This document shows, piece by piece, positions 1-64,000 of a DNA stretch of 64,000 nucleotides. Positions within the stretch are counted from its first letter, which is position 1; every line of letters begins with the position of its first letter. The DNA comes from Octopus vulgaris. Taxonomy: Eukaryota. The position numbers and the translations under genes were made by a program. The stretch is from assembly GCA_951406725.2 (NCBI GenBank), contig OX597824.1:78430001-78494000 (forward strand). The letters are read 5' to 3'. Below the pieces are notes generated by a model that worked only from the letters and a program-made list of their open reading frames with translations, ran no database searches and was not told where the DNA came from.

Positions 1-464
1 AGAAAGGAGGAAAAAGGAAAGAAGAAAAGAAGGAAATAAAAAGGAGATGAGATTCAAATCCTCCCATAGCAACAGATCTTCGTCTCTAAAGAGATAGTCT
101 CTCTATTTTTCTGCATTTTTATTAAGGTAATAAACATTAATATTTAATTTTAAATATAATAGTAATATTCCCCTTTAAGAAAAAGATATCAAGTACCCAT
201 GAACCAAAAAATTTCTCATAAAAATATGTGGAGAATTTCTTTCTTTCTTTCTACGGGACTTGAAAGTTGTATGAATGATTAAGGGAAAGAAAAATAAAAT
301 AAGAAAAAAGGACGGGCAGCGGTAGCTATGGATGACTGTTTGAAATGTCGACATTTTCAATTTCCTCTATTTTTCTTGAAGGGGGAAATGAAAATTTTAT
401 CAACTTAATCAAATGGCAGGAAAACAGACTAACTTTGAGTTTTAGCATAATATAGATATATATG

Positions 465-695
465 TACATTAAGCGGGTCGCTGAAAAATTCCGGGTTTTG
501 GGTAAAAGAAAATATAGGCGGATCAGTTAAATACGATTTTATTCAACATGTTCTCGTCTGAGATTCATACACTTATCGCAGCGGTCTTTCCTTTTTTTTC
601 CGTGCCCTGTAAAAGAACTCGAAAGTTCAGGCCTCCACCAAGTTCTTTCGTCGGGCCTCCAACCCTTATAGCCAGGACCTTTCCAGGACCCCTCA

Positions 696-699
<4 letters not shown>
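465..699. mobile_element. Mariner-like MITE, diverged
   Basis: Imperfect TIRs (gcgggtcgctgaaaaattccggg / gccaggacctttccaggacccctc) with TA at the edges. Confidence 0.45.
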
Positions 700-733
<34 letters not shown>

Positions 734-791
734 GCGCAAGGTAAAGTCGACCTCGGTGAAATTTAAACTCAGAACGTAAAGACGGACGAAA

Positions 792-1026
792 TACCTATTT
801 CTTTACTACGCACAAGAGGCTAAACACAGGGGAAAAGCAAGGACAGACAAAGGGCTTAAGTTGATTACATCGACCTCAGTGCGTAACTGGTACTTAATTT
901 ATCGACCCCGAAAGGATGAAAGGCATAGTCGACCTCGGCGGAATTCGAACTCAGAACGTAAAGACAGACAAAATAATGCTAAGCATTTCGTCCGGCGTAC
1001 TAACGTTTCTGCCAGCTCGCCGCCTG
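792..1026 (-). mobile_element. tRNA-derived SINE family A (Nin/Deu-like core; octopus OK-type), with partial tandem copy at 738-791
   Basis: ggcggcgagctggcagaa (A box) ... gagttcgaattcc (B box) ... cctttcatcctttcggggtcgataaattaagtacc core; aaagaaatagg tail. Confidence 0.85.
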
Positions 1027-1529
1027 CCTTGAGGAGGGGAAATAATAAGGAAACAGAGGGAAGGAAAAGCAGAGAAAATTAAATTGAGAGATGGCAAGCG
1101 GGGGGCGGTAGGGCGAAAAGGAGAGACGGATTCACAAAGAATCAGAGAAAGTGGAACATACTGAGACAATGAGAGAAAGAGAGATAGGTGAGGAGAGATG
1201 GGGAGAGGAAAAGATGGGGAGGGAGAGAGGAGGACGGTGGGGTGATCCATATTAAAATAGTTTCTGGGCTTCTCCTCTGGCGTATGACGTAGATGTTATT
1301 AAACAACAATGCATGAAACGAGTACGTATTCATAATTAACCTTCTATAGAGGAAACATTTAATTAATTGCTGATTCATTTTGGAAATAATCAAAGATTAT
1401 ATTTGTCCATTTTAAACAACAAATCTTCGCAATAAATAGAACTTTAGACACAGTGGGAAGAAAACAAAAGTAAACATCGACTCAATCACACGATGTTACG
1501 AAATTAGATGTATCCTTGCTGAGTGTTCT

Positions 1530-2047
1530 TTTATTTTTTCATTTGTCTCAGTCATTTGACTGCGGCCATGCTGCAGCACCGCCTTTAGTCGAGCAAATCA
1601 ACCTCAGGACTTTGTAAGACTAATACTTATTCTATCGGTCTCTCTTTTGCCGAACTGCTAAGTTGACGGGGACGTAAACACACCAGCATCGTTCGTCAAG
1701 CGATGCTGGGGGGGGGGGACAAACACAGACACACAAACATGTACACACACACACACATGCGCGTGATGTTGGGGGACAAACACTAAACACTATCACACAA
1801 ACATATACACACACACACACTCACACACACACACACACACACACTCACACACACACACACATATATATATATGTGTGTGTATACGATGTGCTTCTTTCAG
1901 TTTCCGTCTACCAAATCCACTCAGAAGGCTTTGGTCGGCCCAAGGCTATAGTAGAAGACATTTGCCCAAGGTGCCACGCATTGGGGCTGAACCCGGAACT
2001 ATGTAGTTGGTAAGCAAGCTACTTACCGCACATCCACTCCTGCGCCT
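1530..2047 (-). mobile_element. tRNA-derived CORE-type SINE family B (octopus OR-type) with internal microsatellite
   Basis: ggcgcaggagtgg..tggtaag (A box), gggttcag.ccc (B box), ccttgggcaa.tgtctt CORE motif, internal (TA)/(TG), tail gactga.acaa. Confidence 0.85.
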
Positions 2048-2100
2048 ATAATCTGTGAATGTATGGGAATCAGTGTGTTTGTGTATGGGGTGGAGGTGCA

Positions 2101-2132
<32 letters not shown>

Positions 2133-2319
2133 CTGTACGTATCTATGAGTGTGTATGTGTGAATAAATGCGTGTGAGGTTCTGGGCATATGAGTTTGTGC
2201 ATTTGTATGTGTCTGAACGTGTGTGCGTGTATGTGTGTGTAAGAGAGAGAGAGAGAGAGAGAAGGATTGTGCGTGTGTGGATAATAGCGTGTGAAGGTGT
2301 GTGTGTGTGTGTGTATGTG

Positions 2320-2355
<36 letters not shown>

Positions 2356-3039
2356 GCATGTCAGTGCGACTGAGTGTGCGTGTGTGTGTGTGTGTATGCA
2401 TGTCTGAGTGTGTGCATATGTTGTGCGTGTGGCAAGGTGCACCATCTTGTTGAAAAACTGTATTCTATATCAGTTCTAACTGTCCGAGTAATTATGTAGC
2501 AGGCTGGAAAGCGAAACATTTTCCAATCGAAGTTGGATGCAGAGGGTTTGTTGGACACAGTGTGAGGCGACTGTTGTTATCTTTAGGTCTAACTCATTGT
2601 AAAGTCAATACTACCATGACAGATATCCAAACTACAGTGGAGAAGGCTAACTACTGGATTTGGTTAAAAAGAGACGATGAGCGATGGCAAGAAGAATATT
2701 GAGCTTTATTTGATAACCAGTTGATCTAGCAAGCGGGGCCTCATATCAGTGCGCATTGATGCCGTCGAGAGGTAGACCCCGAAACGGCGTGCATTCTCTC
2801 CTGATGACCCCATACACTTGCTGGCTTACGGTATGCGGAGTTTTTGACTGGTGGCACTTGCATGTGCAAGTTATTTGCAAGACATCATTGTATACATAAC
2901 GTTATGTACTCTCTATATAGAGATATATACGAACACATATACAGTCTGTTCGGACCAAATTTGACAATTTTCAAGCCTCCTCTTTTCAGAAACAACTTGA
3001 TATATTGCTGATCAATCAACGACGTTGAAGAACCTAAAT

Positions 3040-3369
3040 ATTAAAGTTGTACGTAGAAACAGCACAGCTCCCGTGACTTCAGGAAACATTTTGTCACGCT
3101 GAGAGTTGCTGAAGCATGGAACAAACTGCCGGCATCAGTTGTCAGAGCACTGCATCCTTCAAAACTTCCATTCTTTCTGAGATTCGCCAACACTACACCT
3201 GATTTTCTCCCCTCCATACACACACAGGCATGCATCTGACTCATACATTGTTCGCTTTCCAGACATTTTTACATTACTGCATGTAATTTATATGCACTTT
3301 CTGACAAGTTGTGGTGCACCTGAGCACTGTATACAATAATTTCATTATTATGATTATTATTATTATTAT
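3040..3369 (+). mobile_element. CR1/L2-type LINE 3' end with (ATT)n tail
   Basis: RDFRKHFVTLRVAEAWNKLPASVV matches the CR1 C-terminal R..FF..RV...WN.LP..VV motif; tail at 3344-3369. Confidence 0.75.
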
Positions 3370-3987
3370 ATGTGTGTCCTGGCTGGGTCCGCTATATGAA
3401 GTTTGATTTTGAGCTTACGTTATTGATAATTACATATACGAATGTGAATAATGTATATAAAATTGTTGGGAGTGAAGTAAATAGAAGATAGTAATGAACA
3501 AACTTAAAGGTTATCTTTCTATCTGACGCAATACTATAGATAGAAAATAACTTATGTCTCCTTAACATAAAGCTTCAAATTGAAAGCAAATAGTGATGCA
3601 ATATATAAATGTTTCTAAATAAAACGAAATAATAGTTTAGCAAAGAAAATGACAAGGTTATTAAGAAGACATATACACAAACACACACACACACACATAG
3701 ATATATATTTATGTATGTGTATGCATATAAGAGTATGCATTTTTATACATATGTATAATATATGTATGTTATATATATGTGTGTGTGTATGTGTATAAAA
3801 GCGTCATATTTCGCTCAACAATTCTTGTCAAATTGGTATTAATATATATAGCATATACATATGTCTGTAAGTATATATAAGCATATAGATATGTCTGTGT
3901 ATATATATGCATATATACTATATACGATATTAAGTAGGTATACACATGCACTAGCACACACACACATATATATATATATATATACAT

Positions 3988-4047
<60 letters not shown>

Positions 4048-4062
4048 TTATACATATATATG

Positions 4063-4097
<35 letters not shown>

Positions 4098-4746
4098 TTT
4101 TACATATATATGTATGTATATATATATTAGCAAATATCCTTCAACCATTATTGTCAAATTGTTACTAATATATAAAGTATGTATTATGTATTACGTATGT
4201 ATGCATGTATATGTAGAGAAACAGACCAGCAGAGTGATAGATAGGTAGTTAGGTAGGTGGTTAGATAGATAGATAGATAGATAGATACATACATACATAC
4301 ATACATACATACATACATACATACATACATACATACATAAATACATACATACATACATACATACATACATACATACATACATACATACATACATACATAC
4401 ATACATACATACATACATACATACATACATAGATGCATAGGAGATGAATTAATTGTGCATTTTAAAGAAGTTGTTGTTGAAACATACTTTTACAAGAGTA
4501 GAACACTTCTGTTAGAATAAAATAAAGACGAAAATAAAATAGTTACACTTAGTTATTCTGAAAATAAACCTTATGATTTCCCGAGTAAATTTAGTTGACA
4601 CATGAGAATGGAAGTAAGCGAAACTATTATACAATATAAAATAGTGATAGAAGAGAGAAGAATATTCGATAATTTAAGTATAGATAGCCTCAATATACGA
4701 TGGGAAAACTTAGATATATGTACATATGAACACATACATGTAAATA

Positions 4747-4810
<64 letters not shown>

Positions 4811-4824
4811 CATGTATATATATA

Positions 4825-4870
<46 letters not shown>

Positions 4871-5111
4871 GTGAAATAGAAAGATGAATAATCTTGTAGC
4901 AGATTAATCAAAAGTTTAACCGATACCTTGGTAGCAAAAATCACAGCAGAAGACAGCACGGTTGGAGGTACAACCATATGGTGTTGCAACCGTGCGTTGG
5001 TGCGGATAATTGAAATGAAAATATTATTGGTGAATTGAAGAAATGGAGCTGAACGAAGATTGAACGATTTCTGTTCAATCTTCGTTCAGCTCCATTTTTT
5101 CAATTCACCAA

Positions 5112-5205
<94 letters not shown>

Positions 5206-5229
5206 GACAGATAGTCAGATAGTCAGATG

Positions 5230-5273
<44 letters not shown>

Positions 5274-5358
5274 CATGTATTCTTCACAGTCACACACACA
5301 CACATATATATATATATGTTTATGTATATATATATATGCATACATACGTACATGTATA

Positions 5359-5410
<52 letters not shown>

Positions 5411-5858
5411 TCACACGCACACACACGCATATACATATATATTACGCATACATACAAGCCTATATACATATATTCACACACCTATATGCAAATAATCTAG
5501 TACATAATTAACCCTAAACTTACCCTTTGTTGTAAAAGTGAAACGTCGTGCGCTAATAATATCCCAGATAGAAAGACACAGAATTACTATTATAAGAAAA
5601 CCATTATAGAGCTCTCCGCATACAATTTACGATATAAAGGAATGCACGCATGCAAATAGAACGGCGCCAGAAAATAATTAAAGAATAGCTAAGACATTAT
5701 AGAGATTTTAAACATAGCAAACACAGCTATGTATGAAATTGAATGCACGAATCGAAATATGATACATGAATTAAACACACACTAATACAAATATACGTGT
5801 GTGTGTGTATCTATATAAATATAAATATAAATATATATATAGTTATATTTACATAAAT

Positions 5859-5953
<95 letters not shown>

Positions 5954-6196
5954 ATAAATATTAGGAATAAATCCAAATTTACAGGGAAAAATCAGATTTA
6001 GGATTGAATCCAATTTTATAGTAAAATATTATATTATATTAAATTAGAGACAAAACCACTTATTATGCAAATCAAACAAAGAAAGACTTAAATACATAAA
6101 ATAATTTATATAATTAAATTTAATTATATAAATTATTTTATGTATTGGCTTAAGTCTTTCTTTGTTTGATTTGCATAATAGTGGTTTTGTCTCTAA

Positions 6197-6267
<71 letters not shown>

Positions 6268-6952
6268 GTATACATATATATGCGCAGCAGTGGTTGTGTG
6301 GAAAAGAATCTTGCTCCCCAACCACATAGATCTGTGCTCAGTCCTACTCCATGGCACCTTGGGCAAGTACCTTCTCCTATAGCTTCGGGCCGACCAACAA
6401 CTTGTGAATGGATTTGGTAGACGGACATTGACAGAAGGCCGTCGTGTATATATATATATAGAATAAGTACTAGGCTTACAAAATCCTGGGGTCGATTTGT
6501 TCGACTAAAGACGGTGTTCTACAATGGACGCAGTTAAATGACTGAAACAAAATACTAAAAAGTAAAGAGTATATAAATTCATAGACTACAACTATATATA
6601 TATATATGTATGTATGTATTTATGTATGCATGTATGTATAGATATACTTATAGACATATATGTACGTATTCATATATACATATATGTGTATATATTCATA
6701 GGTGTATACATATATATATATAAATAAATATATATATATATAAAACTAATTCTAGGATGGAATTTATAAATATTTAATACATCGCTACCTACTGTTTTAC
6801 AATTCACATGAGTGCCAAAGTCCCTTTTACAAAACTTGCTTGTAAATATCTGATTTTCCCTTGTTACCCCTTTTGCATTCTCCCTTACTTCATCTAATTT
6901 TAATTTACTTTATTTCATTAAACCTTTTTTGATATGATTCCAAAAATTCTTC

Positions 6953-7049
6953 ACACTGATGAGAATGACAATGCATAAATTCAATTAAAATTACTATGAT
7001 TATAATTTTTTCTTACATATTTGTATTCTCCTTTGAAACGCGCGTATGT
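6953..7049 (+). ncRNA. Hammerhead-like motif with long stem II (possibly decayed)
   Basis: aca-CTGATGA-gaatgacaa...ttgtattc-tccttt-GAAA-cgcgcg-TA-tgt. Palindromic ACGCGCGT. Inside a ~555-bp insert between (TA)n tracts (6742-7298). Confidence 0.55.
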
Positions 7050-7298
7050 ATTGAATCCTATTTTGCATTAAATCTAAATTTTGATGCAACATCTTTTCCC
7101 CCTCCATTTTTCTATTATTGTTTATGCTATATTTATCCGTCTAACGATATATTTCAAATGCTATTTCTATATTCTTATTACTTGCGCTGGCTGTTTCTTA
7201 TGAATATGATGAATCTTTATTGGAAATCATTCTTTATCTTTATTTGGACCTCTCAAAAAGTTGGAATTATTCTTTTTTGAACTTATTCTCCCCCACCC

Positions 7299-7333
<35 letters not shown>

Positions 7334-7334
7334 G

Positions 7335-7365
<31 letters not shown>

Positions 7366-7483
7366 GATAGATACATACATACATACATACATACATACAT
7401 ACATACATACATACATACATACATACATACATACCTAAGTTTCTGCGGAGAGTATGTTAACATGCAGACGTATAAATAGATAA

Positions 7484-7517
<34 letters not shown>

Positions 7518-7548
7518 GGATGGATGGATGGATGGATAGATAGATAGG

Positions 7549-7609
<61 letters not shown>

Positions 7610-8055
7610 GGATAGATGGATGGATGGATACATACATATATACATACATACTTCCATACATGCATTCAGCTATATACATGCATATGCACACATGAAATAT
7701 ACATATTACATAAACACACACAAATACACGTAAGTACATACACTACATATACACACGCACACACATAAACACACACACATATACATATATATACAAATAT
7801 ATATAGATAGATACGCGTGCATGTGTGTGTATAGATGTATGGTCGGATTTGCGTACGCATGTCTATGTGTGTGTGTGTGTGTGGATGGGTGTGGGGGGTG
7901 TGTAAGGATGTATTTGCAAATAAAATACAAAGACCAATGTATACTTAAAGATCAATATACATGACTGCTTTTTGAAATAATGAATTTGGCATTTTAGCAA
8001 ATTAGAACTAAGATTAACGCACGAATATAGATTTAGCAAGCAAATGTGAACAAAT

Positions 8056-8590
8056 AGGCGTAGAAGTGGCTGTGTGGTAAGTAGCTGGCTTACGAACCAC
8101 TGCGTGGCACCTTGGGCAAGTGTCGTCTACTTTAGCCTCGGGCCGACCAAAGCCTTGTGAGTGGATTTGGTAGACGGAAACTGAAAGAAGCCCGTCGTAT
8201 ATACGCATAAAAAGATATATATGTATGTGTGTGTTAGTTAGTTAATTTTTGGCTCAAAAGCAAATAGCAAGGCCATGTAGGGGGACATGGAGTTAAATAC
8301 AGGGTGGTGTTCATGTAAAGAGTTCAGGCCACTTGAGGTCAAGGGAGACTTTGAACAAATGTGTGTGTGTGTGTGTATGTTTGTGTGTCCCCCCACCACC
8401 GCTTGACAACCGATGCTGGTGTGTTTACGTCCCCGTAATCTAGCGGTTCGACAAAACAGACCGATAGATTAAGTACTAGGCTTACAAAGAAAAAGACATG
8501 GGATCGATTTGCTCGACTAAAGGCGGTGCTCCAGCATGGCCACAGTCAAATTACTGAAACAAGTAAAAGAGTAAAGGAGTAAAAGAGTAA
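8056..8590 (+). mobile_element. SINE family B with a foreign insertion (8232-8360) in its internal microsatellite
   Basis: Consensus match; (gtaaaaga)n-type tail. Confidence 0.8.
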
Positions 8591-8743
8591 ATATGTGAAT
8601 TATTTAGATTACTAGGAGGGTAATATGTAAGAAATGCGGAGCGTTTATTTAATAAAAATTTCCTTACAAGAAATAACTTCTTTTTCCTTTCCCTTGGTGC
8701 ATAAGCTTCATCACTTTTGATCAGCACTATATGTGTGTATATG

Positions 8744-8820
<77 letters not shown>

Positions 8821-8936
8821 ATGTGTGTGTGTGTGTTTATGTGTGTGTGTACTATTTAATAAAGTTTTCTTACAAGAAATAATTTCTCTTTCCTTTGATA
8901 CATAAGATACATCACTTTTGATCACCATTCTATTTG

Positions 8937-8975
<39 letters not shown>

Positions 8976-9002
8976 CATACATACAGACACACACACACAC
9001 AC

Positions 9003-9034
<32 letters not shown>

Positions 9035-9364
9035 TGATTGATTGATTAGAGAACAAGCATCACATTCCGGTCAATGACTTTATATATAACACCATGCTTC
9101 AATATAAAGTCGTTGACCGAATTTGATTTCTGTTCTCTAATCAATGTTTTTTGTTTCTGTCCCAAATTTAATTGCGCATTCCTTTTTGCAGTCCTTTGAG
9201 CCCTTTTGTCTCTCTAAAAATGATTCGTGTCTGTATATGTGGCGGGGTATGTGGGTATGTGGGTGGGTGTGCGGGTGTGTGGGTGGGTGTGCGGGTGTGT
9301 GGGTGGGTGGGTGTGCGGGTGTGTGGGTGGGTGTGCGGGTGGGTGGGTGTGTGGGTGGGTGTGT

Positions 9365-10030
9365 TCTTTTATTCTTTTATTCCTTTATTTGTTTCAGTCA
9401 TTTGACTGCGACCATGCTAGAGCACCGCCTATAGTCGAGCAAATCGACCCTAGGAGTTATTCTTTGTAAACCTAGTACTTACTCTATCGTTTTCTCCTGC
9501 CGAACTGCTAAGTTACGGGGACGTAAACACACCAGCGTCGATGGTCAAGCGATGCTGGGAGAACAAACACAGACACACAAACATATACATACACATAATA
9601 TACATACATACATACATGCATACATACATGCATACATACATACATACATACATACATACATACATACATACATACATACATACATACATACATACATACA
9701 TGTATATATAAATGGATGAATGAATTATCATTTATTTACCGTTAACATGGATAATTCAATAAACAGTTACCAGGGTAGCAAAATTCATGCAAGTAACAAG
9801 GATGTAGCGACCTATTCAAAGTAGAAGCTCCGGGTTAATGTGCAGTAATTTGTATAGTATAAGTAAATAAAAGAATTTGAATAACATCTGCGTTCAACTC
9901 CATTTATATATATATACGACGGGTTTCTTTCAGTTTCCGTCTAGCAAATCCACTCGCAAGGCTTTGCCCAAGGTGCCACGCAGTGGGACTGAACCCAGAA
10001 CTATGTGGTTGGTAAGCAAGCTACTTACCG
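9365..10030 (-). mobile_element. SINE family B with ~200-bp insert in its internal microsatellite
   Basis: Consensus match. Confidence 0.8.
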
Positions 10031-10239
10031 CACAGCCGCTCCTGCTCCTATGTGTGTGTATCCTGTATGTGTAGCTTTTTACCTTTTATCACTTATTCGT
10101 TTCAATCATTAGAACTTCAAGAATTTCAATCGAATGAATCTACCCCCAGTGCTTTTCTTTTCTTTATCGAATCAGCTTTCTCCCTTTTCGTTTTAAGAAG
10201 CCTAATTTCTCATTGCTGGCATTTAGGCAGTTTGTTACA

Positions 10240-10345
10240 TGTCCCAGTGCCCCAATAATTACAGGTATTAACCTGTACTTTTAATCTAGATATAGTAACT
10301 GCAAATTTCTCAATAGCTCAGAGTCAGTATTTTCTCTTTTGCTAA
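10240..10345 (-). mobile_element. Short RLE-element fragment adjacent to (TATG)n
   Basis: SKRENTDSELLRNLQLLY matches KKENTYVELLRTLQLLY encoded at ~37670-37725. Confidence 0.6.
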
Positions 10346-11110
10346 GTATGTATGTATGCATGTATGTATGTATGTATGTATGTATGTATGTATGTATGTA
10401 TGTATGTATGTATGTATGTTTGTATGTATGTATGTATGTATGTATGTATGCATGCATGTATGTATTTATGTATGTATGTATGTATGTATGTATGTATGTT
10501 TGTATGTATGTATGTATGTATGTATGTATGTATGCATGCATGTATGTATTTATGTATGCATGTATGTATGTATGTTTGTATGTATGTATGTATTATGTAT
10601 GTATGTATGTATGTATGTATGTATGTATGTATGTATGTACGTACGTATGTATGTATGTATGTATGTATGTATGTATGTATGCATGCATGTATGTATGTAT
10701 GTATGTATGTATGTATGTATGTATGTACGTACCTATGTATGTATGTATGTATGTATGTAATTATTCAGTTTATTTCGAGACGTCTTGCCAATAGAGAAGG
10801 AACCAGTTTCTAACCGAAATCCAAGGCTCCTCCATTGGAATTTCAACCTCAACACCAGGGTATGTATGTACGCATGTATGTATATATGTATGCATGCATG
10901 CATGTATGTATGTATGTATGTATGTATGCATGCATGCATGTATGTATGTATGTATGTATGTATGTATGTATGTATGTATGTATGTACGCATGTATGTATA
11001 TATGTATGCATGCATGCATGTATGTATGTATGTATGTATGTATGTATGTATGTATGTATGTATGTATGTATGTATGTATGCATGCATGTATGTATGTATG
11101 CATGCATTTA
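10345..11110. repeat. (TATG)n microsatellite field
   Basis: Direct inspection; others at 4285-4430, 12890-13120 and 21975-22397. Confidence 0.95.
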
Positions 11111-11123
11111 TGTATGTTACTTC

Positions 11124-11350
11124 GGCTGATACATCTAGTCTAGGACATTTACACCCTCCCCCATGGACAATAACATCCCAAGGACAACAGATGATGATTT
11201 AAAACGATTGGTTGTGTGGTAAGTAGCTTCCTTACCAACCACATGGTTCCGGGTTCAGTCCCACTGCGTGGCACCTTGAGCGAGTCACTTCTACTATAGC
11301 CTGGGGCCGACGGAAACTGAAAGAAACCCGTCGTATATATGTATACATAC

Positions 11351-11396
<46 letters not shown>

Positions 11397-11735
11397 GTAT
11401 TTTTGTGTGTCTGTGTTTGTCCCCCCACCATCGCTTGACAACGGATGCTTGAGTGTTTACGTTCCCGTAACCTAGCGGTTCAGCGAATGAGACCGATAGA
11501 ATAAGTACTTACAAAGAATAAGTCCTGGGGTCGATTAGCTAAACTAAAAGGTGGTGCTCCGGCATGGCCGCAGTCAAAAGACTGAAACAAGTAAAGGTGT
11601 ATAAGAGAAAAGAGAGAATATATTAGAGAGGGGGTAATTAACTAAGGGGGTGTAATTGTCCTGGGGGTAGTTGTCATCGGGGGCGGGGAATTGTCCGATG
11701 GGGCTGGTAATTGTCCTGATACGGATACATCAGCC
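11124..11735. mobile_element. MITE-like element with GGACAATTAC-type subterminal repeats, interrupted by a SINE
   Basis: ggctgatacatctagtctaggacatttac vs reverse complement of gtaattgtcctgatacggatacatcagcc; repeated (g)taattgtcc at 11650-11720. Confidence 0.45.
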
Positions 11736-12381
11736 TATCACTCCAAAAGAAAATTCCTGGCGTAGAGCCGGGTCTAAAGCTGGAAACGTCTGTCAACGCG
11801 TGTGTGTGTGTGTTTTTAAGAGTACATATGTATATCTATACGCACACACAAACACACACTCACACACACAGCATATAGATGCAAAGTACCCGCACAGACA
11901 TATATATGCATGCATGGATATATGTACATAAGTATATTTCTGTCTATGCAAACCGGTTTATGCGTGCAAACGCGGTGCAAATTTAATCAGCGGATATATG
12001 CAGCCACCGAAACTAGACAGCTTTATCAGAATGAACCATTAGAGAAAAAGTATGTTTCCAAGTCATTGGTTGAATATCAGGCACATCTCTGTAATGCAAA
12101 GTAACGGCAACTCAGATAAAAAGTAATCTGCCGTGGAGGAAGGTCTGTTGTAATAGTTTTTACTTCACAATTAAGAGCTGCAAATAGCAAAGACATACCA
12201 TATGTGCAATATCGGCGAAGAGAAACTTCCAATGGTTTTTTATATGGCAGCCGCAAATTGAGAGTGATTTAAGACCACTATTTATACGCATAAAACACAC
12301 ATGCGTATACAAGTATATAAGGATATATGTATACACATAATTCTATACATATATATATATATACATACATATATATATATG

Positions 12382-12445
<64 letters not shown>

Positions 12446-12549
12446 TATGCTTATATTGTTTTATTGGCTGTACTTTTCTATGTGCATTCCATACAATAAG
12501 TTTATTTTGAAATAGGAGTTGCGGTTCTATTGGTAAAATTACAAATTTG

Positions 12550-12586
<37 letters not shown>

Positions 12587-12664
12587 TGCTATTATAGGTG
12601 TATTAAGTTAGACATGGCCTGGGCCAATAATGGCCGAAACCTATCAAAGTATCAAAGTATCAAA

Positions 12665-12738
<74 letters not shown>

Positions 12739-12900
12739 GTATATACACATATATATATATACACACACACACACATAAGTATATTTGTGCATATGTATGT
12801 ATACTTATTAATATAATATAAATATGCATATTTGTGTACATATATTATACACATACACAAACATATATATAACATGCATTTAAATATATACATACACACG

Positions 12901-12934
<34 letters not shown>

Positions 12935-13492
12935 CGTACATACATACATACATACATACATACATACACATGTACATACATACATACATACATACATACA
13001 TACACACGTATATACATACATACATACATACATACATACATACATACATACATACATACATACATACATACATACATACATACATACATACATACATACA
13101 TACATACATACATACATACATGTGTCTGTGGTGTGAGTGTTAGCGTTTCTGAGTGTGGATGTATGTACGTACACACTTCCACATGAATCCAAATATACAC
13201 ATATCAAATGATATACACGCCTAGTTTCATAGTATAACGTCGAAATTGATGTGACAACAATTTATGGAGAATGTAAAAATAATATGGTTTTCTGTTTCGA
13301 GAAGCGAAAATATGATTAAATCTGTATAGAATTGATATATCTGTTGGTAAAGAAACCCTGTTTAAAATTGTATTATGCATTCAGATATTTATTATTACAT
13401 TATGCAGAGTGTCTGTTTGAAAATAATGTTGAATATTCAGGGCGATTATGATTAGCCTATGTACAGTGCCTGTTTGAATTTATAATAAGAAT

Positions 13493-13912
13493 AGGCGCTG
13501 GAGTGGTTGTGTGGTAAGTAGCTTGCTTACCAACCACATAGTTCCGGGTTCAGTCCCATTGCGTGGCACCTTGGGTAAGTGTCTTCTACTATAGACTCGA
13601 GCCGACCAATGCTTTGTGAGTGGATTTGGTAGACGGAAACTGAAAGAAGCCCGTCGTATATATGTATATACATATGTATGTGTGTGTATATGTTTGTGCG
13701 TCTGTGTTTGTTCCCCCAACATCGCTTGACAACAGATGCTGGTGTGTTTACGTCCCCGTAACTTAGCAGTTCGACAGGAGAAACCGATAGAAGAAGTACT
13801 AGGTTTACAAAGAATAACTCCTAGGGTCGATTTGCTCGACTAAAGGCGGTGCTCCAGCATGGCCGCCGTCAAATGACTGAAACAAGTAAAAGAGTAAAAG
13901 AGTAACAGAGTA
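13493..13912 (+). mobile_element. SINE family B
   Basis: Full-length consensus match. Confidence 0.85.
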
Positions 13913-14129
13913 TATTTATCATTGCAATAATTATTTTTGCCTTTTACTTGTTTCAGTTATTAGAGTGCGGCTATGCTGGAGCACCACCTCGAAGTCGAAC
14001 AAATCCACCCCAGTTTTTATATTTATAAAGTCGTAATGTAACTTAGCATTTCGACAAATAGATAACGATAAAATGCATATGAGTTTAAATTAGATACAGC
14101 AGTCAGTATGACCGATGATGATACACACA

Positions 14130-15150
14130 CAGCGACGTTAGACACAACTGCTGCTTTAAGGTGGTCAAAGGAAAGGATGTATGCATATCAGTAGATATTC
14201 ATAAATACTTTGACAGTAATATATGAAACCACTGTAGCCTATCTTTGAACAATAACTAGTATATTATATCCTCCTTTTGAAGCAACGCAAGAACTGGAAA
14301 TAACACACGGCCAGATGTACAAGGACAGCGATACTTAGACTTGACGACTGATGCAGTCCTTGTGGATACACACCGGAGTTGTCATCTACATCACAGGTTG
14401 CTGTCCAAAAATGTCATCGTGATTTTTATTTAACTACAATACATGAAGTCGCGGCGAAGATATTATATAGTACAAAAAAATCCATAGAAATGGTAGTCTT
14501 GAAATAAAAAAACATAGTATACTAGCAGTATCGCCCGGCGTTGCTCGGGTTTGTTTCAACCCTTTAGAATTAGAATTTTTGAAAAGTAAAAATGTTGCAT
14601 TATGTAGCTTGTTAATCTCTTTAAGTGAACACTTTTCTGGTTGAAATACACCGAAAAATGGCGACACAGCAGTAAACAAATCGTAAAAAGTAGGTATTTT
14701 CATAGAAAAAAAAAAAGCACCTTTTTTATGTAAATAATTTTTGCTGTTAACATGGTCCGATTTGAATTTTTTCTTCTACGGAAGGAAGAGCAAGCCTTCT
14801 TCTATCATACTCTCAATTTTGGTCAACTTGCGCCGCAAGGTCTCGGAGGAGATAGTATTATTTGAGGCTACCAAAGCTGCTATACATAGATAACTTCAGC
14901 TTTATATAGAGAGAGATTATAGTACTGTTGAGAGTATATTCAGCCAAGAATATCGACCAGTTTTGCTAGAATATTTCTACCAAAACTTCAGAAAAATGTA
15001 CGCATTACAAACCAGAGATAATGAATGATCTGAAACGGAGAAAATAAAGTATGCATAGTATTTGAAATCAGTTATGCTACGGGTGTTATCATAATTGAGG
15101 AAGAAAACAATTATATTGCTCTGACACCGAAAACTATTAGCAATTAACTA
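14130..15150 (+). mobile_element. Highly decayed RLE-type retrotransposon fragment interrupted by a Helitron
   Basis: LCG...HITGCCPKMSS near 14360-14420 parallels HIISSCPKMSS at 38020; a KPE...VFEIS-like stretch follows near 15005-15075. Confidence 0.45.
14522..14916 (-). mobile_element. Non-autonomous Helitron
   Basis: Minus strand starts TCTCTCT..ATATAAAG and ends with hairpin CCCGAGCAACGCCGGG then CTAG. Inserted between A and T, no TSD. Confidence 0.8.
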
Positions 15151-15612
15151 AAAGGGAGTTACGGCCCTGCTCTAAACACAAAGTAAATTATAACATTACA
15201 AGCAAACTAGATTATCAGAAGTTATGTCGAGTAGCAGAAACTCGACTGCCTGCTCTCTCGTCTAGTTATGCAATACGGAGTCGATAATATATGAAGCAGA
15301 GGTCAGCTCTACTAACCTTCTGAGCACCACAAGAGAGCATAGACACTAGATTTATATATAGGGGAAGATAGGTTTATGACACGTTCTTTAACTACGGATC
15401 ATTTTCAGACGTAAACGGAAGCAGAATACTGCAATCTTGTTGAATTATAACTGACGCCTACAGAATATCATAAGTGCATGATATTGATTTAAATGGACGA
15501 CTTTAGGTTTCTAAATTCACAGCAACCGCGAATGAAGCAGGGTGGCATTGAAGTACCTTGCATTCCTTCTTTATTTGTCTTATAATGCATTTTCTCTTCT
15601 ATTCGACACCAC

Positions 15613-15778
15613 AGGCGCAGGAGTGGCTGTGTGGTAAGTAGCTTGCTAACCAACCACATGGTTCCGGGTTCAGTCCCACTGCGTGGCATCTTGGGCAAGT
15701 GTCTTCTGCTATAGACCCGGGCCGACCAATGCCTTGTGAGTGGATTTGGTAGACGGAAACTGAAAGAAGCCTGTCGTA

Positions 15779-15872
<94 letters not shown>

Positions 15873-16085
15873 TGTGTGTCTGTGTTTGTCCCCCTAGCAT
15901 TGCTTGACAACCGATGCTGGTGTGTTTACGTCCCCGTCACTTAGCGGTTCGGCAAAAGAGACCGATAGAATAAGTACTGGGCTTACAAAGAACAAGTCCC
16001 GGGGTCGATTTGGCGGTGCTCCAGCATGGCCGCAGTCAAATGACTGAAAGAAGTAAAAGAGTAAAAGAGTAAAGAGTAAAAGAGT
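15613..16085 (+). mobile_element. SINE family B
   Basis: Full-length consensus match. Confidence 0.85.
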
Positions 16086-16211
16086 TTATCATTTTTCAGT
16101 ACCTCTATCTGTTATTTCCTCTCATCAAAGGCTGCTCCTAGGAATTTTCGTACTTTCTACTGATTCAAATTAAACTTTATAACTTTTACAGAATCCAGGT
16201 CTGCGATCGTG

Positions 16212-16530
16212 GCGGCTCATGGCCTAGTGGGTTAGGGCAGCGGACTCACGATCGAGGGATCGCGGGATCGAATCTCACACCGGGTGATGTGTGTGTGTTT
16301 ACGAGCGGAACACCTAAGCTCCACGCGGCTCCGGCAGAAGGTAATGGGAAAGAGGGAGAGAAAGTTGTGGCGAAAGAAACTCTTTCGCCACAAATTTCTC
16401 TCACTCTTTCCTCCTGCATCTAGCAGCTCACCTGCGACGGACTGGCGTCTTGTCCAGGTAGGGGACCTATACGCCAATGAAACCGGGAAACTGGGCCTTA
16501 TGAGACCAGACATGGCTGGAGAAGGAACAA
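16212..16530 (+). mobile_element. tRNA-derived SINE family C
   Basis: tggcctagtgggttagggcagcggactc...gggatcgaatctc head; related copies at 24847-25030 (+) and 44220-44405 (-). Confidence 0.75.
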
Positions 16531-17392
16531 ACAACAACATGAAGTATACGATCAACATCTAGACCACTAGGACTATCACCTATACCATCCCAAAGAGCAC
16601 TACAAACAAAAGTAAAAAGTAAATTTCCTTCACTAGTCATAGACCAATAAGAGCCGGTTTCCCCACTTTCCACAGCGTATATATCCCGCACATGGACGGA
16701 ACTCTGGTCGTCGCAGGATGGCTTATTTCTACCGGCTGAGTGGAGTGGGGCAACGTAAAATGAAGTGTTTTGCTCAAGAACACAATGTATCGCCCGGTCC
16801 AGGAATCGAAACCACAATCTTACGATCATGAGTCCGACACCCTCACAACTAAGCCACGCGTCTCCACAAACAACAACTTTAATACTATTATTAACAACTC
16901 CACAAATAAACCTATACCATCACAGACACCAGCATAAATATCATCACATAAATTACCACAATACCATCACCAGCACCAACACCAACAGCACCCAAGCACC
17001 ACTGGTAGTACCAACAGCACGATCACCAAAACCACAACAATGACCAACACTACCACCACCAGTTCCCCTTACAATCCCATCACCACGACCACCAGTACCA
17101 ACACTACAACACCTACAACGCCATCACCTACAACACCATCACCGACACCACTATCATCCCCACTAGTATAACACATAGTAAATATGAAACAGTATACGAC
17201 CACTAAATTTACACACGAACATCAGATGCTTGAGTATACGATCAATCATCCAGTAATAACTACTAAATTTCATTCAGGCTCTCTCCCACTCACCCTCCTC
17301 ATTCTTTCTCCTCATACACATACACATATACACATGCATACACATATACACATATACGCAAAATCACAAACAGGCATACATACATACATACA

Positions 17393-17425
<33 letters not shown>

Positions 17426-17457
17426 CTATCTTTGTTTATTTTCGTAAACTTTCCCTT

Positions 17458-17880
<423 letters not shown>

Positions 17881-18293
17881 ATGCATATGTGTGTACATAT
17901 TTATGTAAACACGCATGTATTTAGGAATATATATATATATACATAATATATAATTTACATATAGATATATATATAAAGTAAACATATACATGCAAATGCA
18001 GTCATACATATATTCAAAGAAGCACATGCATACGTACATACGTACATACATATACATACATACACACAAACTGCATCGTGAGATTGGTTATATTTCTGTC
18101 ACTAAAAGATTAGTTAAATATAATGAACAGAAACACCCCAGTGATATATGAGGATCTGTCGTACTTGTATAACCTGCGTAATGAGAATATAAAGTAATTA
18201 GCAACTCGAGTCTGTCTTTATCTGAGCAAACCCCCATTACACTGAAGAGATAGCTTCGCTTTATGATTAAGCAGCCACATAGTCCACAAAGCA

Positions 18294-18340
<47 letters not shown>

Positions 18341-18376
18341 CATACGTGTATGTTCACATGTGTGAGTGTATGTATG

Positions 18377-18444
<68 letters not shown>

Positions 18445-18847
18445 GACACACTTCTGTATAATATCTTACTTCTGTTAACTCTTTCCAAGTGTTAAATTTG
18501 ATTCGTTTACATTTATTATACTTAAATCTCAGGTGATGACCTGGACAAAATTGGCTGGCGGCATTTCTTTCGACTCGTTCGTTTCTAGTTCAAACACTGT
18601 CTGTTCGTCCTTTCGGGACCGATAAAATAAATACCTGCTGGGCACAAAGGCTGATCTAATCGACTAGCTTCCTGTCCTTAAAATTCAGGCCCTGTGCTTA
18701 TAATAGAAAAGGGTCTATAATACACTGACAGAATTCAAGCAATAGGTCTTAAGACCAAACTAGTACTCCAACTGCATTGATGCTAACAATACTACTGCTA
18801 CTATTACTGTACTACTACTACGACTACTACTACAAATAATAATAATG

Positions 18848-18910
<63 letters not shown>

Positions 18911-19255
18911 TTGGTTTCAAACTTTGGCACAAGGCCAGAAGGTTCAGGTGGAGTGGATAAATCGATTACATCGACCCCAGTACTCAACTGGTACTGATTT
19001 TATCAATCTCAGAAGTAACCATCAGAGCACCTCAATAAATCACAGCACATACCCATATAGTGAAAGCACGCTATAAAAATAAAACTACTGAATAATAATG
19101 AGGAGGAGGAGGAGGAAGAGGGGGGGAAGAGGGGGAAGAGGAAGAAGGGATGGGATGGGATGGGAGGAGGAGGAGGAGGGGAGGAGGAGGGGAGGAGAAG
19201 GGGAGGAGAAGGGGAGGAGAAGGGGAGAAGGGGTGGGAGGAAGAGGGTGATGAGA

Positions 19256-19305
<50 letters not shown>

Positions 19306-19514
19306 GATGATGATGATGATGGCGATCCTTGGCCTAAAATTTTAGAAGAGTTGGTAGTCAATTTCATTGACCAGTACTCAACTGGTACTTAATTTACCGA
19401 CCCCGAAAGGATGAAATGTAAAGTCGACCTCGGTGAAATTTGAACTCAGAACATGAAGACGGACGAAATGCTGCAAAGCATTTGGTACGGCGTGCTAACG
19501 ATTCTGCACTGATA

Positions 19515-20058
19515 ACGCCCTGATGCAGTACCAGGCAGTGGCTCTCATGGCTTCTAATCTTAACCGATTGGAAGTTATCATATATAAGTTAAGATACAGC
19601 AAATATTCTACTTAATACCACGGAGTTGCTTGTCAGTGCTTGACCTTAACAAGTTGAGCGTGTCTCTTAGTAATTGAAGATATGCGCGTCTCTGGTCGCG
19701 AGCAGAAAATAATGAGGAAGTATCTTAGCCATGTACCAAGAGGAATTCTTTGAGGTTTGAATAATTAATCTCTGGAAACATAGTTGTTTCGTTCATTCTC
19801 TTTAAACAACCATTATTCAGGGACCTTTTGAGCGGAAAGGACTACACGTTCTGGAGAATATAAACTTCAACTGGACGCCACATTCAAAGTCATGCACTGT
19901 TTATCTTGATATGAAATCACCATGTCGCGCACATATCGTTGTGATGCATGCGCCTGGTGCACACTTATTAGACAGGTATTCACGATAAGTATACTGGGCT
20001 TCATATATTTGTACCCCCAGTGTCATTTTCATAACATACATTGTTCTCTCACTCAATA
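19515..20058 (-). mobile_element. Second copy of the 59990-60415 repeat plus an extra terminal segment (internally deleted derivative)
   Basis: Direct sequence similarity to 59990-60415. Confidence 0.55.
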
Positions 20059-20065
20059 TCAATGA

Positions 20066-20515
20066 CTAGCAGTATAGCCCGGCGTTGCTCGGGTTTGTTT
20101 TTTAGTTGCGCTTAAAACGACAGACTTTGATGTCGCGTTAACAAAGTTTTGACATAGTTTCAATCTTTTTTGAAAAGCAAACATTTTGCATTATATAGCT
20201 TGTTATTCTCTTTAAGTTAACATTTTTCTGGTTGAAATACACCGAAAAATGGCGACACAGCAGTCAAAAAATCGTAAAATATAGGGATTTTCACAGAAAA
20301 AAAGCACCTTTTTTATGTTAAATAATTTTTGGTGTTAACATGGTCCGATTTGAATATTTTCTTCTGCGGAATGAAGAGCAATCCTTCTTCTATCATACTC
20401 TCAATTTTGGTCAACTTGTGCTGCAAGGTCTTGGAAAAGATAGTGTTAGTTGAAGGCTACCAAACCTGCCACACACACACACACACACACAGAACTTCAG
20501 CTTTATATAGAGAGA
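20066..20515 (-). mobile_element. Non-autonomous Helitron, same family as 14522-14916
   Basis: Same TC...hairpin-CTAG termini and shared body. Confidence 0.8.
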
Positions 20516-20999
20516 TATTAATCCATTCAACTTTTTGTCACAAGGCCATCAATTTTGAATATTAGATCGGTAGATTATTTTATCGATTCCGAATGGATGA
20601 AAAGCAGAGCAGACTCCGGCGGGATTTAAACTTAGACAAATACCGAAAAGTACTTTGTCCAGCGCAATAACGATTGCACCATCTCAGATCGATTATACTT
20701 GTCTCTCATCAAGAAGTTATATTCTATACATATGTGTTTTTTTTTCTGTCCGTTTGTCTTTTACTTTGCCAGTCTTGACGCGTGTGCTTGTATGATCGTG
20801 TGAGGAGGTTAGTTGTGTGTGTGGCTGTGTAAGAGTCAGTACGTGTATGCGTGTACTGGCTTATGTGTGCGCGAGTGCGTGTGTTTCTGTGCGCGCGCAG
20901 GTTGTTCCATTGATCGGATCGATTGGAACCCTCGCCGTCGTGACTGACAAAGTGACAGTGTGGTGTCTATGTGTTTGTGTTCATATATGTCTGAATTAG

Positions 21000-21177
21000 T
21001 GTGTATGTGTGTGTGTGTGTGTGTGGTATTTGTGTGTTTGCATAAATGTTTTTTATGAGAATGCGTGTGTGTGTATATATATGTGTGTGTATATATATAT
21101 ATATGTGTGTGTGTGTGGTATTTATGTGTCTGTGTAAATGTTTTTATGAGGATGCGTGTGTGTTTGTGTGTGTTTGT

Positions 21178-21219
<42 letters not shown>

Positions 21220-21431
21220 TATTTATATTTTTATTAGGATGCTTGTGTGTTTGTGTGCGCATGTGTATGTGTGTGTGCGGTATTTGTGTGTCTGTGTAAT
21301 GTGTAAATGTTTTTTTTATGGGGATGCGTGTGTGTTTGTGTGCGTGTGTGTTTGTGTGCGTGTGTGTTTGTGTGCGTGTGTGTATGTGGTATTTGTGTGT
21401 CTGTGTAAATTTTTTTATGAGGATGCGCGTG

Positions 21432-21462
<31 letters not shown>

Positions 21463-21470
21463 GTATCTGC
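21000..21470. repeat. GT-rich minisatellite, ~60-110-bp units
   Basis: ggtattt.tgtg..tgtgtaaatgttttt.atgaggatgcgtgtg recurs about five times. Confidence 0.8.
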
Positions 21471-22489
21471 AAATATCTCGGTAAATGTATGCGTATGTGT
21501 TCTGGGAGGTTGCTCTGTATGTATGTATGTTTATGTGCATATGTATGTATATTTATATATATGAGTGTATGTGGTTGTGTGTATGTGTGTGTCTATGTGT
21601 GTGTACAGGAATTTACTGAGACATAAACTGTACGGTTATTTAAAGAACCCATCTATCACTGGTCATCAACATCATCATCATCATCATCATCAACAACGAC
21701 GACGACAATAGCACCAACACCGACACCACCACAACCACCACCAACAACATCAACAACAACAATGAAATGACCAGCATCACCAACATCACCAGCATCACAT
21801 CCATACTCACTCCTCCATCATCGCCACCACCTCCACAAATAACACTACCGCCACCACCAAGACCATCTGTCATATGGGAGTAATGTGTATGTATGTGTAC
21901 GAATCGGACGTTGCGTATGAATATGTATGTGTATATGTGTGTGTGTGTGTGCCTCAGTGTGTTGCATATATGTGTATGTATGTATGTATGTATGTATGTA
22001 TGTATGTATGTATGTATGTATGTATGTATGTATGTATGTATGTGTGTGTGTATGTATGTATGTATGCATGTATGTATGTATGAATGTATGTTTGTATGTA
22101 TGTATGTATGTATGTATGTATGTTTGTATGCATGTATGTATGTATGTTTGTATGTATGTATGTATGTATGTATGTATGTATGTATGTATGTATGTATGTA
22201 TGTATGTGTGTGTGTATGTATGTATGTATGCATGTATGTATGTATGTATGTATGTTTGTATGTATGTATGTATGTATGTTTGTATGTATGTATGTATGTT
22301 TGTATGTATGTTTGTATGTATGTATGTATGTTTGTATGTATGTATGTATGTATGTATGTATGTATGTATGTATGTATGTATGTATGTATGTATGTATGTG
22401 CGCCTATATACGGGTATCAAATAAAACATCTGCCCTGGTTATTCCAGGAACTCATTTGTCAAGGTTTACCAATAACATCCCCGCCGATA

Positions 22490-22990
22490 CCACCGCGACC
22501 ACCACCACCGATACCAACACCAACACCAACGCCGACACCATTACGCCTGATATCATCATGACCACCACTTCGGTCGTCATCGCCAACATCCCCATCACCA
22601 CCAAAACCACCGTCTTCGTCGCTAACACCACTAGCGCACCATCGAAACTACTTCAAGCGACAATAGTATCATCCCATCCAATACTACCACCACAACCATC
22701 GCCATCACGTTCATCATCCCCATCCCGCAGCGACAACACAACTACCAAAGCTACCACCACCACCACTACCAATACCACCACCACCACCCCCAGCGACACC
22801 ACCACTACCACCACTAATAACACCACTGCCACCAATAACACCACCACCACCACTACTACCATCACCGATACTACCACCAATGACACCACTACCACCACCA
22901 CCTATACCACCACTACCACCACCGATACCACCAACACCGCCACCGACACCACCACCACCACTGACACCACCACCGCTACCACCACCTATA
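22490..22990. repeat. ACC/ACT-rich low-complexity tract
   Basis: Degenerate (ACC)n; similar tracts at 16950-17160, 21660-21860 and 24520-24840. Confidence 0.85.
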
Positions 22991-22991
22991 C

Positions 22992-23224
22992 CTATTTCTT
23001 TATTGCCCACAAGGGGCTAAACACAGAGAGGACAAACAAGGACAGACAAACGGATTAATTCGATTACAACGACCTCAGTCCGTAACTGGTGCTTATTTAA
23101 TCGACCCCGAAAGGATGAAAGGCAAAGTCGACCTCGGCGGAATTTGAACTCAGAACGTAGCGGCAGACGAAATACTGCTAAGCATTTCGCCCGGCGTGCT
23201 AACGATTCTGCCAGCTCACCGCCC
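22992..23224 (-). mobile_element. SINE family A
   Basis: Full-length match to 792-1026. Confidence 0.85.
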
Positions 23225-23628
23225 TATCATCACCACCATCACCTATAATACGACTACTAACAGCAACAGCTACAACAACAACAACACTGCTACGGACACC
23301 AACACCACCACCACTACGATCCCAGCATCCTCATTACCTTCACTACGACTCGTACGATTACCAACACAACCCCCAACACAGTTGTACTAAAAGAACACCT
23401 ATACGTAACCGTCGTTTAATAGCACCCTACGATCTGAAAAAAGGAAAGATATATAAAGTTGTGATAAAGTTTTTCTAGATAGCTCCTAAAATGATGTAAT
23501 GGTCACGGCTGGAAAGCTTTTGATGGAAGATATGTTCTATTACAGTTGAGCTGTCGGGTACGAGAACGACACCAGAAGGATGGATGGATAGATAGATAAT
23601 AGATAGATAGATAGATAGATAGATAGAC

Positions 23629-24360
<732 letters not shown>

Positions 24361-25321
24361 TGTATTAACTATTTTTCTTTGTATCTTGTATGTGTTGTGT
24401 GTATTGCATATGTTGTTAGCCTTTGCTTCATGTTTATATAAACAAAACTGTTAGATATATATAACTATAGTTTCCGTTATTATATATCCTTTTCCCGCCA
24501 CTATTGCTTCTGCTATTACCAGCAGCACCACCATCACCACTACTACTACCGCTACTACCATCATCACAACGCCTGCCAACTTCACCACTACATAAGCCAT
24601 TATCACCTGTATAACTTATCATAATTACCACCATTCGTGCTATACCTACCACCACCAACAACAACAACAGCCACCACCGACCCAACACCTCTGTTTCTGC
24701 CGTTGTTATGTATTCAATTACGTTATCCCCTCCACCATTTTTACTTCTACTACTTCCACAGAAACCATTCACTCTTGGGGTGTTATTGCCATTATTGCAA
24801 CCACCATCATAACTGGACATACATAACAGCAGCAACAACAGTGTGGAGGCGCAATGACCCAGTGGTTAGGGCAGCGGACTCGCGGTCGTAAGAACGCGGT
24901 TTCGATTCTCAGACCGGGCATTGTGAGTGTTTATTGAACAATAACACCTAAGCCCACGAGACTCCGGCGGTGGGGGGGGGTAACCCCGCTGTACTCTTTC
25001 ACCACAACTTTCTCTCACTCTTTCTTCCTACTTCTGCCACAAAGCAGAGGAACTATGGTCTAACCAACTATGGTGTGGTAAACTTTCAGGCCGTAGTCTA
25101 GATTGCGAATCCTCCGTACCCCAGGATGGTTCAGCTCTCCACCCGTTAAAAGCCACCGATTACGGAATGAGGATAACAACGTAGGTTTCGCGCCCCTGCA
25201 ACCGCCATGTCTATCGCGGGTGATGGGTGGATCTTCAAGTTGCCAAACGCATTCTTAATAGCTTAGAGTAGGCTCGAATTAGAGATTATTCTTTGTGGCT
25301 AATGGCGCGAGTCCTGATTTG

Positions 25322-25455
25322 GAAGAAGAAGAAGAAGAAGAAGAAGAAGAAGAAGAAGAAGAAGAAGAAGAAGAAGAAGAAGAAGAAGAAGAAGAAGAAG
25401 AAGAAGAAGAAGAAGAAGAAGAAGAAGAAGAAGAAGAAGAAGAAGAAGAAGAAGA
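25322..25455. repeat. (GAA)n microsatellite
   Basis: ~44 perfect units. Confidence 0.95.
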
Positions 25456-26439
25456 GTGGCAACGACATTATTAACATGGACACGATCAGCATCGCCTCTA
25501 CCACCACCACCACCACCACCACTACAAGCATCACTAGCACGAACTGACGATAAAACCTTTGTGTGGTTGCTCGATATAGGCGGAAATGCAGCTAAACATT
25601 ACTCAAAACACAGTTTAAAAAAGAAAAAGCCATGCCGGATAATATAGATTCTGATAAGGAATTATCCAACGATGCATTGCGATACACAACTCGGTGTGCT
25701 GCGAGAATAATAAAATTATATTTTAATAAAGGAGAAACATATAAATCAGAATTTATGATACCTATACCTTAACGCAATAAAAGCAGACGCCTACGCTTTG
25801 TGTCACAATCTAGAAATTTATTCGAAATTGCACTCGGAATGCAAATCGATGTATTAAATACCAAAAGATGTTTAACAGACATTTGAATGAATCTGCCACA
25901 TCACAGACTTAAATTATGAATTATATATCAATACAAAAGTACTTTCATTTCTACCTACCTCTTGTACCATCGTCTAGAAAATGTTATTTGAAAGCGGTAA
26001 CTTCTTTTACTAATGAAAATGTCTATATCTATATTTAAGTCCATGCATCCATCTATCCTATTCTGTACCTTGGATATGTCGTGGGTAAGAGTCCTCAGTT
26101 ACTTCTCCATAGGGTACTATCAGAACCAACTGTCATTAAATTTTGGGGGCTGGATTCCGAAGTGCGAACAACTGAAACTGCGGATATTATCGAACGATCC
26201 CATTCTCTCGGCCTACCCCTAGGTCTCTTCTGGGTTGACTTCGTATCAAGAATTCGTCCTTGTGGTTCTTCCCTTTGACATTCCAATCGCATGTCAGTAG
26301 TACTAGAGCTGTGACCACTCAATGCAGAAAGGTAGCGACTCGACCTGAAGAGACTCTCTGATCTCCGAGCTACACACCTTGTCGAATAACGTTACTCCAG
26401 AGACCCTTCGGAGGAATCCCACTCGTCCGCTTATATTTG

Positions 26440-26791
26440 TTTCTTTATTACCCACAAGGGGCTAAACATGGAGGGGACAAACAAGGACAGACAAACGGAT
26501 TAAGTCGATTTCATCGACCCCAGTGCGTAACTGGTACTTAATTTATCGACCCCGAAAGGATGAAAGGCAAAGTCGACATCGACGGAATTTGAACTCAGAA
26601 GGTAACGGCAGACGAAATACGGCTACGTATTTCGCCCAGCGTGCTAACGATTCTGCCAGCTCGCCGCCTTCTCAATGTGTGACGCTTACAGCACTTAGGT
26701 TTCCCAAGCGGGCACTCATCTAAGTACTAACTAGGCTCGACTTCGGTGATCGGACGGGAACCGGTGCTTTCAACGTGATAAGGCCGTAAGC
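26440..26791 (-). mobile_element. 5S rRNA + tRNA-SINE chimeric retroposon with 17-bp TSD
   Basis: TCGTCCGCTTATATTTG at 26423-26439 and 26792-26808 brackets 5S, a 13-nt linker and a full SINE (26440-26670). Confidence 0.85.
26684..26791 (-). pseudogene. 5S rRNA retropseudogene (~108 nt, ~10-nt deletion in box A region)
   Basis: Minus strand GCTTACGGCCTTATCACGTTGAAAGCACCGGTTCCCGTCCGATCACCGAAG^TCGAGCCTAGTTAGTACTTAGATGAGTGCCCGCTTGGGAAACCTAAGTGCTGTAAGC matches metazoan 5S; the terminal stem GCTTAC/GTAAGC is intact. Confidence 0.9.
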
Positions 26792-27581
26792 TCGTCCGCT
26801 TATATTTGCAATCCTACTCTTTAGATCGTTACCCAACATTCATGATCATAAGTAAGGACAGGCTCGAAAACTGAAATGAAAATAGCACGTCTGGCTTATT
26901 TTACCAACCTCTCTTCTCTTTTGAGGACCGAATGCTGAAGCTGAGTCATTACTGTGTCAGTTCCTACAATGCTAACATCCAATTCAGCCTTTTCCTTGCC
27001 ATCACTCGTGAATACGGCCCCGAGAGACTTAAACTTCTCCACATGCTCTCGTGATGTTTCACTAATATGCAGAGTACAATGAAACGAATTTCTTGAGAGA
27101 ATCAATATTTCAGAATTCGCAACACAAATTCTCATCCATCCCAGCCTTGCAGCACTCGTCAGCGAACCCTTTCAATCGATGCTCAGAGAATATGATTTTG
27201 CCCACGAACAAACTTTGTAATAAGTTATCAAAAGTACAATAACAACTGAAAGAAAGTATGAGTCAAAAAACACATTACAATTGTAACTGGAAAGCATGCA
27301 ATAAGCTGTTTTCAATGGCTGAGTCGTAAGCACGGCGGGCAAAACTGTTTAGCGGCATTTCGTCGGTTTTTACGTTCTGAGTTCAAATTCCGTTCGAGGT
27401 CGACTTTACTGGATCCAATGAAATCGACTTACCCCCTTCCCCAACTTGCTACCCTGTGCCAAAATTTGAAACCAATATGTATGTTCTTATAAAGCGGCAA
27501 GCTAGCAGAAGCGTCAGCGCACATCAGGCTAAATTATTAGCGGTATGTTTTCCGACTTATTACTTTCTGAGTTCAAATACC

Positions 27582-27807
27582 TATTTCTTTATTACCCACA
27601 AGGGGCTAAACACAGAGGGGACAAACAAGGACAGACATAGGTATTAAGTCGATTACATCGACCCCAGTGCGTAACTGGTACTTAATTTATCGACCCCGAA
27701 AGGATGAAAGGCAAAGTTGACCTCGGCGGAATTTGAACTCACAACGTAACGACAGCCGAAATACCGCTAAGCATTTCGCCCAACGTGCTAACGTTTCTGC
27801 CAGCTCG
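27582..27807 (-). mobile_element. SINE family A nested in an opposite-strand copy, 13-bp TSD GAGTTCAAATACC
   Basis: TSD at 27569-27581 and 27808-27820. Confidence 0.85.
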
Positions 27808-28095
27808 GAGTTCAAATACCACTGAGGTTGCATATGTAGGTCGATAAAATAACCACCAGTTAAATACTGGAATTCATGAAATCTACTACCTTCTTCGCAA
27901 TTGATGGAACGATTATAAGTGAAGAAAACCATATTGGTTTCAAATTTTGGCACAATGTCAGCAGTTTGTGGGGAGGGGTTAAGTCTATTCAATCTATCCC
28001 AGTCCCCAACTTGAGGCAGAATTTGAACTCAGAACGCAAAGGACGCTAAGCATTTTACGTGGCCTGCTAAGGATTATGCCAGGTCACCGTCTTAA

Positions 28096-28314
28096 CCCAT
28101 TCGTTACCAACCTGGCGGAAACCGGCTCTGGCTCTGAGTACAAATGTCTTGTTTTCATAAGTTTTGAATTAAAATTTTCCACCAAACCTCAGTCACAATT
28201 TATGTTCCTAACACTAGCTGATGATAACTAAGTTATTTTACTAAATCCTTTGTTATATTTAAAGTAATTGAAAGAAACACAGAGCATCTCAAAAGAAATA
28301 CAGTAATGAAAGGG
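28096..28314. mobile_element. piggyBac-like MITE
   Basis: TTAA|CCCATTCGTTAC ... GTAATGAAAGGG|TTAG termini. Confidence 0.7.
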
Positions 28315-29199
28315 TTAGTAAGAAAATGTGTATTAAACCCATTTAATCGTCGAGTTTTTTATTATTAAAAGCTATCTTACTTTTGGAAGGAAATGTATTA
28401 AATGAATAAGTTATTTTCATTTAATTACATTGCACTAAAGAAACCCGTGGAAACTCCATGGATTTCGCTAGTCCTTATTATTATGCTTACCACATGTGTT
28501 CGGATGACAGAATTTTCTATGGAACAAAATCGAAAAAAATAACTGAAATTGTTAACATAATATAATTCGTTCGAGTGTCGTATTTTCAAGTACCTTTAAT
28601 ATGGAACTAAATCTAAAACATAATGAAATATCTTTATTAGCATCTATAAGTTTATACATCAGAATTGAAATAGGATGTTAATTTTTTTTTTTTTACAAAG
28701 CGTGACTTCTCTAGGGAGCCCCGCTAGGAAAGTCTTAATATGATGCAAATTATAACTGCAAACGTGTCAACCGAATTAAACTTTGAGTGGGAGAGAAGGA
28801 AGGAAGTACTGCGTGCATTTTAAGTAAATTCTGGTCATATGGGTACACTATTTAAAAGAAAATTAGAGTATTGGTTTTTGATTTTAAGAGTTCAAATAAA
28901 ATATATATATATTTTTTTTTTTTTTTTGCTGAAAACGCTGTTAAATGTAAATCTATAGTGAATTGCACGATTACGGTTTTTTTCTAATCAAATATTCTTT
29001 TATGTAAAGATTTTGCATGTCACAACTAAAAAAATAAACCAGAATTTCAATTGAAAATGTAAAATTTTGTATGAATACATATAGCTCTAAGATATTATTT
29101 ATTTTCCATGTCTTTCATGTGATACTAACTTTTCACACGTTTATAACTATAGTAATCACGAATGCGTTTAATCTAAAGACTGTTTTAAACCTCGTTTCG

Positions 29200-30070
29200 A
29201 CTCGGTAGTTCGGGTGAACGGCTTTTTATCTAAGTCGTTCAGCATCAAACGCTCGGTTCGTCAAGGGTGTCCGCTCTCTCCGCTTTTGTATGTGATGGCT
29301 CTTGAGCCATTGCTGCGAACATTGGGTGGCATCCCGAGACAGCCATGTTGTGGAAAGTTGGTTTCGGCGTACGCGGATGACATTACCATCATCGTAGCCA
29401 AAATGGATCACCTACAGAGGGTAGGCAAGGCCATTAAGGTTTACGAGACGGTGGGAGGAGCAAAGGTTAATCGTGAAAAGTCAGTTGGCTTGCAACTCTG
29501 CACCTAGGGAGGCAAGTCGATGCCTCCTGACAGCGTCGTGGGACATTGGACGGAGGGCCCGATTAAGTTGCTATGAGTTTGGTTTGGACCAGACCTCCAA
29601 ATAGAGAAGAACTGGACCGAGGTATCGAGCAGGATGACCCACATAGTCAATACCTGGTCTTGGCGGTGGCTATCCCTAAAAGAAAAGGCAGAGGTGACCA
29701 ATGTGTATATTGCATCGGTCATCACCCACCGCCCAACCGTCGTTCCTCACCCTCATTCGTGGTTGATCAAGCTGGAAAGACAGCTTTTCCACTTCTTGTG
29801 GAAGGGCTCGAAAGTGCTTGTGAGACAGCTCTATTTGCTGCCAACAACCGTTAAAGGGTGGTCTAGGGATGCCTTGGCTGTTGATATGCAGACATGCGCT
29901 GCGGGTGAGGCATCTGTGGGTCCACCTGGATGATGAACGGGTGTGGTCTCTGCTGGCAAAATGGATCTTTCCCAAGTTCACTAGTTTCGGTTGGCAAGAA
30001 ACCTGGTTCTATCGAAAATCGAAGTTGGGTACATGGTATACGGAGTGTCGTAAGGGACTCCTACTATTCC
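29200..30070 (+). mobile_element. L1/Tx1-clade LINE RT fragment, decayed
   Basis: VNGFLSKSFSIKRSVRQGCPLSPLLY..ALEPLL, AYADDIT, GAKVNREKS, WSWRWLSLKEK, FHFLWKG; in-frame stops and frameshift. Confidence 0.9.
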
Positions 30071-30129
30071 GTCGTAAGATTGTGGTTTCGGTACCTGGAC
30101 CGGGCGACGCATGATGAGAAATGGATTAA

Positions 30130-30890
30130 GTCTAGGGAGGCTCTAATCGATTACATCATGCCCAGTGTTCAACTGGTATTTATTTCAATGACCCCGAAAG
30201 GTGGAAAGATAAAGTCGGCCTCAGCGGAATTTGAACTCAGAAGTTAATGACGAATGAAATGTCGCTAAGAATTTTGCCCGGCGTGCTAACGTTTCTTATT
30301 TCTTTATTGCCCACAAGGAGCTTAACATAGAGGGGACAAACAAGGGCAGACAAAGGGATTAAGTAGATTACATCGACCCCTCTGCGTAACTGGTTCTTAT
30401 TTAATCGACCCCGAAAGGATGAAAGGCAAAGTCGACCTCGGCGGAATTTGAACTCAGAACGTAGCGGCAGACGAAATACCTATTTCTTTACTACCCACAA
30501 GGGGCTAAACACAGAGAGGACAAACAAGGACAGACAAATGGATTAAGTCGATTATATCGATCCCAGTGCGTAACTGGTACTTATTTAATCGACCCCGAAA
30601 GGATGAAAGGCAAAGTCGACCTCGGCGCAATTTGAACTCAGAACGTAGCGGCAGACGAAATACCACTAAGCGTTTCGCCCAGTGTGCTAACGTTTGTGCC
30701 GGCTTCTTTTTCGTCCGAGCTGGCAGAATCGTTAGCACGCCGGGCGAAATCCTTAGAGGCATTTCATCCGTCTTCACGTTCCGAATTCAAATTCCGCCGT
30801 GGTCGACTTTTCCTTTCATCCTTTCAGGGTCATTAAATTAAGTACCAAATTTGCTGACCTTGTACCAAAATTTGAAACCAATATTTGGAG
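30130..30890. mobile_element. Cluster of SINE family A copies (three tandem on -, one on +)
   Basis: Repeated gaccccgaaaggatgaaaggcaaagtcgacctcggcg blocks. Confidence 0.85.
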
Positions 30891-31604
30891 GTCATATTGA
30901 TATGTGAAGGGCTCTTCTCTGTTTTTCGTAATTTATGATCATTGAGCACAGATGATATGACCATATGAGCAAGGATATCTTAGTCGTGGCAAAGTTTATT
31001 TTGTAACAACATACTTCCGTTTTTGATCCCTCAACGTGAAGCGCCGGGAAAATGTCTTTTAAAACTTAACCCACCTCTCAGCTCAACTACATAGCTCTTG
31101 ATTAAAACTGGATTAAAACTTGCTGAACTGTCCCTTTTGTTCATTTTCGCTTAAATTATGCAAATTACCCAGGGCTATATATGAATTATTTTTGTACATA
31201 TCTAAATATCACGTCTGCTGTGCTAATGATGCATACGGAGGCAGAAATCCGTGTCCTACAGCTGTTCTTTCGTCTCCAGACAGACCGTCTTTCGAAAAAT
31301 TTTATTCATGAGATTATCTTCTCCTTCATATTTGGAGGTCGGCGCAATAAGACGTCTGAGTATTTTACTCTCAAAAGGAAAAGAAATATAATAAAATTAA
31401 AAAAAATATTATGTATGTTATATATTATCATAGCTATGATTGTTATTATAAATAATACATTATGATTAACATATACATGTCAACATATATACTATACATA
31501 TATATTATATTATATTATACTACATATATATATTGTATGTATATGTATATAAATATATATGTATATATATGCATACGTATATATGTATGTGTATATATAT
31601 ATGC

Positions 31605-31653
<49 letters not shown>

Positions 31654-31938
31654 ATATAGATATACTTGTAGACATTTGTGTATGGAAAAATATATATATA
31701 TAACTATACATATATTCATACATATATACACTCATATATATATAGAAAAATCATAGTATATGTATTTAGTTATTTATCAGATAAGGTTTCGTATCATTTT
31801 AATATATTTGCATTTATGTTAAAAAGTTATTCACCAAGTTACAAGTTCACTCACACATGCACATACACACACAGTCTCACACATATACATATATATATAT
31901 ATCTGCACAAATACCCACATGCGGTGTACATGTGTGTT

Positions 31939-31972
<34 letters not shown>

Positions 31973-32579
31973 CGTGTGTGTGTGTTTGTGTGTGCGTACC
32001 TATGTATCTGTATATATGTATTATCTAAAGCGAGATATATGTGGGTCATAATTTATTCAAACCACAACTAATTTCATATTCACAATTATAGAATAAATAG
32101 CTTTATTAGACAGTTTGAAATGTCAATAGAATTTACAAGTATATAAAATTACAGTGACAAAAAAAATGTGGTTTTCAGATTTATTCATCTTCGGTTTACG
32201 TGACTTGAGATCAAATAAGTCGTCTCTTTTGTTGAATTTCCAATGAAAAGTTTTATGAAATTTTCATTTCAGATTCTGAAGAAAAAAACTGTGATTTTGA
32301 GCCGCGTCAGTTATATATAGATAAAATATAGTAAATTGTGCCGCAGCGTGTGTAAAGTATAACTGAGATAACATCTTTATAGATAAGAAGAACATTGATT
32401 TTGTTTTTCAGGGATTATTTCAGGGATTATTTCCGGAAAATAATATGGGAACGACAGTGGGATTGCAATATAGTTAAATATGAAATTGCGAGAAGGAAAA
32501 AAGATTCATCGGTACGTATCAATAAATACAACACACACACATATATATTCATACATATCCATGCGACATACATACATAT

Positions 32580-32778
32580 ACTCTTTACTCTTTTACTTGT
32601 TTCAGTCATTTGACTGCGGCCATGCTGGAGCACCGCCTTTAGTGGAGCAAATCAACCCCGGGACTTGTTCTTTGTAAGCTCAGTACTTATTCTATCGTTC
32701 TCTTTTGCCGAACCGCTAAGTGACGGTGACGTAAACACACCAGCATCGGTTGTCAAGCAATGCTAGGAGAACAAACAA

Positions 32779-32809
<31 letters not shown>

Positions 32810-32990
32810 TACACACATATATATATATATATATACATATAAGTACGACAGGCTTCTTTCAGTTTCCGTCTCCTAAATCCACTCACAAGGCATTGGTCGG
32901 CCCGGGGCTATAGCAGAAGACACTTGCCCAAGATGCCACGCATGTGGTTGGTTAGCAAGCTACTTACCACACAGCCACTCCTGCGCCTAT
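32580..32990 (-). mobile_element. SINE family B
   Basis: Consensus match. Confidence 0.85.
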
Positions 32991-33009
32991 ACATATACAA
33001 ATGTATATA

Positions 33010-33200
33010 TCTATTATATAAAATCCTTTCTGTCTGTCTGTATGTGTGGCTTCTAGGATCTCGGTTATCCTCCATCCGATTGCGCTCAAATTTGATTTGT
33101 AGATACCGACGATATCAGGGCGTGTATAAGTCTTGAAAGAATTACAAAAATCGATTCCAGGTGAGAATGCGATCGATAAAGTCGTGGGAAAGTGCAGTTT
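33010..33200 (+). mobile_element. Possible Helitron-like 5' fragment
   Basis: A|TCTATTATATAAAA start, (CTGT)n and CCGATT..CTCAAATTTG motif as in Helitron-derived repeats; no 3' CTAG end found. Confidence 0.35.
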
Positions 33201-33500
33201 GCGCCAAAAAAGCCGGCTGGCTTAAAATAATGCAACAAAATGCAGTATATTAAAGAGACCAAAAAAAGTTAGATGCAAAAGAGGTATTTTCTTCAACCTT
33301 GGCATGATGGAAGGAAAGACTATTTGGTTTCCCAAGAACTTTTTTCTTTTTTGTTGTTAACTTCGTTTAACAAAACCAAAAACTTTTATTGAAATAAAGG
33401 CATGCTTAATTATTTTTTAATGAAAAGAAAACACTGATTGCTTTTTATTCAGCATATATGATTCAGCACCGTCCATTGGACGGGGAGCGTTTTGCTCGTC

Positions 33501-33565
<65 letters not shown>

Positions 33566-33593
33566 AAAAAAGCAACAAGAATGGATCAAAATA

Positions 33594-33677
33594 TCGGTAC
33601 AATTGTTTCGTACGAGGACATCTTTAATAAGCTACAAAAATTGTAGTAAATATAGATGGCTCGTACTCCTCAGCCGA
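33594..33677 (-). ncRNA. Type I hammerhead ribozyme, canonical core, extended stem II
   Basis: Minus strand: tcgg-CTGAGGA-gtacgag...catct...agatg...ctcgtac-GAAA-caattg-TA-ccga. Palindromic ACAATTGT stem III, GUA cleavage triplet. Lies in an insert (33563-33908) bounded by (TA)n on both sides. Confidence 0.88.
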
Positions 33678-33905
33678 AAAAACATCAGAGATTCCCAAAC
33701 ATCAAAAGGGGTAAATACAAATGAAGGTGTGAGTTTAACTGCATTGAAGAAAGTTCGATTCCTGGAGATCCGATGAAAGGTCTTGAACTTACAGAATATG
33801 TGCATGTCCATATATAATTCATAGTGAATTATTAATCAAGCTATGTGAAGAAATTTTGGATACAATCGTGCGAAATTTCTGAGAACTGCTGTATTATAAT
33901 CCGAG

Positions 33906-33965
<60 letters not shown>

Positions 33966-33984
33966 ATGTATGTATGTATGTATG

Positions 33985-34200
33985 TAGGAAGAATTCACAA
34001 ACTAAAACAAAAGACGAAGACAGGTGGTGTAGACAACAAACAGGTGTATTAGTTTAACGCTCCGGAAGTGAAAAAGTGTTTAACGTTTCGAGCCTACGCT
34101 CTTCCACAGAAAGGAATACATAAAGAAAACAAGGAAAGAAAATAAAGAGAGAAAATTGATATGTAAAACGAGTAATTCGCAAGACGAGCTCGGTCATGGA
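33985..34200 (-). mobile_element. Small microsatellite-embedded repeat with hammerhead-like vestige (copies at 35185-35520 on -; related 57440-57650 and 58430-58580 on +)
   Basis: Shared CTG(T/A)(A/G)GA-AGAGC(loop)GCTC-GAAACG...ctgagcgt motif. Confidence 0.55.
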
Positions 34201-34271
34201 ACGAATTAAATTCGTGCAAGTATATATACATATATATATGTAGGTATGCACATATATGTATGTATATATGC

Positions 34272-34323
<52 letters not shown>

Positions 34324-34419
34324 CTGTGTAAGATCCAGGGATCGAGGTATACGAAGAAATTTAGTCCGTAGAAAATATTGAAAAAAAACAACTATCAGGG
34401 ACAATATCGTTTCATTAAA

Positions 34420-34830
34420 AGGCGGCGAGCTGGCAGAATCGTTAGCACGCCGGGCGAAATGCTTCACAGTATTTCATCTGCCGTTACGTTCTGAGTTCAA
34501 ATTCCACCGAGGTCGACTTTGCCTTTCATCCTTTCGCGGTCGATTAAATAAGTACCAGTTACGCACTGGGGTCGATGTAATCGACTTAATCCGTTTGTCT
34601 GTCCTTGTTTGTCCCTTCCAAGTTTAGCCCCTTGTGGGCAGTAAAGAAATAAGAATCATTAGCATGCCGGGCGAATGCTTAGCGATATTTCGTCTGTCCT
34701 TACATTCTGAGTTCAAATTCCGCCCAGCTAGACTTTGCCTTTCATCCTTTCGGGGTCGATAAATTAATTACCAGTTGCGTACTGAGTTCAATCTAATCGA
34801 CTGGCTTTGTGCCTAGAGTAGAAAAGAATA
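34420..34830 (+). mobile_element. Tandem SINE family A copies
   Basis: Full copy 34420-34652 followed by a 5'-truncated copy. Confidence 0.85.
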
Positions 34831-35009
34831 TTGATTTATTGAAACAATATTGGTTTATTGGAAATATCTTCATATTGAAGGACAATAAACTGAAAAACAT
34901 GTTCTTTTTATATTTCACGGTAGGTGACCAGGATTCCCGGGTGTGCGAATAAGAATACAAGTGTTACGGAATGGATCCTTGCCGCAACTTAAACTTGCAT
35001 TTAATCTAG

Positions 35010-35108
35010 ATATCCTTGGCCTGAAGAGTAGCCTGCGGTATACACCTCGCTTGGATATTTACCATTTCCGAGGTTCTGCTTGTTATGAAACATATGTAGC
35101 CCGGATAT
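35010..35108 (+). ncRNA. Type I hammerhead ribozyme, canonical core, extended stem II
   Basis: atatcc-tt-ggc-CTGAAGA-gtagc...acctcg...cgaggt...gttat-GAAA-catatg-TA-gcc-c-ggatat. Palindromic ACATATGT, GUA triplet. Confidence 0.85.
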
Positions 35109-35131
35109 TATCAACTCCATTCCGTAACTCT

Positions 35132-35188
<57 letters not shown>

Positions 35189-35528
35189 AGAGTTTACGAA
35201 AAAAAAAAGACGAAGACAGGTGGTGTACAAAACAAACATATGTATTAGTATAACGCTCAGGAATAGAAAAAGTATTTTACGTTTCGAGCCTATGCTCTTC
35301 TACAGAAAGGGAAACAGAAAAAAACAGGAGAGAAACAAGGAGAGAAAAAATGTGTGTAGTGGATAACGATCTATCATGGCGACTGACTCGGACGGAAGGA
35401 TCACACACGAGGAGGAAAGTAGGGGAGATAACAAAATAAAGATGACCCCCAACACGAAGATGCGTGTGTGTATAAGAGAGTATGTAAGTACGTGTGAAAG
35501 AGGGCTGGTGGTCTATATATATATATAA

Positions 35529-35609
<81 letters not shown>

Positions 35610-35854
35610 CTTGTCTCCTTATATCATATGCATTAAATGATATTTATCTCTCACTAGATGGAGTACTTTCTGTTGATCTTACCTTAACGGAACAGTAATA
35701 CACACACACGCACACACGCACACACACACACATATATATTACTGTTCCGTTAAGGTAATATCAACAGAAAGCACTCAATCTAGCGGAAGATAAATATCAT
35801 TTAATGCACATGATATATATATATACATATATATATATGTATGTATATATATAC

Positions 35855-35929
<75 letters not shown>

Positions 35930-35949
35930 TATACATGCATGCATAAATG

Positions 35950-36001
<52 letters not shown>

Positions 36002-36021
36002 TATACATGCATGCATAAATG

Positions 36022-36115
<94 letters not shown>

Positions 36116-36450
36116 AAATTGATTATTATTTGATGTTCAACAAATGCAACAAATCGATTGAATATCAAAGAAGATTCTTTAATATAAATATAGATATATT
36201 ATGGAGTGAAGAAGTGAGTTCTGAAATTCAGTTATACTTAATATATAGCTAAACCTTACCGTTTGATAGAATGCAAGCTGGCAATGCCTTGTAGAGTTAA
36301 TTAAGCTGGATAAAATATATAGGAAATTGAGTTGACTATACTTTATTATACGATCAATTAATACAATCGCTTGATTAATTGAATATGGAATATTCATGGT
36401 TGAATATTGAATATTTATCTACAGATTCGTGCATGAACATGAGCCTGTAT

Positions 36451-36537
<87 letters not shown>

Positions 36538-36949
36538 AACAGAGAGAGAAAGAAAGAGATTGATTGTGGTTGATAATCCTAAATAATTAACTACCTCCAC
36601 AATTGAATAAAAGGCATGTAGCTATTACATAATATAATTTCGTTTACTTTATTACGTTCTACTTTAAAATAATTAACTTCTTCAATTATAGCTGATACAG
36701 CAAATATGCATTTTGTTCAGTTGAATTAGGATTAACAGGCAAAATCCGTACGCCCACTTCCTTTTGAATATTCACCAGCGAATATCCTCAACACATATAT
36801 GAGTTTATGCGGATGTCTATGTATGTATGTATGTCATTATTCAGTTTATTTCAAGATTTCTTGCCAATAGAGAAAGAACCGGTTTCTAACCTAGATCCAA
36901 GGTTCCCTTCCTTGGAATTCCAACATCAACAACAGGGTATTTTTGCATG

Positions 36950-37177
36950 TTTTACTGTTTTACTGTTTTACTTGTTTCAGTTATTTGACTGTGGCCATGC
37001 TGGAGCACAGCCTTTAGTCGAGCAAATCGACCCCAGTACTTATTATTTCTAACCCTAGTACTTATTCTATCGGTCTCTTTTGCCGAACCGTTAAGTTATG
37101 GGGACATAAACACACCAGCATCGGTTGTCAAGCGATGTTGGGAGGACAAACACAGACACACAAACATATACACACAC

Positions 37178-37221
<44 letters not shown>

Positions 37222-37388
37222 TTACGACGAGCTTCTTTCAGTTTCCATCTATCAAATCCACTCACAAGGCTTTGGTCGGCCCGAGGCTATAGTAGAAGAC
37301 AATTGCACAAGGTGCCACGCAGTGGGACTGAACCCGGGACCATGTGGTTGGTAAGCAAACCACTTACCACACAGCCACTCCTACGCCT
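36950..37388 (-). mobile_element. SINE family B
   Basis: Consensus match. Confidence 0.85.
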
Positions 37389-37390
37389 AA

Positions 37391-37421
<31 letters not shown>

Positions 37422-37474
37422 TGCATGTATTTATGTGCAGATTGTATGTTTTATGTATGTATTCTCATGCATAT

Positions 37475-38470
37475 AGTTACATATCTAGACATGCTCATAT
37501 ATATTTAAATGATAAACTTCTGGAAAGTTTTACAGATTTTTACAGTTCCAGTAATGGATTGGATCTGTAATCTTCGAATTAGCTTCCTCCTTTCTGGTTT
37601 TGGGAAGTCTAATTTCTCAAGATTGGTATTTAGACAGTGTATTACATATAAACCTGAACTTGTAATCTGGATAGAGTAACTGCAAAGTTCTCAATAGTTC
37701 AACATAGGTGTTCTCTTTTTTACTGATCTTAAGCTTTATATTAACATCCACTGGGCAGCTAATTTCCACAACTGTGCACAGTTTCTCTTCTCAATCCCAA
37801 ATCATTATATCAGGTCTGTTGTGCTTACATTTCATTGGGGTTTTCACTGGTACATTCGCCCAGCATTCCTTTTCATTATGAGTGGCTATGGCTTCTAACA
37901 TATTATGGGTTTTTCTCTCTTTGTCCTCGGGATTATCCTTCCGGCGGATGTCATTATAGAGTGTCCTAGCTACAACGTCATGTCTCATCGGCAGATAATA
38001 CCGTGATGACATTTTCGGACAACTGCTTATGATGTGGGTGATATCTTCATTGTGAACTCCACAAAGTCTGCATCGGTTGTCACATTTTGCGGCTTTTCCT
38101 GCATCTCTATCCCTTTTGTGCATCAGGTACTTGGTTGACATTGCCTGTTTCTGGATTGCAAATGCATACCCTTCAAAGAGGGAGGTAGTAATCCGGCTAT
38201 CGATCCGTGATAAACTGGTTTGGTGATCGATGTTACTACCATCACGGAGTTTTCTACTACAATATATATGCATAGTCTTCGGCTCACCCTTTCATCTGAT
38301 GATATGTTGCGGTAGAGTCGTGTGACTTCTTTGGGAATGGATTCTAGGTTATCAGACAAAGAGTGTTGCTCAAAAAACTGCCTTCCAAGTCTTATGATAT
38401 TATTAGCCTCATGTATACAAACTTTGTCCAGGGATGCACTTCGACGCTTGGTAGTTAAAAGATGTTGCCG
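37475..38470 (-). mobile_element. RLE-type (R4/Dong/NeSL-like) non-LTR retrotransposon 3' fragment in (TATG)n
   Basis: CRLCG..EDITHIISSC zinc finger, RHDVVA, HNRPDIMIWD and downstream VVEISCP..K restriction-like endonuclease motifs. (TATG)n directly at the 5' break and nearby on the other side. Confidence 0.88.
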
Positions 38471-38636
38471 ATGTATGTATGTATGTATGTATGTATGTAT
38501 GTATGTATGTATGTATGTATGTATATATGTACGTATGTATGTACAGCGACAGACGGACAGAGAGATGTATGTGTGTATGCATATGTGTTAATACTAGTAT
38601 TTATGCATGTATATATAAGTGTGTGCCTGTATATAC

Positions 38637-38670
<34 letters not shown>

Positions 38671-38674
<4 letters not shown>

Positions 38675-39554
38675 AGGAAAAAAATTTTTTTTTAAATGCA
38701 GAATGCTCAAATGAAAGAAAATTTTAATAAAATGAGAAATTGATAAAATATATAAATATATATTTATTCAACCGGTTTTCGTCATTGTATGACTTGTCAA
38801 GAATATTTATGTTTTAAAAAGTTTTTTTTTAAATTAGAAAGGGGAAAAAAAGAAAATTGCATTGTTTTTTGTAAAAGAATAATGATAAAAATGTACAAAA
38901 ATTAAAAAATAAGTTTCTCCGATACATTGTGAGTTCGTTGTGTATCTTGAGTTTTATGGTTGTTTACGAAAAAATTACCTTGAGGTGTTAAGATCCAAAG
39001 GGATTAAGAGCATGTGTTGTGTTGTTAAATTCAGCATGTTTGCAGGACAGGAAGTAGTAGTAATTGTGGTCCTGGTTTTCAGTTCCTGTGTTGTGAGTAA
39101 GGGGAGACAACTCTTTTGAGTTCTTCAATAAAACCCAAATTATAAAATTATCATTTTAGCTTCATTTGCGTTATCTTTTTTATATAATTGCTTGTTAACT
39201 TAACTTTCAGATTTTAACACTTTATTTATATTATTTTCTAATTATATAAATCTGCATAGACAATTGCATTTCAAATTGTCATATCATTTATAATAAAAAT
39301 GATAGTAATAACAACAATAGTAAAAATGATATTTAAAGAATATAAGTTTTAGCTTGAAGTGATGAATGCATGGTATCTTTATATATTTGTGTTAGTCCAT
39401 CCATGAAGAGTGAGGTAGAAGAAGGAAGTTTGATCAACGAGGAGTTTGCATATTAAGTTGTGTTTGGAATTTTTCAATAAAGAGATTCTCCTTGTTAATT
39501 CTCTCCTGTGTGGTGATCCCGTCTTTACATTGGTAGAAGGGGAATATATAGAAT
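38671..39554 (-). repeat. Inverted pseudo-LTR copy (arm 1 of ~885-bp inverted repeat)
   Basis: Reverse complement of 41719-42606; the differences seen are mostly homopolymer lengths. Confidence 0.95.
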
Positions 39555-41839
39555 CAAACACCACCGCTAACACAGACCCAAAATAAGAAAACAAAAATTA
39601 TAAACCTCTCCAGCAAAACACTGACACCAACCCAAATCAACATCCTAGCAAGAGGTTTGAAATTCACACCCACCCCAAGAACACCCAACATCAAGGATGA
39701 CGTTTCTGAATTCTGCAGAAAACTTCGCCTAACAGAAGCTTTGACAGATATCAACAATGGGGATGATTCATTGATCAGAAATAAAAGCAACTTCCTACCA
39801 CCAAAAGGGAGAAATAAAACACTGGACGATTTCTGCAAACACATCCAGAGTCTCCCCTTTACCCCAAGCAAAACCAAGGTAAAATCCAATTTCAGTAAGG
39901 AAGAATGGGAAAACCTACGTGACATACAACTGGATAAAAACCTCACCATCAAAGAAGCGGACAAAGGGAGTGCTGTGGTCCTTATGGACACGGAATTTTA
40001 TAAACACCTAGTGTTTTCCATGCTTAACAATAACATTTTCTATGAGGTTATTAACAACTACAAACAGCAAAAAACAATCAGAAACCTCACCACACTCATA
40101 CACCAACACGGTCAGGGACTCACAGAAAAAGAAAGGGATTATATCACCATTTTCAAATGCAAGCCCAGCCTTTTTTATGGCCTTCCTAAAATCCATAAAA
40201 ACAAATACATCACCGAAGCCTGCAAACTCTCCACTGACATCCACATCAACATCAAAGCACCGGAGGACCTAAAACTAAGGCCCATCGTGGCTGGTACCTC
40301 CTGTGAAACACACCGCCTGAGTAACTTCCTAGACATCCTTTTGAAACCTTTCCTTACCCACATCAAAAGTTTCATTAGGGATGATCTGGACATGCTCAAA
40401 CACCTCCCGAAAACAGTTAACGAGGAGGCACTCCTGGTATCCTTTGATGTCATCAACCTCTACACCAACATTCCACATGAGTATGGTATAGAGGCAATTG
40501 ACTTCTGGCTAGAAAAACACCCAGAGACATTCCCTGACCGCATTAACAAGTCTTTTATTACAGAATCTCTCAAGTTCATTCTGACAAACAATTTTTTCTC
40601 TTCGACGACACACACTACCGTCAAAAATGTGGCATTGCGATGGGTACCAAGGCTGCACCAGTCCTTGCGAACCTCATAATGGGTTACTTCGAACTGTCAC
40701 TCTATGAAATATCAAGCCAGAAATTTGGACATGTTTTCCACACCTACCTAATGGAAAACTGGAAAAGGTATTTAGATGATTGTTTCATCATATGGAAAGA
40801 ACCTTATGAAAAACTCCTGGAATTCAAAACCATACTAAACAACATACATCCCAACATCCAATTCACTATGGAATTAAGCAAACATCATCTCCCATTCCTT
40901 GATCTCCTAATTATAAAAACACCTAAGAACCAAATCATAACAGACATCTACCACAAACCTACAGACTCACAACAATACCTCCTCTTTAGTTCATGCCACC
41001 CAAAACACACCAAGACAAATATCCCTTTCAATTTAGCTAAAAGGGTATGCACCATTGTCTCGGATCCAAAAACACGAGAAATACGCCTTCAAGACCTCAA
41101 AAAAACACTATTACAACGTCAATATCCCTCCACCCTTATAGAGTATGGAATAAAACGCGCCAAAGAACTAGACAACACTACACTGAAAACCACCCAACCT
41201 AACACCACACACAACCTCAAAATACTTCCATACATTTCCACCCACAACCCCAAAAATATCGAAGCATACACCACAATCATACAAAACCTCAGTCTACTGT
41301 CAACAGACCCAAAAATGAAAAACATTATAAATACACACAAAATCCTCAAATGCAAAAGGCAACACAAATCTTTAAAAAAACTCTTGACAAATGCCAAACT
41401 TCACACACCACATCCACCCCCAACAGTAAAAAAATGTGCACGCTCAAACTGTGGTACCTGCCCCTTTCTACTTGAAGGCTCTGAATTTACCTTCAAACAG
41501 GGTACGAAGTTTAAAATCAAGACTAACTTCTCCTGTTCCTCCGAGAACCTTATCTACGTTCTCACATGCGCTGGTTGCCAACATAATTATGTTAGACAAA
41601 CGAGTCTCCCGTTACGTAAACGAGTAACGGTGCATAAAGAACAAATAAATCTCCCGGAATACCGACAAATTCCACTGAGTGACCACTTAGACTCATGTGC
41701 TAAAGACTTAAACCCCAAATTCTATATATTCCCCTTCTACCAATGTAAAGACGGGATCACCACACAGGAGAGAATTAACAAGGAGAATCTCTTTATTGAA
41801 AAATTCCAAACACAACTTAATATGCAAACTCCTCGTTGA
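39552..41839 (+). pseudogene. Penelope-like RT + GIY-YIG endonuclease polyprotein, N-terminally truncated, one frameshift at the T-run near 40592-40597
   Basis: Frame open from the inversion junction. Motifs: INLSSKTL..LARGLKFTP, KEADKGSAVV, YGLPKIHK, LRPIVA, SFDVINLYTNIP, then after the shift GIAMGTKAAP, WKRYLDD, LPFLD, DIYHKPT, C-x4-C-x2-C linker, NLIYVLTCAGCQHNYVRQT (GIY-YIG, YIG present as YVR), and His residues of the CCHH motif. Stop TGA at 41837-41839. Confidence 0.93.
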
Positions 41840-42472
41840 TCAAACTTCCTTTCTCTACCTACCTCACTCTTCATGGATGGACTAACACAAATATATAAAG
41901 ATACCATGCATTCATCACTTCAAGCTAAAACTTATATTCTTTAAATATCATTTTTACTATTGTTGTTATTACTATCATTTTTATTATAAATGATATGACA
42001 ATTTGAAATGCAATTGTCTATGCAGATTTATATAATTAGAAAATAATATAAATAAAGTGTTAAAATCTGAAAGTTAAGTTAACAAGCAATTATATAAAAA
42101 AGATAACGCAAATGAAGCTAAAATGATAATTTTATAATTTGGGTTTTATTGAAGAACTCAAAAGAGTTGTCTCCCCTTACTCACAACACAGGAACTGAAA
42201 AACCAGGACCACAATTACTACTACTTCCTGTCCTGCAAACATGCTGAATTTAACAACACAACACATGCTCTTAATCCCTTTGGATCTTAACACCTCAAGG
42301 TAATTTTTTCGTAAACAACCATAAAACTCAAGATACACAACGAACTCACAATGTATCGGAGAAATTATTTTTTAATTTTTGTACATTTTTATCATTATTC
42401 TTTTACAAAAAACAATGCAATTTTCTTTTTTTCCCCTTTCTAATTTAAAAAAAAACTTTTTTAAAACATAAA

Positions 42473-42512
42473 TATTCTTGACAAGTCATACAATGACGAA
42501 AACCGGTTGAAT
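42473..42512 (+). ncRNA. Hammerhead-like motif with non-canonical core in the Penelope pLTR (mirror copy on - strand at ~38765-38804)
   Basis: tattc-TTGACAA-gtca(tacaa)tgac-GAAA-accggt-t-gaata: stem I tattc/gaata, 4-bp stem II, palindromic AACCGGTT stem III; core deviates from CUGANGA. Confidence 0.5.
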
Positions 42513-42651
42513 AAATATATATTTATATATTTTATCAATTTCTCATTTTATTAAAATTTTCTTTCATTTGAGCATTCTGCATTTTTAAAAAAAATTTTTC
42601 CTTACTTATCATTTCTCCACGTGCGGTCAACACAACCCCACCATTTATTGA

Positions 42652-42719
<68 letters not shown>

Positions 42720-43799
42720 TGTATGTATGTATGTATCATGCGAGGACCTAGAAATACTTGGTATGGTGCCCAGGCGCGCAGAAAGCCTACCAGGGTGGAT
42801 CAGACCCTTTAGTGATGACTCTCACAACTGATCTAGGAGACGGAACGCTCTTACAGGAAAATCCTGCGATCGTTTTATCATCTGACGTGTGGCACACCGT
42901 GCACCTGTACAGGCCGTGTTAATTCGATGGAGAGAGTGTGCTTTGTTCAGCACAAGCAATGACCACTTTAAACAAGTCAAAGTGCCGGTTGTTCAGTAAA
43001 CCATTTTCAGTCAGTAACACCTGAGGTTTGGTGCATCGATGTGTGCTTCTTTTTTTTTTATTGAAGATACACATGCGGTGTCACAGGGCTTAGGAGTTGT
43101 TGAAGGTTATTTACTGAACCCTCATTCATCGTCTTCGATGAAAGGATCCACCATACATATATATGTGTGTGTGTGTGTGTGTGTCTGTGTGTATGTGTGT
43201 CTGTGTGTGTGTGTGTTTATATACGATCCTTTTGTCAATAATCGGCAAAAGTTTCAGAGTGACTCAGGCACCGAATGTTTCGTGCCTTGACTCTTATCAA
43301 AACTCTCGAACCTTGGGTCACTCTATTAACTTCTGGCCATTGTTGATAAAAACACATACATACTCACGTCTTGAATTTTATTTCCTTGTTTGCATCGCCA
43401 AACTTATATATAAACAATTGCAGCGTGAAAGGTGTTCATAAGCCATTTAAAAACACATAAAAACCGTTAGATTCACTTCAACATTTAAATTTAATTTGTG
43501 TCAAAATGGTTTCGTCTCTATGAAACCGCAACCTGTTCACTGACAAAACTAGATTATCTACATCTGGGATGTATATTCATTTAATGTTTTTTTTACAGAT
43601 AAGATTAAATGTTTTTATGTTCGCTGCTCGCAAACATTTTTGCCACTATATATATATATATACAAATTTCTTTATTCATAATTCTATTCATAAAATTTCG
43701 TCCAATTCATAAAATTCATAGTTTTTATATTTATCTGATAGTTCAATTAATCTAGTTGCTGATTTTAAGACTTCGTTTTTGCTGTGTAGTGCAGCTATT

Positions 43800-44200
43800 T
43801 CTCTGTTCGTCACCTCCTCCGCCTTCCTCGTTCTGTGTCTCTTGGCTGTTTTTCTTTTTTTTTTTTTTTTTTGGTCTCGGCTCGCTCAGCTTTTGCTTGT
43901 TCGAGCCTCCCATTTTCCTTTTGTTGTTTAATTTTCCTCCTGTTTCTCTCTCTCTCTCTTTCTTCCTCCTCGCTGCCTGATTCTTCTACACCTTCTTTAC
44001 AATATTTTTTAATGTGACCAAGTTGTCCACAGTGGAAACATCGGGGCTTACACCCCTCAACAAAGGTATTTAGAACTTCCTCCCCTACTTCCACGATTTC
44101 TGGTAGCTGTTCTAAAACTTTTGGGGTAGCCTGCAGTATGAGGTTAAGCGTTTGACCAATCCAATATGTATTCTCTGTGACGGTAGCCTGCAGAAGGTTA
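43800..44200 (-). mobile_element. LINE ORF1 (gag-like zinc knuckle) fragment, probably L1/Tx1
   Basis: CFHCGQLGHIKKYC (CX2CX4HX4C) preceded by VEGCKPR. Confidence 0.65.
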
Positions 44201-45124
44201 TAATTATCTTTCCTGTGACAACAGAAACAAGAAGAGATAGTGAGAGAATGTTGTGGTGAAAGAGTACAGCAATGTTCACCAACTACCTTCCGAAGCCTTG
44301 TTGAGCTTTAGGTTTTTTCACTCAATAAACACCTGGTCTGGGAATCGAAACGGCGATCTTATGGCCGCGAGTCAGCTGCCCTAACCACTGGGCCATTGCA
44401 CCTCCACGAATGAAGATATAATAAATAAATGTCGACATAAAACTAATGATAAATATTTCTGCCGTATACTATGGTTGAATAAACTGGAAATTAAAATTAA
44501 TTAGTATAATCAATAAAGTTTTAATTTACAGAATTAAATCCACATTTTTTTTTTATAAATTAATCAGAAGAGACGATAGGGAGAAACAGATATGATATAA
44601 ACAGACCCTTTTGTTGTGCTGAGATTGATGAGTTCGGTGCAATAATTGCAGCCGGATGGAAACAATTAATGATAGATAATTATTATTTATGGTTGCTAGT
44701 CTACAGTTTCTTCTGGCAACTTATTGTTATACATTATCTGACGTATATAATTGAATATAATTAAATGTTATTAAATATAGATAGAAAATATTCGTATTTT
44801 AACGCAACATACAGTGACATATTTGTTTGTACGTACAAGCTTATATATGTATGTTAACATGTACATATATATATATGTCTGTGTGTGTGTGTACATTATA
44901 CTCATGGTATACTATATACGTATACGATATACACTGTATATATTTTAGTTTTATATGTATTTGGTTGTCAGATAAATTCATTCGTTTCGTTTTAATATTA
45001 TTTGATTTAAAACGAAAAACATTTTGGTCGTAATTTCAAGTTTTTAATTTTTGTGTTTTATTTTTATCTTTTCAGTTTATTCTTTTCCAAATTTGAATAA
45101 ATTTTACCTTTTTACGGACATATT

Positions 45125-45430
45125 ACGACGGAGTGCCAACTGAAAGAAAAGAAAAGCGAGTATTTCTGATACCTATTTTTTGCTTTCCACTCGTGGCATT
45201 TGTGTATTTGTGATGTGTACAGAAAAGGTGTTATTATTGAAAGAACTGCATAGAAACGGTTTTTATGGTTTCAATGAGGTAAAATTCGACCTAACAGACT
45301 CCTCGTGTTCCGGCCAACATGTTCAGTTCAATGAGGATCGACTGAACGTTCCTTTCCACACGGGTTCACACCAGAAGATAGGATGCTTTCATTACACCGT
45401 CTCTGCAATTTTCACTCAGTGTGTAACCAA
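45125..45430 (+). mobile_element. Mariner transposase N-terminal remnant
   Basis: F..KFDLTDSSCSGQHVQFNEDRLN resembles the mariner F..G.FDL.D.PRSGRP..FDEDRL helix-turn-helix linker. Confidence 0.55.
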
Positions 45431-46939
45431 AATGAAAAAAAAAAATGAGAGAAGGGATGGTCATTCCTTAGGAATGACCATCCCTTCTCTTTGGTTAATC
45501 AGTATATAAATATGTATGTGTGCATATGAGTGCATGTAGATGTTTTTGAGTGTGTATCCAGATGGATGAGTGTTTTTGTATGGAAGTGTTAGAGCTCCAT
45601 ACGTTCGTATATTTATTTTATCATCATGAAGAACGAACTGAATACCATGCAAATTTAATTGGATGACCTTTCTGCCTATAGTTCAAGCAATGGAATTAAC
45701 ATGTCTGATTTAAATGACATCGATTGCTTCCGTAATTAAATTGATATTGATTTCAAATTTTGGCACACGCAGGTTTTCGCAATTTTCTGTAATTTGGGAG
45801 GAGAGGTTAAGATGATTTCATCAACCCCTGTGTTCAACTGATACTTATTTCATCGACCTCGAAAGGATGAAAGGTAAATTGGGTCCCGGCAGCATTTAAA
45901 CCCAAAACGTAAAGACGGATGAAATGCCGCTAAGCATTTTTTCCGTTGCAATACCAATTCTGCCAGTTGTACGAAAAGAAATTATTTCATTATTTCGACT
46001 TTGACAAGACGTAATCGTGAACAGAGAAATTTAAAATGTGCACTAAACTGTAAACGATGCCGAAAGTGTCATGACATTCGCTGAGATACACATCCTGATG
46101 GAAACATGTTCACTGCAATGTGAAAATGAGGCACTTAATAGCTGACAGGCCACCACAGCAACTCATGTCTTGAAGATAGTTATGATATATTGATTCTTTA
46201 ATAAGGGAGAGATGTTAAGACTAATGAATTGGTGAATGGACGTTTGAATTAATGAATGAATGATTGAATGGATGGATAGGTGGATGAATGGATGAAAGAA
46301 AGGAAGAAGTGGAGGAAATTTCAATATGACGAAAAGAAGGTAAAAAGAATACAAAGAAAGAAATAATGAGAAGAGACGAGAGACATGCTGAAAATGAAAC
46401 GGGGGAGGCAAAATCTAAAGGCAAGAAAGGAATGAAATAAGTACCAGTTAATGAAATAAGTACCAGTTTAGCACTAAGGCCAGTATAATCGACTTACACA
46501 CTGGTCTTGTGCCAAACTTTGAAACCATTATTGAATAAATGGAAGGCAGTAAGCTGGTAGAGTCGTTAGAACAACGGATAAAATGCTTAGCGACATTTCG
46601 CCCGTTTTTACGTCTTGAGTTCAAATTCCACCTACGTCGACTGTACCTTTCACCCATTCGGGGATCGATGCTATAATTACTAGTTGAATACCGAGGTCGA
46701 TCTAATCGACTAGCCACTCACCGCAAATTTCAATCCTTGTACCTGTAGTAAAAAGGATAATTGACTGGATGGGTTGGGATAAAAAAGCGATGTTGACCTG
46801 CTGAAATGTGAACTCTGATAGTAAAAGGCCGGAAAAAATACCGTAAGATATTTTTCTTCTGATTCTACCAGCTCCGCGCCGTAGTGGTATGTGTAAAACA
46901 AAAAAAAAATCAATGCAAAACCTATTATTAACTTCTACA

Positions 46940-47766
46940 AAGGCGGCGAGCTGGCAAACTCGCTAGCACGCCGGGCGAAATACTTAGCTGCATTTCGTCC
47001 GTCTTTACGTTCTGAGTTCAAATCAAATTAAATTCCACCGTGGTCGATTTTGTCTTTCATCATTTCAGGGTCGATAAAATAAGTAACAGTTGAGTGCTGG
47101 AGTCGATGCAATCGACTTACTAGCTCCCTGAAATTGCTGGCCTTGTGCCAAAATTTGAAACCATTATTATCTTCTACAGAAAATCGAAACGAAGTTAACA
47201 TTTGTTGTCCCTCTCAAGTGTTATTAGTTGCATACATAGAACGAGAGGAGAAACTCCCTTCAACAGAAAATCAAAACGAAGCCGGAAACAATTCACGTTC
47301 TCGAAGATTACTAGTGGAATATATAAAATAAAGTTCTACTTTTCGGAAGTGGTTTTAACTTATCATCTTTCTCGGAGAAATTTTTTTAATTTTCTACTCT
47401 AGACACAAGGCCCGAAATTTTGGAGGGAGTGGGCCAGTTGATTATAGGGACTCCAGTACACAGCTGGTACTTAATTTATCGACACCGAAAGGCAAAGTCG
47501 ATCTCGGCGGAATTTGAACTCAGAACGTAGTGGCAGACGAAAAACCTATTTCTTTACTACCCACAAGGGACTAAACACAGAGAGGACAAACAAGGATAGA
47601 CAAACGGATTAAGTCGGTTATATCGAGCTCAGTGCGTAACTGGTACTTAATTTACCGACCCCGAAAGGATGAAGCGCAAAGTCGACCTCGGCGGAATTTG
47701 AACTCAGAACGTAACGACAAACGAAATACGGCTACGCATTTCGTCCGGCGTGCTAACGGTTCTGCC
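46940..47766. mobile_element. SINE family A copies (46940-47165 on +; 47400-47766 tandem on -)
   Basis: Consensus match. Confidence 0.8.
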
Positions 47767-49738
47767 TTTGTGGGTATATTTAAAAGTGTTTATGATTTAG
47801 GCACAAAGCCAGCAATTTTAAAGATATTTTATTGATACCGAAATGTTGAAAGACAACGTTAACTTCACGGGAATTGAAGTCATAGCATAAAGAGCCGAAA
47901 CAAACAGTGCAAAGCATTTGTATCGATGTTCTGACGAATCTGTCAACTCATTGCTGTTGGGGTATACACGAAAGGATTTCTGATTTAGACAAAAGGTTAA
48001 CAATATTGAGGGTAAAAATTGGGTTAAAACGTAAAGTTGACTCGGCGTAATTTGAACTCATAAGGTAAAGACAGCCGAAATGCCGCTGAGCATTTTGTCC
48101 GGCGTGCTAACATAAAAAAAGTCGGAAGAAATACAGCGAGCTATTTTGCCAACGATTCTGCCAGCTCGCTGCTTTTGAAATGGTGGTGGAAAACTGTTTC
48201 ACAGAAAATCGAAGCCGAGTAATTCTTGAGCGAAATGTGAAATTAACTTCAGCTGAAAATCGAAGCCGAGTTGGAAATGTTTAACCTTCTCGAAGAGTAT
48301 TTGTGGAACATGTAAACTAAAGAAGAAATTCAACTTCTGCAAAAATTCGAAATTGCGTCTTTAATTCATCGTCCTTCTCAGATGAAATTAGAGGTAAATG
48401 CAGAAGGTAAATGGAAATTAGATCTATTCTCGTTATTCATAGGTATTTGGTTTAAAAAACAAAAACAAAAAAGTCATTTGTATCAGTGATAAATGAATAA
48501 TAGAATATATGGGGAAAATAGGTTTCGTTCCGAGACCCCAGGTCGCCCTTTGCATTTTCGATGGTTGCTAGATCGTGCTTTTGCGGTCCAAGCAGAATCT
48601 TTGACTGATCGCCGGCCCGTCTTATTATAGAGCAACTCGTGATAAACATAGCACAGTTCACAAGAGCGAACGCTCTTATCACGGATCAGTGACAAAGGAA
48701 TCAGTATAAACAAGAATAGATGTACCTACAACCGAATTTCGAAACCGTGTCGTTATAATTATTTTCTTCCTCCTCGAAGAGAATTCGTGATAAACATAAA
48801 ATGAAATTACCATCTCCTGGGAATTTAATCGAACATGATCGCCTGATTGTATTAACTGCGAACCTATCTCTTGTTCGACATTATTTGCTATAATAAATTG
48901 GAAATATGATCACACATTTTTTTCAAAAGAAGAACAAGAACAAGAACAAGAACAAGAAGTCATTAAATTTGTTTGAAAATACCGTCTTAAATAAATAAAG
49001 CTTTCCAAGCTAAAATAAAATAAAGGAAAACAACTGTAAATGAATTGAATAAATTTTAATTAAACAGACACAAAAGTAACACTAAAAAAAAACATGAAAT
49101 AAATTAACACACATTTCTTAACACTCTCGTCAATAAATATGTCCGCACACATCTTCCTAATTACACAATGTTGATGGCAGAACCATCTCTAAGTACGGAT
49201 ATATGTTTATACGGCTGTTAATGTGATCCTGCCATTGTTATCAGCATTGTATTCGTTATTATATTTTAAATGAAGGCGGTGAGGTGGTGGAATCTGCGAT
49301 GCTGTATTTGTTCAAATTCTTTATATTTTTAGTTCAAAATACTTCCGAGATCAAATTTGCCGTTCAACATTTCGGGGTTCATAAAATAAGTCACCGGTCA
49401 AGTACCGAGGTCGATTGTATCGACTAATCTCCATCCGCACAAAATTGCTCGTCTTGTGCCAAATTTGGAAACAATTAATTTTAATTTGTAAGAAGGCGGC
49501 GAACTTGCAATAGCGTTAGAACATCGGACGTATTTGTTATGGCTCTTTACGTATTTAGTTCAAATCCCACCGTGGTCAACTATTGCCTTTCAGCCCTTCA
49601 GAGTCGATAAAATAAAGTATTATTGAAGCATTGAGGTCGATGATATCGCCTAAGATTGAAACCAATCGAAAGCCCTAAAAGTCCAACCCCTCCTCAAAGT
49701 GGTAGGGTGGTGTAAACGGGCAGTGTCAGAGCTATACC

Positions 49739-49968
49739 TATTTCTTTATTACCCACAAGGGGCTAAACACAGAGGGAACAAACAAGGACAGATATAGGTA
49801 TTAAGTCGATTACATCGACCCCAGTGCGTAACTGGTACTCAATTTATCGACCCCGAAAGGATGAAAGGCAAAGTCGACCTCGGCGGAATTCGAACTCACA
49901 ACGTAACGCAGACGAAATACCGCTAAGCATTTCGCCCGGCGTGCTAACGTTTCTGCCAGCTCGCCGCC
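49739..49968 (-). mobile_element. SINE family A with short TSD CTATACC
   Basis: Consensus match; ctatacc on both sides. Confidence 0.85.
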
Positions 49969-49969
49969 T

Positions 49970-50820
49970 ATACCGTCGGGAACTTCGGTTCCTGGTAGGG
50001 CCACCCAAGGCGGATTGGTCTGGCACCGAGCGGTATTAGGGCCGCAGCCTGGCCAACGGGGCTCTGGTGAATATTCCAAGAGGCGTCTGATCGGCAACCG
50101 GTGGCTTCGAGGTCGTTCTGTCCCTGCGTCTGTGGAGAATCCGCGGCAAACAGGGCGTCCCGTCACTCGGGATATGCATGCGGGATGTCGGGGACCGCTT
50201 GTGAATTCAATGTTCCCACGAAACTTCTTCTATGAATCCTACTACTACCATGGCGGCTCGCTATCTCCAGTGACCTCGCACAGGACCATCGAGCATGGGC
50301 GGCTAATGATCGTGATGCCGTTAGCCGGCTCAACCCGCCCTGGGTGAACGCCGTCACAAGTACAAGTACACAAGTAAAGCTTTCAACAGAGTCAACTACC
50401 AATATTTGACGGCTGTTCTCACGGCAGCCAGTTTCGGTCCTCTCTTCCAAGGTTGAATCGCTACAATGTACTCAGCGAATGGGGTGAATGGCCAAACATC
50501 AGAACCATTCAGTGTTCTCCGCTTGATCCGTCAAGTTTGCCACCACTCGTTTCTCCTGTATATGCTGATTCTTTAGCATCTACTGCGGAAACTAGAAACT
50601 TTTGGGGAAATCCTGCGACACTTTGGAAGCAGAAGATCAGTATTGGTATACAGGGACGACGCCATTCTGTTGGACCCTATGTATGTTGGGATAATCAGCA
50701 CTGGTCTAAGGAACTACCAGGCGGTGCCAGGAGCAAAAACCAATGAAGGAAAGTCAGTGGGCCTGCGGCTTGGAACTTCAAGCGGCATGTCGATGCCGTC
50801 CAGTAACACGGCGGAACGCA
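49970..50820 (+). mobile_element. Rearranged L1/Tx1-like fragments
   Basis: 50700-50810 translates LRNYQAVPGAKTNEGKSVGLRLGTSSGMSMPS, paralleling IKVYETVGGAKVNREKSVGLQLCT*GGKSMPP at 29440-29530. The GC-rich 49970-50345 segment is assigned more tentatively. Confidence 0.55.
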
Positions 50821-50935
50821 ACAGATTCGAGATAAATTCTTCAGGCAAGAAAACATCACCAGGTGGAACTGCCAAAGCACTGCTGCCTAATAATAATAAT
50901 AATTATTATTATTATTATTACTGTCGCTACCATTA

Positions 50936-51152
50936 AGGCGGCGATCTGGCAGAATCGTTAGCACGCTGGGCAAAATACTAAGTGGCATTTCGTCCGTCTT
51001 TAAATCCTGAGTTCAACTTCCGCCGAGGTCGACTTTGCCTTTCATCCTTCCGGGGTTGATGAAATAAGTAGCAGTTGAGCACTGGGGTCGATGTAATTGA
51101 CTAGTTCCTCTTCCCCAAGAATTTCAAGCCTTGTGCCTATAGTAGAAAGGAT
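50936..51152 (+). mobile_element. SINE family A variant (different tail)
   Basis: Same head and core, with tail ccttgtgcctatagtagaaaggattatt. Confidence 0.75.
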
Positions 51153-51361
51153 TATTGTTGCCACCATTGTTATCTGCACCTTTCCCCCACCCTTCATCCT
51201 CTTCTCTCTTTTCTTCTTCTTGAAGGCTTCCGTCTGACTGTGTAGCAAGTTTCTTCCTTCCTTTCTTATATTTTCTATTTAATTGTGTATGTCTATGTCT
51301 GTATGTGTGAATGCCTGACTGTACATCTTCTTCCTTCTCTACCTCATTATCCACTTACTCT

Positions 51362-51445
51362 TCTCCTTTCCTCATCTCTCCTTTCCTCATCTCTCCTTTC
51401 CTCATCTCTCCTTTCCTCATCTCTTCTCTCCTCATCTCTCCTCTT
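51362..51445. repeat. 15-bp minisatellite (CTCCTTTCCTCATCT)n
   Basis: Four perfect and one to two degenerate units. Confidence 0.9.
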
Positions 51446-52699
51446 CTCCACCGCACGCATTTCTTTTAGACAATTTTTTTTTCTTGTTGATCACGGGTGT
51501 AGTATTTCTGCGAGACTTGTTGAAAGTTAAAGTTACCATTCCAATTATGATGTTATTTTGCCTTCATATCAAATGAATGCCAAGCAACACTTAATTGATT
51601 AAAATTCTAAGAACTTCATAAATGTTCGTTCCTTATATATTTCCTTGTTGTTATTTTTGCTTCTTATTATATTTTCCTTTACCGTTTTTCTTTTTACAAT
51701 TTCTCTCTGCCTTTTCTTATTTCTTTTCATTAAATTTTCTGTCTTTCTTGGTTTCTTCAAATATAATTCTTTTACCTTTAAACAAGATCTTTCCAGTTGA
51801 TTTAAATGTAAGGTTTCCAACAAATTGAAGTCAATTTAATTAATTACATATTACACATAATTGGTTTTGTTTGTGCCAGCTATATTAATTGTTTAAATAC
51901 AATCTCTTATGATTTTTGTTTCTTTTGTATATTTTATTTTATTTTATTTTTATCTTTTTAATTATTTCCTCGTATGTTCTATTTTTTTTTTATTGCCGTT
52001 GTTTTCCTCAGACAGAAAGATGACGGAATTTCTTTCATTTCCTCATCCATCCATACGTCAGTCCATCTATTCATTCACCCATCCATCCATCCATCCATCC
52101 ATTCATCCACCCATCCATCAATCCGTCCATCCATCCATCCATCCTTATATACATACATACATACATACATACATACATACATACATACATACATACATCT
52201 GTACATCTCTATATACATACATTCATACATACATCTGTTCATCTATTCATCCATCCATACATATATACATGCACATTTACACACATATTTATACATACGT
52301 ATATACATACATATATATAGTTATTCATTTAACTATATAGAAATGAAACGATTGCTTTTTACCCCTGTTCTCTGTTCAAAGTGGGTTCTTGGAAAATAAC
52401 AATGCACTTTAATTCATTTTCAATTAAATTCATTGTCATTATTATATATAAAAGCAAAGAACATTAGTACTGTCTCTTTCTCCTCCTCTTCCACCACAAC
52501 CTCCTCCTTATCCTCCCTCAAATATTTAACGATTCTTGTTTAGCCTCAGATTCAGTCAAAATCGGTCAACTACGTTCTTCCGATTTTTCTTTCAGATATC
52601 TAGAACTAGATCTTCCGGTGTATACTTGTGTTAAAACGAAATACGGCAGGGAGATTTCACTGCTATTTCCAGCGTGTCGATTCGTTTAGCCGTCATAGA

Positions 52700-53050
52700 G
52701 AGAGATACTTATGATAATAAGTACTTATGATCGGAAGTGCATAATTACGATCATAGTTACTTATGATCCTAAGTTTCTGTGACCTTAGAGACTTCTGATC
52801 AGAGGTGCCTACGATCATGAATCAAAATAAGTTCCTATGATCTCGGTCACTTACAATCAGAGGTTCGTATGAACTGGGAGACCAGTCACAGATACTTATG
52901 ATCTCAGTTTTATGACCTAAGATATTTATGAGTATGGGTATCTATGAGAGTATGTTCCCATGATCAGGAGTACCAACGATCATAAATTCCTATGATCTAG
53001 GACACCTACAGTCAGAGGTTTCTATGAACTCTGATTCTAGGTGTCATAGA
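52700..53050. repeat. Degenerate ~16-bp minisatellite (core TAYGATC)
   Basis: (c/t)tatgatc and tacgatc recur at ~16-nt spacing. Confidence 0.7.
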
Positions 53051-54233
53051 TCCCTTTATCGACCTCGATAGCATAAAAGGTAAAGTTTACTTTGGTGCTA
53101 TACGAATTGAGAACATCGAGAAATTTCAGAAAATATCGCAAGGTAGTTACTCCACAGCTCCACCGATTAACAAACGATGAGAGTATTGATACATGAGTGG
53201 GTAATTAAAGCTTTTGACAAAAGGCAAAAAATTAAGGAGAAATATGGCTGAAAGAATCGACCAAAACATTACTGGTATTGATTTTATCAAATCTGATGAG
53301 GGTAACTTCATAATCAACCTTAATGGGTGTTTTTACTTGCCACCAACACAGGTGCTATTTGCATGACACGGGTGCATTTACATGTCACGGGTGCCAGTTT
53401 ACATGACACAGGTATCTTCCACAACTGCAATTTTGCTTGGCTTAATAGGTCTTCTTCCATGAGGCCCAATGCATGTATTAAATGTTAACTCTTGGAAAAA
53501 TGAGTACTCAATACTATAGAGGTCATTGGTATATTTTATTTTGTTCATTACAGTCTCTTGTTACTCTGAGTCTCATCTGTGGCTACACAGGATGTTAAGG
53601 CAAGTCTTAACTTGCTTGAAGGTTATGTGCACCAGCAGACAAAATTTTGAGTCGGAAGAGACTGACTCAATTTCAATAAAATACATTACATTACATTCAT
53701 ACAATACATATGTAGTTGTGTAAGTGTGTATGAGGGAGAAAGAACAGTCACTTGTATATTTGTCAATATATTGTAGATAATCTGCCTCAACAAGTTTTAT
53801 CTGACGTATGTATGTGAGCTTGGGAAACGAAAGTTAATATGATGACAACAATGACGATAACAGTGACGAGGATATGAATGCAAACATGGCTGAATATTTA
53901 AGAAGTTCCCTTTGCAGTCATGAGATCCCAGGTTCAATCTCACTGCATTGCATTTTCGGTAAGCACTTTTATCAACACCTCAAGTTGGCCCAAGCTTTTT
54001 CTATGGACTGTAGCTTGTCAGTGTTGCATTGATTCAGCTTAAGAATTACATTAAGATTTCCATAGATCTTCGGAGTCCTCAACCAATTAGCTCTTTGTTC
54101 AATAACAAAGGACCATCCAGTTGATCGAAGGATCTGGATGTTTAGACATTGAAATTGACATTCATGTTATATATTCCCAATTGAATTTGGTTGCCATGGC
54201 TTTCCATGTAGATCAGGGTGTTATTTTCTGCAG

Positions 54234-54320
54234 AATATATGCCTGGAAGCTGGACAACTGAAGAAAGGCATGAAGGAAATAGACATGACGGCTCAAGATG
54301 GCTTTTGTTAATTAGAGATG
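54234..54320 (+). other. Candidate isolated 87-nt internal exon (unverified)
   Basis: ttattttctgCAG| acceptor, G|GTGAGT donor, open in phase 1-1 (YMPGSWTTEERHEGNRHDGSRWLLLIRD); no homology recognised. Confidence 0.2.
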
Positions 54321-54404
54321 GTGAGTTGAAATGGTTTGTAGGTGAAGGCTAGCTCAGTACTCAATGCTCCACTTGCCATTCACAAGTCAAATGCCTTCAT
54401 GTAT

Positions 54405-54820
54405 CTTTTACTCTTTTACTCTTTTACTTGTTTCAGTCATTTGATAGCGACCATGCTGGAGCACAGCCTTTTAGTCGAGAAAATCGACACCGGGACTTAT
54501 TCTTTGTAAGCCCAGTACTTATTCTATCGGTCTCTTTTGCCGAACCGCTAAGTTACGGGGACGTAAACACACCACCATCGGTTGTCAAGCAATGCTAGGG
54601 GACAAACACACACACACAAACACATACACACACAAATACATATATATACATATATACGACAGGCTTCTTTCAGTTTCCGTCTACCAAATCCACTCACAAG
54701 GCATTGGTCGGCCTGGGGCTATAGCAGAAGACACTTACCCAAGATGCCACGCAGTGGGACTGAACCCGGAACCATGTGGCTGGTTAGCAAGCTACTTACC
54801 ACACAGCCACTCCTGCGCCT
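54405..54820 (-). mobile_element. SINE family B
   Basis: Full-length consensus match; other partial copies at 6280-6570, 11208-11600, 58597-58852 and 63755-63990. Confidence 0.85.
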
Positions 54821-54823
54821 ATA

Positions 54824-54896
<73 letters not shown>

Positions 54897-54909
54897 GTGC
54901 ACTTTTAAA

Positions 54910-55140
54910 GCCTAGCCAGTCTTATGGGCCCGGTATCCCGGTTTCAATGGCGTATGTGTTCCCCAGCTGGACGGGACGCCAGTCCATCGCAGCGTTACTC
55001 GTTTTTGCCAGCTGAGTGAGCCTGGAGCAATGTGAAATGAAGTATTTTGCTCAAGAACACAACGCGTCGCCCGGTCCAGGAATCGAAACCACAATCTTAC
55101 GATCATATTGCTGACACCCTAACCACTAAGCCACGCGCCC
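54910..55140 (-). mobile_element. tRNA-derived SINE family D
   Basis: ggcgcgtggcttagtggttagg...ggtttcgattcc, ttcttgagcaaaa, gcgatggactggcgtcccgtcc; related copy at 16630-16862 (-). Confidence 0.75.
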
Positions 55141-55150
55141 TCACATATGT

Positions 55151-55241
<91 letters not shown>

Positions 55242-55332
55242 TATATATATATATATATATATATAGATAGATAGATAGATAGATAGATATATATATATAT
55301 ATATATATATATAGATAGATAGATAGATAGAT

Positions 55333-55374
<42 letters not shown>

Positions 55375-55798
55375 GTACATGCACACACACACACAACACA
55401 TTACATATTTTCTGTTTTTAACGAGTTCTATTGAACAATCTTATTCTTCACCATATCAATTAGACCACACGTACAAAAAGCATTGAAATGTTCCCCTTGA
55501 TCAATTTTTCTCGACAAAACCCCAGACAAATCGTCTGTAACCGGATATAATGGCTCCTTACTTAAACATACGAAACATTTCAACAGTTGTTATAGTATTC
55601 AATAAGAATGGGCGTTGTTCGGTTGTTTATTACAAGGTCTCAGATACCGGCGCCCTAAGGAATTGAATGATCCACGCACAATCACCTCAATATATACAAC
55701 TCTTACAACCGCTATTTACAGATATCTATATCGGTCTGTCTAGATCGGCGTGGGTATATACATGCACATACATGTATGCGTATAGATGTGAGTATCTG

Positions 55799-55878
<80 letters not shown>

Positions 55879-56025
55879 TGTATGTATGTATATATATATA
55901 TATATATATATATTGGCCTGCTCGCTTAGCCAGCGGGGTGGCGTCATTCGAAGGCTAAAACAATGCGAACGCATTGTGACCAGCGATGTTTAACAACATC
56001 TGATGGTCTGGTCGGTCACGTGATA

Positions 56026-56088
<63 letters not shown>

Positions 56089-56089
56089 G

Positions 56090-56224
<135 letters not shown>

Positions 56225-56407
56225 GTGTTGTTTCTTTCTGTGCGTTTGTGTGTTTAAATTGTAAATGCCATTCATACAAATTACATTTTCTTTACTTATA
56301 AACAGCTTTTAAATAATAGAGAAACATTGAGTATACATAATATTTAGATAGATAGATAGATAGAAAGGGAAAGAGACAGAAGGAGAGAAGGTGGGGAGGA
56401 GATAGAC

Positions 56408-56459
<52 letters not shown>

Positions 56460-56890
56460 GTGTGTGTGTGTGTACCAAAATCAGTATGATACCGTGCGTA
56501 TATCGATGAAAGCCTGCTAAAGTACGGTGTACGCCTACCGCACTTTACCATGCTTTCAACAATCTACGGTACACAGATGGCTAGTTTGAAATAATACAGC
56601 TTCTGTTGCTCATAACGAGTGTGTGTATGTGTGTGTGCTTGTGCGTGTGTGTGTTTGTGTGCGTGTGTATCTTCATGTCTGTGCTTGTCTCTCACTTTTC
56701 ACTTGACAATCGGTGGTGGTGTATTTACGTCCCCCGTTTCGTAGTTGTTCGGCGAAAGAGACCGATAAAATAGTTACCAGGATTTATAAAAAATAAGACA
56801 TCCTTCAAGACGGTGCCCCAGTATGGCCGTAGTCTAACTACAATATAAAAGATATACATGTGTGTGTGCGCGTGTACATATATATATATA

Positions 56891-57379
56891 TGTTCGAAGG
56901 TTTATAATGGACGCAGGTTGTGTGTCAAATATCTAGCTTGAGGCGGTGGGCTCTTGGAGCTAATCAGCGACAGCTTTAGTCTTATATTTATAAGACTGCC
57001 ATATAAGTATGGCGATAACTATTAATTTCCAGTAACGCTGCCGTAATTTCCTTTAGAGAGACTTAGTAATTTTAATATTTCTATTATTGAAAACAAGTGG
57101 ATGTATTCCACTGAAACTAGGTAAATAGATTCTTCGAACAGGGACACTCAGTAGCGACACCTGCTGGGTCTGACTACGCTGCACTGATAAAGGGCAAATA
57201 CCCTGAAACATGTCTGCAGCTGTCTGACTGGCAGGATGAAGCGGCTGACCTCCCTGTTCGAAGGTTTATAATGGACGCAGGTTGTGTGTCAAATAGCTAG
57301 CTTGAGGCGGTGGGCTCTTGGAGCTAATCAGCGACAGCTTTAGTCTTATATTTATAAGACTGCCATATAAGTATGGCGA

Positions 57380-57386
<7 letters not shown>
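56891..57386 (+). mobile_element. Retrozyme-like non-autonomous element: 364-bp monomer plus 132-bp terminal direct repeat, in (TA)n
   Basis: 56891-57022 recurs at 57255-57386 (1 mismatch seen). Contains a hammerhead. TA runs on both sides. Confidence 0.8.
57178..57220 (+). ncRNA. Minimal type I hammerhead ribozyme (G8A core variant)
   Basis: gctgca-CTGATAA-aggg(caaata)ccct-GAAA-catg-TC-tgcagc. Palindromic ACATGT, GUC with predicted cut after 57214. Confidence 0.8.
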
Positions 57387-57423
<37 letters not shown>

Positions 57424-57772
57424 TATATATATTTATAATCCAAAATGTAACTGCATGTGGATTGTTGGCGACTTTTTTGCTCCGTCTTCCTTTTCTCTTG
57501 GACTTTCCTCTATCTTCTCTTTCCGAAGGAGAGCTTTGCTCGAAACGTAAAACACACCCTCTTTCCTTCCCTGAGCGTCTTTCAACACTTTGCATATACC
57601 ACGTCCTCGCATTCTTGTTTTTCCTTGTTTTGTTTTGTTTTTTTGTTTTTTTTTCGATTGACTATTTACCGCAAGCTCGCACGGTTCACCATCCTTCCGA
57701 CTGGAATTCTTTCTGGAATTCTTTCTACCAATCGCATTGCTAATCTTCGTCAACGAAGCCAAGCCATCATAT

Positions 57773-57812
<40 letters not shown>

Positions 57813-58007
57813 ATTTGGTTGTACTCTTTCGCTCCAACTTTCTCTCACTCTCTTTTCCTGTTTCTTGAGTAATGTTGCGATGGACTGGCATCCCGTCCAG
57901 CTGGTGGGGGGACACGTACGCCATAGAGACCGGGAATTCGGGCCCATGAGCCTGGCTAGACTTGAAAAGGGCGCATAAATAAAATTAATAAAAATATATA
58001 TACAGGT

Positions 58008-58064
<57 letters not shown>

Positions 58065-58121
58065 CTTATGTGTGTTTGTGTATGTATGAATGTGTGTACG
58101 TTTGTATATATATATGAGCAT

Positions 58122-58349
58122 AGGCGGCGAGCTGGCAGAAACGTTAGCACCTTGGGTGAAATGCATAACCGTATTTCGTCTGCCGTTACGTTCTGAGTTC
58201 AAATTCCGCCGAGGTCGACTTTGCCTTTCATCCTTTCGGGGTCGATAAATTAAGTACCAGTTACGCACTGGAGTCGATGTAATCGACTTAATCCGTTCGT
58301 CTGTCCTTGTTTGTCCTCTCTTTTAGCCCCTTGTGGGCAATAAAGAAAT
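58122..58349 (+). mobile_element. SINE family A
   Basis: Full-length consensus match. Confidence 0.85.
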
Positions 58350-58850
58350 ATATATATATGAGCATACACATACATTAATGGATATATAAATGTAAATATA
58401 TCAATATATTGATATATATATAATTTTTCAAAATGTAGCCACATGTGAATCTTTGGCGATTTCTTTTCCTCCGTCTGAAGAAGAGCTTTGCTTGAAACGG
58501 AAAACCACCTTTCTTTCCTTCCCTGAGCGTCTGCTAATACTTTACATCTGACACGTCATCGCGTTGTTGTTTTTTTTTTTTTGGTGTTTGCACTTCGTTT
58601 TGGTAGACAGAAACTGAAAGAAACCCGTCGTATATATGTATATATATATGTGTATGTGTTTGTACCCTCAAATTCGCTTGACAACTGATGGTGGTGTGTT
58701 TACGTCCCCGTAACCTAGCGATTCGGCAAAAGAGACCGATAGAATAAGTACTAGGATTACAAAGAATAAGTCCTGGGGTCGATTTACTCGACCAAAGTCG
58801 GTGCTCCAGGATGGCCGCAGTCAAATGACTGAAACAAGTAAAAGAGTAAA

Positions 58851-58899
<49 letters not shown>

Positions 58900-59912
58900 C
58901 GTATTCATCTATATATGTGTGTCTTTGTGTCTGTGTTTGTTTCTCCTTATCCGTTTGACAACCGCTGTTGGTTTGCTTACATCCCCTTCATCCAAGAATT
59001 CGGTAATTGAGATACTGCTATAACTACCCGATTTTGAAATATATATAAATACTGTGGTAGGTTTGTTCGACACTAAACTCTCCAAGGCGGTGCCCCAGCA
59101 TGGTGGCAGTCCAGTGACAGAAACAAGTAACAGATAAAAAATAAGAAAACAAAGAGCTGTAAAAAGGGGGAAAAAAAGGGGAAGATATAACGAAAGGAAA
59201 AGAAAGAAAGACAGAAGAAAGAAGAAAATAATAATTACAGGAAAAAGTTTGAATACAAGCCATGAGCTAATATACTGTTGGCCTGTAGTTGACATCATCC
59301 GAATCACAGCAGAATATATGAAATAAGGAAAACTTTCATTTTGCTGTGAATCATATTTACATATGAATTTCATCTCCTATTGTAACTATAATCGTTTGAC
59401 TCAAGACACGGATGAAAGAAAATATGTAAAACTCACATATTTATACAATCCTTCAATCAGAAACTATACCCGAAGGACACTTCTACGGACAAAAAACATC
59501 TTTCTGTTTGTTGATCACTTGTTTTCACATGTTTCTACATTCATGAGTTCATCAGAGGGACCTACATAAGTATTTGTCATTGAAACGCTTTAGTAACATC
59601 ATAGAAGTTACTAAAAGATAAAAAAGATCACAGACTATAAAACACGCTATCACAGGCATATCTCTTACGATTACTTCCGTCTTTCCAGTCAGTATCTCTC
59701 TTTCCTTCCACACGTGTGTGTGTGGAGATAGGGTTGCAGGTAAGGACTGGCATACATACAAACATTGTTCTATAATTTTAGAGATGAAGAATTCTGTACA
59801 TTAAATTATTTACATGTGTTCTCATCTTGTTTGTTGTTACCAGCGTAATGGTTAAGAGCGCGGGCTATTAAACCCAAGATTGCGACTTCAAATTCAGGCT
59901 GTGCCTTGAATA

Positions 59913-59977
<65 letters not shown>

Positions 59978-59989
59978 GGTATAAAAGAT

Positions 59990-60413
59990 GGGCTACAGCA
60001 AATATTCTGCTCAATACCACAGATTTGCTTGTCAGTTGTTTGACCTTAACCAGTTGAGCATGTCCCTTAGTGGCTGACGATATGTGCATCTCTGACCACC
60101 AACAGAAGTAGTATGGGAGCATCATAGCCGTGTGTTGAAAGGAATTCTTAGAGGTTTGGATAATTCACCTTTGGAAACATGGGTGTTTCGTCCAACATCC
60201 TTAAACAATCCTTACTGAGGATCCTCTTGAGCGTGATGGGCTCTGCAAAGTCATGCACTGTTTATCTTGATATGAGATCACAATGTCCCGCATATATGGT
60301 TGTGATGCATGTGCCTGATGTACCCTTATCAGACGGGTAGTCATGGTGGGTATGCTGGGCTTCGTATATTTTACCCCAGTTTCACTTTGATGGCATGCGC
60401 TGCTCTCTCAATC

Positions 60414-60415
<2 letters not shown>
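59990..60415 (-). mobile_element. Interspersed repeat between (TAA)n tracts, probably the 5' region of a Dong/R4-like element
   Basis: Homologous to 19595-20058 (acagcaaatattct...gttgagc..tgtccc..., gatgcatg..cctg, ccccagt..ctctctc.atcaata). Confidence 0.55.
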
Positions 60416-60467
<52 letters not shown>

Positions 60468-60469
<2 letters not shown>

Positions 60470-60705
60470 ACACAGATAGAGAAATTAAGGCCAGCAGATC
60501 AGATATAGTCGTCAGAGATCATGAAGAAAAAAATGCTTTCTAATTGATGTATCAATACCGGCTGATGATAACGTGTCTCTAAAAGAAATGGAGAAACTCT
60601 CAAAATACAAAGACCTGGAAATAGAGGTAACTAGAATGTGAAATCTGAAAACAGAAACAATTCCTATCATAGTAGGTGCATTAGGCATGATAAAAAAATA
60701 TTAGG
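60468..60705 (+). mobile_element. R4/Dong-type RLE endonuclease fragment next to (TAA)n
   Basis: TDREIKASRSDIVVRDHEE..FLIDVSIPADDNVSLKEMEKLSKYKDLEIEVTRM*NLKTETIPIIVGALG. Confidence 0.85.
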
Positions 60706-60729
60706 TGTTTCCATTATTTTGTCCAGCTC

Positions 60730-60784
<55 letters not shown>

Positions 60785-60786
<2 letters not shown>

Positions 60787-61277
60787 CCAGTATACATTTA
60801 AACACATTAAGAGGTATCCATCATAGGACTTCCTTATACTAGAAGGAACGGCTAAAGTCCAAACCACTAATTAGGTTTAAATTGCACGATGGATTTGAAA
60901 AATTTAAATGTATAAGAAAGAGGCACATGCTGAATTGGCCTCGTGTTTATATGTTTAATCTTGCCGTACCTGCTGACGAAGACTTCGCCAGCAAAATTAT
61001 TTTATTTGCTAAAAAAAGGCAGAAACCATGGTCCAGGAAATAGATGGTAAGTGTTTTTATTTTTCATTCCCTTTGAGAATTTATCCCTAATTAGTGGTTT
61101 GGACTTTAGCTTTTCCTTCTAGCGTAAGGGAGTCCTATGATGGATACCTCTTAATGTGTTTAAATGTACACTGTATTTTATATTGATAATATATAGTCTA
61201 TTGCCTAATTTTTTCTATACGCTAGGCCCCTGGTAGTAAAAAAGTTTCTAAAATCTTTATTACCCTGATATTATTAA

Positions 61278-61280
<3 letters not shown>
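60785..61280 (+). mobile_element. Short Penelope-pLTR-like non-autonomous element with inverted end
   Basis: ~95-bp inverted repeat 60788-60883 / 61078-61173 enclosing a hammerhead. Flanked by (TA)n and (TG)n. Confidence 0.65.
60969..61037 (+). ncRNA. Type I hammerhead-like ribozyme with irregular stem II
   Basis: cctg-CTGACGA-agacttc-gcc-agcaaa...tttgct-a7-ggc-a-GAAA-ccatgg-TC-cagg. Palindromic ACCATGGT. Confidence 0.68.
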
Positions 61281-61328
<48 letters not shown>

Positions 61329-62122
61329 TGCATAAAAAGTAAAAAAAAAGATGGAGATAAAACTACATGAAAGACGAACAGGCAAGAAACGAAAGAGAAA
61401 CAGCAAGCTTAGAAGCTGAAGGCGGAAGACTGGGAAATATGACAAATACGCGTATGATGACGTTTGCAAAAGTTTTGCAGAAGAATTAGAAGACCGGTAG
61501 GAGGAGGCGGAGGAGGAGAAGGACAATACGGAAGATGCAGCGGGAAGAAGAGTGAAACAAGCTGAAGGTAAGAAGATGTCGCAGAATGTATGAACAAATA
61601 GGAAGACGTGACCGCAGAACAAGTAGAAAAACTAGTACATGTAGGCGGTTACGAAAGAAGAAAGATAGACAGATGGCAGCATAGGTGTTATAAGACACGT
61701 GCAAATGGCAGGTTTATTTTGAATAACACTGAATTGATTACATATTGTTAAATTCATGAATATTTATCATGCTTCATTTCAAATCGAAAACTTTATCTGT
61801 GTGTCTTTTACGTCCTTGTTTCGTTTGTGTTTTGTTTTTCAATGCTTGCATTTTTCCATATTTTTCTAACATTTTTGTTTTTTTATTTTGGCTATTAGTG
61901 ATATAAAACGAACAAATATGTAATCGTTAACAATATAATCAATTGTGTCGAGGCAACGATGTATAGAAACACATCTTTACACCATTTTTGTGTGATCTTT
62001 TTTTTTTTCTTTATATTTTATATTTTCATTTTGTTTTTTTATTCTTTTTGTTATCTCATTCTTTCCGCTCCATACCTACGGATGTGACAATATGAATGGT
62101 GTACTTATGAATATATGGATAA

Positions 62123-62167
<45 letters not shown>

Positions 62168-62363
62168 TGCTTGTGTTAGTAAGTGAATGTGTGCGAGCTT
62201 GTGTATGTATATATGTCTGTGTACTTTGTCAGCGCATGCGTGTATGAATGTATTACATACACATGTATATAAATATATATGTCTAAATAAATGCATATAT
62301 ATCAAAACATCTATATTAGTACATATATGTGCATATATTAATACATATATAATAATACATACT

Positions 62364-62429
<66 letters not shown>

Positions 62430-62505
62430 CATACACACACAGATAAGTGTATACATATGCATACGCATATATGTAAGTATATAGATAGACGCATCATAGA
62501 CTCAC

Positions 62506-62539
<34 letters not shown>

Positions 62540-63184
62540 TCATACATACAAACATAAACATGTTCGCATGAAATTGAAGCAAAACGATTATACATAAATG
62601 CACAAATGAATACATTAATAATAAACAGGTATGCCGATAGATAGAGAGAGAGAGCGAGAGCGAGGGAGAAAGAGATAAAGAATGAGAGAGAGTGTGTGAG
62701 AGAGATTAGGGGAAATCTATAATTCAAAAGATTCTGATGTTTGTATTGAGTCAGAAAAATTTATTCCTAGAAGAGTTTGTAAAAGCGTTCGCTCTATTGT
62801 TTTGCCATCTACATCAAAGAGTCTAACGTTTCGGCGAAGCACCATTCTTCTCACAAGTATTAAGATATAGTTATGCTGACTTTTTTTGTAGGAATCTAGC
62901 AAATGAAGTTTTGGTTAAAGTACAGAAATGACGAGGTAAGATGTTATGATGCAGAGATATGGGAAATTAAATGAGGAGTAGCGTGAGTGGTGTGCAAAAT
63001 CAATTATGGGAGACAAAGTAAAAAGGGGAACAAAGTAAAGAGGGGAACAAATTGCCGCAAGATCGAGATCAAGGGAAATGGGAATTAGATGAAGAGGGTG
63101 CCAATTCGAGTGAAGATATTAATAAAATTGTACATTGACAAATGAAGTAAGGGACAGAAGTACATACATACACACTGTAAATTA

Positions 63185-63390
63185 GGTTTCAAATTTTGGT
63201 ACAAGACCAGCAATTTCAGGAGAAATGGGTGCAAGTCGACTACATTGATGCCAGTATTCAATCTGTAGTTATTTTATTGACCCCAAAAGGATGGAAGATA
63301 AAGTCGACTTCGGCAAAATTTGAACTCAGAAAGCAAAGACGGACCTAATGCTGCTAAGCATTTTCCCCGGCGTGCTAACTGTTCTGCCAA
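63185..63390 (-). mobile_element. SINE family A variant
   Basis: Diverged consensus match; similar copies at 18910-19010, 19330-19510 and 45750-45968. Confidence 0.7.
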
Positions 63391-64000
63391 TTAAAAGTTC
63401 CGTATGCATGAGGAGGTATGAAGTGGTGTGTGTTAAACAGAGTGTAGGATAAATGTATAACGATATTTTTTTAATCTTTTAACTTCTATTTGTTTTGTTC
63501 ATTTGGCAGCGGCCATACTTGGGCACTGCTTTGAAGAATATTAACCAAACGAATCGACCTCAGTGCGTTTTTTTTTTTAAACTTGGTACTTATTTCATCA
63601 GTCTCTTTTGCCGATTTCAACAGTATCGGTCAGTTGTTTCCCTTTATTTGTTATCAAGGTGTAATAATACTCAAGATATCGTGCTGTGGTATTTAAGTAT
63701 GGCTTCTATCGTTTAACATCAATTTTCTTGATGATTACATCTAAGGTATCTGTATTCTTTTATTCTTTTATTTGTTTCAGTCATTTTGACAGCGGCCATG
63801 GTGAAGCACCACCTTGAAGGGTTTTAGTCGAACAAATCCACCCTCGGAGTCATTTTTTATGCTTAGTATTATTCTATCACGCTCTTCGGCCGAACCGCTA
63901 AGTTACAGGGACGTAAACGAAACAACACAGGTTGTCAAGCAGCGGTGGGTGGGAAAAATATACACACACAGATATATGTGTGTGTGTGTGTGAGAGTATG

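Follow-up and report, generated by a model that had tools for sequence, protein, structure and literature searches.

Retrozymes are already known from mussels, corals and salamanders, and an element of this kind is not surprising in itself. The non-LTR retrozymes described in the accessible text of PMC7229834 are non-coding, head-to-tail repeats of 150-450 nt with a GC content below 50%, a type I hammerhead ribozyme and a self-paired RNA, and they occur in many copies in genomes that also hold Penelope-like elements (PLEs). The unit that we describe here is alike in these features. The retrozymes of the mussel Mytilus galloprovincialis measure 350-390 nt (PMC7229834) and the present unit 364 nt. 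The mussel units accumulate as circles (PMC7229834), whereas the present unit is known from DNA and contig sequence. The axolotl and mussel retrozymes are closed by RtcB in vitro (PMC7229834). Besides these, the literature used for comparison includes PMC7151607 and PMC8967140.

Li, Clavereau and Pollet (2026) derive vertebrate retrozymes from the pseudo-LTRs of PLEs, and in Xenopus they found 8 of 9 predicted retrozyme dimers uncleaved in vitro (bioRxiv 10.64898/2026.07.22.740005). The same preprint and PMC7761336 state that the enzyme moving animal retrozymes, and the use of a circle, are unresolved. Penelope-like elements are recognised by a bias towards (TA)n, by partial tandem copies truncated at the 5' end, by upstream copies in inverted orientation and by a tail on one side only (PMC8557442 and its own preprint); Octopus has Naiads as well, which share the preference for (TA)n (PMC8557442). 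Searches of open-licence text gave no description of a cephalopod retrozyme, although the supplements of PMC7229834 and PMC4209133 may list cephalopod or U3:A8 cases; the word octopus is absent from two supplementary files of PMC4209133.

The window, which is the whole stretch of 64,000 nt that was analysed, is microsatellite-rich animal DNA. At 56891..57386 on the forward strand it carries a non-coding insert of 496 nt, which amounts to 1.36 units (496/364) of a 364-nt repeat. The full monomer in its genomic register lies at 57023..57386 (+). It is preceded by a 5' partial repeat at 56891..57022 (+), either a 5'-truncated second pass or an upstream copy resembling a pseudo-LTR, and it ends in the 3' copy of the same 132 nt at 57255..57386 (+). 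The two copies of this direct repeat (56891-57022 and 57255-57386) are spaced by 364 nt, differ by a single mismatch (the private T56932 against G57296) and do not extend past either edge. (TA)n adjoins the insert at both ends, with the left flank at 56876..56890 being the target microsatellite and the right flank covering 57384..57437 (neither with a strand); the 3' end of the insert shares TA microhomology with the microsatellite, and a target-site duplication is unreadable in such flanks. The preliminary description of a 364-bp monomer with 132 bp repeated inside (TA)n is thus borne out by the repeat comparison and the flanks.

The monomer begins with an AU-rich arm of short hairpins (57023..57127, +), and two adjoining hairpins are found directly before the 3' end site (56978..57013, +), with a twin at 57342-57377. 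The GC content of the unit is 42.6%. Within the unit there is no ORF of at least 120 aa, and no LTR, PBS or PPT was seen; within the 64-kb window there is neither a second copy of the unit nor a tRNA. A scan of the window for bacterial promoters and terminators, a method unsuited to animal DNA, gave counts at chance level.

A canonical type I hammerhead occupies 57172..57224 (+). It consists of a UAC bulge (57175-77), a helix I of 6 bp (57178-83/57215-20), the core CTGATAA at positions 3-9 (57184..57190, +), a helix II of 4 bp (57191-94/57201-04) with CAAATA as loop 2, the GAA (57205-07), the palindromic helix III ACATGT (57208-13) and a GUC with the predicted cut after C57214. The cleavage site proposed earlier, C57214/T57215, agrees with this anatomy. 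These proportions match the canonical retrozyme hammerhead, with 6 bp in helix I, 4 bp in helix II and a short palindromic helix III (PMC4209133). At position 10.1-11.1 an A-U pair replaces the usual G-C. From the likeness to the Schistosoma ribozyme, a tertiary contact between the hammerhead loops would be expected. In terms of secondary structure alone, the lowest-energy fold of the single hammerhead is better than its catalytic fold by 6.0-6.3 kcal/mol, whether position 3 is C or U. This predicted gap agrees with cleavage in dimeric form by way of the palindromic helix III, for which the axolotl HHR_Amex1 is a precedent (PMC7229834).

The locus contains one hammerhead, which is not part of the 132-nt repeat. 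When the 64 kb were scanned with a relaxed pattern, this hammerhead and the two copies of the hammerhead of a Penelope element came up and nothing else; of 100 random windows 3 had a site, a background of 0.03 per window. None of the 21 Rfam matches at E <= 10 belongs to a hammerhead family; a weak match to Hairpin-meta2 was dismissed as chance, with 14 bits against a threshold of 210. Hammerhead pattern scans of metagenome, viral and prokaryote genome collections gave 0 matches. Two other hammerhead classes were considered and rejected. A plant-type LTR retrozyme would have type III hammerheads in two LTRs, together with a tRNA primer site and a polypurine tract, whereas the hammerhead here is type I, single and outside the 132-nt repeat. 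The minimal PLE-type hammerhead is ruled out by the 6-bp helix I, the 4-bp helix II, the CAAAUA loop and the UAC bulge.

The unit stretch, as a whole or in part, is present in 20 sequencing runs from 10 studies. We aligned contigs from four runs of four studies (X1, X2, X9 and X17) to the monomer 56891-57254 at 82% likeness, which gave 2,962 contigs in X1, 2,246 in X2, 174 in X9 and 20 in X17, under two organism labels; runs labelled as organisms C and D were left out of the counts. X1 and X2 are DNA runs. X1 is possibly the sample of the window itself, and X2 alone gives an equal result. X9 and X17 serve as extra sequence samples and not as evidence of expression, since none of the runs is on record as RNA and the RNA origin of these two is a guess. 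The comparisons that follow cover the 40 best-supported variant rows out of 68, along with 24 loose contig ends out of 357 and 32 contig pieces out of 5,464. The 364-nt unit is a many-copy family, for which contig depth yields no copy number; the contigs from four runs support the retrozyme-like unit of the preliminary description in this sense.

The family also decides how the core of the hammerhead is to be read. T is found at position 57184 in 99.9, 99.6, 99.4 and 100% of the depth of other copies in the four runs, and no A>G change at 57189 is among the best-supported 40 variant rows, so that A8 is the family norm. A string of contig letters in X1 and X2, taken on the other strand, reads TTGATAA, and the family core is U3-UGAU-A8. 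U3:A8 is a covariant of C3:G8 that has been described as natural and as active in vitro (PMC3088659). It had been suggested that a G8A change in the core may inactivate this copy. The copy is indeed probably inactive, but G8A as the lesion and A8G as its repair are rejected on the U3:A8 core of the family depth. What this copy has suffered is U3C, with a C3/A8 mismatch as the result, and some pairs of the rod described below are weakened as well. With a single hammerhead, this mismatch and the weakened rod pairs, the locus would be unable to release a monomer unaided, and judged by its sequence the copy is likely dead.

The hammerhead is placed at the apex of a long predicted rod, which prolongs helix I (57128..57267, +) and would pair the two ends of the cleaved monomer. 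The stretch 57132-57263 folds at -64.8 kcal/mol (z = -7.87; none of 200 shuffles equal), the linear monomer 57023-57386 at -128.4 kcal/mol (z = -6.64; none of 100 shuffles equal) and the monomer folded as a circle at -122.4 kcal/mol (z = -6.6; none of 100 shuffles equal). Both the shuffle test and the anatomy confirm the rod with its apical hammerhead as first described, and the two small hairpins noticed with it are present in the predicted linear and circular folds. The accompanying claim that the outermost stem depends on a circular or multimeric RNA does not hold. The region 57132-57263 is contiguous, and position 57255 merely marks the start of the 5' repeat in this copy. Moreover, the linear monomer cut at the hammerhead has a predicted fold of -127.8 kcal/mol, in which 46 of the first 60 nt pair with the last 90. 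Since the cut linear monomer also pairs end to end, the rod does not speak for a circle. In the predicted fold, it would keep the monomer ends together for ligation.

Thirteen of the best-supported 40 variant rows lie inside 57128-57254. Five of these turn a mismatch or a G-U into a Watson-Crick pair (57128, 57130, 57131, 57146 and 57147G), with the pairing partners of 57146-47 picked post hoc by extending the adjoining stems; except at 57146, the pair-restoring letter is the family majority. Two rows, 57178 and 57220, would if linked turn the terminal G-C of helix I into U-A; their depth shares are unequal (5-30% against 29-63%). The others comprise one that keeps a G-U wobble (57217), two in loop 2, the row of core position 3, one by which a pair is lost (57142) and one that remains a mismatch (57147A). 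Between 22 and 47% of the depth has an altered loop 2 at 57198-57199. On the modelled pairing, the family rod is better paired than the rod of this copy, and the pattern would fit a structure under selection, which we counted in favour of the best explanation.

In a second subfamily the 5' strand of the rod is different at 57127-57148 (13 contigs in X1 and 18 in X2), and X9 and X17 contain a further variant. Because the divergent subfamily drops out near 57127-57148, the depth profile is unusable as a map of ends. There are also rearranged forms of the unit. A joined form, 57209 to 56918, is found in X1 and X17 and has lost about 72 nt, among them the cut site and the 3' strand of the rod. X1 and X2 share a joint in inverted orientation, from 57226 to 57186, within the hammerhead. 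Contigs of 2 kb with equal size and depth in X1 and X2 terminate in the unit piece 57104-57228 and probably represent one insertion common to the two organism labels.

Contigs that run across the borders of the unit show how it is joined to itself. Among the pieces listed, 57022/57023 is bridged with at least 31 letters on each side by records 9 and 10 of X17, record 18 of X2 and record 26 of X9. The cut site 57214/57215 is bridged in the same way, again among the pieces listed, by record 24 of X2, records 28 and 32 of X9 and records 14 and 15 of X17. Position 57254 rejoins 56891 in all four runs, often with one additional letter, and the longest short side is 37 (X17). No contig spans the whole 364-nt unit among the 32 of 5,464 pieces listed. 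As these pieces bridge both the junction and the cut site and 57254 is joined to 56891, the two ends of the unit meet, which is what either a circle or a tandem would give; contigs are blind to strand, to ends and to circularity.

This continuity bears on an account of the repeat in which a monomer was inserted and the 132 nt were duplicated later by DNA-level slippage or unequal exchange between the TA runs. Such a local duplication would be expected to place the same letters in both repeats, and both do have G56950 and A57005, which are held by 0-2.3% and 0-6.4% of the family depth. It is opposed by 57022/57023 being continuous in other copies and runs, with no scar specific to this locus, and by the (TA)n border that a monomer starting at 57023 would need and that is not present. 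We consider a later local duplication very improbable.

The two rare letters indicate that both repeats come from one source and not from two random RNAs of the family. Since the insert crosses the cut site unbroken and its unit starts 192 nt upstream of the cut, the template was either a ligated circle or an uncleaved tandem; a linear cleaved monomer is excluded. The ends of other copies are informative as well. Among 24 of the 357 loose ends, contigs run into (TA)n at two places only, 57021 (one contig in X17) and 57087 in the AU-rich arm (15 contigs in X2 and 2 in X9), and the contig ends that run into (TA)n finish in TA or TAT. Free circular permutation of the end points, which had been named as a point to check, is not shown by these 3' ends. 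The few data suggest that priming uses microhomology within the AU-rich arm and that the ends are not freely permuted. Two contigs of X2 have a 5' junction identical to that of the insert 56891-57386 and may represent the same locus in another individual.

An uncleaved tandem would do without any circle. A linear read-through of an uncleaved tandem locus, or a jump to a sister RNA, would give the same family with the same Penelope-type mobiliser, and the hammerhead would trim transcripts or stand idle. 5'-truncated partial tandems are the normal product of Penelope-like elements, including Naiads and the non-autonomous Chlamys (MRC1), which are without canonical hammerheads (PMC8557442). The shared rare letters fit one tandem donor equally well, and the clustering of 3' ends at just two sites among the loose ends listed points in the same direction. 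If cutting and closing were not selected for, such a linear template would hardly account for the canonical hammerhead with tertiary loops, the fixed compensatory core pair and the rod that pairs the ends. In addition, circles were found for every animal repeat of this kind that was examined by northern blot (coral, mussel and axolotl; PMC7229834). We regard an origin without a circle as rather unlikely, yet as the most serious of the alternatives.

The reading that we prefer, and hold to be somewhat probable for the full route, is that the copy at 56891-57386 is a likely dead non-LTR retrozyme that probably passed through an RNA circle. Source loci with at least two units would be transcribed, and the U3:A8 hammerhead would cut the RNA after the GUC (C57214), probably in a double form made by way of the palindromic helix III. 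The ends of the released monomer would be brought together by the predicted rod and then closed by a host ligase. A GIY-YIG endonuclease of the Neptune/Nematis or Naiad type would nick (TA)n, a UA word of the AU-rich arm would serve the nick for priming, and one full unit and a further 132 nt would be reverse-transcribed. Penelope-like enzymes would thereby likely write more than one round of an RNA circle into (TA)n. Weighing against this reading are the predicted energy gap of the catalytic fold, the A-U pair at 10.1-11.1, the altered loop 2, the unequal shares of 57178 and 57220, the mostly uncleaved Xenopus dimers and the lack of likeness to the PLEs compared below; an uncleaved tandem transcript would leave the same pattern in the DNA.

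A Penelope-like element is present in the window itself at 38672..42654 (+), in (TA)n on both sides. It has a reverse transcriptase, a CX4CxxC linker and a GIY-YIG domain, is frameshifted near 40600 and carries a tail of about 48 nt at its right end only. By the sequence of its CX4CxxC linker the element is assigned to the Neptune or Nematis type, and the closest named relatives of its ORF are labelled Argonauta hians (56% and 53%) and bivalves; an octopod host is likely. An inverted 5'-truncated copy lies at 38672-39554. The hammerhead at its 3' end (42473..42513, +) has the core TTGACAA (U3:A8) and is mirrored at about 38765-38805 on the reverse strand; it seems to have one extra A in its GAAA. 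The unit has no sequence likeness to this element (best E 0.84), which is rejected as the direct parent of the unit, nor to any of 78 related PLE loci (best E 0.065).

A hammerhead scan of these 78 loci gave 5 sites, of which 2 inside an ORF (L002) were dropped. The three credible hammerheads are downstream of the ORFs, at 1790 in L010 with U3:A8 and a long palindromic helix III, and at 2586 in L012 and 2722 in L032 with C3:G8. As the unrelated locus L010 also has U3:A8, the core pair common to the unit and the PLE of the window is only a hint. By analogy, a Penelope-like element is the likely mobiliser of the retrozyme unit, with the element in the window being an example of the kind; Naiads are equally possible as mobilisers as the Neptune/Nematis type.

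A closer tie to PLEs would exist if some longer autonomous Penelope-like element had the unit as its pseudo-LTR (3' end) and the insert were a heavily 5'-truncated copy of that element. There are precedents in Xenopus, where retrozymes match PLE pseudo-LTRs, with 24 of 57 families matching Repbase and 21 of 22 elements being PLEs (bioRxiv 10.64898/2026.07.22.740005), and in Schistosoma, where U3:A8 is reported in PLE hammerheads (PMC4209133). Record 10 of X17, a contig of 1,982 nt, has 1,747 letters outside the unit on its 5' side. Against a pseudo-LTR, 57022 runs into 57023 in many contigs, and the unit is self-closing, without an ORF and without likeness to the PLE end in the window or to the 78 related loci. 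Moreover, animal PLE hammerheads are usually minimal and without tertiary loops in the accessible parts of PMC4209133, PMC6155905 and PMC7761336, and the hammerhead at 57172-57224 is canonical. This origin appears improbable to us.

Several other features were detected in the window. At 55913-56030 there is an insert of 118 nt between two (TA)n runs, which has small hairpins, is single in the window and may be the end of another microsatellite-targeting element. A 5S rRNA-like sequence with internal deletions (26683-26791, reverse strand) is the only Rfam match at the gathering threshold, with 64 bits, and is probably a pseudogene or a 5S-derived repeat. A tandem dimer of a 184-nt unit (30297-30664) resembles the common interspersed repeat of the window, and the interspersed repeats are presumably octopus SINEs by their appearance. 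Other retroelement fragments are found at 37791-38291 and 43810-44307, both on the reverse strand, with a weak zf-RVT match and a CCHC zinc knuckle.

We tentatively put forward a more specific proposal, which may well prove wrong: the unit belongs to a large octopod retrozyme family on a U3:A8 hammerhead that is missed by standard CUGANGA searches and Rfam, and its copies keep the footprints of the step that the retrozyme cycle still lacks, namely target-primed rolling-circle reverse transcription of an RNA circle into (TA)n by a Neptune-type Penelope enzyme with a pseudo-LTR of the same core. If so, mapping the ends of copies would identify the mobilising enzyme and the priming rule directly. 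A many-copy family that runs on U3:A8 means that hammerhead counts with the usual descriptors can miss whole families. Furthermore, ends anchored in (TA)n, copies of more than one unit and private marker letters make the question of the mobiliser testable from the assembly.

Compared with the retrozymes of PMC7229834, the unit differs in several respects. U3:A8 is family-wide here and is not mentioned for retrozymes in the accessible text of that source. The unit keeps tertiary loops of the Schistosoma type, which the mussel ribozyme is mostly without (PMC7229834). Unlike the retrozymes described there, it lies in (TA)n without a readable target-site duplication and with one hammerhead at the locus (PMC7229834). 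In non-LTR retrozymes such a duplication, where there is one, exceeds 4 bp. The vertebrate retrozymes are, like the unit, dispersed monomer-type offspring of a tandem hammerhead repeat alongside a Neptune-type PLE, and a PLE is proposed to move them, but they match PLE pseudo-LTRs, whereas no matching pseudo-LTR was found for the unit in the window or among the 78 related loci; the available text of the preprint has no mollusc among the classes sampled (bioRxiv 10.64898/2026.07.22.740005). By the definition given there, two units with complete hammerheads, the locus 56891-57386 is not an active retrozyme (bioRxiv 10.64898/2026.07.22.740005).

The MRC1-type Chlamys elements and the Naiads share microsatellite targeting, partial tandems and 5' truncation with the unit, but they are without canonical hammerheads, and MRC1 resembles the 3' end of its partner, which is unseen for the unit (PMC8557442). 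The hammerheads of the Cercyon PLE of Schistosoma mansoni are type I with a palindromic helix III and U3-A8, as in the unit (PMC4209133). Cercyon elements also occur as head-to-tail copies of more than one unit, for which a circle was proposed as the template, and the insert here is likewise longer than one unit (PMC4209133). In contrast to the canonical, ORF-less unit, the Cercyon ribozymes are minimal, with a long helix II, a short helix I and a loop 1 that is ill defined, and flank an ORF (PMC4209133). The Sm-alpha hammerhead of Schistosoma mansoni has exactly the loop 2 of the unit, CAAAUA, and in the internal loop of helix I both carry UAC on the 5' strand and a leading U on the 3' strand (PMC2632901); the unit differs from it in the U:A pair at core 3:8 and in the flanks of the internal loop (PMC2632901). 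By analogy with the described systems, cleavage, a circular RNA and mobilisation by a PLE would also be expected of the 364-nt unit, which by every feature that could be compared is very probably an animal non-LTR retrozyme.
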